Assembly (NCBI GenBank): GCA_046160625.1
Contig: JBJXGZ010000044.1
Coordinates: 736-64,735 of the forward strand
Source: Saprospiraceae bacterium
GTDB lineage: Bacteria; Bacteroidota; Bacteroidia; Chitinophagales; Saprospiraceae
DNA: 64,000 bases
Reading direction: 5' to 3'
A program made the translations under genes and the position numbers. Shown here piece by piece: positions 1 through 64,000 of the stretch. The number at the start of each line of letters is the position of its first letter. Positions within the stretch are counted from its first letter, which is position 1. Under the pieces are notes generated by a model. The model had not been told where the DNA came from. It saw only the letters and a list, made by a program, of their open reading frames with translations, and did not search any database.

Positions 1-2
1 GG

Positions 3-365
3 AATATCAAGACTCCTCCGCATGAACTTGCCTTAAAAAAATTGAATGTGCTTGTTCAAAAACAGTTGATTGTCAATGGTTTTGTAAAGGAACATTACGT
101 TGAATTGACCTTTATTCTTCGGGAATATTTGGAAAAAAGCTTTAGCATTCCAGCCCTTGAATCCACCACAGAGGAGACGATGAGACATTTGGAGGGCAGC
201 GCGCTTCCGCAAGACTTGACCCAAGAGTTGCAACATCTACTGGAACAATCTGATCTGGCCAAATTTGCAAAAATAATCCCACCCGAATCCTTCCATGAGG
301 AGGCATTAGAAAGCTCCCGAAAGATCATCCTCCAAACAACCACTGATCCACCAATCACCAATTAA
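3..365 (+). CDS. DUF4381-like Bat-operon protein, C-terminal fragment (5' end outside window)
   Basis: The frame is open from the window edge to TAA at 363-365. The tail ...QSDLAKFAKIIPPESF... resembles the conserved C-terminus of DUF4381 proteins that precede batA. The stop overlaps the next ATG (TAATG). Confidence 0.5.
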   Translation, partial: NIKTPPHELALKKLNVLVQKQLIVNGFVKEHYVELTFILREYLEKSFSIPALESTTEETMRHLEGSALPQDLTQELQHLLEQSDLAKFAKIIPPESFHEEALESSRKIILQTTTDPPITN

Positions 366-1339
366 TGACCCTCGCCGATCCATTCTGGCTGTTGCTTTTC
401 CTTCCCCTTGCCTGGCTCGTCTGGCGCAAGAAAGCAGGTATTTCCCTTAGAATGCCGCAACCGAACAGCCCAACGGACGATCCCAGTTTACGTACAAAAA
501 TCCGAGCTAAACTTAGCTGGTTGCGTTGGCTTGCTTTGGCCCTGCTCGTGCTTGCGATGGTTCGGCCACAGCGCAAATGGGAGGAAGAAAAAATTAAAGC
601 CGATGCGCTGGATATCGTTTTGAGCATGGATATTTCTCCTTCTATGCTCAGCAAAGATTTTGAACCTGACCGACTTTCCGTGGCCAAGCGCGTAGCGGCA
701 GATTTTGTAGCAAAACGACCACACGACCGCATAGGGCTTGTTGCATTCTCTGCTGAAGCCTTCACACAATGTCCCCTCACCACCGATCGGCGCGTGGTAC
801 AAACCTTTATCAACGAACTTGCAGTGGGCCGTCTCGAAGACGGCACCGCTATCGGAATGGGACTGGCTACAGCTGTTAATCGCCTGAAAGACAGCCCTTC
901 GCGAAGTAAAATAGTAGTGCTGCTCACCGACGGGGAAAATAATGCAGGCTATATCGCACCACTTAAAGCGGCGGAGATTGCCCAAACCCTGGGCATTCGA
1001 GTTTATACGGTTGGGATTGGTACGGAAGGGGTAGTGATGTCGCCTGCTCAGCGAAACCCGGATGGCTCGTATTCGTTTGCGCAACGGTATATGAAATTCG
1101 ACACGCAACTTTTGGAAGAAATCGCAGCAACTACTGGCGGCAAATTTTACCGGGCCTTTTCTGAGCGCGATCTGGAGGCGATTTATGCAGAAATTGACCG
1201 ATTGGAAAAAACAAAAATCGAGGTCAGCACCGTGCGCCGCACCACGGACTATTTTCATTGGTTGATTGGGGCGGCAGTAGTTTTGTTGTTGATAGAGGTT
1301 TTGGGGACTTGGGGGTTGATGCGGTCGGTGACACCCTAA
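365..1339 (+). CDS. batA: VWA-domain aerotolerance protein BatA-like
   Basis: 324-aa ORF with N- and C-terminal TM segments. MIDAS motif DISPSM (DxSxS) and LLTDGENN are present. It is translationally coupled to the upstream ORF. Confidence 0.85.
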   Translation: MTLADPFWLLLFLPLAWLVWRKKAGISLRMPQPNSPTDDPSLRTKIRAKLSWLRWLALALLVLAMVRPQRKWEEEKIKADALDIVLSMDISPSMLSKDFEPDRLSVAKRVAADFVAKRPHDRIGLVAFSAEAFTQCPLTTDRRVVQTFINELAVGRLEDGTAIGMGLATAVNRLKDSPSRSKIVVLLTDGENNAGYIAPLKAAEIAQTLGIRVYTVGIGTEGVVMSPAQRNPDGSYSFAQRYMKFDTQLLEEIAATTGGKFYRAFSERDLEAIYAEIDRLEKTKIEVSTVRRTTDYFHWLIGAAVVLLLIEVLGTWGLMRSVTP

Positions 1340-1348
1340 ATCAGTTAA

Positions 1349-1438
1349 AAGTAACAAGTTTCAAGTTAAAAGTAATAAGTCCCAAGCAGCATCATGGCCA
1401 CTTGGAACTTATTACTTTTAACTTGAAACTTGTTACTT
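1349..1438. repeat. Inverted repeat/hairpin with 38-bp arms (1 mismatch) and a 14-nt loop; arms are AAGTNNN heptad arrays
   Basis: 1349-1386 aagtaacaagtttcaagttaaaagtaataagtcccaag pairs with 1401-1438. It fills the whole gap between convergent batA (stop 1339) and the TPR gene (stop 1440). Confidence 0.9.
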
Positions 1439-1439
1439 A

Positions 1440-2282
1440 TCAGCCCTTCGCCAACTTCTCGCATTCCGCCAGCAAAAACTCCGCCTTAGGCCGGAAACGG
1501 ATATTCGGGTCGTTCTCCGAAAAAGAGCGTTGAAGGTATAGCTTCAGTTCCACGAGTGCTGCTGCATACCGTTTGGCGTGGTAGAGACAATCGGCTTTGC
1601 GCAAACGTGCCAACCAATAAATGGGCTGTACTGCCAGTGAGCGCTCCATAGTATTCTGAAAATCCTGAATGGCACTATCCCACTCGTTTTTAAGCATGTT
1701 TATTTTGCCACGGCCATAAAAGGGCTCTGGATTGTGACCGTAAATGGCGATGCTTTTGCTGAAGTCGTAGAGGGCGTCGTTGTAGTTCTTGAGTTTGTAA
1801 TTTACATATCCCCGGCGCTCGTAAGCCAGTGCGTTGTGAGCATATTTTTCGATGGAATTGGTCAGTGCTTCAGAAGCTTGCTCCATGCCGCCTTGTTGCA
1901 CAAGTTCGCGCCCCCTCAAGTATTCAGATACAGAAACCTTGTCGGTCTTTGGCTCGATCAGATGTTGGTCAAGCACTTTACCGTTAGCCACCCACCAAGC
2001 GCCTACATTTCCTGCAAGTGCGAATTGCGCTACTTCGTAAAGCAGTGCGGTAGTGCTGCGCCAGCGCTTTTGAGTGCTCATCAGCGTTTGTTGCGGTACT
2101 GTGAGTGTATAGCCTTCTTCGCTGAAAACCTGTTCTGCCGTGAACAATACATCGGCCTTGAAATAGTTCTCCACACGGGTATTCCAGTGCTTCAATACCA
2201 TATCATAGGTTCTTTGCGAACCAAATTCGAGACGGCCCCTGAAGACCACCTTTAGCTGTAATGCTTGCTGTTGTATTGTCAT
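1440..2282 (-). CDS. TPR-repeat protein
   Basis: 280-aa ORF with an ATG start. The C-terminal half has TPR-like spacing (ALAYERRGYVNYKLKNYNDALYDFSKSIAI...). The antisense ORFs at 1734-2255 and 1852-2040 are shorter. Confidence 0.65.
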   Translation of the reverse strand: MTIQQQALQLKVVFRGRLEFGSQRTYDMVLKHWNTRVENYFKADVLFTAEQVFSEEGYTLTVPQQTLMSTQKRWRSTTALLYEVAQFALAGNVGAWWVANGKVLDQHLIEPKTDKVSVSEYLRGRELVQQGGMEQASEALTNSIEKYAHNALAYERRGYVNYKLKNYNDALYDFSKSIAIYGHNPEPFYGRGKINMLKNEWDSAIQDFQNTMERSLAVQPIYWLARLRKADCLYHAKRYAAALVELKLYLQRSFSENDPNIRFRPKAEFLLAECEKLAKG

Positions 2283-2724
2283 CCTGCTGCTAGTTTAAGT
2301 TTGAACGGTTTTCAATTGGCAGGGTACAATGATGTTCACAAAAACACTATGAACGTGTGCTTACGTTCCAAAAGAGCGCAAACAAATTCCATTTTCGACA
2401 GGACATACGCAATTGCCTTTTCTGTCGAAAAATAGGGACGATGCTAAGGACAACAACATTCTTAGGCTGTTGTTGACTACTAAAAACAAGAAATCGTTGA
2501 ATGATGCCCTCTAAATGTGGTAGCCAGGATGAATGCGATTAAAATTCCAGACTACAAAAGGGTGCTTTCCCACACAGAAAAACAAAGGTTGCAATTTCTT
2601 CTTGGCTGTGCAAGCAAATAGGTTTATTTTTTTTCTACAAAACATTTTGTTTTATAGTGTTTTGGGCAATTTTATTCTTATTGGGCCATAGTTCGGTGTG
2701 GGTAACAAAATATAATAGGCGTTA

Positions 2725-2883
<159 letters not shown>

Positions 2884-3047
2884 CTACATTGGCCTTGCGC
2901 TTCGACCGCATCTGACCTATAGATGGATGACGTGTCAGCGCACGTCACCCATTCCATTGACAACAATCATTCTGCCACTTTCTTATCTGTGCAATAAATT
3001 CGATACTTTTGTTACGGCTCTCTATAAAAAACAAATCTCTATTCAAT

Positions 3048-3725
3048 ATGAAAAACAAAGTTTTCTTATTCCTACTGCCGACGCTGGCAGCCGTATGGCT
3101 AACAATGCCAAGTTGCCAGTTTACTTCCAAAGAACCCCAATATAAACCTGCTGCCGGGCGAGTCCTCGAATACGGCACGCTCACACCAATCGAGGGCGCT
3201 TCGGTGTCCCTTTATGATTGTGAAGGCGAGTTGCTGGGCAATTTTTCCTGTCATATCCTCGACTCAACCCTCAGCGATAGCGAGGGCCGATATGCCTTTT
3301 CCCAAACAGGCTTCCTGACCAATGCCCGTAAAGATGGCTACTTCACGGACCATACTACCGAAGCGCAAGTGCTGTTCGGCAGCGAAGACAAGACTGACAT
3401 TATTCTGCCGCCTCATGCTTGGCTGAGGGTCACGATTCGGAATGAGAGCGGGGTGTATGGCTTTGGATCGTCCCAACTATTGGAGGAGAGATTAATTCAG
3501 GCTCAGGGTCAAGAACACACAGTGGTCAAACTTGTAAAGGGGAATGCCCTATACAATCTGATCTTCTTTATTTTATTAGATGATAATACTTCAACTACTG
3601 ACATTTCAAATATTAAGGTATTAGACGAATCCGGCAATGAACTTCCTATTACTCAAGGAGTGTCGCTAAGTGTTTTTGCAAGCCCTATTGGACACGATAC
3701 TACCAATCTTTTCATCACCTACTAA
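3048..3725 (+). CDS. Lipoprotein with CarboxypepD_reg-like domain
   Basis: Internal ATG gives MKNKVFLFLLPTLAAVWLTMPSC, a lipobox-like signal. The segment GRVLEYGTLTPIEGASVSLYD...SEGRYAF is typical of carboxypeptidase-regulatory-like folds. Confidence 0.6.
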   Translation: MKNKVFLFLLPTLAAVWLTMPSCQFTSKEPQYKPAAGRVLEYGTLTPIEGASVSLYDCEGELLGNFSCHILDSTLSDSEGRYAFSQTGFLTNARKDGYFTDHTTEAQVLFGSEDKTDIILPPHAWLRVTIRNESGVYGFGSSQLLEERLIQAQGQEHTVVKLVKGNALYNLIFFILLDDNTSTTDISNIKVLDESGNELPITQGVSLSVFASPIGHDTTNLFITY

Positions 3726-3736
3726 ATTTTCCACGA

Positions 3737-6700
3737 ATGAAAAACCTTTTCTTTCTGGCCATGCTGCTCTGCATTGCCCATACCACCAATGCCCAATGCC
3801 CAAATGATCCGGGTACTGATGACGTGCGGGCGATACCCATCAGTATTAAAACCAGTCACCAGTACTTCACAAACAATGGGGAAACCAATCTCATTTATGC
3901 AGCTAATTTAGAAGTCTGCAAGTCATGGGCACTGCACAACGAGGTGCATTTCTTGCCATTTTTGAACCTTGAATCTTCAGACCATAATATCAGATTTAAT
4001 TTTGGAGATGGAAGCCCCGAAGTAACCTTGGAGGATGGACAAATGGTGGAACACACCTACCCCGTGAATGCTACTGGAGTAAATGTGGACTATCAAATAA
4101 AAATAACGTGGACCAACCCGCCTCCTGATGGTGACTATTACAGCACCATTGATCAAGACCCTTTTACTATCAAAGCAAGCACTTCCTTTAACAGCTCAGG
4201 CTACACCCCTCCCGACGAAACTTGGGAAATCAGCAGTTCCGCCACTTATTCCCCTCCTGTGCAAGGGGCTTTCCCACCCGGCAGCCAGTTCAACGGAAAC
4301 GCATTGGGCGGTGCTCACGCCTATATCAAGTATGCTCCAGCCCATAACGGCAAACTGCTCAAGCCATTGATTTTTGTTGACGGCATTGATTTCAACTCCA
4401 AAACGTACACTTACAATGGCGAGATTATCCGGCATGGCAGCACAGGCTGGGACGTATTGGTGATGGGCAATGATGCTTCTCAACCAAATCCTTATGATGT
4501 TGATGTCAATGGCAATACTGTCCCTTCAGAGTTCAGCTATTATCCGACGGCGTTCAACACGTTTATGTCCGAACCTAACAACTATGACATCATCTTTCTC
4601 GATTTTGGCGAAGGCACCGATTGGATTCAAAAAAATGGGCTTGAGTTGGTGGAATTGATAAAACGGGTCAACGAGCGAAAAGCCCTTTATACAGTCAATG
4701 GGGAAACCGTATGCGACAATGCCGTGATCGGGGCCAGTATGGGCGGCCAAGTGGCCAAATGGGCTTTGTCATACATGGAAGAAAATAATCTCAACCACCA
4801 GTGCCATACCTATGTCTCCTTCGATTCGCCCCATAGAGGGGCAAACATCCCCTTTAGTATCCAATCCTTTGCATATTTGGCACATTTGTCGGGATTGGAT
4901 ACCGATGATAACTGGGCGCGACTCAACGCACCAGCTGCTCGACAGATGCTCATTACATCTTTAGAGTCATCGTTTTCGGATGGCGGCTTTTCAGGTTTCG
5001 GTGATGTAGGCATTGGCCTTGAGCAATTTGACGCTTGTTACCTTGACCCATACCGAGGCAGCGTACCAGTGACTTTCAATTTCCCAAATTCCTTGGCAAT
5101 CCGGCAAGGTTTTGAATCCGAAATGAGCGTGTCGGGCTACCCTCAAATGACCCGAAACGTAGCCATCAGCTGTGGTACCCACACGGGCGAAAAACTGCCC
5201 ATTGCCAATGGGGAGCTGTGTTTTGCAGCCAATCGCTATCTTGACCTTACTGGCTATGCAAACAACCATCTATGCGACCTGACAGGGGATGTTGCAGAAG
5301 TAAACATGGCCATTATTGGCGGGGCTTCCATCGGCATCAACGAAATGTTGGGGATCTGTGTCAATTCGGGTGGTATAGACGGAGGATGCTTCAATGCGGA
5401 TGTGCCTGCGGCTTCAAACTGTATCTTTAGAGGCTTTTTACCCAATATTATGGGCGAAATATCAGGGAACGAAGTTCCTCAAGGCCAGCTCCTTTTGACT
5501 GTAACTGATGTGGGTGTTTTGCCGGCGCTAGACAACGCACCAGGTTGCAAAAGGAATGACTTGAACGCCTTGCGTTTTGAGTTGGAAGATCTTGGGTTTA
5601 CCGTGTCCGCCAACCTTGGATATACTTCCTTCATGCCTACCCTTAGCTTGTTAGATATTCAATGGCCGATGGACGACGAGCATTTAATAATGCCCTTCGA
5701 TCCAGATGATCCAGCATTTCTAGCACAAACCCCCTTTGACGCAGTTTTTGCTCCAGATGAAAATCTCCGCCATATCGAGCTTACGCCAGCTATGGTAAAC
5801 TGGGTGATAGGGCAACTAACCCTCGGCCTTACAGCGGCACAATCGCTCAACCTCACCTCCGGCCAAACCTTCAACTACGGCAAGCGCAAAAACCGCGTAC
5901 CCGATGTAACCATCAACAACGGTGCAAGCCTGGCCGTTAATTTAACCGGCAACATCAACTATATGACCCCGCAAGACCCTGTGGCCGACAAGCCACACTT
6001 CGATGTCTACACGGGAGGCGGCTGCAATCAGGGTAAGACCGTCACGGTCAAGAACGGAGGCATCTTGCAAATCGGCGACCCCGGCAGTTCAAAGACTGGA
6101 TTTTTCCATGCACTCGAACAGTCGGTTATCAGAGTGGAAAGTGGCGGCACATTGCGTATTTCCAATGCTTCGACTTTACGCATATATCACGGTGCTACCC
6201 TCATCTTGGACGCTGGCGCAATTGTCCGCCTTGATTCACCAGGTTCAAGTATTACGATCAATGGCGATCTCGTCGTCAACGGCGACATCGTTTTTGGGGG
6301 CTTGGGTTATTTTCACTTTGCTGAAGGCAACCAACTCGTGTTCGGTCCTGGCTATAATACTTTTAACCTAACCGGAGCGGGCAAGGACAAGCGCTTTGTA
6401 TACCTCAGCGCAGATGTATTGATTGACAATGGCCATCGCCTCAACTGGCGTCTAGGATTGCTGGAAGCTGCCAACGGCACGCTCCTGCTCACTGACGGAT
6501 CAGGGCTCGATTTCAACTTCATGACCCTTACAGGCGGTGATAATGGCAACCTGACAGTAATAGAGGCCACCGGGTCAGGCGCCGTCAAACTGCAAGGCTG
6601 CAAAGTGGAAAAGCTGGTTATGCCCATTTTTGGCACGGGTGGCTTTGGCTGTAGCATTATAGCCTGCGAGTTCTCTCAATATTTTGTAGGGGTTTTATGG

Positions 6701-7990
6701 GAAACCGGAGTTTTGGTGACGGTTACCGGATCCATCTTTGACGGTGGGAGCAACCCTGGTACGAGCGCGTTCCAAATGAAAGACGTGCCATTTATGTTGC
6801 TCTCTGACGACCAGTTCTTTGGCCATCTTGACCCCTCCATTGCTGGTATTGTCACGGACGGGGATCTTAACCAGGGTATCCCAGCCGTCAACCTCGATAA
6901 CATGGTAGCTTGTCTTGTAAAAGGTTGCTCTTTCACCAACAACAGCATCGGGATAAAGTCTGACAACCCTGCTACGGCTACTACGGCAAATGTGTATGCT
7001 TACGGTGCTACCGGCTTCTATCACAATGAAGCTGGCATATACTTGGTGGGCGGCGTCACACAAGGTACCGTTTTGGCTGACTGCGTGACCTTCGACCAAA
7101 ACCGAAACGGCATCCGGGGGCGCGACATCACTTTGATGATAGACTCTTGGAACTCTAATATTTTTGCGTTTGACTCCGACAGCCCCAACCATTTCATCCG
7201 TATGCCAGGCGGCGGTCCAGGCGCTACGGAGAGCCATGTTCGCATCTGCTACCAACTGAAAGCCGCCGGTGGTTCAAACTTGATGCGCAACAATTTCTGG
7301 GGAATCACGACTGGCGGAGTGCCTGTTGCCGATCCAATGCCGCTTGGTTTTCTGTTCCTGCTTGATGCTGCTTGTACCACGAGTGTCGCCGCCCCCATGC
7401 TCCAGCCTATCGCATCTCGGAACACTTCTTGTCCATTGGATCAAAGGCCAGAGAGTTTTGCAACTCCCTTTTCCGGTTCAGAGTGTATGCTTTCAGTGGG
7501 AAGCGGAGGAACTACGGGCAACCCTATTCGAGTACACGAACAGTTTCACCTTGGTACGTTTTTGATGAAATCTGACAGCGTGGAAGCGGGTATTGAAACG
7601 ATGCGCCCTGTGGCTGCATTGTGGCAATCTGAAATGAGCGGCTATACCGCCAATTGCCAGCAGTATATTCAGGTAGCCAAAGCTTTTGTGGACGCGAGCG
7701 ACAACATGCTGCCCGAATTGCAGCGCCCAAGCGGCGAGCGCACAAAGGTTTCAACTCAGGGAAGCTTGATAATATCCCCTAACCCGGCGAACGGTTCTGC
7801 CATGGTGCATCTCTCGCCAGCAGTGCACCAGCTGCGGGTATGGGATGCTCAGGGTAATCTCTGTCAACAAGTCACTGCTTCCGATTCATATCGCTTGGAA
7901 ACGGCGACTTGGCAGTCGGGTATCTACTTTGTTGAAACTGTAGCAGCCGACGGCAGCCGCAGGAGTGGGAAGTTGGTGATTCAGAGATAG
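3737..7990 (+). CDS. Large T9SS-secreted protein: alpha/beta-hydrolase (lipase/esterase-like) domain, parallel beta-helix-like repeats and a Por C-terminal sorting domain
   Basis: 1417-aa ORF with signal peptide MKNLFFLAMLLCIAHTTNAQ. Nucleophile elbow GASMGG and FDSPHRGA are present. A long G/N/T-rich repetitive region follows. The last ~75 aa (SPNPANGSAMVHL...GIYFVETV...GKLVIQR) fit the T9SS CTD pattern. Confidence 0.8.
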   Translation: MKNLFFLAMLLCIAHTTNAQCPNDPGTDDVRAIPISIKTSHQYFTNNGETNLIYAANLEVCKSWALHNEVHFLPFLNLESSDHNIRFNFGDGSPEVTLEDGQMVEHTYPVNATGVNVDYQIKITWTNPPPDGDYYSTIDQDPFTIKASTSFNSSGYTPPDETWEISSSATYSPPVQGAFPPGSQFNGNALGGAHAYIKYAPAHNGKLLKPLIFVDGIDFNSKTYTYNGEIIRHGSTGWDVLVMGNDASQPNPYDVDVNGNTVPSEFSYYPTAFNTFMSEPNNYDIIFLDFGEGTDWIQKNGLELVELIKRVNERKALYTVNGETVCDNAVIGASMGGQVAKWALSYMEENNLNHQCHTYVSFDSPHRGANIPFSIQSFAYLAHLSGLDTDDNWARLNAPAARQMLITSLESSFSDGGFSGFGDVGIGLEQFDACYLDPYRGSVPVTFNFPNSLAIRQGFESEMSVSGYPQMTRNVAISCGTHTGEKLPIANGELCFAANRYLDLTGYANNHLCDLTGDVAEVNMAIIGGASIGINEMLGICVNSGGIDGGCFNADVPAASNCIFRGFLPNIMGEISGNEVPQGQLLLTVTDVGVLPALDNAPGCKRNDLNALRFELEDLGFTVSANLGYTSFMPTLSLLDIQWPMDDEHLIMPFDPDDPAFLAQTPFDAVFAPDENLRHIELTPAMVNWVIGQLTLGLTAAQSLNLTSGQTFNYGKRKNRVPDVTINNGASLAVNLTGNINYMTPQDPVADKPHFDVYTGGGCNQGKTVTVKNGGILQIGDPGSSKTGFFHALEQSVIRVESGGTLRISNASTLRIYHGATLILDAGAIVRLDSPGSSITINGDLVVNGDIVFGGLGYFHFAEGNQLVFGPGYNTFNLTGAGKDKRFVYLSADVLIDNGHRLNWRLGLLEAANGTLLLTDGSGLDFNFMTLTGGDNGNLTVIEATGSGAVKLQGCKVEKLVMPIFGTGGFGCSIIACEFSQYFVGVLWETGVLVTVTGSIFDGGSNPGTSAFQMKDVPFMLLSDDQFFGHLDPSIAGIVTDGDLNQGIPAVNLDNMVACLVKGCSFTNNSIGIKSDNPATATTANVYAYGATGFYHNEAGIYLVGGVTQGTVLADCVTFDQNRNGIRGRDITLMIDSWNSNIFAFDSDSPNHFIRMPGGGPGATESHVRICYQLKAAGGSNLMRNNFWGITTGGVPVADPMPLGFLFLLDAACTTSVAAPMLQPIASRNTSCPLDQRPESFATPFSGSECMLSVGSGGTTGNPIRVHEQFHLGTFLMKSDSVEAGIETMRPVAALWQSEMSGYTANCQQYIQVAKAFVDASDNMLPELQRPSGERTKVSTQGSLIISPNPANGSAMVHLSPAVHQLRVWDAQGNLCQQVTASDSYRLETATWQSGIYFVETVAADGSRRSGKLVIQR

Positions 7991-8041
7991 ATAATTTAAC
8001 TCAAATCAAACAGGGAGCCGCCCAAATTTTATAAAAAAAGC

Positions 8042-8095
8042 AAAACCGCAAAATCACACCTATTGAAGGATAGGAGTGGTTTTGCGGTTTTTTTT
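8042..8095. terminator. Bidirectional intrinsic terminator
   Basis: aaaaccgcaaaatcacacctat / ataggagtggttttgcggtttt forms a ~22-bp stem with 2 mismatches. It is flanked by an A-run and a T-run, between convergent genes (stops 7990 and 8112). Confidence 0.8.
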
Positions 8096-8111
8096 GTTAA
8101 GAGCGCCCCGA

Positions 8112-9230
8112 TCAATTATTCAGCATCACGGGCATCACGAGCATTAAAATATCGCGGTCGTTGCTGTTCTCTTCTACTGGCGTTAGGATGCCTGCGCGGC
8201 TGGGACTGCTAAATTCCATTTGAACTTCTTCAGAATCAAGCACTCCGAGCATTTCAGCGAGAAAGCGGGCGTTGAAGGCGATTTTCATCGGGGCACCATT
8301 GTAAGTGCAAGGAATTTGCTCGGTAGCCTCATTGGAGAAATCAAGGTCTTGAGCACTCACGGTCAGGCTTTTGTCCGTAAGCTCGAAAACTACTTGATTG
8401 GTGGTTTTGTTTGCATAAATGGCAATCCTTTTGAGCGAGTTTTGGAAATCGCTGCGGTTGGCGGTCATGTTGTTCGGGTTGTCAACGGGGATTACGGCGT
8501 TGTAATCCGGGTAACGCGCGTCAATGAGACGGCACACAAGTTTCATACCTGCGAAAGCAAAAAAGGCGTTCGCTTTGTTGAATGATATCGTTACCCCGTC
8601 ACCTGCTGGGAGCGCGGTTTTCAGCAAATTGAGTGCTTTTTTGGGCACGATAAACGTGGTGCTAACCTCCCCCGCGAGATGGTGGGTGCTGTACTTAACG
8701 AGTTTGTGCGCATCGGTAGCCACACAGGTCAGTTTGTCGTTTTCGATTTGAAAATACACCCCGGTCATTGCGGGTCGCAGTTCATCGGCAGAAGTGGCGA
8801 AGACAGTATTGTTAATGGCGTCAAGTAAGTATTTGCTGTTGATTTTTACCGTATCTACACTGTCTGGCTCAGGAATATTGGGGAAGTCCTCTCCGTTTTC
8901 GCCCGCGAGTTTGTACTTGCCGTAAGAGGACGTAATCTCGATGTTCCAGTTTTCTGGATTTACGCTAAAGGTTATGGGTTGTTGCGGAAGGGCTTTGAGC
9001 GTGTCGAGGAGTATTTTGGCGGGCACGGCCACAGAAAAATTGTCGTCAGCCAGCACCTCAATCGTAGTTGCGATGCTTGTTTCCAGGTCGGTGGCGGCGA
9101 TGGTTAGTTTTTTATCTTCGATTTTGAAAAGGAAATCCTCCAAAATGGGCAACACTGGGTTGGAGCCGATGGCGCCATTGGCGATTTGGATTTGCTTGAG
9201 GAGTTCGGAAGAGGAGACGCTAAATTTCAT
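8112..9230 (-). CDS. dnaN: DNA polymerase III beta subunit (sliding clamp)
   Basis: MKFSVSSSELLKQIQIANGAI... is a typical beta-clamp N-terminus. Length is 372 aa from the internal ATG at 9230. The ORF-track start at 9302 is an upstream extension. Confidence 0.9.
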   Translation of the reverse strand: MKFSVSSSELLKQIQIANGAIGSNPVLPILEDFLFKIEDKKLTIAATDLETSIATTIEVLADDNFSVAVPAKILLDTLKALPQQPITFSVNPENWNIEITSSYGKYKLAGENGEDFPNIPEPDSVDTVKINSKYLLDAINNTVFATSADELRPAMTGVYFQIENDKLTCVATDAHKLVKYSTHHLAGEVSTTFIVPKKALNLLKTALPAGDGVTISFNKANAFFAFAGMKLVCRLIDARYPDYNAVIPVDNPNNMTANRSDFQNSLKRIAIYANKTTNQVVFELTDKSLTVSAQDLDFSNEATEQIPCTYNGAPMKIAFNARFLAEMLGVLDSEEVQMEFSSPSRAGILTPVEENSNDRDILMLVMPVMLNN

Positions 9231-9460
9231 CAAAATGCAGTGTTTGAGTTTGGGGAGGCTTGAGCGTAGTAATGCTGTTGGGCAACACCAATTTGCGAGC
9301 AAAAGTAGCGGATTTTAGCGGGCTATTTTTTTAAAGAAATTAACAAATTGTGGAAAAAACGAGGAAAATCTACCTTTGCGCTCTTTTTTGAGCGCGGGTT
9401 TTCAAGGAGTATGACGCCGCGGCACCAAACAACGCCAGCATTAAACACTAACAGGCAAAA

Positions 9461-10744
9461 ATGCTCAACCGTAAATCTGCCCCAGATATCTATGAAGTGC
9501 GCCATCTCGCGCTGCCGCACCCGGTGTTAAGGATGCTCGACAACGGCATTCCAGTATATGTGCTGGACTACCCCGAGCAGGAGATTGTGAAGGTGGAGGC
9601 GGTGTTCCGCGTCGGGAGGGCAGAGGAAGAAAAGCGGCTTGCATCCCGTGCTACCGCAAGACTATTGCGGGATGGTACTTTGAAAAAATCAGGCGCGGAG
9701 ATCGCAGAACATCTTGATTTCTATGGCGCAACGCTAACGATGCCCAGCAATTTGGACACCTCGAGTTTTGTTCTTTTTTCCTTAAAAAAATATGCTCACG
9801 AGGTGATCCCAACCTTTGCTGAAATGCTCCACTCGCCGTCATTTCCAGAAGATGAGCTGGAAAACTATCGTCGCACAAGCATTCAGGAACTAATGGTCGA
9901 ACTCGAAAAGGGGGAGACTGTGGCATATCGGAAAGTGACCGAACTGATTTTTGGAGAACAACACCCCTACGGTTACAATTCCATGCCTGAGGACTATGAA
10001 GCGATTCAAAGGGCTGACCTTCAGCATTTTTTCAATACCTGGTACACGCCCAACAATTGCATTCTTTTTGCCAGTGGACGTATTGACGAGGAGATATTAA
10101 CCATGCTGAACCATCATTTCGGCAAACAGAACCCGGCACATTCCAGCAAACCGGGACGAATAAAACACCCCGAACCTTTCAGGCGGAACACGAAACCTTC
10201 TACTATCCGCATTTCGCTCCCTAATTCGCTTCAATCGGCCATCAAAATTGGGCGCAAGCTTTTTGACCGAAATCACCCTGACTACAATGGAATGGTGGTA
10301 TTGAATACCGTTTTAGGAGGTTACTTCGGTTCGCGGCTGATGACCAATATTCGCGAAAAAAAGGGCTATACTTACAACATCTACTCCACCGTAGACGCAT
10401 ATTTGACCGATGGCTGCCTCTACATCGCTACAGAGGTCAGTCCAAAACAATCAGCCAACGCTGTACGCGCTATTTTCCGGGAAATGAAAAAACTGCGGGA
10501 AAATCCGATCCCGGAAGAAGAGCTCAGCATGGTGCGAAACTATATTCTTGGAATGTTGCTCAACGGCCTGGATGGCCCAATCAACAGTTCCGACATGGTA
10601 CGCAACCAAATTATAGAAAACCAATCGCCTGAAAAGTTTGAGGCAATGGTGCACACCATTCGTTGCATTACTGCCAATGAACTACAGGCTTTGGCACAGC
10701 AATATTTGCAATCGAAAGATTTTTGGGTGGTTACGGTGGGGTAA
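9461..10744 (+). CDS. Peptidase M16 family protein, probably a non-catalytic form
   Basis: 427-aa ORF with M16 two-domain length and layout. The position of the HxxEH zinc motif reads ...RLASRATARLLRDGT..., with no His-x-x-Glu-His. Confidence 0.7.
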   Translation: MLNRKSAPDIYEVRHLALPHPVLRMLDNGIPVYVLDYPEQEIVKVEAVFRVGRAEEEKRLASRATARLLRDGTLKKSGAEIAEHLDFYGATLTMPSNLDTSSFVLFSLKKYAHEVIPTFAEMLHSPSFPEDELENYRRTSIQELMVELEKGETVAYRKVTELIFGEQHPYGYNSMPEDYEAIQRADLQHFFNTWYTPNNCILFASGRIDEEILTMLNHHFGKQNPAHSSKPGRIKHPEPFRRNTKPSTIRISLPNSLQSAIKIGRKLFDRNHPDYNGMVVLNTVLGGYFGSRLMTNIREKKGYTYNIYSTVDAYLTDGCLYIATEVSPKQSANAVRAIFREMKKLRENPIPEEELSMVRNYILGMLLNGLDGPINSSDMVRNQIIENQSPEKFEAMVHTIRCITANELQALAQQYLQSKDFWVVTVG

Positions 10745-10971
10745 TTGGACTTTTGTCCATAGACAGTAGACATTGCATTACAATTGGTTGATAGTTGCTA
10801 GGACATGGATTTTCAATATCTCCACTAAACCCGTCCAGCGTCCATTGGCCAACGTCAAAAATCAAAGGGTCTTAATTTTTTTTGGAAAGAAATTTCGCGA
10901 AAACCTGTGTAGTTTTGCGCACTTTTTTGTCGAAATCCGATTCGATTCACAAATTCAAATAGCCCAATACT

Positions 10972-12006
10972 TTGTTCAATCTCTTTAAATTCTTTAAACA
11001 AGAACTCGCCGTTGACCTTGGCACTGCCAATACGCTCATCATGGTAGACGATCAAGTGGTAGTAGATGAGCCTTCTATCGTGGCTATGGATCGTGCAACC
11101 AAACAAACCATCGCTGTGGGCCATCGCGCCATGCAGATGCACGAAAAAACACACGAGAATATCAAGACTGTGCGCCCGCTCAAAGACGGGGTGATTGCGG
11201 ACTTTCAGGCTGCTGAGGCCATGATTCAGGGTATGATAAAAATGGTGGGACGTCGCAGAAATATGTTCAGCCACTTAAAAATGGTCATTTGTATTCCCAG
11301 CGGTATCACTGAGGTAGAAAAACGTGCTGTGTTCGATTCTGCCGATCACGTTGACAGCAAGGAAACCTATCTTATACATGAGCCAATGGCAGCCGCACTC
11401 GGCATTGGCCTCAATATTGAGGAGCCTATTGGCAACATGGTTATTGACATTGGTGGCGGCACTACGGAAATTGCTGTCATTGCACTTTCGGGCATTGTGT
11501 GCGACCAAAGTATTCGCATCGCTGGCGACGAACTGACGAACGACATTATGAACTATATGAAGCGCGAGCACAACATGCTCATTGGCGAGCGCACTGCAGA
11601 ACAGATAAAAATCAATGTCGGCTCGGCATTGCACGAACTAGACAACCCGCCACCTGATTATGCCGTGAATGGCCGCGACTTGATGACTGGCATCCCCAAA
11701 CAAATCAAAATCGGCTACCAAGAGGTGGCATATGCGCTTGATAAAAGCATTAGCAAAATCGAAGACGCCGTGCTCCGAGCCCTCGAACTCACTCCGCCCG
11801 AATTGGCCTCCGACATTTACAAAACCGGGCTTTACCTCACTGGTGGAGGAGCACTTCTGCGCGGATTGGACAAACGGCTGGAATCCAAAACCAAGTTGGA
11901 TGTTCATGTAGCAGATGATCCGCTTCGCGCTGTAGTGCGTGGCACTGGAATGGCACTGCGAAACACCCAACAGTACTCATTTTTGATTGACCGCAAAAGC
12001 GTTTAA
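10972..12006 (+). CDS. mreB: Rod-shape-determining actin homologue MreB
   Basis: Motifs LAVDLGTANTLI, DIGGGTTEIAV and GGGALLRGLD are present. The start is TTG; no in-frame ATG lies nearby. Confidence 0.95.
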   Translation: MFNLFKFFKQELAVDLGTANTLIMVDDQVVVDEPSIVAMDRATKQTIAVGHRAMQMHEKTHENIKTVRPLKDGVIADFQAAEAMIQGMIKMVGRRRNMFSHLKMVICIPSGITEVEKRAVFDSADHVDSKETYLIHEPMAAALGIGLNIEEPIGNMVIDIGGGTTEIAVIALSGIVCDQSIRIAGDELTNDIMNYMKREHNMLIGERTAEQIKINVGSALHELDNPPPDYAVNGRDLMTGIPKQIKIGYQEVAYALDKSISKIEDAVLRALELTPPELASDIYKTGLYLTGGGALLRGLDKRLESKTKLDVHVADDPLRAVVRGTGMALRNTQQYSFLIDRKSV

Positions 12007-12008
12007 TA

Positions 12009-12136
12009 GATGTATGATGTATGATGTATGATGTATGAACTATGATGTATGAGATAATAGTAATGCACCGATTTTATCTCATACATCATAGTTCATACAT
12101 CATACATCATACGTCATACGTCATACATCATAGTTC
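12009..12136 (+). repeat. Heptamer (TGTATGA) tandem arrays forming a ~49-bp stem hairpin between mreB and mreC
   Basis: The left array (12011-12052) has 6 units and the right array (12079-12134, complementary TCATACA) has 8 units. The loop is 12058-12073. The two non-Watson-Crick positions are U-G wobbles in the sense transcript. Confidence 0.9.
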
Positions 12137-12141
12137 TACCT

Positions 12142-13029
12142 ATGGGCAAGCTTCTTCAACTCCTGCTTCGAAATGGTGGCTTTGTCACCTTTCTGTTGGT
12201 AGAGATTGGATGCTTTGCTATCATGGTGAATTTCGAGACGCGACACAAGGAAATATGGGCCAATACGACCGGGATTTTTGGTGGCCGTGCGCTTGAAAAA
12301 CGCCAGATAGCTGCTGATTACTTCAGCCTTTATGAAACGGCTGACAGCCTTGCGCACATTGTGGACAGCCTGCAAGCTCGGCTCTCAAATGCCAAACAAA
12401 TGCAGGTTTCCATCCGCGACACGTTTTTCCTGGCAAACTATGATTCGCTATCGAAAACGGACTCAGTACGTCGCAAAACCATTCGCCCGCAGTACGAATT
12501 TATTACTGCGAAATCCATTAAAAATTCCATCGCAGGCACGAACAATTGGTTGATAATCAACAGAGGGAGTGTGGATGGTATCCAAGCAGATATGGCCGTT
12601 GTAAGCGCGGAAGGCATCGTGGGCATCGTACGCCATGTGGGTACCAACTTCTCCCTGGTTATGTCAATATTGCACCTGCAATCCAAAATATCCGTGGCTT
12701 TGCCAAATCAGAAAAACGCATTTGGTTCGCTAACCTGGGAAGGCGGGAATCCAAATGAGATGATGCTTCGATACATCCCTCAACACTTTATTGTCAAAGA
12801 CAAAGAACCGGTGGTGACAAGCGGATATTCCCTGATGTTCCCGCAGGGTCACCCCGTTGGCAAAGTCAAGGGCAAGCCCAAGCCGGATCCCGAAAACCCC
12901 TATTTTTTGGAAATCACAGTAATCCTCAGTCAAGACATGGCAACTGTGCGTGATGTAGCCGTGGTAAAGAATCTTTTTAAAGCCGAACTAGACAGCCTTC
13001 AACTTAAGATCAGCCCCCATGAACGGTAG
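12142..13029 (+). CDS. mreC: Rod-shape-determining protein MreC
   Basis: 295 aa with an N-terminal TM segment. It lies between mreB and mreD. The C-terminal beta-rich domain contains GIVGIV and PVVTSG segments. Confidence 0.85.
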   Translation: MGKLLQLLLRNGGFVTFLLVEIGCFAIMVNFETRHKEIWANTTGIFGGRALEKRQIAADYFSLYETADSLAHIVDSLQARLSNAKQMQVSIRDTFFLANYDSLSKTDSVRRKTIRPQYEFITAKSIKNSIAGTNNWLIINRGSVDGIQADMAVVSAEGIVGIVRHVGTNFSLVMSILHLQSKISVALPNQKNAFGSLTWEGGNPNEMMLRYIPQHFIVKDKEPVVTSGYSLMFPQGHPVGKVKGKPKPDPENPYFLEITVILSQDMATVRDVAVVKNLFKAELDSLQLKISPHER

Positions 13030-13540
13030 CAATATCACGCCTAATATTTTGAGATTCATAGGGTTGGTAGCCGTTCAGCTGCTGCTGCTCAATCAAATGA
13101 CGAACACGGTGGGGGAGTATTTCAACGTATTGCTCTACCCGCTATTTATCCTTTTTTTGCCATTGCAGCTACCTACGCCCTACCTGATATTGCTGGGTTT
13201 TGCAGTAGGTTTTACCTTGGACGCATCCCTTGGTACTTGGGGAGTGCATGCGAGCGCAGGAGCGTTCAGCGGATTTATGCGCAGCATTGCTTTCTGGCCT
13301 TTTGCACCTAAGGGCGGGTTTTCTTCCAAAGATCCAATTTTCGCCCCGGCGCACATGGGTTGGCAAACGTTCTTGCAGGGAACGGCCCTTTTCATGGCGT
13401 TCCATATTTTATGGTATTTTACGTTTAGTTATTTTGCTCCGGTCTTTGGCTGGGAGATTTTGAAAAAAACGGTGACGTCATGGGTATTCACCATGATATT
13501 TGTACCACTTTACGTTGCAATGTTCAACCCGAAGAAGTAA
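13019..13540 (+). CDS. mreD: Rod-shape-determining protein MreD
   Basis: 173-aa polytopic membrane protein. It overlaps the end of mreC by 11 nt, in the conserved mreBCD order. Confidence 0.75.
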   Translation: MNGSNITPNILRFIGLVAVQLLLLNQMTNTVGEYFNVLLYPLFILFLPLQLPTPYLILLGFAVGFTLDASLGTWGVHASAGAFSGFMRSIAFWPFAPKGGFSSKDPIFAPAHMGWQTFLQGTALFMAFHILWYFTFSYFAPVFGWEILKKTVTSWVFTMIFVPLYVAMFNPKK

Positions 13541-13551
13541 CTATTACGCTT

Positions 13552-15555
13552 ATGAAATACGGCCTTGACCGACAGCGCAATATCCAGATCGTTTTTTTGG
13601 CTTGCTCCATTGTGTTGGTGCTACAGGCAGCCAACCTGCAGCTGCTAAATAGATCTTATGCCGAATTGGCGGACGCTACTGCCATTGAAGAACTTACAGT
13701 GTACCCGCCCCGTGGCATTATCTATGACCGAAATGAAGAACGCATTGTGAACAATGAGGCAACGTTCGATTTGATGGTGACCTATAACCAGATGGATTTG
13801 AAGAAGATGGACGTGGCAAAGTTTTGTAGCATCTTGGGTATCAAAGAGGATGATTTCAAACGGAATTTGGACAAGGATTGGCGGAGCGGGAAATTCTCTA
13901 AATCAGTGCCCTTTGTTTTTTTGAAAAAAATATCGCCCGAAAAAAATGCCCGGCTTTTGGAAAGCCAGTATGAATTTCCAGGCTTTTTTGTGCAAGCCCG
14001 GAGCATTCGCGGCTACCCTTTTAATGCCGGCGCACACGTATTGGGCTACATTAACGAGGTGGATCCGCGCGATATAGAGCGAAACAAGGGCAAATACCAA
14101 ACTGGCGACTATATCGGAGCAGCCGGCCTGGAATTTGGTTATGAAGACTATTTAAGGGGCAAAAAAGGCATTACCAACCTGCTGCGCGACAATCTGGGGC
14201 GCATTGTCGGAAAATACAGACATGGAGAACGCGACTCGGCTGCAATAGCCGGAAAAGATTTGGTGTCGAGCATTGACATTCAGCTACAAGCTTATGGTGA
14301 AAAACTGATGGCCAATAAAACGGGAAGTGTAGTAGCCATAGACCCCAAAACAGGACAGATACTGGCCATGATTAGCGCCCCGACCTATAACCCCAATTTG
14401 TTGGTGATGACCAATGAACGCGGGCAAGAGTTCAGCCGGCTTCTCACAGACCCCCTCCGTTATTTTTTCGATCGCACTGTGATGGCTAAGTACCCACCGG
14501 GGTCCATTTTTAAAACGGTGGTTTCACTTATAGGATTGCAAGAGGGTGTAATCAATATAGATGGGGGGTTCAATTGCTCGGGAGGCTATTTCTACGCTGG
14601 CAGACTTTATAAATGCCATCATAGCGGTCACTTGAATGGTGTAGTGGATGCGCTTGCACATTCCTGTAACACTTATTACATGAACAAGTACCGCGATGAA
14701 ATAGACAAGTTTGGATACAACAACCCGCAGGCTGGGCTTGATTTGTTCAACAAATACATGGTCCAGTTTGGCTTCGGTCAAAAACTTGGCATTGATTATC
14801 CCAACGAAAACCCGGGAGGTTTCCCGACTTCGGCCTACTATGACAAGTTGTATCCCAAAAACGAGGGTGGTTGGCATTCTCCTACTATTATGTCCTGCGG
14901 CATCGGGCAAGGCGAGTTGCAACTAACCACGCTGCAAATGGCAAACCTTGCAGCATGTCTCGCCAATCGGGGCTATTGGTATCCGCCCCATTTGATCAAA
15001 GAGTTTAAAGACGGGACTCCCATCCCCGAACGCTTCTACGAAAAGCATGAGGTGGGCGTTGACCGGCGGCATTTTGAAACAGTGGTTGAGGGGATGCACC
15101 AATGTGTTGTACGCGGCACCGCTCGTATTGCGCAAGTGCCCGGTGTGGCTGTTTGCGGCAAGACTGGCACGAGCCAAAACCCTCATGGGGATGACCACTC
15201 GGTGTTTTTTGCTTTCGCGCCAAAGGAAAACCCGAAAATCGCCATTGCGGTATACGTCGAAAACGCCGGCTGGGGAGCTTCCTATGCAGCACCAATTGCC
15301 GGCTTGATGATCGAAAAAATGCTCAATGACACCATTTCTGCCGATCGTCTTTATATCGAAGAGCGCATGGTTAATGCTGACCTTACTTCTAAAATTTTGG
15401 CAAACCGGGCACAAGAAAAAATACAGGCCAAACTACCAAAGCCTAAACCTGACTCGCTCCCGGACCCGGCTAAAATACCGACTGAAATACCGGATGCGGT
15501 GACCCAAAAGGGGGCAAAGCCACAAAACGCGAAACCACAAAACAATCGGAAGTAA
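13552..15555 (+). CDS. mrdA: Penicillin-binding protein 2 (elongasome transpeptidase)
   Basis: Internal ATG gives MKYGLDRQRNIQIVFLACSIV, a TM anchor. Motifs SxxK (GSIFK), SxN (SCN) and KTG (GKTGTS) are present. The C-terminal tail is low-complexity and P/K-rich. Confidence 0.9.
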   Translation: MKYGLDRQRNIQIVFLACSIVLVLQAANLQLLNRSYAELADATAIEELTVYPPRGIIYDRNEERIVNNEATFDLMVTYNQMDLKKMDVAKFCSILGIKEDDFKRNLDKDWRSGKFSKSVPFVFLKKISPEKNARLLESQYEFPGFFVQARSIRGYPFNAGAHVLGYINEVDPRDIERNKGKYQTGDYIGAAGLEFGYEDYLRGKKGITNLLRDNLGRIVGKYRHGERDSAAIAGKDLVSSIDIQLQAYGEKLMANKTGSVVAIDPKTGQILAMISAPTYNPNLLVMTNERGQEFSRLLTDPLRYFFDRTVMAKYPPGSIFKTVVSLIGLQEGVINIDGGFNCSGGYFYAGRLYKCHHSGHLNGVVDALAHSCNTYYMNKYRDEIDKFGYNNPQAGLDLFNKYMVQFGFGQKLGIDYPNENPGGFPTSAYYDKLYPKNEGGWHSPTIMSCGIGQGELQLTTLQMANLAACLANRGYWYPPHLIKEFKDGTPIPERFYEKHEVGVDRRHFETVVEGMHQCVVRGTARIAQVPGVAVCGKTGTSQNPHGDDHSVFFAFAPKENPKIAIAVYVENAGWGASYAAPIAGLMIEKMLNDTISADRLYIEERMVNADLTSKILANRAQEKIQAKLPKPKPDSLPDPAKIPTEIPDAVTQKGAKPQNAKPQNNRK

Positions 15556-15562
15556 CAAAATT

Positions 15563-15599
15563 AAAATCCCCCGCAAACATAGTGTTTGCGGGGGATTTT
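15563..15599. terminator. Bidirectional intrinsic terminator
   Basis: aaaatcccccgcaaaca...tgtttgcgggggatttt forms a 17-bp GC-rich stem with A/T flanks, between convergent stops at 15555 and 15629. Confidence 0.85.
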
Positions 15600-15628
15600 A
15601 ATTTAATAAAGCATTGATTCAGTCTGTT

Positions 15629-16414
15629 TTATTTCAATTTCACTTTTGCTGCCACGGATGCTTTCTGCTTCATCTGTTCTTCGTCGAAAGGTTTTAGGTT
15701 GATGGTCAAGGTGTGCCCGTTGTCGCTGATTTCACCCAATTTGTTGTCAGACTTTTTCACCACGCGGTCAGGGAAGTGATAAATCTGCTTGTAGCTCATG
15801 TCGGCCAGGAACATTTTCACCATATCCATACTTCCTTCTTCCCCTTCTTCTTCACCACTATTATCCATCATTGCTTTTTGCATTTCTTTTCCGAGGTCGC
15901 CCGTACCGAGGCGTTCGAAACTCTTGCCTTTGAAGCGGAACACCTCTTCCACCTTGGTTTCGTACTTGTCTTTGTTGATGATTTTGAGGGCGCGATTAAG
16001 CGAAGCCATGTCGGCAAAATCAAAAGAATAGCCAAAACTTAAGGTGCTGGTATCCTTGATTTCTACCACGTTGGTAATGCCTTCTACACCCTGGATCGTC
16101 GAAGCTACGCTGCTCATTTGATCGCCGAGCCCCCCCATGGGGTCTTCTGCTGGAGCGGCATCTGAGGGAGGCGTGTAATCGCCCTCGCCCTGGATGGCTG
16201 TGGAGTCAGCGCCCATGTTCATAGCGGTGCTGTCCCCGCCCATGTTTTTTACCATGTCCATCATACCCTTCATTTCGCTCATGTCGAGCGTCATTTTATA
16301 GGTACCTGAACCATTACTGCGGAATGTTGCTTCCTCAATAATATGTAGGCAACCGGTGAGCGCAGTCACGCTTATAGTAAGCACGGCGAGAAACAGATTT
16401 TTCAAATTTTTCAT
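15629..16414 (-). CDS. Lipoprotein of unknown function, Met-rich segment
   Basis: Internal ATG gives MKNLKNLFLAVLTISVTALTGC, a lipobox. A Met-rich stretch reads MTLDMSEMKGMMDMVKNMGGDSTAMNMGADS. Confidence 0.65.
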   Translation of the reverse strand: MKNLKNLFLAVLTISVTALTGCLHIIEEATFRSNGSGTYKMTLDMSEMKGMMDMVKNMGGDSTAMNMGADSTAIQGEGDYTPPSDAAPAEDPMGGLGDQMSSVASTIQGVEGITNVVEIKDTSTLSFGYSFDFADMASLNRALKIINKDKYETKVEEVFRFKGKSFERLGTGDLGKEMQKAMMDNSGEEEGEEGSMDMVKMFLADMSYKQIYHFPDRVVKKSDNKLGEISDNGHTLTINLKPFDEEQMKQKASVAAKVKLK

Positions 16415-16544
16415 TGAATATGAGATAGTTGTTAAATGAAACGGATTGATATCCGCCAAAATTTTGCGAAAGGTCTGATTTTTATTTCAGCCGATCTTTG
16501 TGTTTTGGACAGATTGATGCTTTTGATTCGATGGAAAGTCGTTA

Positions 16545-19463
16545 TTATTCAATCACAAATTCCCGCTCCACGGTTTTTCCGCTTTTTTCGAACACCAAAG
16601 TATAAACACCTTTTTGGAGGTATCGTTTTCCGGTGTCAGCCTTTTCGATATCCAACAACTTTTTTGAGTCTTTCTGGGCGGCTTGAAGTGCTTCAAGATA
16701 TTTTTTCAATACATCCTCCTTGAAGTCAAGTGTAAAGTTCCACTTATTGAGGCCTTTTGAGCAGTCAATCTGCCCACTGTTCAACATCAATCCGCTTTCC
16801 TTGTGTTTCAGCAACCACGATGCTTTTCCTGCTGTTTTGGCGAAAAACCAAATGGGAAATTCCGGGTCTTTCGCTTCTTTGTATGGTTGCTTTTTGCCCC
16901 AGTTTTTCGAAAACTTTTTCTTTTTCAAGTCAAAAACCTGAATATCTGCAAGCAATGCTTCGAGCGTCAATTTCTGAATATTGGAAATGTCGGCCTTAAA
17001 CATGGATCGTCCGTGGGTGCCAATGACCAACTCGTTCGCTTTAGCTTGGATAGCAAGGTCATGGACGGGCACATCAGGAAAGTCGGCGCTCAGGGTCTGA
17101 AAGGATTGACCGGCATCCAGCGATACATAAACATTGTGATCTGTGCCGACATAAAGGATATTGGCATTTGAAGGATCTTCAATCACCACATTGATTGGTT
17201 CGAATGGCAGATCCAAGCCAAGGCGTTCCCAATGTTGACCATAATCTTGCGAAACATATAGGTAGGGCGTGAAATCATCCCAGCGATAGCCATTCAACGC
17301 TGCATACACTCGCCCGCGCTCATGGGAAGAGGCTTGCACCCGGCTCACCCAGAGGTTTTGGATCAAACTATCAGAAATCTTTGTCCAGGTTTCGCCCCCA
17401 TCGCGGGTAACATGGATAAGGCCGTCATCAGAACCTGCATAGAGCAGGCCAAATTTCAAAGGACTTTCGCAGATGCTCGTGAGTGTTCCATAGGGCACAT
17501 TTCCAGCCTTTCCGCCCAATGTAAGCTCACCCGAAATGGCTTCCCAGTCGTTGCCTTTGTTGAAGGATCGGTAAACCTTGTTTGCACCAAAATACAACAC
17601 GTCCTGCTGGTGGCGGCTGAGCCAAATAGGACTTTGCCAATTGAACCTAAGCGGTCTTTCGCCCAACTCGTGTTTGGGAGTGATTGGCTTTGTATCGCCT
17701 GTTAATTTATTGATTCTGAAATAATTGCCAAATTGAAAGCCCGTGTAGACGGTGTTGTTGTCGCGGGAATCTACTTGTATCTGCATCCCATCGCCTCCAA
17801 TAAGTTCCTTATACGGGTATTGCCCCGTTTGATGCCAACCGGTAGAGGCTTCGTAATAGCTGGAACCGACCCAGACACCGTTGTCCTGTGCACCGCCGTA
17901 AACATTGTACGGTTCGGCCTCGTCGGTCGTGATTGCATAGAATTGCCCGACCGCAGGAGTATTGCATTTAGCCCAGGAATCGCCGTTGTCCCAGGAAATA
18001 TTAAGCCCACCGTCGTTGCCATTCACGAGATGGCCGGGGCGAGCGGGGTTGAGCCAGAGTGCGTGGTGATCAACGTGCACGTTATCGCCGTTGATGTTCT
18101 TCCAGGATTTGCCTCCATCGTCGGAACGGATGATAAAAAATCCGATCATATACACCTTGTCTGCATCTTCTGGCAGACAACGCACATTGGCAAAGTAGTA
18201 GCCATAAGTAAAGTACATCTGCTCAATGTCATTGTCATGGGTACGCTTCCAGGTTGTGCCGCCATCGTCAGAACGATAGAGTTCAGCGCCGATGAAATCA
18301 GTCTCAAACAAACGGCTGTTTGCATCTTCGAGATATTCAACGAGTGCATTGGGTTTGAGTTTGTCTTTCTCAACCAAGCCCTTGATTTTCTTGGCATTGT
18401 ATTTTTCGGGGAAATCATTTTGCTTCAAATATTCCCCTATTTTCTCATCGGATAGTTTCAAAAAATCCTCCTTTGAAATGCTGCGCAACTGGTCTTTTGT
18501 CAAAACATCCTCTTTGGGCTTATCTACCTTTTTAGGTTTGGAATTTTGATTGTCCAGGCAGGCATACAGCACCGTTTTTCCATTTTTCTTACCGGCGGAA
18601 AGCCCGATGCGACCAATTTTTTCGCCTGTTGGGAACCCGCTTGCCGGGGTGCTGGATTTGGACCAGGTGCTGCCGCCATCGGTGCTTTTCCAGATACCTG
18701 ATCCCTCCCCTGCCCCATCGAAATCCCAGGCACGGCGACTGCGCTCCCAGGTAGCAGCAAAAAGCGTTATTGCATCATTTTTATCCGCCGAAGCCTCAGC
18801 ATAGGAGGATGGGTCAATTACAAGATCAATACCACCACTGTTTTCGTTGACAAACAGGGTTTTTTGCCAGGTTTTTCCTCCGTCGGTGGTTTTGAAAATA
18901 CCTCGCTCGGCATTGGGAGAGTAGAGGTGCCCCAAAACAGCTACCCAAAGCGTGTTTGGGTCTGAGGGGTGAAGCACAATGCGTGCGATGTGGTGACTTT
19001 CAGGCAGGCCGCGCCAATCCCAGGTTTTGCCGTTGTCGGCGCTACGATAGAGGCCCGTGCCTGCGTAGGAGGAGCGGCTGCTATTTGCTTCGCCTGTGCC
19101 GACCCAAAGGACACGGTTGTTCCAATCCACGGCGATATCGCCAATGGTCATGCTGGCTTCGTGGTCGAAAATTGGGTCGAATTTAGTGCCATTGCTCGTG
19201 CTGTGCCAAAGACCGCCGGAAGCATAGGCGACATAAATTTCAGTAGGATCGGCCGGATTTACGTCCAGATCGGTGATACGGCAGGAAAAAACCGAAGGGC
19301 CGATGTTGATCGGGCTGACCGAGGAGAGCAAAGAATTGTTTTTTAGCAGTTTGCGCTGCTCAAAACCTTTCAGGCGAGCGTCGGCTGGTGTGGCCGGAGG
19401 CTGGGCGTTAACGATGAAGGATGAACTAAAAACTAAGAGGACAAGGGTTAGGTATTTCCGCAT
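16545..19463 (-). CDS. BNR/Asp-box repeat protein, sortilin/VPS10-like
   Basis: 972 aa with signal peptide MRKYLTLVLLVFSSSFIVNAQ. At least 8 Asp-box motifs (SxDxGxTW) are present: SADNGKTW, TTDGGKTW, STDGGSTW, SDDGGTTW, SDDGGKSW, TRDGGETW and others. Confidence 0.85.
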   Translation of the reverse strand: MRKYLTLVLLVFSSSFIVNAQPPATPADARLKGFEQRKLLKNNSLLSSVSPINIGPSVFSCRITDLDVNPADPTEIYVAYASGGLWHSTSNGTKFDPIFDHEASMTIGDIAVDWNNRVLWVGTGEANSSRSSYAGTGLYRSADNGKTWDWRGLPESHHIARIVLHPSDPNTLWVAVLGHLYSPNAERGIFKTTDGGKTWQKTLFVNENSGGIDLVIDPSSYAEASADKNDAITLFAATWERSRRAWDFDGAGEGSGIWKSTDGGSTWSKSSTPASGFPTGEKIGRIGLSAGKKNGKTVLYACLDNQNSKPKKVDKPKEDVLTKDQLRSISKEDFLKLSDEKIGEYLKQNDFPEKYNAKKIKGLVEKDKLKPNALVEYLEDANSRLFETDFIGAELYRSDDGGTTWKRTHDNDIEQMYFTYGYYFANVRCLPEDADKVYMIGFFIIRSDDGGKSWKNINGDNVHVDHHALWLNPARPGHLVNGNDGGLNISWDNGDSWAKCNTPAVGQFYAITTDEAEPYNVYGGAQDNGVWVGSSYYEASTGWHQTGQYPYKELIGGDGMQIQVDSRDNNTVYTGFQFGNYFRINKLTGDTKPITPKHELGERPLRFNWQSPIWLSRHQQDVLYFGANKVYRSFNKGNDWEAISGELTLGGKAGNVPYGTLTSICESPLKFGLLYAGSDDGLIHVTRDGGETWTKISDSLIQNLWVSRVQASSHERGRVYAALNGYRWDDFTPYLYVSQDYGQHWERLGLDLPFEPINVVIEDPSNANILYVGTDHNVYVSLDAGQSFQTLSADFPDVPVHDLAIQAKANELVIGTHGRSMFKADISNIQKLTLEALLADIQVFDLKKKKFSKNWGKKQPYKEAKDPEFPIWFFAKTAGKASWLLKHKESGLMLNSGQIDCSKGLNKWNFTLDFKEDVLKKYLEALQAAQKDSKKLLDIEKADTGKRYLQKGVYTLVFEKSGKTVEREFVIE

Positions 19464-19568
19464 TGTGATGAAATATTTTGCGGAAGGTACGGCGAGCCTT
19501 GGAATTGGATAAATTGGAAAGGATTTGAGTCTTCTGTAACCTGTATCAAGTGTAAAAACCCTTGTTTT

Positions 19569-20210
19569 TTACTCATTTATGAATTGATACCCTCCTTTCG
19601 TAGCGCCCCATACCTGTTTTCCTGTTGCATCAAATCCTTGATCCCAGGATTCAAGAAATCCCTTTTTTAAGGTAATTTTTGTGGTAGCGTATTTTGCACC
19701 TCGTAATTCAGACGGACATTTTTCACCGTCTGTACCGCCTTGATATATTCCATTGCGTTGATACATGGTTACAGTACACCCGTCTTTTAATTCAATCATT
19801 TCAGGACTTAGTGCCTGTCTTTTTTTTGAGTCATTTTGTAACCCTATGAAATTTTCCTGAAGTTTAATGGTGTATATATCGCTTGTAAAAGTCCCTTTTG
19901 ATGGATGGCTTAATTTATAGACCCTTTGACGATATGGTTTGTCTTTTTTAGACGCCAACGCTTGTTCAACATAAAGCCAAATTGCATCATTTTTATCTTC
20001 CCAAATCCTGGACATAGAAAGACTGATGTGGAGATAGTTACTATCTATTTCAGATTGTTTTTTACTGGAAAAATCGCCCATTAAAAGGGAGGCAAATCTT
20101 TGTAAATCCTTATCATCAATAGGTTTAACAGCATTCTTTGTTGTTGCACATCCAATTGATAAGGCCGTGAATAGTAATAAAATTGCTTTGCTGATTCTGT
20201 TTGCTTGCAT
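19569..20210 (-). CDS. CpcT/CpeT (DUF1001) family lipoprotein
   Basis: Lipobox ...LSIGC. Blocks LMGDFSSKKQS, LYVEQAL...KPYRQRVYKL, DGCTV...GEKC and VWGATKGGYQF align with conserved CpcT/CpeT blocks as I remember them. Confidence 0.75.
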   Translation of the reverse strand: MQANRISKAILLLFTALSIGCATTKNAVKPIDDKDLQRFASLLMGDFSSKKQSEIDSNYLHISLSMSRIWEDKNDAIWLYVEQALASKKDKPYRQRVYKLSHPSKGTFTSDIYTIKLQENFIGLQNDSKKRQALSPEMIELKDGCTVTMYQRNGIYQGGTDGEKCPSELRGAKYATTKITLKKGFLESWDQGFDATGKQVWGATKGGYQFINE

Positions 20211-20375
20211 GGTGTGTGCTATTTATTTAGGGTTGTTTATTTTTGGCGCGAACAATGTGGCAGGTCGGAATGCGGGGGGCAGGACACCTACATACTAATG
20301 ACAATGCTTTTTATTCTGTTTGCTGTAATCTTGATGAAAACATCAAACGTGGCAGAGGCGAGGCTAGCTTAATAT

Positions 20376-21335
20376 TTAATCTAAAATTAGTTTTAAATTT
20401 TTCAATACTTCATCATGATTTATATGGTGTCCTTTTATAAGTGTAGTTTTTTCAAGGATTTCAATAGACTTTCTAGCATATTCTTTCCAACCTTCTTTAT
20501 TTCTTATCCTCAAAAACTCCGCCTTTGCAAAATAACCAAATGGAAATCTAGGGTTAGACAAAATAGTGCTATCTATATAGTTTTCAATTTCGTCTCCGTC
20601 CTTAAGTAATACAGTTTTTCCTTCTACAAAGAAAATATTGTGCATTCGCTTACTTAATTCGCTCGTTATAGAAATAGTACCACTACTTTTAATTCCAGGC
20701 AATCCAAAAATATCAAGATTTGCAATATCTGAATATTCTATAATTGCATCAACCTTAGTTTTTAATTCAACTATTTCTTTGTCTTTTTTATCAAGCCGAT
20801 CATTTATGTTTTCGAGAATATTAGCATTAACAATACCAAATTGATTCTCAAAGGCGTATTTGTCCAACATTCCCTTTACTTTAGTTTCGAAAATTAAAGA
20901 AGAATAAAGCTCTTTTTCAGAAAACCTAAGGACTGGAAAAACCATTTTGGAAAGTGCATCTTCTCCAATAATTTTCACACATTCAGTTTGAAGTTCAATG
21001 AAATCAGACATTGGAGACGTTTTAAAATTACCAAAAATTACATAGTTAACCTTTAGTACTCTTAAAATTTCAACATCATTTTGATGCAAATCATTAAATA
21101 AGTTTTTATCTTCTTTTCTTATTTCAAAAACCTCGTTTATTCTACTCCTTTCAACAAGCATTGGAGGTGTATTTATGCCGGAAATGATACTTTCAAAACT
21201 TCTCCTAAAATCAATTCCTTTTGGAAAAGGTTCATTATTCCAATGAAAGTCACGACAATAAACTCCAACAGAGTTTTGGGATTTGCAAAAAGAAGTTGCA
21301 ATTATTACAATTAGAATACTTAATGATATTTTCAT
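20376..21335 (-). CDS. Secreted hypothetical protein in the AT-rich islet
   Basis: 319-aa ORF with signal peptide MKISLSILIVIIATSFCKSQ. I recognise no family. The DNA is strongly AT-rich. Confidence 0.6.
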   Translation of the reverse strand: MKISLSILIVIIATSFCKSQNSVGVYCRDFHWNNEPFPKGIDFRRSFESIISGINTPPMLVERSRINEVFEIRKEDKNLFNDLHQNDVEILRVLKVNYVIFGNFKTSPMSDFIELQTECVKIIGEDALSKMVFPVLRFSEKELYSSLIFETKVKGMLDKYAFENQFGIVNANILENINDRLDKKDKEIVELKTKVDAIIEYSDIANLDIFGLPGIKSSGTISITSELSKRMHNIFFVEGKTVLLKDGDEIENYIDSTILSNPRFPFGYFAKAEFLRIRNKEGWKEYARKSIEILEKTTLIKGHHINHDEVLKNLKLILD

Positions 21336-21339
21336 AGAA

Positions 21340-22071
21340 TTAATTACAGTTTGGAATTATTCTTCCTCCAATTTTTGAAACTGATTTAGAATCAAAAACC
21401 ATTGACACATTGCATGTGTCGTTTGAATTAGTTATTATTAAAATATATTGATTTTGACTAGAATTTGGCGTTATCATAACCCTTGGGTTATATTTTGTTG
21501 AACTTGTTGATATTTTTGCTTTTTGATTATTGATATAAATTTCTTTGTACCCATTAGTTTTGGCTGAAAGTTGTATAGGAATCTCTAATTCCTTTTCATT
21601 ATCAATGTTCTTATTAACCTCTGGATGAACTTGATGGGCTTGTGTTTTCATTGCATTTTCATAAAACTTTTCTACCCTATCTAAAATTCCCATCTCTAGC
21701 CTTTTCTTTTCTGGTTCATCTAATGGCATTTGATTATAAAGGCTTATTTTTCCACAAATATCAATTACCAAAGAATTCCAGTTTTCAACGAAATTCTTTT
21801 CATAAATAGTCTTATCAGAAATAATTTTTTCGGAATAGTTATCCAGTTTAGCGCGTATATCAACATCAATATTGGCTTTACCTATTTTTTTTAGATAGGT
21901 ATCTAACTGTCCTCCTAAATCAAAAAAAGCATCAACATCATTTAGATTCTTTGTATTTATTTCTGTAATACTCGATATGGTCTTGTATGGACAGTCAACA
22001 TTATTCATGCGGCAATTGCATAATATTAAAAAAAATAATCCTACTAAAATTTTTATTGAGCCACTCTTCAT
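21340..22071 (-). CDS. Hypothetical lipoprotein in the AT-rich islet
   Basis: 243-aa ORF with a hydrophobic N-terminus ending ...LILCNC. It lies 4 nt upstream of the 319-aa ORF on the same strand. I recognise no family. Confidence 0.55.
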   Translation of the reverse strand: MKSGSIKILVGLFFLILCNCRMNNVDCPYKTISSITEINTKNLNDVDAFFDLGGQLDTYLKKIGKANIDVDIRAKLDNYSEKIISDKTIYEKNFVENWNSLVIDICGKISLYNQMPLDEPEKKRLEMGILDRVEKFYENAMKTQAHQVHPEVNKNIDNEKELEIPIQLSAKTNGYKEIYINNQKAKISTSSTKYNPRVMITPNSSQNQYILIITNSNDTCNVSMVFDSKSVSKIGGRIIPNCN

Positions 22072-22211
22072 GATAAATATATTTTCAATAACAAAAAGAT
22101 TTTTCCGGTAGCAAAATCCTCAGCAGCATCAAAAACCTTGGTGCGAAATCAAATTTAGCAGATCAGCGCTTGCGGATATTAGCTAGAACGCCAACATAAA
22201 AAAAATGCGCA

Positions 22212-22982
22212 CTATCCCTTCCCCTCCACCTCATCCAAAAACGCCTCCAAAAACTTATTAAACTCCGCCGGCTTTTCCATCATGGGCGCGTGGCCGCATT
22301 GATCGAGCATGTGGAGTTGGGCGTTCTCAATCAAGTCCCTGAATTTTTCTCCTACAAAAGGCGGAGTCACTATATCCTGCAGACCCCAGATAAGCAGCGT
22401 GGGGGCCTTGATCTTATGGAGTTTGTCGCCGATGTTGTGCCGCACGGCCGACTTGGCCGTGGCCACCACCCGGATGGCCTTGCCGCGGTCGTTCACGATG
22501 CTGAACACCTCGTCCACCAATTCCTTGCTGGCCACGGCAGGGTCATAGAAAGTGGCTGCAGTTTTGGTCTTGATGTATTCGTAATCGCCGCGTTTCGGGA
22601 ATGCCGTGCCGAAAGCACTCTCGTACAATCCGGAACTTCCGGTAAGTATCAAAGAAGCGATGCGTTCTGGATGGCCAATCACGTACAGCAGCGCCACGTG
22701 GCCGCCCAGCGAATTTCCCAGGACGTGTACCTTGTCATATCCTTTGTATTCTACAAACTTGTCCACAAAATCCACCAATCCCGCTACCGAAACCTGAAAA
22801 ATGGGTAATTCATAAATGGGTAAAAGCGGAATCACCACATTGTGTTTATGGGAAAAGTGATTGACCAGGTCCTCAAAATTGCTAAGTGCTCCGAACAAGC
22901 CATGCAACAACATGAGCGGTGTGCCGTCACCGCCCGTTTCGATGTATTTAAAACCTTCTTCTTCTTTGATCTGGAAATTCAT
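22212..22982 (-). CDS. Alpha/beta-fold hydrolase
   Basis: Internal ATG gives MNFQIKEEEGFKYIETGGDGTPLMLLHGLFG, an HG oxyanion motif. The nucleophile elbow is GNSLGG and a late His occurs in DQCGHAPMME. Confidence 0.85.
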   Translation of the reverse strand: MNFQIKEEEGFKYIETGGDGTPLMLLHGLFGALSNFEDLVNHFSHKHNVVIPLLPIYELPIFQVSVAGLVDFVDKFVEYKGYDKVHVLGNSLGGHVALLYVIGHPERIASLILTGSSGLYESAFGTAFPKRGDYEYIKTKTAATFYDPAVASKELVDEVFSIVNDRGKAIRVVATAKSAVRHNIGDKLHKIKAPTLLIWGLQDIVTPPFVGEKFRDLIENAQLHMLDQCGHAPMMEKPAEFNKFLEAFLDEVEGKG

Positions 22983-23091
22983 GCGCGGGATGTTTCTGAT
23001 TGATTCGAGAATAGGTTTTGAAGGGATATGGGCAAAAGTAGAAAAAAGCGGCAACTAAGACTCTGTATAGAAAAACCTGTGACAGGTATTA

Positions 23092-23197
23092 TTTTTTGAC
23101 AGGATTTACAGGATAAACAGGATGGGTGACTCCAACATGTCGGCGAAGCCGACAATCATTATTAAATCCTGTTTATCCTGTAAATCCTGTCAAAAAA
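23092..23197. repeat. Perfect 32-bp inverted repeat with a 42-nt loop; arms carry a 9-nt periodic ACAGGAT unit
   Basis: ttttttgacaggatttacaggataaacaggat (23092-23123) is the exact reverse complement of 23166-23197. The loop holds a mini-hairpin, tgtcggcgaagccgaca. The element lies immediately downstream of the ctaA stop. Confidence 0.9.
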
Positions 23198-23203
23198 CCT
23201 TAT

Positions 23204-24274
23204 CTAGTCAAGTTTGGGTTTGCGCAATTGATAGCATATCCACAGCACCACGCTCAACAACACCACTGCACCTGCCTGATGTGCCACGCCCAGATCAACC
23301 GGAATACTGGCCTTACAATTGATCACGGTGAAGATACCGAGCAGCACCTGAACACCTACCGCCGCCAACATCCACCAGGCGCTGCGCCTTAAAAGTGGTG
23401 AAATGTTTTCCTTCAAAATTTTCCACACAAAGTACAACACCATGCCTGTTAGTAGGTAAGCCGTATTTCGGTGCAAAAAATGGATCAGCGCCGGCATAAA
23501 GGGATTGGTGTCATAGTGGATAAAACTATCTGAGACCCAATGACTTCCGTCCAGTAAAACCGAGGGCAAATATTCCCCGTTCATATCAGGCCAGGTCGGG
23601 AAAAATAGCCCGGCTTTCGAGCCTGACATGATGGCGCCCAGGGCAATCTGGAAAAATACCACCCCAAATATTATCCACGCAAAACGACGAAATCGGAGAC
23701 TTGAAAAAACGGGCAATTTGGGGGAAGCCGCTAAAAACCAGGTCCAAAGCAGGTAGGTAAAAATGACCAGAGCCAAGCAGAGGTGGAGCGTCAGATTGTA
23801 AGCGTTTACCCATGGTCTTTTGATGAGTCCACTCGCCACCATCGCCCATCCAAAAAAACCTTCAAGGCCAGCCAGGCCCACCACCATCAACATCCTTGGC
23901 AACAAGCGCCTAGACATCATTCCCCGCCACAAAAACCAGGCAAAAGGGATGACAAAAACAAAGAACATCAGCCGGGCCCACAAGCGGTGAAAGTATTCCC
24001 AGAAGTAAATGAACTTAAAATCGCCCAGCGACATTCCCTGGTTAATCTTCTGGTATTGAGGAGTTTGTTTATATAGTTCCAACTCCGCTAGCCAGTCGGA
24101 TTCATTTAGCGGTGGGATGCTACCGGTCACGATCTCCCAACGGGTTATACTCAATCCGCTACCGGTAAGGCGCGTTACGCCGCCAATAATGATCTGCATA
24201 AAGATCATGACCAGCCCGGTGATCAGCCAGATTTTGACCGCGCGGGAAATGTTGAAATCGTCTGTGAAACGCAT
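23204..24274 (-). CDS. ctaA: Heme A synthase (COX15/CtaA family)
   Basis: Polytopic membrane protein with conserved His-containing helices (EYFHRLWARL, HFLHRNTAYL, GVAHQAGA). The start is moved to ATG 24274 because the GTG extension lies inside a hairpin arm. Confidence 0.85.
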   Translation of the reverse strand: MRFTDDFNISRAVKIWLITGLVMIFMQIIIGGVTRLTGSGLSITRWEIVTGSIPPLNESDWLAELELYKQTPQYQKINQGMSLGDFKFIYFWEYFHRLWARLMFFVFVIPFAWFLWRGMMSRRLLPRMLMVVGLAGLEGFFGWAMVASGLIKRPWVNAYNLTLHLCLALVIFTYLLWTWFLAASPKLPVFSSLRFRRFAWIIFGVVFFQIALGAIMSGSKAGLFFPTWPDMNGEYLPSVLLDGSHWVSDSFIHYDTNPFMPALIHFLHRNTAYLLTGMVLYFVWKILKENISPLLRRSAWWMLAAVGVQVLLGIFTVINCKASIPVDLGVAHQAGAVVLLSVVLWICYQLRKPKLD

Positions 24275-24306
24275 TATAAAAAGGGAGTTTGTTGTGCTAA
24301 GTGTTA

Positions 24307-24392
24307 TTTTTTGAAACACATAGGAACATAGGACACATAGAGGGGCCGGGTATAAAAACTATGTGTTCTATGTGCCTATGTGTTTCAAAAAA
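24307..24392. repeat. Inverted repeat with 34-bp arms (2 mismatches) and an 18-nt loop; 8-nt periodic ACATAGG unit
   Basis: ttttttgaaacacataggaacataggacacatag pairs with ctatgtgttctatgtgcctatgtgtttcaaaaaa. The element lies 33 nt upstream of the ctaA ATG. Confidence 0.85.
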
Positions 24393-25114
24393 ATAAAGAT
24401 GTGTTCATCCAACTATCAGTATTTCTCAAACTTAAAACAAAAGTAGAACCGTTCAGGCTTTAAGTTTTCCATCCTTGACTCCTTTCTATGAAATTTAGAT
24501 GGTTTAAAAAAATCCCCCTGCGGGCATCATAAGGGCTGTTAGTTTGTGGATAACGCTGTAACATTATATAAAGAAAGTGCTACCAATAGAAGTTACCAGC
24601 TTTGCCAACAGATTGCCCACAAGAAAGGGTTTTTATAATCAAGCACTTGCCGATTTTTCAACACCCAAACCTGCAAACGTTTAGAAACAGGGTGTGAGAT
24701 TTTTACGAAAGAGGCGTGTTGTTAACCCGTGTTTGCGGGTGTGGGCTTTTGCACAACACATGGTCTGCTTGTAGGTTTTCAACCTCGCCTTGAGTGTACT
24801 GTTGTGAAAACTTGTGCATGAATGAAGGGTTATACACACTCCATTCCAACAATATCACTTTTTCAAAACCACTGTAAATCAAGGGAGTAGATGCACTGAA
24901 AAAAGCGACTGTTGATAAGTGTTTAAAACAAAAAATATTTTAACGCAATAGGTTGATTATGAGTGAAATGGATAATTTATAATCATGTGTTTCCAATTTT
25001 AATTTTGTAAAATTAATTGAATGATTGAATGTATTTGGTAAATGGTAAAACAATCCGACTCAAGCAATCATGTAAGAAAGCCCCATCGGGGGGACAACGT
25101 ATTTATTTTTATCC

Positions 25115-26152
25115 TCACCGCATCTCAGCCGGAATCGCCGACATACTTTTCAGGTTTCCATCGCGTAAAACCCAAAGGCTAATGCTCCGACCAATAGACG
25201 CTTCGTCGAGCACCTTATGTAGTGTGTCAATAGAATCAACAGGTTTTCCCTCAAACTGCACTATGATGTCGCCGGCACGAAGACCAGCTTTGTCAGCAGA
25301 CCCGCCGGACTCTACGCTTTGAACCTGTATACCACCTTTGGTATTTATTTCCAATGCATTGAGCCATTTTGATGGCAATGGAACCGCTTGTGCTCCTATA
25401 CCCAGCATACCACGGCGCACACGCCCTTCGAGGATCAATTTGCCTACCACCAACTTGGCTAAATTGGAGGCCACCGCAAAACACAATCCTTGTCCCGGCA
25501 AGATCACTGCGGTGTTTACACCAATTACACGACCAAAAGAATCCACTAAGGGACCACCTGAATTTCCAGGATTGAGTGCTGCATCCGTTTGAATTACGTC
25601 GTCAATCAAGCGACCAGTTTGGGTACGCAGTGTTCTGCCCAAGGCGCTCACCACTCCTGCTGTCACGGAATATTGGAAACCAAAAGGGTTACCGATGGCA
25701 ATGGCGATTTGCCCCACTTGAAGTTTATTGCTATCTCCAAAACGGGCGGGCATCAAATTTTCAGCATCAATTTTCACAACGGCAATGTCGGTGGATACGT
25801 CGTCGCCAACGGTGCGGGCATGAAAACTTCGGCCATCTGGAAGACTGGCTTCGATGTGCGTTGCGCCATTTACAACATGACTGTTTGTCACCACAAAGCC
25901 ATCGGTACTTATGACAAATCCACTTCCTGATCCGGCATTTTGGCCGTTACCACCAGGTGCTTGCCTTTGTCTATTTTGTTGGTTTTCAGGTTTTTGAACT
26001 TTTAAATGAACTACTGCGCCACTTACCTGCCGGGCTACACCAGCCACTGTTTTTGAATAGGTATCGAGTAAATCGCCATCCAAATCGGCAGGCGTTCGAG
26101 GGGAAGAAGAGCGCACTTCCGGTACTTCTTCTGAAGCAAGAAAATCAAGCAT
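25115..26152 (-). CDS. Trypsin-like serine protease with PDZ domain (HtrA/DegP family, S1C)
   Basis: Catalytic triad contexts TNSHVV, DIAVVK and GNSGGPL, with a C-terminal PDZ-like GLRAGDIIVQFEG. The start is moved to MLDFLASEE (26152) because the ORF-track extension runs into the 46-bp repeat. Confidence 0.85.
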   Translation of the reverse strand: MLDFLASEEVPEVRSSSPRTPADLDGDLLDTYSKTVAGVARQVSGAVVHLKVQKPENQQNRQRQAPGGNGQNAGSGSGFVISTDGFVVTNSHVVNGATHIEASLPDGRSFHARTVGDDVSTDIAVVKIDAENLMPARFGDSNKLQVGQIAIAIGNPFGFQYSVTAGVVSALGRTLRTQTGRLIDDVIQTDAALNPGNSGGPLVDSFGRVIGVNTAVILPGQGLCFAVASNLAKLVVGKLILEGRVRRGMLGIGAQAVPLPSKWLNALEINTKGGIQVQSVESGGSADKAGLRAGDIIVQFEGKPVDSIDTLHKVLDEASIGRSISLWVLRDGNLKSMSAIPAEMR

Positions 26153-26237
26153 GATAAAATGAGTTTGGGTAAAAAACGGCGGGCGCAGGGAATTTTCAGT
26201 GCAGCTTTGGCGATAATTGTGCCAGAGACAAATTGTC

Positions 26238-26390
26238 ATGTTGATTTGTTTATTTGGGGATTTGGTTATTTGAGGTGCCAAAGCTTAGATGCCGTTAAGA
26301 GGACAATACTTTTGTCCTGATTTTCAGTGAACACAAATTCCAATCTTTGGCACCTCAAATAACCAAATCCCCAAATAAACAAATCAACAT
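26238..26390. repeat. Perfect 46-bp inverted repeat separated by 61 nt; arms carry an 8-nt periodic (G/T)ATTTGNN unit
   Basis: atgttgatttgtttatttggggatttggttatttgaggtgccaaag (26238-26283) is the exact reverse complement of 26345-26390. An inner hairpin, aggacaa/ttgtcct, sits in the spacer. The right arm overlaps the last codons of the aldehyde dehydrogenase gene. Confidence 0.95.
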
Positions 26391-27823
26391 CCAAAAGTCA
26401 CATTCTTCGCTTCCGTGAAAAAGCGCATGGCTTCCCATCCGCCTTCCCTTCCCACACCAGAATTCTTTACTCCGCCAAAAGGGGTGCGCAAATCGCGCAG
26501 CATCCAGGTATTCACCCAAACAATGCCGGCTTGTAGATTTTCGGCGAGGTGATGGGCGCGTTGAAGATTATTGGTCCATATGGTGGCACTAAGTCCATAA
26601 GGCGTAGAGTTCGCCATTTCCAGGGCTTCGGTGTCAGAGTCAAAGACTTGGATCGTTGTTACCGGGCCAAATATTTCTTCCTGATTTGTGCGGCATTCGT
26701 GTGGCAAACCCTCTATTACGGTTGGTGCAATGTACCACCCTTTATCAAATGGTGCGGGCATTTGCAGTGCTGATCCGCCCGTTAAGATTTGTCCGCCTTC
26801 TTGTTTTGCAAGTTCAATACAGCCAAGCACTTTTTCAAAATGCATCTTGGAGACTACAGCGCCAAGGTTGTTGACATGGTCGCTTGGATTGCCGACTTTC
26901 AAGTTTTTCACCCGTTCGACGAAATCTTTTTTAAACCGCGGGTAAAGACTTTTTTCTACATAAATTCTGGAACCACAAAGGCATATCTGGCCTTGATTGT
27001 TGAAAGAGGAACGTACAGTAGTGTCCAACATTTTCTCATAATCACAATCGGCAAAAATTAGGTTTGGGTTTTTTCCGCCCAATTCCAGACTCAATTTTTT
27101 GAACATCGGTGCGGCGATGCGGGCAATTTCGGAGCCGGCCCGAGTGCTCCCTGTAAATGAAATGGCTTTAATTTCGGGATGGCGAACAATGGCTTCACCG
27201 GCACTTGGACCCAGACCATGTATGATATTCAACACACCAGGAGGCAAACCCGCCGCATTGCAGATGTCGCCCAAAAGATAAGCAGTAAGCGGTGTCACTT
27301 CCGAAGGTTTACCCACTACACAATTTCCTGCTGCCAATGCTGGGGCTATTTTCCAACTGAACAGATAAAGTGGAAGGTTCCAGGGAGATATGCAACCCAC
27401 TACTCCAATAGGTTGTCGGAGCGTATAACTCAAAGAACCTGGAGCATGGTGGCTTTCTGAAGCAAAATGCAGCAAGGCCGTAGCAAAGAATTTAAAATTG
27501 AGCGCGGAACGGGGTATGTCTATCGTTCGGGCCGTAGTAACTGTTTTACCCGAATCAGCACTTTCGGCAGTTGCGAGGGCATCCAGGTTTTGGAGTATCC
27601 CGTCCGATATATTGCGGAGTATATCATGCCGATGTTCAAGCGGCAGGTTAGACCAGGCAGGGAAGGCTGCACTTGCAGCTCTAACGGCTTCTTCAATGTC
27701 TTCGGAATCTGAGTCGGGTATCTTACCGGAAATTGTTCCTGTAGCAGGATTAAAATTGTCAACGTACTGTCCATTTATTGGAGGCACATTTTTCCCGTTG
27801 ATATAATTGTGGATGACTTGCAT
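26384..27823 (-). CDS. NAD(P)-dependent aldehyde dehydrogenase
   Basis: 479 aa with ELGGKNP (catalytic Glu) and QGQICLCGSR (catalytic Cys). Length and layout are typical of ALDH. Confidence 0.9.
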   Translation of the reverse strand: MQVIHNYINGKNVPPINGQYVDNFNPATGTISGKIPDSDSEDIEEAVRAASAAFPAWSNLPLEHRHDILRNISDGILQNLDALATAESADSGKTVTTARTIDIPRSALNFKFFATALLHFASESHHAPGSLSYTLRQPIGVVGCISPWNLPLYLFSWKIAPALAAGNCVVGKPSEVTPLTAYLLGDICNAAGLPPGVLNIIHGLGPSAGEAIVRHPEIKAISFTGSTRAGSEIARIAAPMFKKLSLELGGKNPNLIFADCDYEKMLDTTVRSSFNNQGQICLCGSRIYVEKSLYPRFKKDFVERVKNLKVGNPSDHVNNLGAVVSKMHFEKVLGCIELAKQEGGQILTGGSALQMPAPFDKGWYIAPTVIEGLPHECRTNQEEIFGPVTTIQVFDSDTEALEMANSTPYGLSATIWTNNLQRAHHLAENLQAGIVWVNTWMLRDLRTPFGGVKNSGVGREGGWEAMRFFTEAKNVTFGC

Positions 27824-27905
27824 TTGTGTATGCTAATGTATGGACAAAGATATAGAATTGCCATTCAGTCGTTGATGGTGTTATGTAACCAACGGTTTGT
27901 ATAAA

Positions 27906-27921
27906 TGTTCCACGTGGAACA
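27906..27921. promoter_or_regulatory. 16-bp perfect palindrome TGTTCCACGTGGAACA; candidate operator upstream of the aldehyde dehydrogenase gene
   Basis: Lies 83-98 bp upstream of the ATG at 27823. An identical 16-mer recurs at the centre of the palindrome at 27982-28023. Confidence 0.4.
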
Positions 27922-27981
27922 AATTGAGGGTTCTTTGGATTGGGGATAGGTTATCACTGAGAGGTGAGTGTTTAAAAACAA

Positions 27982-28023
27982 GCACGACCTATATTGTTCC
28001 ACGTGGAACAATATAGGTCGTGC
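27982..28023. terminator. Perfect 42-bp palindrome; hairpin downstream of the OmpA-family gene, containing the same 16-mer
   Basis: gcacgacctatattgttccacgtggaacaatataggtcgtgc is its own reverse complement. It lies 23 nt after the stop at 28046 (minus strand). Confidence 0.7.
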
Positions 28024-28045
28024 AAGAGAACAGAAACAAGTCCTT

Positions 28046-29668
28046 TTAAATCTTGGTAATAATAACTTCTACCCTGCGGTTTTTGGCACGAAGTTCTTCA
28101 GAGTCGTTAGCGTTGATCGGTTTTTTTGCCCCATACCCCATGGTTTCAATTCTTGCACCTGCACATCCTTTCTTTATCAAAAAATCGCGGATGGCTTTAG
28201 CCCGGTCTTCAGAAAGTCGGAGCAAATCTTCGGCCTTTCCGATATTATCTGTGTGACCTTCAATCCGAATATGTAGCCCAGGGGTTTCTAAAAGAATAGA
28301 GGATAATCGCTCCAATTCCCCAAAAGATTCTTCTAAAACCACGGCTTTTGATTGTTCAAAAAAGATGGGGCGTAGCTCAATTTTTGCGTTCACTTCCAAA
28401 GGGTCAAGGAGCAAATCCATGTATTGTTCTCTGAAATAATAATAGTCGCGCCGAAAAAGAACTTCCTCTGCTTGTCCTGAAAAACCACCCTTTTCAGGGA
28501 TTAGATCAAACTTGACTCCTTTGGGAATTTTTAAACGAAAGGTGCCTTCTTGTGTAGTTAGGACATTGTGCGGATCGCCAGAAGCTCCATAATATAATCG
28601 GGCATCTTTTATCAATTCCCGGGTTTTACTATTCAGAACCCGTCCGATCACTTCCAACTCCGTTGCTTGAGGCGGGGCAATTCGCACGCGATAAATATCA
28701 CTGTTTCCTTCCCGCTTAGAAGCAAAGTAGAGAAACCCCGATGTCATATTGAAATAGGGTTGACTTTCATCGAACTTTGAATTCATCGGCTCAAACAACA
28801 ATGCGGGCGAAGACCAGTTTTTCCAGGTTTCATCCAAACGGCGAGCGGTGTAAAGGTCGTTTCCACCCATTCCGCCACTTCGGGTCGAAGAAAAAAACAG
28901 GGTTTCGTTGTCTTCTGAAAGATATGGGGTGGTTTCCCTCCGATCAGAATTTATGACATTGCCAAGGTGCTGCGGCGCACTCCATTTGTTCTCTCCTTTT
29001 TTGAAACATACATACAAATCCATGTCACGGGAATCAGCACGGATAGCGGAGAGAATCAGGACTTTTCCATCAAAACTCATGGTCAGGCTTACATCTGAAG
29101 TTATGGTGTAGTAGTCCGTTATTTCGACAGACTTTGGAAAACTCCAACCAATGCTATCGGATGTATGGCGAACGAGGGAAAAACCCCTGTCCATGTTTCC
29201 ATTGCGCTCAAATTGGTTGATGACGTAAAAGGCGTTCGGGTCCGGCGTAATGGTCACCATACTGTTGGGCAACGCGTTGTTCAAAGGATAGCCTGGGTGT
29301 TCTACTGTAGAAAAATCAAAAGAATCACCTCTTGCTATCCAGATGTCCTGATTAAAGGCGGAGCGTTCGGGATTGTAAATAGATTTTCCGGCAATTTGGG
29401 AATAAACATCGGCCAATGCAGCGGAGTATTTTTCTGGAGTTAGTTTAATCGCCATATCTACACTGTCTATAAGAAGGGTGCGGTCGAACGTCGGAAGACC
29501 CAGGCGAGTGAAATGTAAAGTGCGCCCGTCGCGGCTTGGCACGGGGGTTATTTCATCAAAGGTAGAATTGATGAATGGGGGGAGTTTTTCCAATACGAAA
29601 TAATTGTACGTTTGGGAAAAGCAATAATTGACAAGGAAAATGGGAAAAAGAAGCAGTAAGTATTTCAT
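28046..29668 (-). CDS. OmpA-family protein with TolB-like (PD40) repeats
   Basis: Signal peptide MKYLLLLFPIFLVNYCFSQ. PD40-like repeats include ETTPYLSEDNETLFFSS and ESQPYFNMTSGFLYFAS. The C-terminal OmpA_C motif reads RIEGHTDNIG...NRRVEVII. Confidence 0.85.
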   Translation of the reverse strand: MKYLLLLFPIFLVNYCFSQTYNYFVLEKLPPFINSTFDEITPVPSRDGRTLHFTRLGLPTFDRTLLIDSVDMAIKLTPEKYSAALADVYSQIAGKSIYNPERSAFNQDIWIARGDSFDFSTVEHPGYPLNNALPNSMVTITPDPNAFYVINQFERNGNMDRGFSLVRHTSDSIGWSFPKSVEITDYYTITSDVSLTMSFDGKVLILSAIRADSRDMDLYVCFKKGENKWSAPQHLGNVINSDRRETTPYLSEDNETLFFSSTRSGGMGGNDLYTARRLDETWKNWSSPALLFEPMNSKFDESQPYFNMTSGFLYFASKREGNSDIYRVRIAPPQATELEVIGRVLNSKTRELIKDARLYYGASGDPHNVLTTQEGTFRLKIPKGVKFDLIPEKGGFSGQAEEVLFRRDYYYFREQYMDLLLDPLEVNAKIELRPIFFEQSKAVVLEESFGELERLSSILLETPGLHIRIEGHTDNIGKAEDLLRLSEDRAKAIRDFLIKKGCAGARIETMGYGAKKPINANDSEELRAKNRRVEVIITKI

Positions 29669-29693
29669 GTACGAAGAAACAAAAAATTATAAA

Positions 29694-29728
29694 AAAAGCG
29701 AGCCGCCTCAATCGGGCAGCTCGCTTTT
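29694..29728 (-). terminator. Intrinsic terminator after porV
   Basis: aaaagcgagc...gctcgctttt. On the minus strand the stem is followed by a T-run. It lies between the porV stop (29753) and the OmpA-family start (29668). Confidence 0.7.
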
Positions 29729-29752
29729 CAAAACGAAGCACAATATTACCTA

Positions 29753-30970
29753 TTATTCGTCGTCGCCTTCGAATGCCTCAAAGTCGAACAAAAGTGAAAA
29801 ACGAAGGGTGTTGTCCAATGGGTTGCGCTGGTTGCTTGTAGGTACGAGGTAACTAAAGTTTAAGCCAAAGACGTTGTACTTTACACCAAGGCCGATACTG
29901 AAATATTTGCGATTTCCTTTAGAATAGTGCTCGCGGAAGTGCCCTAGGCGAACCGCGAATTGGTCGTCGTACCAATATTCGGCTCCAATACCTACTGTTA
30001 TTTCTTTCAATTCTTCCTTAAAGCCGCCCGGTGCATCACCAAAAGATTTGAAAATACCTCGAATCGGCGAGTATTCCTTGTAATCCGCAACATTGTTCCC
30101 GTCTGCATCACCAAGATCCGGACGCGGTGTTGGCACCAAAAGTTTGTTGAAATCGGTGCTAAACGTGATCGTGTTGAATTCATCCAACTGAAGTTTCAAT
30201 CCAGCACCGATACCAAGATTGGTAGGGATATAATCGCGATTTACCGAGTTGGTATAAGTGATTTTCGATCCGATATTGCTAATTGCCGTACCGAAGATAA
30301 ATTCACCTTTGTTGTCACCCATTTTAATAGGGGTTTTATAGGTCAGAGAAATATCTGCAGCGCCAGCAATACCCGGTTTGATTATAGTACCTGCGTCATC
30401 TCCCGCTGAGCGACCTGTAGCGAGATTAGAGTAAATGAATTTTGCGCCAACGGCAGCAGAGAACTTTTCAGTCAATTTACGGGCGTATGCGCCAGAAAAC
30501 TCGAATTCATTGGGTCGCCCTCGCCCGAGAGATTCGCCCATTACGTCTGTAAATTCAATATCGCCCAGTGAAAAATAGCGAAGGCTTGCCCCCACCGCTT
30601 GAAATTTGTCTAAACGGTAATAGGCAGAAAGATAGGCGAGATAGACATCATTCAAGCCAAGGTTGCGCATCCAAGGCGTGTATGTAGCAGAAATGGATAC
30701 GTTTTTTTCGGCAAAGGCTAATTTGGATGGATTGTAATGCATTCCGTTCGGGTCAACAGAGGTAGCAATACCTACATCTCCCATAGCTCCACCGCGAGCG
30801 TCTGGCACAATTCGGAGAAATGGAACAGCAGAGGTGACAGCATTGGCACAACGCTCTCCTGTGATGGGGTTGTTTCCATTAACGCATTTGGGTTCAAGTT
30901 GCCCGTACAAGGCTGTTCCGGTCAGAGTCAAAGCCGCCGCGAACAGCGACCGTGCGAGTAATTTATTCAT
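29753..30970 (-). CDS. porV: T9SS outer-membrane shuttle protein PorV (LptO)
   Basis: 405 aa with a signal peptide. The block VPFLRIVPDARGGAMGDVGIATS is characteristic of PorV. The protein has beta-barrel character and lies directly downstream of porU. Confidence 0.85.
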   Translation of the reverse strand: MNKLLARSLFAAALTLTGTALYGQLEPKCVNGNNPITGERCANAVTSAVPFLRIVPDARGGAMGDVGIATSVDPNGMHYNPSKLAFAEKNVSISATYTPWMRNLGLNDVYLAYLSAYYRLDKFQAVGASLRYFSLGDIEFTDVMGESLGRGRPNEFEFSGAYARKLTEKFSAAVGAKFIYSNLATGRSAGDDAGTIIKPGIAGAADISLTYKTPIKMGDNKGEFIFGTAISNIGSKITYTNSVNRDYIPTNLGIGAGLKLQLDEFNTITFSTDFNKLLVPTPRPDLGDADGNNVADYKEYSPIRGIFKSFGDAPGGFKEELKEITVGIGAEYWYDDQFAVRLGHFREHYSKGNRKYFSIGLGVKYNVFGLNFSYLVPTSNQRNPLDNTLRFSLLFDFEAFEGDDE

Positions 30971-31026
30971 GATAAAGCAAGTGAATTTAGTTGTAACGTT
31001 TTGGTGTACTAATCAAAGGTATTTCA

Positions 31027-31087
31027 CGCAACGCCGCAACGTCGCAACGTTTTGTAATTTGTATCGTTGCGACGTTTCGACGTTTCG
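31027..31087. repeat. Hairpin with 23-nt arms (20 paired) and a 15-nt loop; 8-nt periodic CGCAACGN unit
   Basis: cgcaacgccgcaacgtcgcaacg pairs with cgttgcgacgtttcgacgtttcg. It lies between the porU stop (31099) and the porV ATG (30970). Confidence 0.8.
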
Positions 31088-31098
31088 TAAAATAAAAA

Positions 31099-34000
31099 TT
31101 ATTTCAAAATAACCAGTTTTTCAAAATCGCTTTGGGCGGTGCTGTTTGCACCTGAAGCATCTGTGCCGCGTATTTTTACCCGGTAAAGGTACACACCCCG
31201 AGCGAGCGGATCACCATATTCATCGTTCCCATCCCATTGCACATCCGTTGAAATACGGTAACTATCGTTGTTTGTGATGGTCTGTTGAATGGTCTTTACC
31301 AAACGACCCGACACGCTGAAAATACTGACCTGTACATCCAGGATTTGCCCGGCCAAATTGTGCTCAAACTGAAAATAAGTGTTGGTAGTAAATGGGTTGG
31401 GGTAATTTAACACATGGGCAAGTGCCGCTTTTCCATCTTCTGCCACCACAAACTCAGTATATCCCTCGTCGGGATTGTTCGCTATGTCCCAACCCTTTAC
31501 ATGTAATGTATGACGGCCAGTAGCCAGATTGCGCAATGGATAAATTGCCTGTCCTTTTCGTGCAGAGTCCTGAGCACTTTCATAAAACTCATTGAGTACC
31601 AAGGTTTCCAATACGTTTCCATCCAACACAGCCGTCAGATCGTGACCTATGCTGGTTCCCGTTACATTCATGCCATAATCATCTGTACATTTCACCAGGA
31701 TTTTTGGGTTGTTATCTGTGATTCCCCCAAAAGCAAAAGCGTCTGTGTTTAGGAAGGCCTGTACAGTCGGAGGCGTGTCGTCTTGTACCAAACCTGCATT
31801 CCCTCCAATGATGATGTTTTCATCTCCCCCAGCCGCGTCTAAAGGTGTTCCATTTTCTGCATAATAACTGATCTTGCCTTTTCCATAGGCGTAATTGATA
31901 TCCTTTGGCACCACAAAATTGACCGTAAAAATACCATTTACCACTTTTGCACTGCCCTTGAAAAGTATGTTGCGTTGGATTTTGAAATCGCGAATTACAC
32001 TACCGGGGTCTTGTCCTAATGTTTTGAGCGTTTGTGTTTTATCAAAAACCGTGACAAAAACCCGGCCATTGAAATTGTTCAGGATACTTCCAAGGGTATC
32101 GGTCACTATACCTTCCAGTAAAACGGGCATGAGTGCCCGCAATGTATCTGGCTGGCCGAGCGTCACGGATTGTCCGTTTATTTTGGTCGTTGCCACCCGG
32201 TATTCCGGTAAGGCAAGATGCATGGCAGGGTCGCCGAGCAGGGTAAACCGCCTTGCATTGCGAACATCGCTGGTGAGTGCGTTCTTGGAGTCTTTCAACA
32301 CATCGCCAATGGTTCGATATTTTCCGTTAACTCGTTGAAAGATAAAGTCTTGTACCTCATCGGTTAAGTCTTCATTGCCCGCGATATAAACAGATCGAAC
32401 GGTGGTAAAAAGCCCGATCGCCCCTGAATTTATTTTCAAAAAGGCCTGTTCACCACCCGTTAAGGTGGTATAATCGTCATAACCTCCAAAAGTGCAGGTG
32501 GCGGTTATGAGCAAAGGGTAACGATTGGGATTGTCCCAGCCGGCAATATCGTTGTTGTCTACCACGCGCTCCTGCGATAAACCACGAGGACCGCCATGGC
32601 CAATGTAATTGGCAACAAGCATGCCTTTGAACATATCAGAATTGATCGCGGCTTTTGCATCCGGGTATCTTTGGCCAGCCGAAGTAGCCACCTGCTGGTA
32701 AGCATCAAAATAAATTTTGCCAATATTGAACCAGGATTCAACAACACCATTTTCTGTGGCCAGCTTTTCCGCTTGGTTGATGTGTGCATTGCCGTCTTCA
32801 TCATCAGCAATGTAAGTTGTGCGCAAATGCCAATCGCCGAGCGTAACGGGGTCTTTGTCATATGCAACGATTTTGTCCACGATAGCGCGCGCCTCTTCAG
32901 ACGTTTTGCAAACAAAACGGCCTACCGCGATGTCGAGCGCACCCGTGAGGGAACCGCTTTCATCGGGGCTAAGTAAAGCGTAAAAGTCGTCGGAAGGAAA
33001 AGCGTCAATGGGGCTAAAGGACTCAGCAGTCTCAAAAGCTGGAATAAAATCCTTATTATCCTCGCTGTTGGTATTATTTTTTGGGTCGAAAGAAGCATCC
33101 CCAAACAGGAGCATAAATTTAAATTTATCGGGATTTCGTTCCAAAAGCATCCGTGCAAAATCGCGTATAGCACTAGGGTCTTTTGCCCCGGAAGAAAACT
33201 CATTATAAAGTTGGTTAATATCAACGGTAGCTACATCCAAGCCGGAATAGCTGCGGCGATGTTCCGCTAAACGAAGGGCTTCAGCAAAAAAATCAGGGTG
33301 ATAAATGATCACAAAATCCAGATTTTCAAGCCCGTGCAGGTTTTGAGGGCCGAGTTTTCCCGCAGTTCTTTCAGGTTTTGAAAAACTAGCCGCATCGGTA
33401 AACGCCACGAAATTCCGAAGTATGCCTAAGCTTGCAGTGCCAAATTCAACCACTCCACCATTCTGACTTTTTTGTTGAATATAGGGCGTTTGCGGATTGG
33501 TTACATCCCAAATGGTTGTGTTTCCGCTTGCGCCAGAGAGTCGAAAAGTTGCAAAGTCTTGCGAAAGGGTTTTCAAATCGCGGAACTCCAAAATCGGACC
33601 AGCCATGGTCAAGTGCCGACGGGCATTAATTTCGATGTAATCAAGCCAGCCCTCGCTTTGTGCGCCTACCTCCGGGTACACTATTTTTGCCTTAAAGGCA
33701 TCGGTTGGGGGCTGAATGCTGCCACTAAGGAGGGCATTAGAGGCATAAGGTGCGTCGTTGTTGGAAACTGCAACACTTGAAATTGTTTTTGAAAAAGTAG
33801 AGCCGCCGACTTCAAGCCGGACCGTTTGACTCACACCGCTACGACCAGCAAATTCGCTGCGTACGCGAGCAGTACTGCCTTGCACCAGGTTAGGGAAATT
33901 GAAGTCGTATTCCTGTTGCCTGGACTGGTAAAAATAATCACCAAACCAGCGCTTCCCCGAACCTTGCGAAGAGGAATTAAAATGCAGCAAGTTGTTTTTT

Positions 34001-34968
34001 TCTTCCTCAACTCGTTGATAATCATCGAATTCCTCGGTAATATAGGTAGCAGCCACACTTGGTTTTTCCGAAATTCGGAGGCCAAAGCCGTCGCCAGTTT
34101 TGATAAAGTACCAGGCGTGGTGGTCGTAAAGATTGACACGGACGGTTAGTTCTGGGTCGGTGGCGTGAGGGCGATAAATCCATGGGCGCGGTCCAACGGC
34201 ATAGAAAAGTATGTAATCACCCGCATCAAATTTGCCATCCTGTTCGCCTATTACTTGAATGGAATTTTCAAGCAGGTCGTCGGCACGAGCGTCGCTGTTT
34301 TTTTCTGGTAGCATGGCTCCGCCATTTCCATAGAGCCGGATGCTTCGGGGATCAATATTGTCCAGGTCGGTAATGCCCAGTTCGTTTTTGAGAAAGGCAT
34401 AATCGAGTTTGTAAATGCCGTTTTGTGCTATACCAAATTTGTAAACAGTTCCACTGCTCAGTACGGAAGTATAAGTGAATCCATCACGGTTGCTGGCAGG
34501 CGTGGGCGGTACTGGTAAGGGTGTAATGCGCACATTGAGTGTAAAGGCTGTAGCACGCTCGTATCCGCTGCCTGCTTTTCGCACAGGTATGAATTTGACG
34601 CGACCATAAAATTGATTGCGCTCATGCTCCACCAATGTCTTGATTTCCAGATCCGTACCGAGGAAAGCGTCGTCGCTGGAAGGTTTTTTGGGATGGGATT
34701 CCCATTGTATAGAGACGAGTTCAACTTCAATGGTAGAATTGCTCGAAATGGCAAACCGCTCGGAAAAAATCGGGAGCGAACGAGCCTCATCTCCGAAGGA
34801 ACAGCCCTCAAATTTCCAGACTTCAAACGGCGAGCCGTCGGCAAGCATATAGTTTGTGGGCGTGTTGGCCCACTGCAGGCTTTGCTGAATAGTTAAGGAG
34901 TTTTGGGCGTTCAAGGCAAAGGAGCCAAGCAATAAAAGAAGGGGGAATAGCTGATTTTTCATATCCAA
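31099..34968 (-). CDS. porU: T9SS C-terminal signal peptidase/sortase PorU (C25 gingipain-like)
   Basis: 1289 aa with signal peptide ...SFALNAQ. A central C25-peptidase-like region includes ANYIGHGG and LITATCTFG. The C-terminal CTD-like beta-sandwich ends ...FEKLVILK. It is adjacent to porV. Confidence 0.85.
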   Translation of the reverse strand: MDMKNQLFPLLLLLGSFALNAQNSLTIQQSLQWANTPTNYMLADGSPFEVWKFEGCSFGDEARSLPIFSERFAISSNSTIEVELVSIQWESHPKKPSSDDAFLGTDLEIKTLVEHERNQFYGRVKFIPVRKAGSGYERATAFTLNVRITPLPVPPTPASNRDGFTYTSVLSSGTVYKFGIAQNGIYKLDYAFLKNELGITDLDNIDPRSIRLYGNGGAMLPEKNSDARADDLLENSIQVIGEQDGKFDAGDYILFYAVGPRPWIYRPHATDPELTVRVNLYDHHAWYFIKTGDGFGLRISEKPSVAATYITEEFDDYQRVEEEKNNLLHFNSSSQGSGKRWFGDYFYQSRQQEYDFNFPNLVQGSTARVRSEFAGRSGVSQTVRLEVGGSTFSKTISSVAVSNNDAPYASNALLSGSIQPPTDAFKAKIVYPEVGAQSEGWLDYIEINARRHLTMAGPILEFRDLKTLSQDFATFRLSGASGNTTIWDVTNPQTPYIQQKSQNGGVVEFGTASLGILRNFVAFTDAASFSKPERTAGKLGPQNLHGLENLDFVIIYHPDFFAEALRLAEHRRSYSGLDVATVDINQLYNEFSSGAKDPSAIRDFARMLLERNPDKFKFMLLFGDASFDPKNNTNSEDNKDFIPAFETAESFSPIDAFPSDDFYALLSPDESGSLTGALDIAVGRFVCKTSEEARAIVDKIVAYDKDPVTLGDWHLRTTYIADDEDGNAHINQAEKLATENGVVESWFNIGKIYFDAYQQVATSAGQRYPDAKAAINSDMFKGMLVANYIGHGGPRGLSQERVVDNNDIAGWDNPNRYPLLITATCTFGGYDDYTTLTGGEQAFLKINSGAIGLFTTVRSVYIAGNEDLTDEVQDFIFQRVNGKYRTIGDVLKDSKNALTSDVRNARRFTLLGDPAMHLALPEYRVATTKINGQSVTLGQPDTLRALMPVLLEGIVTDTLGSILNNFNGRVFVTVFDKTQTLKTLGQDPGSVIRDFKIQRNILFKGSAKVVNGIFTVNFVVPKDINYAYGKGKISYYAENGTPLDAAGGDENIIIGGNAGLVQDDTPPTVQAFLNTDAFAFGGITDNNPKILVKCTDDYGMNVTGTSIGHDLTAVLDGNVLETLVLNEFYESAQDSARKGQAIYPLRNLATGRHTLHVKGWDIANNPDEGYTEFVVAEDGKAALAHVLNYPNPFTTNTYFQFEHNLAGQILDVQVSIFSVSGRLVKTIQQTITNNDSYRISTDVQWDGNDEYGDPLARGVYLYRVKIRGTDASGANSTAQSDFEKLVILK

Positions 34969-35018
34969 AATCCAATTTTTACAAGTGCGGTGAAAGGACG
35001 CAAAGCAGGGCAGGCGGG

Positions 35019-35810
35019 TTGCCTACACAAATTTCCTTTCTTTGTGCCAAAATTGTTGCTGTGCGTGCATTAGCTTTCTTGTTCCTGCCGTTTTTGTCCT
35101 TTGTCCTTTTTGCCTGTGGCACAGGGGGCAAACGGGACATCAGTGAATATTACTTCCCGGTAAAAGACCTGCGAGGCGGAAAAGTTTACGAGTATGTAGT
35201 GTCGCAAAACGACTCCGTAATGCCGGAATATTGGCACTACCGCACTTTTGTGCGCGATAGTGGCCTTTTTTTGGTTGGAACCTACTACGATCACCGTTTT
35301 CAGATCGGTCAAATTATTCGAGAAAAAATCACAAAAAGTGGTGCTTTGGCTAAAGAGAGTCATCTCTATGAAGCAGACCCAAGCCCAGAAGCAGAGGGTG
35401 GGCAGATTCATACAAAGACCATTATTGAAGCACCGAACAAATTTCCCTTTTCTGTTAGCGACTCGTCGGGCGTTTTTTTGTTCAAACTTCAATTTAACCC
35501 ACCAGACGATCCTGAGGCCATCATATATGTTGAGCGGAAACGAAGGTTTTTGGGTGTCGCACCAGATTTTGAATATGATGGTAAAAAATACTCCTGTATC
35601 AAATTTGAACTTCGTGAGCGTATTGGCAATGAAAAAGAAAAGGCAGCAACCGTGGAAGGGCTTGGTGAGGAGTGGTATGCAAAAGGACTTGGCTTGGTTT
35701 ATTACAGCAAAAAGTATGGTGGCGGGGCATTCAAAATGGAGGCAAGACTGACCGATATTTTCCCCATGTCGGAATTGGAACGGAAAGCGACCAGCATTTA
35801 TGGAGAATAA
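35019..35810 (+). CDS. Hypothetical lipoprotein
   Basis: 263-aa ORF with a TTG start (alternative GTG at 35061) and the lipobox-like ...VLFACG. I recognise no family. Confidence 0.55.
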   Translation: MPTQISFLCAKIVAVRALAFLFLPFLSFVLFACGTGGKRDISEYYFPVKDLRGGKVYEYVVSQNDSVMPEYWHYRTFVRDSGLFLVGTYYDHRFQIGQIIREKITKSGALAKESHLYEADPSPEAEGGQIHTKTIIEAPNKFPFSVSDSSGVFLFKLQFNPPDDPEAIIYVERKRRFLGVAPDFEYDGKKYSCIKFELRERIGNEKEKAATVEGLGEEWYAKGLGLVYYSKKYGGGAFKMEARLTDIFPMSELERKATSIYGE

Positions 35811-35895
35811 TATTGTGAAACCTTTGATAATTTTAACCCATTAGGCAACCCGATTGCCCTAAATCGCGCCTTTTTCCACCCCGAATTTTCGTGGG

Positions 35896-35920
35896 GCGGA
35901 GCCAAAATCTCCGCATTTTT
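35896..35920 (+). terminator. Intrinsic terminator
   Basis: gcggagccaaaatctccgc is followed by attttt, downstream of the stop at 35810. Confidence 0.6.
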
Positions 35921-35951
35921 GAATCCAAACCTGCTTTTCAAGATTTTTGAC

Positions 35952-38846
35952 ATGAAAAATATTTGGAAAATAGCCCTTGCGGGTGTGGTACTGCTGTGTG
36001 TGGTAGCCACAACCGCCTGTGTCACCACCAAAAAGAAAGGGCAAGAGACAAGCAAGACCAAAAGGTTTTACCACTCTTTTACAAATAAATACAATTATTG
36101 GTTCAATGCTGACGAACTCTTCCGGCTTACCACGGCCAAACTTGAAGAGCAGCATGTTGACAATTACAGCCAAATTCTTGAAATATATCCCTATGCCGCA
36201 GCTGACCCCAGCAGTGCGCGAGCCGAATTGGATAATATTATCCTTAAATCCGCAAAAGGGATATCGCTTCACCGGCCAGGCCGCTGGACGGACGACAACT
36301 ATGGTCTCATGGGTAAAGCGCAATTCCTCAAACGTGATTACGAGACTGCAGAAGCTACTTATAGATTCATTCGAGAAGAGCAGGATCCACGCCGAACTTC
36401 CAAGACCAAATTGAAAAGCAGCAAGTCATCGAAGCAAAAAATATCAGAGAAAAAGAAAGCCGCGGCTAAAAAAAAGAAAGAAGCTGCAGAAAAAAGGAAA
36501 AAAGCTGCTGCAGAAAAGAAGCGGAAAGCCGCCGCGGCAAAAAAGGCCCGTGAAAAAAATAAGAAGAAAAAATCTGGTGAGAAGGAGAAAGTAGAGACTA
36601 AAACCACCACAACACCCTCCGTTGTCCCCACAGACAGCGAAGAAGTCACCGTCAAGGGCAGCAATCCTTACGACCAACCATTTGGCCGTACGCACGATTT
36701 CCCTTCTTCAATGGTGTGGTATGGGCGGACTCTCACGGAGCGTGATAAATATGATGAGGCTGAATTTCTTTTCCGCGAACTTTGGGAAGATCGGAACTTC
36801 CCGGCAAACAGGCAGGACGATCTCGCAACAGCAGAAGCATATCTGTTTATCAAACAAAAACAGTACAGCAAAGCGATCCCGCCGCTTACAAAAGCCATTG
36901 AACTAAGTGACAGTAAAAAAGAACGCGCTCGTTTGTCTTTTATCCTGGCCCAACTGTACGAACGCGCCGGGCAATATGATCAAGCCTATGCCGCCTACGA
37001 TAAAGTACTGCGAAATGGCCCGAAGTATGAAATGGAATTCAACGCCCGCCTTAGGCAAAATATAGCGGGTTGGTCTAATAGCAAGATTGACAGCGAGTCA
37101 GCCCTGAAAACATACGACCGAATGCTCAACGATGATAAAAATCTTGAGTATCGGGACCAGATTTATTCTAGCATGGCTGACATTGCCCTACGGGACGGGC
37201 AAAAAAAGAAAGGGATCGAATATTTGCGTAAGTCCTTGGATTACAACACAAACAATACAACGCAACGCGCCGAAACGTACCTCAAACTCGCCGATATTTA
37301 TTTTGAAGACGAGCAATTTGTGCTAGCTAAGGCTTATTACGACAGCACGCTCACCGTTATGCCCGCAGAAGACCCACGGCGCATGGTAGCTACGGAGTAT
37401 GCCACCAACCTCAAAGATATTGCCCGACTTATTCAAACCATTGAAGCCAACGACAGCATCGTTCGTATCTTCCGTATGTCGGATGTCGAACGCAAGGAAC
37501 TGGCAAAAACAATAAAAAAGCAACGAGAAGCCGCACAAGCTTCGGCCATCCAGAGCAGCTCAAAAGATCCAGCTGCGGCAGGCCCTGCTAAGGCGCCAAC
37601 GCCAACGGCTGGAAACAAGCCCTCTTCATTCTATTTTTACAATGAAAATTTCTTGAAAAAAGGACGAAAAGACTTTGCACGCAACTGGGGAGACCGCAAG
37701 CTTGACGACAACTGGAGGCGCAGCAACCGCCTGGTGGCAGGAGGCCTTGATGAAGCGGCAGGGGGAGACAGCAACCGCACTAATGTAGTGGCAGATGCCG
37801 AACTAAAGGACATATTTGCCAGTATCCCAAAATCGGAGGCGGAACTTTCCGTGATTCATTTGGCAACTTATGAAGCCATGTACCAACTTGGAACCCTCTA
37901 TCGGGATCGCTTGCAGAACAATCGCCGGTGTACGGGTACGCTTGAGGATATGCAAGCCAGGTACCCGGATACGGCTCGTTATGAAAAAGAAACATGGTAT
38001 TACTGTTATCTGGCTTTCACAGACCTCAGCAACCGTGAGCGTGCACAGTTTTACTACGACAAGTTGGTAGAAAAATACCCCAAAAGTGCTTATGCGCGTA
38101 CACTCACTGACCCCAACTTCCTCAATGCGACCAAAGAGCGCGAGCGCGAGCTCAACAAATACTACGAAGACACTTACACGCTATTCCAAAAAGGTGTGTA
38201 CAAAGAGGCCTTGACCAGATGTGAAGAAGCACCCCAAAAATACGGGTCTCAGAATCCGCTTGTGGCCAAATTTGCCTTGTTGAGTGCTCTTTGCACGGGC
38301 AACCTTAGTGGGAATGAAGCCTATTGTGCGGCGCTCGGCGAGCTTATTAAACAATACCCAGAAAGTCCCGAAGCCACGCGTGCCAAAGAAATCGCTCGTT
38401 TGCTTGCCTGTAAAGGTTTTGAGGTGGAAGAAAAGAAAAAAACCGAAACACCGGTTGACGAAGAATTTACCATAGAGGACGACAAACTTCACTATTTTAT
38501 CGTGGCTCTTTCGGGAGGGGATGTGAAACTGGATGATGTGAAAGCGGCCGTATCGGATTACAATAGCGAACATCATAAAGCAGAACAACTGCGAATCTCC
38601 AACATTTTCCTGGGTACGGATACGAACACGCCAATCGTAGTCATTCGAAAATTCGATAGCAAGGACCAGGCGATGCGTTATTATAACGAGGTCAAAAACC
38701 AAAAAGACTTTTTGGGCGAAACCGCTAAGAAGACCTACAACAAAGAGCTGTTCGCTGTGACTCAGGAAAACTATCGGCGCATTTTGAAGAATAAGACGCT
38801 TGATAGCTATCGAGCGTTTTTTGAGGAAAACTACTTGAAAAAATAA
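35952..38846 (+). CDS. sprE: TPR lipoprotein, SprE/PorW-like T9SS component
   Basis: Lipobox VVATTAC followed by ...FYHSFTNKYNYWFNA..., the block conserved at the N-terminus of SprE/PorW. It has a Lys/Ala-rich low-complexity segment and multiple TPR-like repeats. It is divergent from porU-porV. Confidence 0.65.
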   Translation: MKNIWKIALAGVVLLCVVATTACVTTKKKGQETSKTKRFYHSFTNKYNYWFNADELFRLTTAKLEEQHVDNYSQILEIYPYAAADPSSARAELDNIILKSAKGISLHRPGRWTDDNYGLMGKAQFLKRDYETAEATYRFIREEQDPRRTSKTKLKSSKSSKQKISEKKKAAAKKKKEAAEKRKKAAAEKKRKAAAAKKAREKNKKKKSGEKEKVETKTTTTPSVVPTDSEEVTVKGSNPYDQPFGRTHDFPSSMVWYGRTLTERDKYDEAEFLFRELWEDRNFPANRQDDLATAEAYLFIKQKQYSKAIPPLTKAIELSDSKKERARLSFILAQLYERAGQYDQAYAAYDKVLRNGPKYEMEFNARLRQNIAGWSNSKIDSESALKTYDRMLNDDKNLEYRDQIYSSMADIALRDGQKKKGIEYLRKSLDYNTNNTTQRAETYLKLADIYFEDEQFVLAKAYYDSTLTVMPAEDPRRMVATEYATNLKDIARLIQTIEANDSIVRIFRMSDVERKELAKTIKKQREAAQASAIQSSSKDPAAAGPAKAPTPTAGNKPSSFYFYNENFLKKGRKDFARNWGDRKLDDNWRRSNRLVAGGLDEAAGGDSNRTNVVADAELKDIFASIPKSEAELSVIHLATYEAMYQLGTLYRDRLQNNRRCTGTLEDMQARYPDTARYEKETWYYCYLAFTDLSNRERAQFYYDKLVEKYPKSAYARTLTDPNFLNATKERERELNKYYEDTYTLFQKGVYKEALTRCEEAPQKYGSQNPLVAKFALLSALCTGNLSGNEAYCAALGELIKQYPESPEATRAKEIARLLACKGFEVEEKKKTETPVDEEFTIEDDKLHYFIVALSGGDVKLDDVKAAVSDYNSEHHKAEQLRISNIFLGTDTNTPIVVIRKFDSKDQAMRYYNEVKNQKDFLGETAKKTYNKELFAVTQENYRRILKNKTLDSYRAFFEENYLKK

Positions 38847-38867
38847 AAACAACGCGATCAGATACAC

Positions 38868-38907
38868 ATCGAGGCACAGGGTTTTGAACCTTGTGCCTCG
38901 ATTTTTA
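38868..38907 (+). terminator. Intrinsic terminator after the sprE-like gene
   Basis: atcgaggcacaggg...ccttgtgcctcgat forms a 14-bp stem with one G-U, followed by ttttt. Confidence 0.8.
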
Positions 38908-38919
38908 TATTCAAATAAT

Positions 38920-39654
38920 ATGTCGAAATTCAAACTGACCCTGGAATACGATGGTTCGCGATATGCTGGCTGGCAGCTTCAAAAAAATGAACGCACGGTG
39001 CAAGGAGAACTCCTTCAGGCAGCGGCTAAAATTTTTGAAAATCAGCCAGTTGAAATCTATAGCGCAGGCAGAACAGATGCCGGTGTGCATGCCCGTGGGC
39101 AAGTAGCCCATTTGGAGCTCACCGACACGCGCCTTTCTCCAGAGCAAATCATGGTGCGATTGAACGACGAACTTGGTCATGCTATCAATATCCTGCATGT
39201 TGAAAAGGTCCACCCGAAATTCCATGCTCGGCACGATGCCCGCAGCCGCAGTTACACCTACCAAATCTCAAAAAGGCGCGACGCTTTTGGCAAAAAGTAT
39301 GTCTGGTGGGTTCGTGAAACGCTTGATCTTGGTACAATGCGCAATGCGGCTTCCCTGCTCGAAGGCTTTCACGATTTCCGTTCGTTTGGCGTAAATGAAA
39401 AAGATGGTAAAAGCACCCTTGTGGATCTTGATCGTGTGGAAATTAGAGAGGATGGAGATCGTATCTACATACACATCACCGGTTCTCATTTTCTTTGGAA
39501 AATGGTTCGTCGTATCGTGGGGGTGTTGGTAGAAGTTGGGCGGGGCAAAATGACTGGGCAAGATGTTGAAACGTTTTTAAAAACAAATTCCAATGAGCCC
39601 GCTCGCTATACCGCTCCTCCCAGCGGCTTGTTTTTAGAAAGGGTTGACTACTGA
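38920..39654 (+). CDS. truA: tRNA pseudouridine(38-40) synthase TruA
   Basis: MSKFKLTLEYDGSRYAGWQLQ and the catalytic-Asp block GRTDAGVHA are present. The start is moved past the terminator. Confidence 0.9.
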   Translation: MSKFKLTLEYDGSRYAGWQLQKNERTVQGELLQAAAKIFENQPVEIYSAGRTDAGVHARGQVAHLELTDTRLSPEQIMVRLNDELGHAINILHVEKVHPKFHARHDARSRSYTYQISKRRDAFGKKYVWWVRETLDLGTMRNAASLLEGFHDFRSFGVNEKDGKSTLVDLDRVEIREDGDRIYIHITGSHFLWKMVRRIVGVLVEVGRGKMTGQDVETFLKTNSNEPARYTAPPSGLFLERVDY

Positions 39655-39655
39655 G

Positions 39656-39697
39656 GGGGAGACCCCGGAGGTTTTCGAAAACTTCCGGGGTCTCCCC
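39656..39697. terminator. Near-perfect 42-bp palindrome/hairpin after truA
   Basis: ggggagaccccggaggttttc / gaaaacttccggggtctcccc has one G-U in the sense RNA. It starts 2 nt after the truA stop. Confidence 0.8.
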
Positions 39698-39761
39698 TTT
39701 AACAAAAAGCCCCCGCTCCGAAATTTTCGGTACGAGGGCCTGGGGTAGAAGCAATATTTGT

Positions 39762-40049
39762 TTAAAAATGTGCTTCCAAAGCCGTTTTTGAGCTGTATTG
39801 CAGGATGTTGTGCAGCACAGTGGGCGAAGGGTTGAACTGAACCTTGGGAAGTTGTGCTTTTGCAAGCAACAGGGCATTGAAATCAGCGCTGATTTCAGAA
39901 TCATCTTCTATCAAATGCGCCATTTCTACTGCGTCCCCAGCGGATAGTTCGCGGTACAGAAATTGTACCATTTGTGCATCGTATGTGTAGGTTTCTTCCA
40001 TAGGCATTTTGCCGTACTTTGGCTTGTAAATAATAATAAATTCGCGCAT
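39762..40049 (-). CDS. Small hypothetical protein
   Basis: 95-aa ORF with an ATG start (alternative internal Met at MPMEE). I cannot name a family. Confidence 0.45.
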   Translation of the reverse strand: MREFIIIYKPKYGKMPMEETYTYDAQMVQFLYRELSAGDAVEMAHLIEDDSEISADFNALLLAKAQLPKVQFNPSPTVLHNILQYSSKTALEAHF

Positions 40050-40228
40050 AAAACACAGACTTTGGGTGGGTTATTGCATTTCCAGCCAGAATATTTTGGA
40101 ATTTAACATCAAAGTACTTAAAGGCTCATTTTAACCCGAAGCCGATGGGCCGATTTGCCTACTTTTGCCCGCCAATTAGCTGATTTCAGAAGTACTCCCT
40201 TGGATGCACGAGCGTCAAATCAAACAGA

Positions 40229-42673
40229 ATGAAAGGCGTAGAACAGATAGAACATACCTTGCACAACCTTGCTTCGCCAAAGCGAGGCCACACGTTTTGG
40301 GGCTTGGTAATTGTAATGTTTGTGGCCTTTCTTATGATTTGGGCAAATCACGGCACATGGCTCCGGTCTCCCAATGAAGTCATGTTCGCTAAAAGTTCTG
40401 ATGGTCTAAAAAATTACATGACCACGGCCTGGTTTGTGCAACACGATTCCGGCTATGTCCACTTTGGCGGCATGGGTTATCCATTTGGCGACCATGTCCT
40501 TTTTACAGACAATCAGCCAATTTTATGTGTGGCGATAAAATGGTGGAGCCAGCATGTTTTTGATGTGCGAGGCCAGACAATAGGTATTTTGCATCTATTT
40601 CTGGTATTGTCCATAGTATTTGGTGCAGGGGTTATCTACCTGTTGTTTAGAAAACTCCATCTGCCTGCATGGTATGCTGGTATTGCAGCCCTGGGCATCG
40701 GATTTCTTTCGCCGCAATACAACAGATTCGACGGGCATTTTGGTCTCTCACATATTTGGGTACTGCCGATGCTTTTGTTGTTGCTCTGTCGGTATGAAGA
40801 ACTGCAGAGTCGTCGCTATAAAAGCCTTTTGATCGGGATACTTATCTGGTTTTCATCGCAGTTACATTTTTACTATTTGGGGGTTTCCGCAGTTTTTTTG
40901 GGCTTTTATACCTTATTTCAAATCCTGCGAGACCGATCCTGGCGCAATTTCTGGACTCGGTCAAGTCACATGATCGTGATGATAGTCCTTCCATTCGCGG
41001 CCTTGAACATCTGGACCCACTGGTCCGATTATTGCCCTGACAGGGCCGCGGCACCGTATGGATTCACAGATTATATTGGACGTTGGGAAGGGGTGTTTTT
41101 GCCATATAATTTTTTCCCAATGCACCAGTGGATCAATGAGAACATTACGAAAATCAGAGGGCTAGATTTTGAAGCAGAGGCCTATGTTGGCCTTGCGGCA
41201 TTCGTATTTACGCTGTGGCTTATCTTCAAACGGCGTTTCAGACTTTTTGAGCCGGAATGGGAGCAAGCGGCCTATCACCGGGTACATAAAAACTACCTCC
41301 TCGGGATTTGTTTTGCAGCATTTGCAACCCTGGTTTTTGGTTTTGGTTTTCCTTTTTCCATAAAAGGATTGGAGTGGATGGTTAATTACCTTGGTCCGCT
41401 TCGACAATTCAGGGGGCTTGGGCGATTCACCTGGGCATTTTATTACATCATCAATGTTTTGATGTTTTATATCCTATGGAATAAAAGCCAGCGAATGCAA
41501 ATGGGCGAACAATGGATAGCATGGCTAAAGTCTCGTTCAGAACTTGTTGCGAGACATTTCCCAAACGTCGCGAAATGGGGTCTGGTCCTCACTCCCCTAA
41601 CCGTTTTATGCTGGGAAGCCTTTTATTTTCAAAAACATAAAGCCTTGCCATTGATGCCCAGTGTAGCGCAGCACAATGCCGTGGCTGCATCACCAGATCA
41701 TTGGTTAAATAAGGTTGATTTTGCCCGCTTTCAGGCTTTTATGCCCCTGCCCTATTACCATGTTGGTTCGGAAAACCTCTGGCTTGAGGTATATTATCCA
41801 CTTTTTAAAAAGGTGCAATACACGGCATTACAAACGGGCGTGCCAGACATGGGCGTTAATTTGAGCCGTGCTGCAATAGGCCGGATGGTAAAATCCATGC
41901 AATTTTCTCTTCAGGCCTGCGAACCGCCAGAATTGCTTTCTGAGCTTCCTGACAACCGCCCTATTGCACTCATGATCGAAATGAGCAAATGGGAAGATGT
42001 TCAAAAAAAATATGGACACCTGCTGGACAAGGCTACCCAAGTGTACCAAAACCCGGAGCTCAAAATAATGGCATTAATACCTGACAGTGTTCGCGCCTGG
42101 TCGCAGGAACAATCACTCCTTGTTTTAGCAGAAGAGCGACAAGCAACGTTCAATGCTGGCCGCGGTTTTCGCAGCGAAAAACAGCCAGGTTGGTACACCA
42201 GCATCAACTTTGATTCAATTACCACGAGCGAGCATATTTTCCAGGGAAAAGGTTCCGGCTATGGGAACATTGGAGATACTACCTGGATTTGGAATAATCC
42301 AATGCCAAAAGGGACATACGAGTTTAGCATTTGGACCAAAGTGGACGAAGACATGGGCATGACCCAGGATGTCAAATTTTTGGAGAAAAGTCGTGCAGAT
42401 GGACATCAGGTTTATTTCAGGAAAGAAACCTTGCGATCAGAAATAAAGACAATTGTCAATAACTGGGCTTTGTATGTGCTGCAATTTGAGGTACAGGAAG
42501 ACCAATCAGCCTTGGGCATTTTTCTTCATAAAAAGGATGCAGATGCGCCATTCTGGTACGATGAGGGTATGATAAAAGACAAGAATTTCAATTTGTATCG
42601 TCAGGAACCAGGATGGGTAATTCGGAATAATTATTGGTACAAACTGCCAAAAAATTGGCCAAACCAGCGATGA
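40229..42673 (+). CDS. Large polytopic membrane protein with C-terminal soluble domain (GT-C-like architecture, function unknown)
   Basis: 814-aa ORF. The first ~450 aa contain about 10 or more hydrophobic segments. Acidic loop motifs (SSDG, TDNQP) are followed by a ~350-aa soluble C-terminus. Confidence 0.7.
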   Translation: MKGVEQIEHTLHNLASPKRGHTFWGLVIVMFVAFLMIWANHGTWLRSPNEVMFAKSSDGLKNYMTTAWFVQHDSGYVHFGGMGYPFGDHVLFTDNQPILCVAIKWWSQHVFDVRGQTIGILHLFLVLSIVFGAGVIYLLFRKLHLPAWYAGIAALGIGFLSPQYNRFDGHFGLSHIWVLPMLLLLLCRYEELQSRRYKSLLIGILIWFSSQLHFYYLGVSAVFLGFYTLFQILRDRSWRNFWTRSSHMIVMIVLPFAALNIWTHWSDYCPDRAAAPYGFTDYIGRWEGVFLPYNFFPMHQWINENITKIRGLDFEAEAYVGLAAFVFTLWLIFKRRFRLFEPEWEQAAYHRVHKNYLLGICFAAFATLVFGFGFPFSIKGLEWMVNYLGPLRQFRGLGRFTWAFYYIINVLMFYILWNKSQRMQMGEQWIAWLKSRSELVARHFPNVAKWGLVLTPLTVLCWEAFYFQKHKALPLMPSVAQHNAVAASPDHWLNKVDFARFQAFMPLPYYHVGSENLWLEVYYPLFKKVQYTALQTGVPDMGVNLSRAAIGRMVKSMQFSLQACEPPELLSELPDNRPIALMIEMSKWEDVQKKYGHLLDKATQVYQNPELKIMALIPDSVRAWSQEQSLLVLAEERQATFNAGRGFRSEKQPGWYTSINFDSITTSEHIFQGKGSGYGNIGDTTWIWNNPMPKGTYEFSIWTKVDEDMGMTQDVKFLEKSRADGHQVYFRKETLRSEIKTIVNNWALYVLQFEVQEDQSALGIFLHKKDADAPFWYDEGMIKDKNFNLYRQEPGWVIRNNYWYKLPKNWPNQR

Positions 42674-42712
42674 TACCTCCAAAAAGGGGTCGCACATTCA
42701 CGCATCAGATAC

Positions 42713-43960
42713 ATGCAAGTACTATTAAAAAATGCACATCTCTTTGACGGCACTTCTAAAAGCCGGGTACAGGATATTTTGCTGAAAGATGGCCATATTG
42801 ATGCCATTGGCGACCAGATTCCTTTGCCACAAGGGGCGGTCCTGTGGGAATCTTCGAATCTCTGCGTATCTCCGGGCTGGCTTGATGTAGGCGTATATGC
42901 TGCTGATCCCGGCTACGAACACAGGGAGGATTTGACCACGGCCGCTGCCGCTGCCGCTGCCGGAGGATTTACCTCCATGGCCTGCTTTCCAAATACCGAC
43001 CCGGCCTTGCACACCAAGTCTGAGATATTATATGTAAAAAACAAGGCGAATGATTTGCCCGTGCACTGTTATCCAATCGGGGCGGTTTCGCAAAGTTGCG
43101 AGGGAAAGGACTTGGCCGAGCTTTTTGATATGCACACAGCGGGCGCCGTGGCCTTCAGCGATGGCAAACGCTCGGTTCAAGATGCAGGGCTGTTGCTGCG
43201 CGCTTTGCAATACTCGAAGGCCTTCGAAGGCTTGATAATCAATGTTCCTCATCATAAAACGATTGCTGCCGGAGGGCAGGTGCACGAAGGAGTGATGAGT
43301 ACTTCGCTTGGATTGAAAGGGCTTCCTGCCCTGGCGGAAGAACTCATGGTGCAACGCGACCTCAGTCTGTTGGAATATTCCGAAGGCAGATTGCATATCC
43401 ATTTGATTTCAACGGCAAAAAGCGTGGCGCTTGTAAGAGCAGCCAAACAAGCCGGGTTGCGTGTAAGTTGCTCCGTTGCGGTGGCGAATCTCTGCTTCAG
43501 CGAAGAAAAACTGGCAGAATTTGATTCCAATTGGAAAATAGTGCCCCCGCTTCGCAACAAGGCCGATGCCGATGCTTTGCTAGAGGGCCTTGCTGATGGG
43601 ACGATTGATTTTATTTGCTCGAATCACACTCCCTGGCACGAGGAAGCCAAAAACCTGGAATTCACCTATGCCGAATTTGGTATGATTGGGCTGGAAACAT
43701 CCTTTTCCCTTTGCCGCACTTTTTTGGATAAAAAACTGACAGTCAATGATTTGGTTGAAAAAATGAGCCTTGCACCACGCCGGGTTTTAGGATTGCCCAT
43801 TCCAAAAATTGCCAAAGGAGAACGCGCGGAATTGACCGTTTTTGATCCTGACATTGAATGGGTGCTGGAAGCAAAAAACATCCGCTCCAAATCCAGCAAT
43901 ACACCCTTTATTGGCCAACGGTTCAAGGGGAAGGTCTTGGGAATAATATGTGGCAAGTAG
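42713..43960 (+). CDS. Dihydroorotase-like amidohydrolase with degenerate metal/catalytic motifs
   Basis: 415 aa, collinear with type I DHOase (PGWLD..., AFSDG, LHIHLISTAKS, ...SNHTPWH...). The HxH motif reads GVY and the TDHAPH Asp is Asn. Confidence 0.75.
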   Translation: MQVLLKNAHLFDGTSKSRVQDILLKDGHIDAIGDQIPLPQGAVLWESSNLCVSPGWLDVGVYAADPGYEHREDLTTAAAAAAAGGFTSMACFPNTDPALHTKSEILYVKNKANDLPVHCYPIGAVSQSCEGKDLAELFDMHTAGAVAFSDGKRSVQDAGLLLRALQYSKAFEGLIINVPHHKTIAAGGQVHEGVMSTSLGLKGLPALAEELMVQRDLSLLEYSEGRLHIHLISTAKSVALVRAAKQAGLRVSCSVAVANLCFSEEKLAEFDSNWKIVPPLRNKADADALLEGLADGTIDFICSNHTPWHEEAKNLEFTYAEFGMIGLETSFSLCRTFLDKKLTVNDLVEKMSLAPRRVLGLPIPKIAKGERAELTVFDPDIEWVLEAKNIRSKSSNTPFIGQRFKGKVLGIICGK

Positions 43961-43975
43961 CAAGGTTGGTTTTTT

Positions 43976-44060
43976 GGTGGTTTGTGGATTTGGTGATTTG
44001 AAGTGCACAAATCCACAAATCCACAAATCCACAAATCACCAAATCCACAAATCCACAACA
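43976..44060. repeat. Octamer tandem array (CCACAAAT, about 7 units) with a complementary upstream arm; slippable hairpin
   Basis: 44006-44060 reads cacaaatc x4, accaaatc, cacaaatc, cacaaca. The stretch 43981-44000, tttgtggatttggtgatttg, is complementary to 44032-44051. The array ends 3 nt before the eamA-like ATG. Confidence 0.85.
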
Positions 44061-44063
44061 AAT

Positions 44064-44939
44064 ATGCCCTCCCGTCAACCATCCGTTTTTGATTGGTTTT
44101 TGATGTTTTTGCTTGCCGCGATCTGGGGAGCTTCCTTCTTGTTTATTAAGCGTTCGGTGACAATTTTCAGTCCAATGCAAATGGCCATGTGGCGAATGGT
44201 TCTTGCCACAGTGCTTTACTTGCCCATCGCTGCGGCCTACTGGAGCAAGATTGACTGGCGGCGCTGGAAACCCTTGATTATCGTAGCACTTTGTGGCTCT
44301 GCTATACCTAATTTCTTTTTTGCAGTGGCGCAGCAACACGTTAGCAGCAGCCTTGCCGGAGTGCTCAATTCACTCACACCGCTCTTTACGCTTCTAATCG
44401 GCACGGCATTTTTTGCCATGAACTTCTCCAGGAATAAAATCTTAGGTGTGGCGATTGGCTTGGCTGGGGCGGTATTGCTTGTGCTTTTTAATGCGAGCAG
44501 TGGAGTGTCTGGCAATGCGTTTTTTGCAGGTCTCTGTGTGCTTGCCACGGTGTGTTATGCCATCAATGCAAACACGGTTAACACCCAGCTTCGCGAGCAA
44601 CATCCTGCCGGTATCGCTTCGGCAGCTTTTGTAATAACAGGAGGCGTTTTTATGCTTGGGCTTTGGTTATCAGGCGGTTGGGCGGTTGCGTGGCAACACC
44701 CCGAAGGAATGATCGGGCTTGGCTATATATTCTACCTCGCGGCAGTGGGCACGGTATTCGGCTCCATTATGTACTTCTGGCTTCTTCAGCGCACGAGCGC
44801 GATTTTCGCCACCTCTGTAACCTATCTCTTGCCAATTGGCGCCATCGCCATTGGCGCATTGGATGGAGAAGAGATTGGCATGATTGACCTTGTGGGCACA
44901 ACCGTGATTTTGTTGGGGGTGTATCTGGCCAGGAAATAA
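44064..44939 (+). CDS. EamA/DMT-family transporter
   Basis: Internal ATG gives MPSRQPSVFDWFLMFLLAAIWGASFLFIK. About 10 TM segments in two EamA-like halves. The ORF-track extension translates the octamer repeat. Confidence 0.85.
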   Translation: MPSRQPSVFDWFLMFLLAAIWGASFLFIKRSVTIFSPMQMAMWRMVLATVLYLPIAAAYWSKIDWRRWKPLIIVALCGSAIPNFFFAVAQQHVSSSLAGVLNSLTPLFTLLIGTAFFAMNFSRNKILGVAIGLAGAVLLVLFNASSGVSGNAFFAGLCVLATVCYAINANTVNTQLREQHPAGIASAAFVITGGVFMLGLWLSGGWAVAWQHPEGMIGLGYIFYLAAVGTVFGSIMYFWLLQRTSAIFATSVTYLLPIGAIAIGALDGEEIGMIDLVGTTVILLGVYLARK

Positions 44940-44941
44940 GC

Positions 44942-45373
44942 TCACTCTTTTTTTAACAGATCATTCAACTCACGGAACAAATCCTCCACCGCTTTTCCAA
45001 CGGAGAAATTTTTGTCCCCCCACACCACACGGCTCACCATGTCGCCATCCTGAAATTCCAAAAAATAATAGATGTTTCCGGGATGGTGAAATTCCATTTT
45101 AGCAAGCCGCTGGGATTCTATAGTTTCGAAAATCTCCTTGGCTTTTTTACCTTTCGTTTTGCCAGCCTCTGAAGTTTTGCCCAAAATGTCGCGGCTAAAA
45201 ATCTGGCCGTTATCACACAAAATATGCGAGCTTTCTTTGCCTGCAAAACCGCCGCCATTGCCCCAGCGGATCTGTTTTTCGGGGAGCTTGTCGCTGGTGT
45301 ACTTGGGGTGTTTACAAGCCAGCCAAAGAAATGCGGCTGTTAAAATTGTCAGGGAAATAAGGGTGAATTTCAT
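44942..45373 (-). CDS. Hypothetical lipoprotein
   Basis: 143-aa ORF with signal/lipobox ...FLWLAC. I recognise no family. Confidence 0.55.
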   Translation of the reverse strand: MKFTLISLTILTAAFLWLACKHPKYTSDKLPEKQIRWGNGGGFAGKESSHILCDNGQIFSRDILGKTSEAGKTKGKKAKEIFETIESQRLAKMEFHHPGNIYYFLEFQDGDMVSRVVWGDKNFSVGKAVEDLFRELNDLLKKE

Positions 45374-45415
45374 TGAAAATCAATGTTTTGGAAAATGAAT
45401 GTAGATGACGCTCGC

Positions 45416-46699
45416 TTAGATCAAATCTTTGCCAATGTCCCGCCGGAAGTACTTCCCTTCAAACTGGACGGTATTTGCATTTCGGTTCGATTTGCGCAAG
45501 GCTGTCGGGATATCTTTACCTAAGCTGGTAAGCGCAATAACCCTACCGCCCGCGGTCAGACAATCTCCTTCTTTGGTTGCGGCAGTTCCAGCGTGAAAAG
45601 CAATTCCATTTTTTATCTTCTCAAGTCCTGAAATGACTTTACCCTTTTCATAATCGCCGGGATAACCGCCACTGACGAGGAAAACTGTGGTGGCTGTGCG
45701 CTTATCTGCCCGAATTTTGACATCGCTAAGGCTTCCTCCTGCGCAGTGGCTGAACAAGCTTACTAGGTCATTTTTGAGGCGCGGGAGCACTACTTCGGTT
45801 TCTGGATCGCCCATACGACAATTGTACTCAATCACAAATGGCTCGCCACGCACACTTATGAAACCAATGAAAATGAAGCCTTTGTAAGGGATATTTTCTT
45901 TTTTTAAACCCTCCACAGTGGGACGAATGACGCGCTCTTCCACTTTTGCCCACATGGCTGAGTCCAGAAAAGGCACCGGACTTACAGCGCCCATACCCCC
46001 GGTGTTTGGCCCGGTATCATCCTCTCCGATGCGTTTGTAATCTTTTGCTTCCGGCAATATTTTGTAGGTTTTACCATCGGTCAGCACAAAAACGCTAAAT
46101 TCTATACCTTCCAAAAACTCCTCTACTACCACGCGTGCGCTGGCTGCGCCAAATTTTCCACCAAGCATATCCCGCATTTCTACTTCTGCTTCTGCGTTGC
46201 TCTGGCAAATGACCACGCCTTTACCCGCCGCCAAACCGTCGGCTTTCAATACAATGGGCAGGGTGTGGTTTTTCAGAAAGGCTAAACCAGCATCAAGAGT
46301 TTCGGTGGTAAATTCTTGATAACCAGCGGTTGGGATATTATGTCGCAGCATAAATTTTTTGCTCCAGGCCTTGCTTCCTTCCAGCATTGCCCCGGCTTTT
46401 GAAGGCCCAATCAGGGGGATTTTTTTCAAGTGTGCTCGTTCTTGAAAATAGTCCCAAATGCCACGGACAAGGGGTTCTTCAGGGCCGACAACGACCATTT
46501 CTATATTGTTTTCGAGCACAAATTTTTCGATGGCAGAAAAATCCAGGGGGCTGATAGGCACATTTTGACCTAAAGCAGATGTACCGGCATTCCCGGGTGC
46601 TATGTAAAGTTGGGAGCAGCGTTTGCTCTGCTTGAGTTTCCATGCAAAAGCATGTTCGCGGCCACCAGAGCCAAGTAGAAGAATATTGAATGTGGTCAA
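45416..46699 (-). CDS. purD: Phosphoribosylamine-glycine ligase
   Basis: NILLLGSGGREHAFAWKL N-terminus, ATP-grasp blocks and GGMGA. The likely start is TTG 46699 (alternative TTG 46717). The ATG at 46834 would add ~45 non-conserved residues. Confidence 0.9.
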   Translation of the reverse strand: MTTFNILLLGSGGREHAFAWKLKQSKRCSQLYIAPGNAGTSALGQNVPISPLDFSAIEKFVLENNIEMVVVGPEEPLVRGIWDYFQERAHLKKIPLIGPSKAGAMLEGSKAWSKKFMLRHNIPTAGYQEFTTETLDAGLAFLKNHTLPIVLKADGLAAGKGVVICQSNAEAEVEMRDMLGGKFGAASARVVVEEFLEGIEFSVFVLTDGKTYKILPEAKDYKRIGEDDTGPNTGGMGAVSPVPFLDSAMWAKVEERVIRPTVEGLKKENIPYKGFIFIGFISVRGEPFVIEYNCRMGDPETEVVLPRLKNDLVSLFSHCAGGSLSDVKIRADKRTATTVFLVSGGYPGDYEKGKVISGLEKIKNGIAFHAGTAATKEGDCLTAGGRVIALTSLGKDIPTALRKSNRNANTVQFEGKYFRRDIGKDLI

Positions 46700-46845
46700 T
46701 TTGTCGAATGTGGTCAATGTGTTGGATGAAGGGTTTAAAAGCGATTGCGAAGGTAAACCGCGCAGATAAGGTTGTGTTAAAATCTGGAGATAAGAGAAAT
46801 GAACGAGTGCAATTTTTTTCATTTGTGCCCGCAAATCAATGCTAT

Positions 46846-47247
46846 ATGGAGCGCCTGCTCGCCATCCTGTTTTCGGTCACATTGTTTCTGGCCACCTCGC
46901 CACCTCGAGGGCTGGACAAGGCTTGCGACTATTCCGGTGGAATTTGCACGGTGAAAGAAATTTGTTCGGCAAAATCAGAAACCTCTTGTTATAAGGAAGA
47001 GCCACATAATCTAGATTTGTCGAACACGGAAAAAGAGAATGATTGCGGAGAAAAATCAGGTTGTCCACTTCCAATTTGCTGTGTTTATGGGCCATGTTGC
47101 TGCCTTTGCGTCGTGCCAGAGCGCCCTGTTCTTCACATCGCGCCGCCATTACCTGAGGAAAAACGAGTAAAACCAGGCGAACCGCAAGATTTTTTGCCCC
47201 AACAGGTTTGCCTTTCTATTTGGAAACCCCCCTCCTTTTCAGTTTAA
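46846..47247 (+). CDS. Cysteine-rich hypothetical protein with a hydrophobic N-terminus
   Basis: 133 aa from the internal ATG (MERLLAILFSVTLFLATS...). It has 13 Cys including CPLPICCVYGPCCCLC. The upstream part of the ORF-track entry overlaps the purD 5' region and is discarded. Confidence 0.4.
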   Translation: MERLLAILFSVTLFLATSPPRGLDKACDYSGGICTVKEICSAKSETSCYKEEPHNLDLSNTEKENDCGEKSGCPLPICCVYGPCCCLCVVPERPVLHIAPPLPEEKRVKPGEPQDFLPQQVCLSIWKPPSFSV

Positions 47248-47302
47248 GTTTCGCAAAAAGCCCTTAAAGAACTTTACCCGTCAGAATTTTTCTGACAGCC
47301 TT

Positions 47303-47317
47303 CGGAACGGCGTTCCG
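47303..47317. promoter_or_regulatory. Palindrome CGGAAC-GGC-GTTCCG, copy 1 of 3
   Basis: A 6+3+6 palindrome, extendable by G-U pairs. It lies 37 nt upstream of the ATG at 47354 and 56 nt after the stop at 47247. Confidence 0.45.
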
Positions 47318-47353
47318 GGGTTCATTCAATAACTTAAACTAAAATTTCACATC

Positions 47354-47539
47354 ATGAGAAATAAATCTTTGGCAATCGTTGCCTCTATACTGCTTTCTGC
47401 AGGTATCGCATTTGCTTTTGTTGGTGCAAACGGCACGGCTTGTTGCTCACCGGAATCCTGCTGTTTGCCAGAATCTTGCAACATGTCAGAGCAAACTTGC
47501 TGCGACATGCCTTGCCCGATTCCGTGCTGCGAGAATTAA
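47354..47539 (+). CDS. Small secreted cysteine-rich peptide
   Basis: 61 aa with a Sec-type signal (MRNKSLAIVASILLSAGIAFAF). The last 32 aa carry 10 Cys (CCSPESCCLPESC...CCDMPCPIPCCEN). An intrinsic terminator follows. Confidence 0.55.
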   Translation: MRNKSLAIVASILLSAGIAFAFVGANGTACCSPESCCLPESCNMSEQTCCDMPCPIPCCEN

Positions 47540-47568
47540 GCAGAAGCCATTTTAATGGCTGACAAGAA

Positions 47569-47605
47569 AGAAGGCGAGGGTCGTAAGACCTTCGCCTTCT
47601 GTTTT
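47569..47605 (+). terminator. Intrinsic terminator after the small Cys-rich ORF
   Basis: agaaggcgaggg / ccttcgccttct forms a 12-bp stem with an 8-nt loop, followed by gtttt. Confidence 0.8.
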
Positions 47606-47606
47606 A

Positions 47607-47664
47607 GTAGCCCGGAACGCTGTTCCGGGATTAATTAGCACCCCGGAACAGCGTTCCGGGCTAC
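47607..47664. repeat. Perfect 23-bp inverted repeat; each arm is itself a CCCGGAAC-N3-GTTCCGGG palindrome (copies 2 and 3)
   Basis: gtagcccggaacgctgttccggg (47607-47629) is the exact reverse complement of 47642-47664. The right arm overlaps the stop of the DUF4159 gene. Confidence 0.9.
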
Positions 47665-48317
47665 TGCCCAAAAACGTACTGGACAATGTTCGCGCCCATC
47701 TGCAACGCTTTGGTTCGCATTTCTTTAGGGTCGTTGTGAATATCGTCCCAGCCATCGCCGAGGTCGGTCTCGAAATTGTAGTAACACACCAGGCGACCTT
47801 GGTAGAGGAGCCCAAACCCTTGTGCCGGCTTACCATCGTGTTCGTGGATTTTAGGAATCCCGTTGTTGAAGTTGTATTTCTGGTGATAAATAGGATGGCT
47901 GAAGGGCAATTCCACAAAATCAAGTTCAGGAAAAACCTTTTTCATGGCTGGTCGAACAAAAGGGTCCAGGCCAAAATCGTCGTTTAAGATTAGAAAGCCT
48001 CCGCCTTCAAGATACGAACGAAGATTTCGGGCTTCTAGGTCGCTGAAAAGCATATTGCCATGGCCTGTGGCGTACACGATGGGATAATTGAATATCTCGG
48101 CACTGCCCGGCTCCACGGTAGCATAATCTGTGGCATCGAAGTTGGTTCGAAGGTTTTCGTTGCAGAATTTGGCGAGATTTTTCAGCGAGTTTACATCATT
48201 GTACCAATCACCGCCGCCGCTGTATTTGAGCAGGGCGAGTTTGAGGGTGGGTGGGGCTATCTCGGAATTGAATGCCGTTACAGCAAGAAAAATGAATAAA
48301 AGTAGTATGAAACGCAT
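47661..48317 (-). CDS. DUF4159-domain protein
   Basis: Blocks LKYSGGGDWYNDVNSLKNL, GHGNMLFSD, FPELDFVELPFSHPIYHQKY and HEHDGKPAQGFGL match DUF4159 as I remember it. The ATG at 48317 gives signal-like MRFILLLFIFLAV. Confidence 0.8.
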   Translation of the reverse strand: MRFILLLFIFLAVTAFNSEIAPPTLKLALLKYSGGGDWYNDVNSLKNLAKFCNENLRTNFDATDYATVEPGSAEIFNYPIVYATGHGNMLFSDLEARNLRSYLEGGGFLILNDDFGLDPFVRPAMKKVFPELDFVELPFSHPIYHQKYNFNNGIPKIHEHDGKPAQGFGLLYQGRLVCYYNFETDLGDGWDDIHNDPKEMRTKALQMGANIVQYVFGQ

Positions 48318-48348
48318 TCGTTTAAAATTCAAAGTTTTGTAACTTGTT

Positions 48349-48951
48349 TTACTTTCCGTAATATTTTAATGGCCGCAAAAAAGCTCGAAAATCCAATATC
48401 AGAAAGATGGCAAGCACCGCCAATAAAAAATAAACAATATAAGGATGTATTGGATTTGGTTGATCTGTAGGCATAAATGGACTGGCAAATGAAAGAAGGG
48501 AGGCCAACAAAGTAAGCCCAAAGTGACCTATTATTGAAAAAATTTGAGTTGACGTTTTCTGGGCCAAAAATTCTTCCCAAAGCAGGATTTCATTTGGCCA
48601 ATTTGTCTCTGCTTTGATAATCTTTTCCAAATTGGTTCTAATGTATAGCCCCGCCCGTTTTATGGCTATACTATGGCTAGTTAGAAGAAAATCAAATAGA
48701 ACAGAAGCATACGCTACAACAATAAGGATTGTTGGATGGACCATATTCGAATTGTCAAGAATATAGCCTATTCCTAGACTGACCGCAGTTATTTTAACCC
48801 CGATAATTTGAGCGCGAATTTTTTGGTGGCCGAGAATCTCCTCTCTAAGAAATGAAAGTTGCCGCCAAGCAACCTCAACTTGATCCATTTTGTTTGGCGA
48901 GCTTGTATTTGGAGACAATTTCTCTTTACCTACCTTTTTGACATTTTCCAT
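48349..48951 (-). CDS. Hypothetical 4-TM membrane protein (AT-rich gene)
   Basis: 200-aa ORF with an ATG start. It has an N-terminal soluble helix followed by two TM pairs. I cannot name a family. Confidence 0.55.
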   Translation of the reverse strand: MENVKKVGKEKLSPNTSSPNKMDQVEVAWRQLSFLREEILGHQKIRAQIIGVKITAVSLGIGYILDNSNMVHPTILIVVAYASVLFDFLLTSHSIAIKRAGLYIRTNLEKIIKAETNWPNEILLWEEFLAQKTSTQIFSIIGHFGLTLLASLLSFASPFMPTDQPNPIHPYIVYFLLAVLAIFLILDFRAFLRPLKYYGK

Positions 48952-48990
48952 TTCAAAAAATTTTTCAAAAATACAATTGTCTCATCTGAT

Positions 48991-50715
48991 TCAGAAATTG
49001 GAATCATCCACACTGTTCAGATAATCCTGAATTTCCCCAACAACAGATTTAACACAGCCATCATCAAAAGGCGATTTCAGGTTTGCTAGTTTTACCAAAT
49101 TGAGAAAAGACAGACTCCCTCCTGCCCGACAAAGGCGGAGATAATCGCCCCAGGCCGTATCATGGTCACTGCGGTCTTTCACCCAAAACTGGAAGGCACA
49201 AATTTGCGCGAGCGCATAATCAATGTAATAGAATGGTGAATTGAAGATGTGGCTTTGTTTATGCCAAAAACGGCCCATTTCGAGGTGTTCAATACCATCG
49301 TAATCTCTGTGTGGCAGGTAGGTTTTTTCCATCTCTCGCCATACGGCGTTTCGCTCGGCTGGGGTCATGTCGGGTTTTTCATACACAATATGTTGAAATT
49401 CATCCACCGCTACACCGTAGGGCAGGAACTGAATAGCACCAGCCAAATGCATGAAATGGTACTTATTGGTCTGAGGGCCAAAAAACAGATGCATCCATGG
49501 CCAGGTAAAAAACTCCATACTCATGGAGTGAATTTCAGCGGCATCGGCTGTAGGCCAATGGTACTCCTCGAATAGGAAATCGCGGCTGCACCACACCTGA
49601 AAGGCATGTCCGGCCTCGTGCGTCAGCACATCAATATCGCCACTTGTGCCATTAAAATTGGAAAAAATGTAAGGCGCGTCGAACTTGCTAACATACGTGC
49701 AATAGCCCCCGGTTGCTTTGCCATCGCGGTTAACCAAATCCATAAGTTTGGCAGCCTGCATCCGGGTGAAAAAAACATCGGTTTCGGGGCTTAGCTCATG
49801 GTACATTTTGGCGGCATTCGCTACAATTTGCTCGGGTGTGCCAATGGGCTTAGGGTTACCACTGGCAAACTTGTAGTCTTCATCGTAATGCTTTAGGGTG
49901 TTGATTCCCAAACGTTTGCGCTGGCGGTCGTAAAGCTCAGAGGCGATAGGTACGATGTGCTCTCGAACTTGACGCCGGAAATTTGCCACCATGTCGGGCG
50001 TGTAATCCGAACGACGCATCCGTGCATATCCAACCTCCGTAAAATTGCGGAATCCAAGCTTTTGCGCAATGCCATGCCGCAGCTTTACCATCTGGTCAAA
50101 GATGTTTTCTATGGCCTCGGCATTGTCGGCATAGAAACTGCTCTTTGCTGTGGTCGCATTTTTGCGCGTAGTACGGTCGTCAGACAATTCAATGGGGAGC
50201 AGGCTGCTGAGGTTGTAGGAATTACCCTCAAATTCAACTTTTGCGCGGGCCTTTATTATGGTGTATTCGGTGCTGAGCGCGTTTTCTTGCTTTAAATCTT
50301 CGAGGATGCTTGGTTGGAAAGTTTTAAGCGATACTTCCGCCAATGTGAAAAGGTGGTTGCCATATTTTTCGGCTAAAAGATCCCTGAATGGCGAGGAGAG
50401 CAGCGCTTGAAAAAAACGGTTGTTCAGCGCCTCAAAAGACGGGGAGTGTTCATCAAAATATTGATTTTCAGCCTCGTAAAAAGGATCAGCCGTGTTGGAG
50501 GTGTGCCTTATATAACAGAGATTGAACATGGAACCGAATTCCTCGCGTACTGCCACAATGCCGGCCAGTGCTTCTTGTTGCTTGACAACATCTGTCGCGG
50601 TTTCAAATTTAGAAAGGTGTTTTTCAAATTCTTGAGAAACGTCCTTCATGTTTGGGCGCGAATATCTAAAGTCGTCAAAAGTTGTATTGGTCAGATTAAA
50701 CGTGGTTCTATTCAT
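48991..50715 (-). CDS. pepF: M3-family oligoendopeptidase F
   Basis: 574 aa with zinc motif HEAGHAF and a downstream Glu. The length is typical of PepF. Confidence 0.85.
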   Translation of the reverse strand: MNRTTFNLTNTTFDDFRYSRPNMKDVSQEFEKHLSKFETATDVVKQQEALAGIVAVREEFGSMFNLCYIRHTSNTADPFYEAENQYFDEHSPSFEALNNRFFQALLSSPFRDLLAEKYGNHLFTLAEVSLKTFQPSILEDLKQENALSTEYTIIKARAKVEFEGNSYNLSSLLPIELSDDRTTRKNATTAKSSFYADNAEAIENIFDQMVKLRHGIAQKLGFRNFTEVGYARMRRSDYTPDMVANFRRQVREHIVPIASELYDRQRKRLGINTLKHYDEDYKFASGNPKPIGTPEQIVANAAKMYHELSPETDVFFTRMQAAKLMDLVNRDGKATGGYCTYVSKFDAPYIFSNFNGTSGDIDVLTHEAGHAFQVWCSRDFLFEEYHWPTADAAEIHSMSMEFFTWPWMHLFFGPQTNKYHFMHLAGAIQFLPYGVAVDEFQHIVYEKPDMTPAERNAVWREMEKTYLPHRDYDGIEHLEMGRFWHKQSHIFNSPFYYIDYALAQICAFQFWVKDRSDHDTAWGDYLRLCRAGGSLSFLNLVKLANLKSPFDDGCVKSVVGEIQDYLNSVDDSNF

Positions 50716-50857
50716 ATTGCAGCGGTTCTGAAGGAATAAATGCGTGATATTAAAGGCAAAAATACGGGAATGGGACCATGGCGAAACGAGCCATCTAAAA
50801 GCTATGTACCGCGGAATCCAAGCAAACTATTATTTTCGCCACAAAAACAGCATAATA

Positions 50858-51592
50858 ATGCGAACGTCACTCCCAATTTTGTTCATTTTTGTCTTTTTTG
50901 GTCTAATAACTGCCCAAAGCACCGCTTATGTCATCCACTTTGGCCCCACAGCCGGCCTTCAAAAATGGGACAACTCATCCGGACGTGAACCACTGTTTCA
51001 ATACCATGCCGCCCTTAGTTTGGAAAGCATCAATAATGAGGATAATCGTGGCTCTTTTTACATGCAGCTTGGCTATCACGTAAAAGGAAGTGCTACCCGC
51101 TATCGTTTTTTCAATTTCAACTCGGGTGCACCCGGCGGTACTTTTACCGAACGCTTCATATTTAACAACTTCTCTTTTTCACTTGGTGCGAAACAACGGT
51201 TTAAAGAGTCCAACAACGGCCGTACACGATACTTTTATTTCGGTGGGCTAAGGGCTGATTATACTTACAGCACTAATATTGATGCCCTTACAGCGTCCGA
51301 CCCGACTCGAAAACTCTTCTATCCCCTCATGGGCGGGGTGCAACGTTGGATGGGGGGCTTCTCGGCTGGAGGGGGCATAGAATTTGACTTTTCCGAATTG
51401 GTTGGCTGCCAAATCCAGCTCTCCGTAAACCCGGATGTGACACCCCAATACAGACAAATGGCTATTCCAAATGTTGCTGATCCATGGAATCCGGGACAGA
51501 ATACTACTATCCCTGAACGCCGCATTCGCAACACAACAGTAGAGCTTTCCATTGGCCTTCGGCTTCTGAAAAAGGTCATAATAGTTGATTAG
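50858..51592 (+). CDS. Outer-membrane beta-barrel-like protein
   Basis: Internal ATG gives signal peptide MRTSLPILFIFVFFGLITAQS. The rest has an alternating beta-strand pattern. Only the fold class is assigned. Confidence 0.55.
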   Translation: MRTSLPILFIFVFFGLITAQSTAYVIHFGPTAGLQKWDNSSGREPLFQYHAALSLESINNEDNRGSFYMQLGYHVKGSATRYRFFNFNSGAPGGTFTERFIFNNFSFSLGAKQRFKESNNGRTRYFYFGGLRADYTYSTNIDALTASDPTRKLFYPLMGGVQRWMGGFSAGGGIEFDFSELVGCQIQLSVNPDVTPQYRQMAIPNVADPWNPGQNTTIPERRIRNTTVELSIGLRLLKKVIIVD

Positions 51593-51931
51593 TTACTGTT
51601 GCAATTCCTCCCAATACTCCACAGCACGGCGCGTGTGCGGGATGCAAATAGAACCACCGACCAGATTGGCTACGGCAAAGACCTCAAAAATCTGTTCGGT
51701 CGTAAGTCCCAGCTCATGACATTTGCCGAGGTGATATTTGATACAATCGTCGCAGCGCAACACCATAGAAGCCACCAAACCAAGCAATTCTTTGGTGCGT
51801 GTGTCAAGTGCGCCTTCTTGGTAGGTCTGGTTGTCGAGGCTCCAAAACCTTTTGATTACTTTGTTGTCTTGTGCCAAAATACGCTCGTTCATGCGAGTGC
51901 GATAGGCGTTGAATTCTTGTACAATTGACAT
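51593..51931 (-). CDS. Carboxymuconolactone decarboxylase/AhpD-like family protein
   Basis: 112 aa with the AhpD-core motif CDDCIKYH (CxxCxxxH). Confidence 0.8.
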   Translation of the reverse strand: MSIVQEFNAYRTRMNERILAQDNKVIKRFWSLDNQTYQEGALDTRTKELLGLVASMVLRCDDCIKYHLGKCHELGLTTEQIFEVFAVANLVGGSICIPHTRRAVEYWEELQQ

Positions 51932-52029
51932 TTTGTGAATATTTTTTGCGAAAATTGACGTTTGAAGCCCCCCAAGATTTCCAAAGACAAAGATCGATAC
52001 CTATTGTTCACTATTTACCACAAGTAAAA

Positions 52030-52839
52030 ATGCTCCGTGCTGCCCTTTTGGATATGTACAACGGCGAACAGAATCGCGGTATTCCGATGTTGAAAAGTAT
52101 TTTGGGCCGGTATGCCGAAGTACTGGAATTCGACCATTTTGATGTGCGAGCCAGGTGCGAAATCCCAGATACATCTTACGACATCTACCTGTTTTCAGGA
52201 GGCCCTGGCGACCCACTTGAAAGCGGCGGCAAATGGCAAGAACCGTTTTTCAACCTTATCGAAGACTTGTGGCAATACAATAATAAAGCCCAGGAAGAGA
52301 AAAAGCATTGTTTTTTTATCTGCCATTCATTCCAAATGGCTTGCTACCACTTCGGCCTTGGAGAAGTGACTCAGCGTTACAAAATGTCTTTCGGCACTTA
52401 TCCTGTTTACAAAACGCACGATGGAAAGGACGAGCCGTTCTTTGAGGGATTGCCAGACCCATTTTATATAGCAGACTTTCGTCGCTATCAAGTCATAAAT
52501 CCGAATCACAAACAGTTTAAGGCACTGGGAGCACATATTTTGTGCCTCGAAAAACTCCGCCCGCACGTTCACTATGAGCGGGCCATTATGGCTGTAAGAT
52601 TTAGCCAAACAATGATCGGCACACAATTCCATCCCGAAGCCGACCCGGAAGGGTTGTTAAAATATTTCATGGAAGAAGAACGAAAAAAATCTATTGTGGA
52701 GGAGCACGGTGAGTCGCGATACGATCGAATGATACGAGACCTTGGAAACCCACAAAAAATCCAGCGCACCTTTGAGACCTTGATACCGGCTTTTTTGGAA
52801 CATACATTAGCCTCCTTTGACGTGCTGGAGCATGCATAA
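52030..52839 (+). CDS. Class I glutamine amidotransferase-like protein
   Basis: Internal ATG gives MLRAALLDMYNG. The nucleophile context is FFICHSFQM and the His/Glu context is GTQFHPEADPE. Confidence 0.75.
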   Translation: MLRAALLDMYNGEQNRGIPMLKSILGRYAEVLEFDHFDVRARCEIPDTSYDIYLFSGGPGDPLESGGKWQEPFFNLIEDLWQYNNKAQEEKKHCFFICHSFQMACYHFGLGEVTQRYKMSFGTYPVYKTHDGKDEPFFEGLPDPFYIADFRRYQVINPNHKQFKALGAHILCLEKLRPHVHYERAIMAVRFSQTMIGTQFHPEADPEGLLKYFMEEERKKSIVEEHGESRYDRMIRDLGNPQKIQRTFETLIPAFLEHTLASFDVLEHA

Positions 52840-52865
52840 TATATTCCGCCGAAAAGGCAACAAAC

Positions 52866-52904
52866 AAAAGCGGTTCAAAGCAATACTGCTTTGAACCGCT
52901 TTTT
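52866..52904. terminator. Bidirectional intrinsic terminator
   Basis: aaaagcggttcaaagca atac tgctttgaaccgctttt forms a 17-bp stem, between convergent stops at 52839 and 52936. Confidence 0.85.
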
Positions 52905-52935
52905 GCGAATGGGTTAAAACCCTACCCTTTAGAAA

Positions 52936-53172
52936 TCAAGAGATGACGCTCTCCAAATAGGCGATCGCCTGACCTACGGTTTGGATACCTTCTGCTTGCT
53001 CGTCAGGGATAGACACATCGAATTCTTTTTCAAATTCCATGATGAGTTCAACTGTATCGAGCGAGTCGGCACCGAGGTCATTGATGAAGCTTGCTTCTGG
53101 AGCCACATCTGTTCCTTCAACACCTAATTTGTCAATGATGATTTTTTTAACGCGTTCGGCTATGCTTGCCAT
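52936..53172 (-). CDS. acpP: Acyl carrier protein
   Basis: [18 protein letters not shown]...[16 protein letters not shown] carries the phosphopantetheine Ser in DSLD. The ATG at 53172 is preferred to the TTG at 53181. Confidence 0.95.
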
Positions 53173-53486
53173 GTTTTTCAAAACTTGTTGGTGAAAAAAA
53201 GTCTATTTTTCTGGGGGCAAAGAAACGCCAACTAGCAGCTTTATCAAACATTTCGGCTTTATTTTTTTGAAAAGGAAGAAATCATAACCCCCCTAACTTT
53301 TCGTAATACAAACACTTAGTCTTGTTGACAGGAAAGAAAACACATGGTTTTTCTTTCCCTTTTACAAAGTTTTGAACAACCAAGACACAAAACAGAGGCA
53401 AATTCGGTTTGAAAACCTGGCGGATGGTGTTAATTTTGCGCCGCAAAGCTTATTGTAAAAAATACACTTAAAACACAAAAAAAAGA

Positions 53487-54977
53487 ATGGCACTTTCGGA
53501 AGCAGCAGTATTGCTTGAAAAAAACAAGTCCCACCTGCGCAAAGATGGCTCGCAGTTTACCAAAATCGTTGCCACAGTAGGGCCTGCCTGCAGCTCCCCA
53601 GAGAAGCTCCTTGAACTGATTGAAGCCGGAGTGGACGTTTTTCGCCTTAATTTTAGTCATGGTACTCATAAGGATCATTTACAGGTTATCGAGCGTATAC
53701 AAGTCATCAATATCGAACACAAGCTTCATATCGGCATCCTCGCAGACTTGCAGGGCCCAAAACTTCGGGTCGGCAAAATCAAAGACGATGCCCTGCTCCT
53801 GACCGAAGGCGATATTATCACGATTACGAACGACGAGCTAGCGGAGGGTACGCAAGACAATATATACATGTCCTACGATCAGTTTGCTGAAGACTGTGAA
53901 GTGGGTGAACGCATCTTGATGGACGATGGCAAGCTGGTTTTCGAGGTGACTGAAACCAACAATAGAGATACTGTGCGCCTAAAGACGGTTCATGGTGGGA
54001 CACTAAGCAGTAATAAAGGGGTGAATCTTCCGGATACAAACGTCAAACTTCCAGCCCTAACCGAAAAGGATAAGGAAGACCTTGATTTCATACTTACCCA
54101 AGATGTCAACTGGATTGCGCTCTCCTTCGTTCGCCGGGCTTCAGACCTTGACCCCGTGAAGGATGCCATTGAAAAAGCCAATCATCAAGCCAAAATCATG
54201 GCAAAAATTGAAAAGCCGGAGGCGGTTAAAAACCTGCGTGAGATTATCCGTGCTTGCAATGGGATCATGGTTGCTCGGGGCGATTTGGGTGTTGAAATGC
54301 CGATAGAGCAACTGCCTATGACCCAAAAAGACATCATTCACATGTGTATGCAGTACGCAAGACCAGTCATTGTAGCTACACAGATGATGGATAGTATGAT
54401 ATTGAACCCGTCTCCCACACGCGCAGAAGTGACGGATGTTGCCAACGCTGTTTTAGACGGCGCCGATGCAGTGATGCTCAGTGGCGAGACATCTGTAGGC
54501 AAATACCCCGAACTAGTTATCAAGTATATGACTAAAATTATCGGAGAAGCCGAAAAACAATACTGGCCGCAGATAAATACCCGTCGTCCTACCCCTTCAA
54601 AAAACTTTATGCTGTATCACTCTGACGTGATTTGTTTTAGTGCCTGCAACGTAGCAGAAGAAATTGGCGCAAAAGGTATTGTTGGGCATACCACATCAGG
54701 TTATACGGCCTTCAAAATCAGCAGCTTCCGACCAAAGTCACAAATATTTATCTTTAGTGACAAACACATCAAACTTGGTGCGTTCAACCTGTTGTGGGGT
54801 GTACAATGCTTTTACTACAACCGCTTCACTACTACTGACGAGACAATTCAGGATTGCACTGATATTCTAAAAGAAAAAGGTTTTGTAAAACAGGGCGACA
54901 CCATAATCAATACTGGCTCTATGCCTATGGGACGCCGGTTGCCGACCAATATGTTGAAGGTTACAGAAGTGGAATGA
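53487..54977 (+). CDS. pyk: Pyruvate kinase
   Basis: TKIVATVGPA, FRLNFSHG, MVARGDLGVE and the ATQMLDSM-like block ATQMMDSM are present. Length is 496 aa. Confidence 0.95.
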   Translation: MALSEAAVLLEKNKSHLRKDGSQFTKIVATVGPACSSPEKLLELIEAGVDVFRLNFSHGTHKDHLQVIERIQVINIEHKLHIGILADLQGPKLRVGKIKDDALLLTEGDIITITNDELAEGTQDNIYMSYDQFAEDCEVGERILMDDGKLVFEVTETNNRDTVRLKTVHGGTLSSNKGVNLPDTNVKLPALTEKDKEDLDFILTQDVNWIALSFVRRASDLDPVKDAIEKANHQAKIMAKIEKPEAVKNLREIIRACNGIMVARGDLGVEMPIEQLPMTQKDIIHMCMQYARPVIVATQMMDSMILNPSPTRAEVTDVANAVLDGADAVMLSGETSVGKYPELVIKYMTKIIGEAEKQYWPQINTRRPTPSKNFMLYHSDVICFSACNVAEEIGAKGIVGHTTSGYTAFKISSFRPKSQIFIFSDKHIKLGAFNLLWGVQCFYYNRFTTTDETIQDCTDILKEKGFVKQGDTIINTGSMPMGRRLPTNMLKVTEVE

Positions 54978-54996
54978 GAGCTTACCTTTGCGCCCT

Positions 54997-56502
54997 ATGA
55001 CAGAACTTCGTATACTCAAGATTCACAATACCCTTTCGGGTAAAAAGGAAGAATTCCGCCCTATCACCCCTGGCTACATCGGAATGTACGTCTGCGGCCC
55101 CACTGTTTACAGCGACGTTCATTTAGGCAACTGCCGCACCTTTTGTAGCTTCGATACCATTTATAGATACCTCCTGCACATCGGTTATAAAGTGCGTTAT
55201 GTTCGCAATATAACAGATGTTGGCCACCTTACTGATGATGGCGAAGACCGTATGGCGAAAGGAGCGAAAGTTGCCCAACTCGAACCCATGGAAGTTGCCC
55301 AGCGCTACACCGTGGGCTTTCATGATATGATGCGGCTCTTTAACACCTTGCCGCCCAGCATCGAACCTCAGGCAACGGGACATATCATCGAACAAATAGA
55401 AATGGTGCAGGAAATCCTGGATAAGGGTCTGGCTTACGTGCGCAACGGGTCTGTTTATTTTGATGTGCCAAAATTTTCCACCATATATCCGGGCGTTTAC
55501 GGTGCGGTGAGCGGTCGCATCCTTGAGGACCTTTACTCCGAAACCCGGGAACTCAAAAGCCAGGAGGAGAAAAATCATCCCGCCGACTTTGCTGTCTGGA
55601 TGAAAGCGCGCCCACAGGACCTGATGGTCTGGAATAGCCCCTGGTCTGTGGGATTTCCCGGGTGGCACCTGGAATGTTCTGCCATGAGTACCAAATATTT
55701 AGGCAAAACATTTGACATCCATGGGGGTGGAAACGACTTGAAATTTCCACACCACGAAAACGAGGTGGCGCAAAACCACGGTGCTTGCGGCTGCCACCCA
55801 GCCAACTATTGGGTGCACACCAATATGTTGTTGCTAAACGGTAAAAAGATGAGCAAAAGCGATGGGAACACCATTTCACCCACCGAACTTTTCACGGGGA
55901 CCAGCGAACATACCAGCAAGGCATATTCTCCCATGGCGATGCGCTTTTTCATGCTTATGGCCCACTACCGAAGCACGCTTGACATTACAGATGATGGGCT
56001 GATGGCAGCAGAGAAAGGCTTTGTTAAAATCATGGAAACCAATCGTTTACTACAAGGCCTTGTGGTGAATGCCCGTGATTTTGACGGTTCAGAAACAGAT
56101 GCTGACCGCGCCATTTTGTCGCTTATACAGGAGGCATACACTGGTATGGACGACGATTTCAATACCGCCATTGCGATAGCTGCGCTCAATGAATTGGGTA
56201 GTTTTGTGCACAAATTGGCAAACCAACAATTGGCCTCTGGCGATGTCTCCCCTTGGGTAATTGAGCGTTTGAAAATCACGTTCAGCACGTTCCTGTTTGA
56301 TATATTTGGTCTTGCTGACGAATCTGCTGCGGGCAATGACAGCAGTACTTTAGAGGGCTTGATGAGCCTTATCCTCGAAATAAGAGAACAGGCGCGCACG
56401 CAAAAAGACTGGAACACAAGCGACAAAATCCGTGATGCTTTAGCGGCGGTCGGGATTACTGTAAAAGATGGGAAAGAAGGGGTTAGTTGGGCAAAGGCAT
56501 GA
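54997..56502 (+). CDS. cysS: Cysteinyl-tRNA synthetase
   Basis: GPTVYSDVHLGNCRT (HIGH-region variant) and KMSKS are present, with class I layout. The ATG at 54997 is preferred to the TTG at 54988. Confidence 0.92.
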   Translation: MTELRILKIHNTLSGKKEEFRPITPGYIGMYVCGPTVYSDVHLGNCRTFCSFDTIYRYLLHIGYKVRYVRNITDVGHLTDDGEDRMAKGAKVAQLEPMEVAQRYTVGFHDMMRLFNTLPPSIEPQATGHIIEQIEMVQEILDKGLAYVRNGSVYFDVPKFSTIYPGVYGAVSGRILEDLYSETRELKSQEEKNHPADFAVWMKARPQDLMVWNSPWSVGFPGWHLECSAMSTKYLGKTFDIHGGGNDLKFPHHENEVAQNHGACGCHPANYWVHTNMLLLNGKKMSKSDGNTISPTELFTGTSEHTSKAYSPMAMRFFMLMAHYRSTLDITDDGLMAAEKGFVKIMETNRLLQGLVVNARDFDGSETDADRAILSLIQEAYTGMDDDFNTAIAIAALNELGSFVHKLANQQLASGDVSPWVIERLKITFSTFLFDIFGLADESAAGNDSSTLEGLMSLILEIREQARTQKDWNTSDKIRDALAAVGITVKDGKEGVSWAKA

Positions 56503-56586
56503 AATATTCCATAGCATCCCGCCATTTTGCCGGAAATTTGCATCCTCTCATATAAATACTTTCTCTGATCATTAAAGCGCACTCCA

Positions 56587-56808
56587 ATGTCTAGTGACAA
56601 TCGCATCCGTAACCGAGGCAATGTCCGAATGCCACTTATCATTCTTGGTTTATGTATGACGGCCATTTACATCGGCCTCGGCTCTTGGCTGCTTTTGGAC
56701 AAAAGCTTCATTTCTTACATCCCGCTGGAATTCCGCAATATTTTTGCAGTTTTACTACTTGTTTATGGCACTTACCGAGGCTGGAGGGTTTATGCTGATT
56801 ACTTTTAA
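56587..56808 (+). CDS. Small two-TM membrane protein
   Basis: 73-aa ORF with two hydrophobic helices. I recognise no family. Confidence 0.45.
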   Translation: MSSDNRIRNRGNVRMPLIILGLCMTAIYIGLGSWLLLDKSFISYIPLEFRNIFAVLLLVYGTYRGWRVYADYF

Positions 56809-56819
56809 ACAACATTGTT

Positions 56820-57749
56820 ATGCTTCGCAACATTTTGATTTTTAAAATAGTGTCGCTTCTGTGGATTTCATGTGCCGAGCGCGACAAGACAGGAAAAGTG
56901 CTTGACACGATAACTACCGGCGAAATAACCATAGCAGTGGAAGAAGGGTATAAACCCGTTATTTCGTCCTGCATTGATGTCTTTGATTCAATATACCGTA
57001 CTGCCAAAATCAACCCACGATATGTATCAGAAGGGGAAGCCGTGAACGCACTCATTCAGGATTCTGTACAGGTTATTATCATTGGTCGGAAATTGGCCCC
57101 AAAAGAGACCGAATATTTTCAATCCCGCGGGTTTACTCCGCCAACTACACCCATTGCGTACGACGCACTTGCGATCATACTCCATCCAGAAAATCGGGAC
57201 ACAGTCCTAACCGAGCAACAAGTCCAATCGCTCCTCAGCGGAAAAACAACCGCCTGGAAAGAAATCAATCCAAAATCCCTACTGGGGAACATTCAATTGG
57301 TGTTCGACAATCCAATGAGTGGAACCCTGCGTTATGTGCAGGATTCGATTATTGCGGGTCAGGAACTTTCCAAACAGGCATCCGCGCTGAAAAGCAATGC
57401 TGAGGTAATTGAATATGTCAGCAAAAATAAAAGCGCCATTGGCATCATCTCTGCCAACTGGATTTCGGACACAGATGACGGTGGAGTACAAAAGTTCCTG
57501 CGTGAAATCAAAATTGCGGATGTGGCTAAAGAAACAGGAAAAGAGGGTTATGGGCCTTATCAGGCGTATTTAGCTACTGGCGATTATCCGTACAAACGCA
57601 CGGTGTACATCATCAATGCCCAGGCACGGCGCAATGGATTGGGTGCCGGATTTGCCTCCTATTTGGCCAAAGACGGCCAGCGCATTATGCTCAAAGACGG
57701 CCTTTTGCCAGCCAATGCAGTAACGCGTTTGATCAAATCAAGCCACTAA
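56820..57749 (+). CDS. PstS-like periplasmic substrate-binding domain protein (PBP_like_2)
   Basis: 309 aa with an N-terminal hydrophobic signal. The block IAYDALAIILHPEN...LLSGKTTAWKEI is typical of phosphate-binding-like proteins. Confidence 0.65.
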   Translation: MLRNILIFKIVSLLWISCAERDKTGKVLDTITTGEITIAVEEGYKPVISSCIDVFDSIYRTAKINPRYVSEGEAVNALIQDSVQVIIIGRKLAPKETEYFQSRGFTPPTTPIAYDALAIILHPENRDTVLTEQQVQSLLSGKTTAWKEINPKSLLGNIQLVFDNPMSGTLRYVQDSIIAGQELSKQASALKSNAEVIEYVSKNKSAIGIISANWISDTDDGGVQKFLREIKIADVAKETGKEGYGPYQAYLATGDYPYKRTVYIINAQARRNGLGAGFASYLAKDGQRIMLKDGLLPANAVTRLIKSSH

Positions 57750-57889
57750 ATATTAAATGTTTGTCAAAATTGCGGTTTAGGTGTCTTTTTCTCCCTGAAT
57801 TGCGTCAATATAAAAAGCGGAATTCGCCCCAGAAAAAAAGGCCAGCGAAAGACGCCATTTGTTTCTAAACACATTACTTTTTCCGAACA

Positions 57890-59578
57890 ATGACAACTCT
57901 TCTGAAAAAAGCCCTTTTCTCTGTGGCAATTCTTTTTGCCCAATCGGCCTTTGGCCAAAGCCATGCTGCGGGTATCGAAGCAATGCAACTCGAAGACTGG
58001 GACAAGGCAATAAGCATATATGCTGGCCTGATAAAGGCTAACCCCACAGACCAAAGTGCTTTCTTGAGCCTTGGCAACGCCTATCTGGCTAAAGGCGACA
58101 AGGAAAACGCCTTGGCGAACTTCAAAAATGCATCTAATACAAATTCTGATGCGCCCATGACTTATGTTGCTAATGGCCGTGTCCTGCTGCTCGAAAACAA
58201 TATGATGGAAGCCGAAAAGCAGTTTGGGAAAGCAAAGAAGTATGCCAAAAAAGATATGACTACCTGGAGGCAGCTTGGGGAATCGTTTTTCTACTATATC
58301 GCGCCAGGAACTAAAAAACCCAACCTCCTCAAAGCTGAAGAGTATTTCAAAGCGGCACTAGAAATTTCCTCCAAAGATTTTGCCCTTCAAATGTCTCTTG
58401 GTGCTGCGTACAGAGAAATGTCAAGTGGCGGGCCGGCGGCTCAGCATTATGAATTTGCGGAAGTACTGGAGCCGAAAAACCCGCTCCCTAAACTCATGCT
58501 GGCAAAGGTTTACCGTATTGCTAAGGTGCCAGAAAAGCCGCTAATTTTCTACAACAAAGCCATCCAGGTTGCGCCCAATTATAGCCCTGCTTTGCGCGGC
58601 AAAGCAGAGTACTTCTTCTTTGTGAAATACAACTATGATGAGGCTGCAAAAGCGTATAAAGAGTTGATAGACAATGGCTCTGAGGTGAAAATTGAGGATG
58701 AAATGCAGCTTGCCAACTGCTATTACCTCACAAAAAACTGTGTTGCTACCAGCGAGCTAGTGGAAAAAATCCTGCAAAAGGACCCCTCTAAAAACTACCT
58801 CCGCAGGCTTCAGGCATATTGTGATTTTGAGAATGGTGAATTCGTGCGAGGCTTAAAAATTTTGGATGACTACTTCAAAATTGTCCCTCCTGAAAAAGTG
58901 TTAACCTCTGACTATGAGTACCACGCCAAATTGCTGGTGCAAACCAAGGGCGATACGATGCAGGCCATTAACGACTATAAAAAAGTCATTGCCATGGACA
59001 GTAGCAAATGGAGGGTTTACGAGGATATAGACAAACTGGAGTGGGCCCGCAAAAATTATTGTGGCGCCTTGAGCGCATACAAATCGTATCTCGACTCTGT
59101 TGAAACCCCGAAAGCAACCGATTGGTATAACCTGGGGATGCGCCATTATTTCTGTAAAGAAGACGTCATGCACTTCCAAAATGCTGAAATGGCTTTTGCT
59201 AAGGTGACGGAGATAAACCCTCAAGCTGCAATTGGTTGGCTTTGGGCCGCTAAATCTGCGGAAAAGAAAGACCCTTCACCAGACTCCATTGCTGTTCACC
59301 CTGAATTGGCAAATGAATATGGCCACGCCAGGACGTTCTACGAAAAGTACGCTGAGGTAGCAGAACTGGAGAAAGATAAAAACAAAAGAGACTTGCCAAA
59401 GGCTTACCAGTATCTTGCATACTGCTATTTTGTAAAGGTAGAAGCCGAAAAATTCAATCCAATTATGGACAAATGGCAGGCGATGGAAACAGACCCTGCC
59501 CAGATTCAAACCATAATGGAAATGAGGCAGGAATTTGGAAAAGAACCGGCTCCTAATGGCGACGGGGGGAAGAATTAG
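57890..59578 (+). CDS. TPR-repeat protein, secreted
   Basis: 562 aa with signal peptide ...LFAQSAFGQ. TPR spacing recurs (LGNAYLAKGDKENALANFKNA and others). Confidence 0.7.
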   Translation: MTTLLKKALFSVAILFAQSAFGQSHAAGIEAMQLEDWDKAISIYAGLIKANPTDQSAFLSLGNAYLAKGDKENALANFKNASNTNSDAPMTYVANGRVLLLENNMMEAEKQFGKAKKYAKKDMTTWRQLGESFFYYIAPGTKKPNLLKAEEYFKAALEISSKDFALQMSLGAAYREMSSGGPAAQHYEFAEVLEPKNPLPKLMLAKVYRIAKVPEKPLIFYNKAIQVAPNYSPALRGKAEYFFFVKYNYDEAAKAYKELIDNGSEVKIEDEMQLANCYYLTKNCVATSELVEKILQKDPSKNYLRRLQAYCDFENGEFVRGLKILDDYFKIVPPEKVLTSDYEYHAKLLVQTKGDTMQAINDYKKVIAMDSSKWRVYEDIDKLEWARKNYCGALSAYKSYLDSVETPKATDWYNLGMRHYFCKEDVMHFQNAEMAFAKVTEINPQAAIGWLWAAKSAEKKDPSPDSIAVHPELANEYGHARTFYEKYAEVAELEKDKNKRDLPKAYQYLAYCYFVKVEAEKFNPIMDKWQAMETDPAQIQTIMEMRQEFGKEPAPNGDGGKN

Positions 59579-59800
59579 TGATGCTTGGCGCAATACTGGC
59601 AATACAAGGGGCTATCTGCATTTCGCAGGTGGCCCCTTGTAATTGAGTTAGTTTTGGTTTTGGCATTTATACTCCTGTTTTTTGTCAAATACTGTCAGGC
59701 AGCGATATTATTGCCTGTTGCATCTGTCGGAATGCGTACCTTCGGGGAGTTTGCAGCCCCAGCGAGCCACCTACATAGTTCTCCCAACTATCGTAATCCT

Positions 59801-60349
59801 TTGAACGAACATGAACTTATCCGAGGTTGCTTGCGCGGGTCAGCGCAGTGCCAGCGCGACTTGTATGAGCGTTTTGCTAGCAAGATGTACGCTGTGTGCC
59901 TGCGGTATGCCCGGACAAGGGAGGATGCTGCTGATATCTTGCAAGAAGGATTTTTAAAAGTCTTTTCAAAACTGGGACAGTTCCAGTTTCAAGGATCATT
60001 TGAAGGTTGGGTGAGGCGTGTGATGGTCAATACTGCACTGAGGGCTTACCAGAAACAACGCCATGAGTTTGAACAGAGTGGCTATGAAAGATTGCCAGAT
60101 TTGCCCGTAGAACCTGACGCCATTGCGATGCTCTCAGCAACAGAACTTTTAGACCTCGTGCGCCAATTGCCGGATGGTTATCGCGCAGTGTTCAATTTGG
60201 TGGCGATTGAAGGATACTCGCATGCAGAAGCGGCCAATCTGTTGGGCATCCAGGAAAGTACTTCCCGATCGCAATTGACCAAGGCGCGGCGGCACTTGGA
60301 GGAGGAGGTAGGAAAAATGGAACGGACAATGATCATTAAAGATTTTTGA
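59801..60349 (+). CDS. ECF-type RNA polymerase sigma-70 family factor
   Basis: Region 2 reads DAADILQEGFLKVF and region 4 HTH reads EGYSHAEAANLLGIQESTSRSQLTKARRHL. The likely start is TTG 59801 (NEHELIRGC...); an ATG at 59732 is the alternative. Confidence 0.85.
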   Translation: MNEHELIRGCLRGSAQCQRDLYERFASKMYAVCLRYARTREDAADILQEGFLKVFSKLGQFQFQGSFEGWVRRVMVNTALRAYQKQRHEFEQSGYERLPDLPVEPDAIAMLSATELLDLVRQLPDGYRAVFNLVAIEGYSHAEAANLLGIQESTSRSQLTKARRHLEEEVGKMERTMIIKDF

Positions 60350-60413
60350 TAAGCAACAAAGGGATTGGAATCCCCCCAAGTCAAACCAAAGTTCGAATAT
60401 CAAGGACAGAATT

Positions 60414-61778
60414 ATGGAAAACCAGAATTATAAAATTGACGAAATTTTCCGACAGCGGCTGCACGATGCGGAAGTGCCCCCCCCTCCGTTCGTGTGGCCG
60501 GCTGTGGAACATGAGCTGCGTAAACGCAGGCGTCTATGGATATTGTGGTTGTTTGCTTTTGGTTTCGTAGCTGCCAGTGTAGTGCTTTGGTTCTCAAATC
60601 CTTTGGGCGACGTAAATACTCGAGCCGTCACAGCCCCAAGTGCTAATATTCAAACCGATGAACCGAAAGAGACTCACTTATCGCAAGAAGTCAATGCCAA
60701 ATCAAACGGGGAGAAATCAGATTTTGAGAAACCAGGAACGATACGATCAAACAAATCTGATTTTGGGCCGCAGTCTCAAAAAGATTTGAGGAGAAAGCCT
60801 TCTGCTATACAAGTGCAATCATCCAATTCAAACCAAACAGAATCAACACCTACGCCAGGATTGATTGATTTTGCAATACTGACAACCAGAGAACCCGCCC
60901 CCTTGATTACCACCCAGGCATTACAAATTACCCAAACCAAGCAGATATCATCAATATCCCAACAAAAAAAGGGGACTTCCACAAAACTATTCAAACCGCA
61001 TTCCCGACGAAAAAAAGCCGAGCCAAAAGTTTGCTATGATTTTGCCCGGCATCCTAGCGCTTGGCTAATTGATGTGTATGCTGGCCCATCATTGGCACAG
61101 AGCTCGATGACGAGCCGTCTCGATGACGAGCCGTATCTAAACCAACGATTGGCAACAGAGCAGCGTAGTGTGGCTATGAACGCAGGGCTTCGGGTTTCGC
61201 TTATGTTCAATCGCAACTTCTTGGTACGTACGGGATTGCATTATGACCAAGTGACAGAAGTGTTCGAATTCATTGACCCAACCTCTGTTACTTATATCCT
61301 GCGTTACAACAACGGCGATCCTACACCAGACACCTTAGGGGTGCAATATGGGGCAAACTACCTGAAGACCTACAATCGTTACGGGATGCTTGATATCCCG
61401 CTGATGATGGGTGTAGAAATGCGTCGCGGTCGGTCAGGATTCAGCATCAACGCTGGCATTTCAGCAAATGTGCTATTCCAAAAACGAGGCGTTATTATTG
61501 ATCCAGTCACGCACGAGCCTGCGCGGTTTGGTTCGACCCCCGATAAGCCTAAGAACATCGGCCCGAACGCCAGATTAAGCCAAGAAGTATTCCGTCCGAA
61601 TGTGGGGCTGAGTGCTACGGCCAGCATTCAATGGTACTGGCATCTGAATACTCGTTTGCGGCTTTTTGTAGAACCGTCATTCCGGCAGGTGTTGCGCCCG
61701 GTTTCAGTAGACAGCCATCCGGTTGAGCAGCGATACAGCATTCTCGGGCTTCGCCTGGGAGCAACAAAGATTTTTTGA
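60414..61778 (+). CDS. Membrane-anchored protein with a disordered linker and a C-terminal outer-membrane-barrel-like domain (putative sigma-factor partner)
   Basis: 454 aa in four parts: a ~40-aa N-terminus, a TM segment (LWILWLFAFGFVAASVVLWF), a ~170-aa S/T/P/Q-rich linker, and a beta-rich C-terminal domain ending ...LGLRLGATKIF with a terminal Phe. It lies immediately downstream of the ECF sigma gene. Confidence 0.65.
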   Translation: MENQNYKIDEIFRQRLHDAEVPPPPFVWPAVEHELRKRRRLWILWLFAFGFVAASVVLWFSNPLGDVNTRAVTAPSANIQTDEPKETHLSQEVNAKSNGEKSDFEKPGTIRSNKSDFGPQSQKDLRRKPSAIQVQSSNSNQTESTPTPGLIDFAILTTREPAPLITTQALQITQTKQISSISQQKKGTSTKLFKPHSRRKKAEPKVCYDFARHPSAWLIDVYAGPSLAQSSMTSRLDDEPYLNQRLATEQRSVAMNAGLRVSLMFNRNFLVRTGLHYDQVTEVFEFIDPTSVTYILRYNNGDPTPDTLGVQYGANYLKTYNRYGMLDIPLMMGVEMRRGRSGFSINAGISANVLFQKRGVIIDPVTHEPARFGSTPDKPKNIGPNARLSQEVFRPNVGLSATASIQWYWHLNTRLRLFVEPSFRQVLRPVSVDSHPVEQRYSILGLRLGATKIF

Positions 61779-61866
61779 AACAGGAAAAAAAGAAGGGCGA
61801 GCAGCGCAAAGCGAGCAAAAAGGCTCTAGTTAATTGTTCAAAACACCGAGATAAAAGCTAGGAAAA

Positions 61867-62826
61867 ATGTTACGCATTCGATTGTCATATTGGCCTATTT
61901 TGATTCTGATCTTGTGGGGTTGCCGCAAGGATGTGGAAGAATTTCAGCCTTACTCGCCTACTGCGAATGAGATCGGCAACTTAATGTCTGCACAAGTTCC
62001 GAGCCCTTCAACACACACGACGTTTACTTTCAACTATCTAACGACTGATAAAGTGTTGGAAACCCCCGCTGGGGTTCAGATCTTTCTGATAGATACAGAC
62101 CACCTTTTTTCCAATGCCAATTCTGGAGATCCAGTATTTTGTAGCACCTGCCCGGATTTGAAAATAGAGGTTACGGTTGTGTTGGATAAGGGCGATATTG
62201 TAGCACGAGGATTGAATACCATCGGGGATGGTTCAATGCTATTTGAGAGTGGGGGAATGGTGCGCATTACTGCCAGCTGCAATGGCCAGCAATTGGCACT
62301 GTTGCCAGACCGAACCTTGAAAATTCAGATACCAAACAGTGACCCACAAAGTGGCTTTTTTGTGTACAATCATATCGGATCAGTTAGCACCAACCAGCAG
62401 TGGGCAAAAAGTGATCAGGAGGTTTTTGAAGCCGAATGGCCACTTCCGCTTGGCGTCCAACAAGAAGGATACGAGCTACTTGTGAAAAACTTAGGTTGGA
62501 TCGCTTGTGGGCGAGCCCTTGCAGAGCCAAATTCGCTGTTCTGTATTGAGCTTCCCATTGGGTTCGCCGACCAGAATACATTGGCATACCTTGTATTTAA
62601 AAATCAGCAAATCGTAGCACCGCTACAATTTGACCTTGGCCGAAACAAATTTTGCTATCCCAAAACCCCTGCAGGATTTCAGGTACAGATGGTGGCTGTG
62701 AGCAAATTGGGCGAGCAATATTGGCTTGGAAAAGCCGAAACCGAGATTGGAACCAATGCCACATTTCAATTGGGCACCCAGCAAATAACTGAGCAAGCCG
62801 TACTAAATTTCGTCAAAAGCCTTTGA
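61867..62826 (+). CDS. Hypothetical lipoprotein
   Basis: 319-aa ORF with N-terminus ...ILILILWGC (lipobox-like). I recognise no family. Confidence 0.55.
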   Translation: MLRIRLSYWPILILILWGCRKDVEEFQPYSPTANEIGNLMSAQVPSPSTHTTFTFNYLTTDKVLETPAGVQIFLIDTDHLFSNANSGDPVFCSTCPDLKIEVTVVLDKGDIVARGLNTIGDGSMLFESGGMVRITASCNGQQLALLPDRTLKIQIPNSDPQSGFFVYNHIGSVSTNQQWAKSDQEVFEAEWPLPLGVQQEGYELLVKNLGWIACGRALAEPNSLFCIELPIGFADQNTLAYLVFKNQQIVAPLQFDLGRNKFCYPKTPAGFQVQMVAVSKLGEQYWLGKAETEIGTNATFQLGTQQITEQAVLNFVKSL

Positions 62827-62864
62827 CCTTCAAATAAATATCCGTGTTTAGTAATTTCGTACAG

Positions 62865-62897
62865 AGCCGAGTCGGGAAAGTCCGGTTCGGCTTTTTA
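62865..62897 (+). terminator. Intrinsic terminator
   Basis: agccgagtcggg aaag tccggttcggct forms a stem with G-U pairs, followed by ttttt. It lies between convergent genes. Confidence 0.6.
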
Positions 62898-63950
62898 ATT
62901 TTTATTTCTAAGCCTAAACCGAGGCAACAAGAACAAGACCAGAGAAAAAACAAAAGCCAGTACAAATTCTAACAATAGAACGGTAAACAGCCCACTTCTG
63001 TTGAAGCCAAATGCCACACAAATGAATAGGAGATTCACCCCGATCAAAACTCCCGTAGTGGTGGTATGACTAAGCCCCAAACTGAGCAACTGGTGGTGTA
63101 TGTGTGTTTTGTCGGGAGAGAAGGGCGAACTCCCCCTTAAGATACGACGCATAATGACCGAAAGCGTGTCGTATAAGGGCAAAATAAGTACTGCTACTGC
63201 GATTGCTGGAGCTGCACCAAAAACGTAAGGATTGTTTGAGGGAAGTTGGCGGTTTGTCTCGATAAATGTGATAGCAAGGATGGCGCATACAGTGCCGATG
63301 AGCAAGGAACCCGTATCGCCCATAAAAATTTTAGCAGGCGAAAAATTGTACCACAAGAAAGCCAATGTGGCGCCTGCAAGCGAAAAGGCAACGACAGCCA
63401 ACGCAGGAGCACCCATTAAAAACAAACAAGTTCCAAAAACCAGGCAAGTCAAAAGACCTACGCTGCCCCCTAACCCGTTTATGCCATCTATGAGGTTAAA
63501 AGCATTGATTATCCCAACAATTACAATAATCGTAAGTATAAAACTTCCCGGTTCCGACAATTCATTTAGACCGAAAAAGCCATAAAAACTTGCGACCCGG
63601 CCCCCGGCTTTAGACGCCAGGATAATCGCCACCAAAAACTGCCCACCCAATTTCTTCGCTGGGGAAATAGGCAGCAAATCATCGAGAATACCTATCAAAA
63701 AGACAAGTACAAATGCTGCTAGAATATACTGCAGCATGCCAAAACTACCCACAGGTGTCCATAACACTATACCACACACCGTTCCAGCGAAAATACCAAT
63801 GCCTCCCAACGAAGGAGTAGGTTCTTGGTGGGAGCTGCGCTCGTTCGGGCGGTCATAAAGCCGCCGCTCCTTCGCAACCTTGATAATAACGGGGATAATT
63901 AAAAAGGTAAGCGTGAAAGCAGTGCCGAAACCAAGTAGTAGGGCGTACAT
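62895..63950 (-). CDS. MraY/WecA-family polyprenyl-phosphate sugar-1-phosphate transferase (GT4 family)
   Basis: 351-aa polytopic membrane protein. Motifs [19 protein letters not shown] and IFMGDTGSL are present. Confidence 0.85.
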
Positions 63951-64000
63951 AGGATTTCGGGTGGCATTATGGGAGTCTGCGGTAATGGCCCATTTTGCTG

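Follow-up and report, generated by a model that had tools for sequence, protein, structure and literature searches.

The hairpin that fills the spacer between mreB and mreC belongs to a dispersed family of foldback repeats and represents a copy without a gene, with arms of TGTATGA-type heptamers (general form NNNATGA). The TGTATGA family to which it belongs is tied to a four-helix-bundle element (TIGR02436/PF05635, S23p/Avd) that has the layout of the ORF-bearing intervening sequences (IVSs) of 23S rRNA. The explanation favoured here, which is considered probable, is that of a gene-less IVS-like foldback copy whose complementarity is kept mainly at the DNA level and whose transcript is cleaved by RNase III, an uncoupling of expression being a by-product. 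The window, i.e. the whole stretch of 64,000 nucleotides that was analysed, belongs to a genome of 5.5 Mb (155 contigs, 48% G+C), the relatives of which are metagenome-assembled genomes of Saprospiraceae/Lewinellaceae. The junction is composed of the following features (window positions):

10972-12006, + strand: mreB (NF010539, 464 bits), stop codon TAA at 12004-12006, 2 nt before the hairpin
12009-12057, + strand: left arm, four TGTATGA units, then ACTATGA, TGTATGA and GATAA
12058-12073: loop, 16 nt, locus-specific
12074-12122, + strand: right arm, with two TCATACG units that give rise to both G-U pairs; 12079-12122 identical to C93:11030-11073
12123-12136, + strand: extra right-arm units TCATACA and TCATAGT, unpartnered on the left, the last one pairing locally with the mreC start region
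12142-13029, + strand: mreC (NF010532, E = 3.3e-65), ATG 5 nt past the array
13019-13540, + strand: mreD, remainder of the operon (NCBIfam)
13480-15555, + strand: mrdA/PBP2, remainder of the operon (NCBIfam)

The two arms of the inverted repeat (12009-12057 and 12074-12122) are 49 nt long and 96% complementary with 16 nt between them, and the hairpin scan counts 47 Watson-Crick pairs, 2 G-U pairs and no other mismatch. TRF describes the left array (12009-12052) as a heptamer in 6.3 copies and the right array (12079-12136) as a heptamer in 7.7 copies or a 21-mer in 2.8 copies. Thus, the inverted-repeat scan and TRF confirm the geometry given in a preliminary description of this DNA, a 49-bp stem with a 16-nt loop and six versus eight heptamer units in a spacer of 135 nt; that the right array finishes 5 nt ahead of the mreC ATG follows from the coordinates (12136 and 12142).

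In comparison with shuffled sequences the predicted fold is exceptionally stable on both strands, with −83.9 kcal/mol (z = −14) for the sense and −78.5 kcal/mol (z = −11) for the antisense RNA, and none of the shuffles matches either energy. Alternative registers of the arms reach −56.8 and −55.7 kcal/mol versus −78.7 kcal/mol, and since they are about 22 kcal/mol weaker, register switching is negligible at equilibrium; the idea that the unequal unit numbers permit alternative registers has therefore to be given up on energetic grounds. The earlier placement of the mreC initiation region in or next to the structure holds; the AUG has a predicted unpaired probability of only 0.02, within a local stem of 6 bp. 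This stem (12128-12145) is predicted to arise from base pairing between CATAGT of the terminal repeat unit and CTATGG, within which lies the start codon of mreC. Any NNTATGA-type array adjoining a CTATG start would pair with the start codon in the same way.

The genes mreB, mreC, mreD and mrdA almost certainly form a single transcript spanning the hairpin; joint transcription of mreB and mreC is made likely by the lack of a terminator and by relatives in which the spacer measures just 0–2 nt. An intrinsic terminator, one of the functions proposed before, was rejected for the hairpin, since the stem lacks a U-tract, and the terminator scan is blank at this position (3′ flank CATCATAGTTCTACCT). 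Sister families do not qualify as terminators either, because their T-runs lie 5′ and their A-runs 3′ of the stem, the reverse of what a terminator requires. A promoter for mreC within the loop was likewise discarded: the overlapping matches are weak (9 of 12) and the regional count is at chance, in a scan confined to promoters of the sigma-70 type as distinct from those of Bacteroidota. Rfam gives only matches below the gathering score to microRNA precursors and snoRNAs, which fit any long hairpin, so that no known RNA family was assigned.

Long hairpins are abundant in this genome. There are 839 with a stem of at least 18 bp and 293 with a stem of at least 35 bp, and within 1.31 Mb 201 real hairpins compare with none in shuffled sequence. 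The arms of many of them consist of tandem units of 7–9 nt which can be grouped in families. The TGTATGA family comprises at least 44 loci, all built as (TGTATGA)n–spacer–(TCATACA)m, in which n and m differ, and with spacers of 16 to about 500 nt that are non-homologous between loci. Its polarity is identical in all of the 23 hairpins scored, and its copies adjoin the flanking ORFs at 0–10 nt. The mreB-mreC hairpin is therefore not operon-specific, given at least 44 TGTATGA loci and 839 long hairpins. Hairpins with a stem of at least 25 bp occupy 22% of the convergent, 11% of the tandem and 6% of the divergent intergenic regions, the gene calls for the genome-wide statistics coming from a crude ORF caller.

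The window itself contains six further intergenic hairpins of this class, with other units (1349-1438, 23092-23197, 24307-24392, 26238-26390, 31027-31087 and 43976-44060), whose units include ACAGGATNN, CACATAGG and GGTTATTTGG. Another family, ACAGGAT, has a conserved GTCGGCTTCGCCGAC core, stem extensions made of T-runs and A-runs, and dozens of copies genome-wide. Stop codons in all frames of the 5′ arm were considered as a general property of such elements, which is true for TGTATGA but not for other families such as GGTTATTTGG or ACGATGG. Among the relatives, many contigs of G004, G008, G023 and G032 end within TGTATGA-type arrays; such arrays hence break short-read assemblies and are probably under-counted.

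The closest link to a protein-coding element comes from a sibling copy at C82:94286-94956 (L043:1687-2357), where six TGTATGA units and 13 TCATACA units enclose a four-helix-bundle gene. The ORF (94420-94857) encodes 145 aa, scores 92 bits with TIGR02436 and matches PDB 2RLD. At this locus the last repeat unit supplies the ATG of the downstream gene (TCATAC-ATG), and in the orthologues the left arm is followed immediately on its inner side by a conserved TTGTAACTTTA-like motif, which may be the promoter of the four-helix-bundle gene itself. Inverted tandem-unit arrays bracket six of the ten TIGR02436 genes in the genome, each with a different unit, and the unit types around these paralogues recur gene-less elsewhere in the genome. 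With a flank of 200 nt, four of the seven called TIGR02436 genes are bracketed versus 18 of the 1516 small genes overall. At the order level (30 genomes) the bracket is found around 14 of 30 TIGR02436 genes versus none of 56 shifted control windows. The closest homologues of the C82 protein in the genus have inverted heptamer arms without exception (12 of 12), mostly of the NNNATGA type. Inverted-repeat brackets also surround two GxxExxY genes (TIGR04256; C126:37944-38375 and C65:18193-18594, L050 and L051), a second type of small cargo.

PF05635 is known as an Avd-like family (PMC10053308). In Coxiella the intervening sequence of the 23S rRNA contains an S23p ORF and an inverted-repeat stem of 28 bp within which RNase III cuts, and it carries tandem heptamers in strain-variable number (PMC4990558). 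The long terminal inverted-repeat stem, the number-variable heptamers and the embedding in a longer transcript are shared between the ORF-bearing IVSs of Coxiella burnetii and Leptospira (PMC4990558) and the element described here. However, the IVS resides in helix 45 of 23S rRNA and bears the four-helix-bundle gene (PF05635/TIGR02436) in its loop, whereas the mreB-mreC copy lies between two protein-coding genes, and its 16-nt loop holds no such ORF. The stem of the mreB-mreC copy measures 49 bp and consists entirely of repeat units, compared with the 28 bp of the IVS. Excision by RNase III was shown for the IVS; for the mreB-mreC element it is proposed by analogy, and the gene for RNase III (rnc) is present in the genome. 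Because the PF05635/TIGR02436 ORF occurs only in the C82 sibling, the mreB-mreC copy is filed as an ORF-less relative.

Arrays and gene are also lost together. G061 has no match to three consecutive TGTATGA units, and a search with the C82 protein at E ≤ 1e-10 yields no homologue; at three orthologous sites of this genome the hairpins belong to other families, and one of these lies beside a TCATACA remnant. G063 likewise gives no match to three TGTATGA units, and the C82 protein is present only as a fragment with an interrupting stop codon. The two genomes are non-sister and lack both the intact orthologue and the TGTATGA arrays, whereas relatives with the orthologue show 54 to 161 pattern matches (G000 161, G131 125, G032 123, G062 54). 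Two more genomes with the orthologue, G143 and G129, give 6 and 2 matches, and there the unit is shifted. G004 has 83 matches, and its orthologous C82 site lies at a contig end. What is new here are the gene-less copies having their arms in common with the four-helix-bundle element, and the joint loss in two genomes. It may be, though with clearly less than an even chance, that the gene-less hairpins, the mreB-mreC copy included, are non-autonomous partners of the S23p/Avd-like element, whose protein would recognise NNNATGA arrays and be required for maintaining or spreading them. In favour of such a partnership are the heptamer arms of all 12 homologues, the sharing of rare units in G129 and G006 (see below) and the loss in G061 and G063.

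The history of the site was followed through a comparison of 32 distinct relatives. About 19 of them have some form of hairpin in the spacer between mreB and mreC, 17 with heptamer-array arms, and the arm units differ between species: TGTATGA, AGTATGA, TGAACGA, ACGATGG, GTGATGA, TTAGTTA, TTATCAG, GGTCAGG and TTATGAG/TGATGAG. Unit numbers vary in every orthologue. In a tree of MreB and MreC the TGTATGA-type hairpin goes back to the root of a clade that comprises at least 11 species, but five genomes within this clade have lost it or show it in decay. L001 (genome G061), which with 95% MreC identity is the closest relative, retains only a weak hairpin of other sequence (−23 kcal/mol), and a spacer of 38 nt in L002 (genome G063) looks like a remnant of the right arm. 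In L005 and L007 the spacer is reduced to 2 nt; as these two are sisters, about four losses are counted. G143, which lies outside the tree and has an MreC 77% identical to that of the window, has a spacer of 0 nt. Absence of the element in close relatives, named beforehand as an argument against a regulatory role, is thus partly borne out, given the weak and different hairpin of the closest relative and the 0–2-nt spacers of three others. The hairpin is old yet dispensable, since it is ancestral to the clade but was repeatedly lost or decayed. Its persistence at the junction spans roughly 15–30% of MreC divergence, which, along with the occupancy in about 19 of 32 relatives, could mean that the site benefits from a hairpin and that the element is more than a by-product. 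In G129 a second mreB 3′ end (L113; G129:C165:7672-9455) is followed by a TGTATGA hairpin without mreC; the next gene is, from its translation, presumably of the ruvC type. A mixture of strains in the metagenome-assembled genome could account for this second end, as could a paralogue or a rearrangement.

How the complementarity of the arms is kept can be read from their relation to other loci. The 44-nt right arm with both TCATACG units occurs exactly twice in the genome, at mreB-mreC and at C93:11030, and therefore the two G-U pairs were inherited or copied and not selected locally. They had been taken as a sign of selection on the sense transcript, a view which this identity contradicts, as does the strand distribution of wobbles: among 290 hairpins between co-directional genes, 143 sense G-U pairs stand against 138 antisense ones (p = 0.81), based on a symmetric scoring of transition mismatches. 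An apparent sense-strand excess of 181 versus 148 was an artefact of asymmetric scoring. In G004 the C93 locus has an orthologue whose loop is homologous, whereas its arms are made of TGAACGC; hence arms are overwritten from one locus to another, and loops remain with their own locus. Unit variants, rare ones included, go with the genome and not with the site: the hairpin at mreB-mreC and the arms of the four-helix-bundle element have the same unit in G000, G032 and G131 (TGTATGA), in G129 (AGTATGA) and in G006 (ACGATGG); such a match fails in G008, G028, G139 and G031.

Furthermore, the loop and inner stem bases of the mreB-mreC hairpin in the window correspond to the reverse complement of the loop in the orthologous hairpins L003 and L004, with a score of 12.0 in reverse versus 5.5 in forward orientation, and none of 2000 shuffles reaches 12. 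A loop flip of the same kind is seen between L008 and L006. In G129 the orthologous four-helix-bundle element, at the same junction (L098; G129:C159:5737-9171), is wholly inverted with respect to both flanking genes, which is what recombination between inverted arms would produce. Taken together, the arms changing in concert within a hairpin and between loci of one genome, the loop flips between species and the lack of a strand bias indicate that inverted arrays recombine and convert one another at the level of DNA; selection on one RNA strand is not indicated.

On the explanation favoured here, the element would have filled the spacer between mreB and mreC completely from the ancestor of the clade (at least 11 species) onwards. 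Slippage would alter the number of heptamer units, while recombination and gene conversion, both between the inverted arms and between loci, would homogenise the units and sometimes flip the loop. Transcription of mreBCD-mrdA would give rise to an almost perfect double-stranded RNA of 49 bp, which would most likely be cleaved by RNase III in the manner of IVS stems. Such a cleavage would sever the mRNA of mreB from that of mreCD-mrdA, take away the stem crowding the mreC start codon and free a G-poor leader upstream of mreC. If the levels of MreB are uncoupled from those of MreC/D/PBP2, a selfish or semi-selfish repeat whose side effect is tolerated would be a more likely cause than a purpose-built riboregulator. 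The single steps differ in their probability. The element is very probably transcribed through, and its RNA is probably cleaved by RNase III, by analogy to the intervening sequences; we infer that RNase III processing or a structural barrier is likely to separate the mRNA of mreB from that of mreCD-mrdA. That cleavage measurably uncouples expression has somewhat less than an even chance, and it is unlikely that this effect is the reason why the element was kept.

Another explanation assumes that selection on the sense transcript produced a dedicated cis-regulatory RNA, which would set the ratio of MreB to MreC/D/PBP2 by attenuation, by stabilisation of the mreB 3′ end or by occlusion of mreC initiation. 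This explanation is decidedly improbable, although a hairpin occupies the junction in about 19 of the 32 relatives with both arms changing in step, the sense RNA folds slightly more stably than the antisense RNA and base pairing is predicted for the AUG of mreC. A stabilising effect on upstream cistrons is known for REP-type hairpins, as in malE-malF, which also counts for a regulator of this kind. Against it speak the presence of the TGTATGA element at 44 or more unrelated junctions, the G-U pairs, which are copied from or shared with another locus and accompanied by no genome-wide sense bias, and the lack of a U-tract. Moreover, five genomes of the clade lost the hairpin or let it decay, including the closest relative and three with a 0–2-nt spacer, and occupancy is equally persistent at the C82 sites A and B and at C93. 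From the regulatory reading of the preliminary description it stands that a real structure fills the spacer inside a likely single operon; that it was purpose-built for this operon does not.

The opposite view is that of purely selfish or neutral palindromic DNA without a meaningful effect on expression, whose stem is unwound by ribosomes or helicases or is simply irrelevant, and which persists by its recombination dynamics. The family-wide behaviour, the repeated loss, the absence of a strand bias and, in G061, the turnover or takeover of the same sites by other hairpin families are all compatible with it. However, a 49-bp RNA duplex of about −79 kcal/mol, ending 19 nt before a start codon, would hardly be inert in the presence of RNase III, and the depletion of hairpins between divergent genes implies that position matters for fitness, which makes this view unlikely too. 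Far less credible is a third proposal, namely that the arrays are DNA- or RNA-binding sites of a cognate four-helix-bundle or nucleoid protein and that the mreB-mreC copy would act when occupied by this protein and not via its hairpin. Each four-helix-bundle paralogue has its own unit type, found gene-less elsewhere; G061 and G063 lack the intact orthologue together with any TGTATGA array; and paired tandem 7/8-mers of Geobacter were interpreted as IHF/HU sites (PMC2700814). But the joint loss concerns only two lineages, one of them with a small genome, the units do not match in four genomes, and common descent plus gene conversion would explain the co-variation without any protein.

Several families of dispersed repeats resemble the TGTATGA element in part. 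We found nothing specific in the literature on repeats of Saprospiraceae. Dispersed heptamers with convergent inverted pairs were described in Xanthomonas (GGGAATC) and Nostoc (PMC4692102) and paired tandem 7/8-mers in Geobacter metallireducens (PMC2700814). These repeats have in common with TGTATGA that they form intergenic arrays of variable unit number, often as convergent inverted pairs with the potential for stem-loops, and that they lie near stop codons, being enriched between aligned and depleted between divergent ORFs. They are G-rich and were interpreted as G-quadruplex formers or IHF/HU sites, whereas TGTATGA has no G-tracts or GGG run; the searched passages of both reports are silent on a link to four-helix-bundle genes and on a concerted evolution of arms.

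The REP/BIME and REPIN elements of E. coli and Pseudomonas are evolutionarily labile, high-copy extragenic palindromes as well; they lie in operons just past stop codons and can confer stability on the mRNA upstream (PMC3116915, PMC3733652). In contrast to the tandem-heptamer arms found here, REPs are GC-rich imperfect palindromes of 20–40 bp with conserved heads, mobilised by the Y1 transposase RAYT. A REP/RAYT identity was rejected because none of eight PF01797 matches is flanked by TGTATGA arrays; their flanks are unrelated inverted repeats or hairpins, or there are none. Thus, unlike RAYT-linked REPs, the Y1 transposase genes of this genome have unrelated hairpin flanks. One of them, an IS200/RAYT-like Y1 gene at C97:1879-2750, has hairpins with a 25-bp stem on both sides (GTCTGACGACTNAAAGTCGTCTGAC) and represents a separate REP/RAYT-like system. 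With regard to MITEs, the arms are shared between copies and the loops are unrelated between loci, and no target-site duplication, transposase or clean insertion event was seen. The foldback transposons of Drosophila (FB, Galileo; PMC4079207, PMC3573991) share terminal inverted repeats made of short tandem repeats, unequal arms and a heterogeneous or absent centre, but they are eukaryotic and encode a transposase, so that the resemblance is a structural analogy only.

What appeared to be a bespoke riboregulator of mreB-mreC is a view onto a genome-wide process, in which heptamer foldback repeats occupy about one tenth of the gene junctions in this lineage, evolve in concert and flip their loops, and are tied to S23p/Avd-like four-helix bundles, a gene family that is also found in diversity-generating retroelements. 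If the RNase III step is true, many polycistronic mRNAs would be cut, which bears on the prediction of operons and expression in Bacteroidota. A true link between protein and repeat would provide the first testable role for the widespread ‘four helix bundle protein’ family and would explain the scattered over-represented heptamers of Xanthomonas, Geobacter and cyanobacteria. Should the gene-less hairpins indeed be partners of the S23p/Avd-like element, hundreds of Saprospiraceae spacers would be a protein- and RNase III-addressable ‘punctuation’ of operons.
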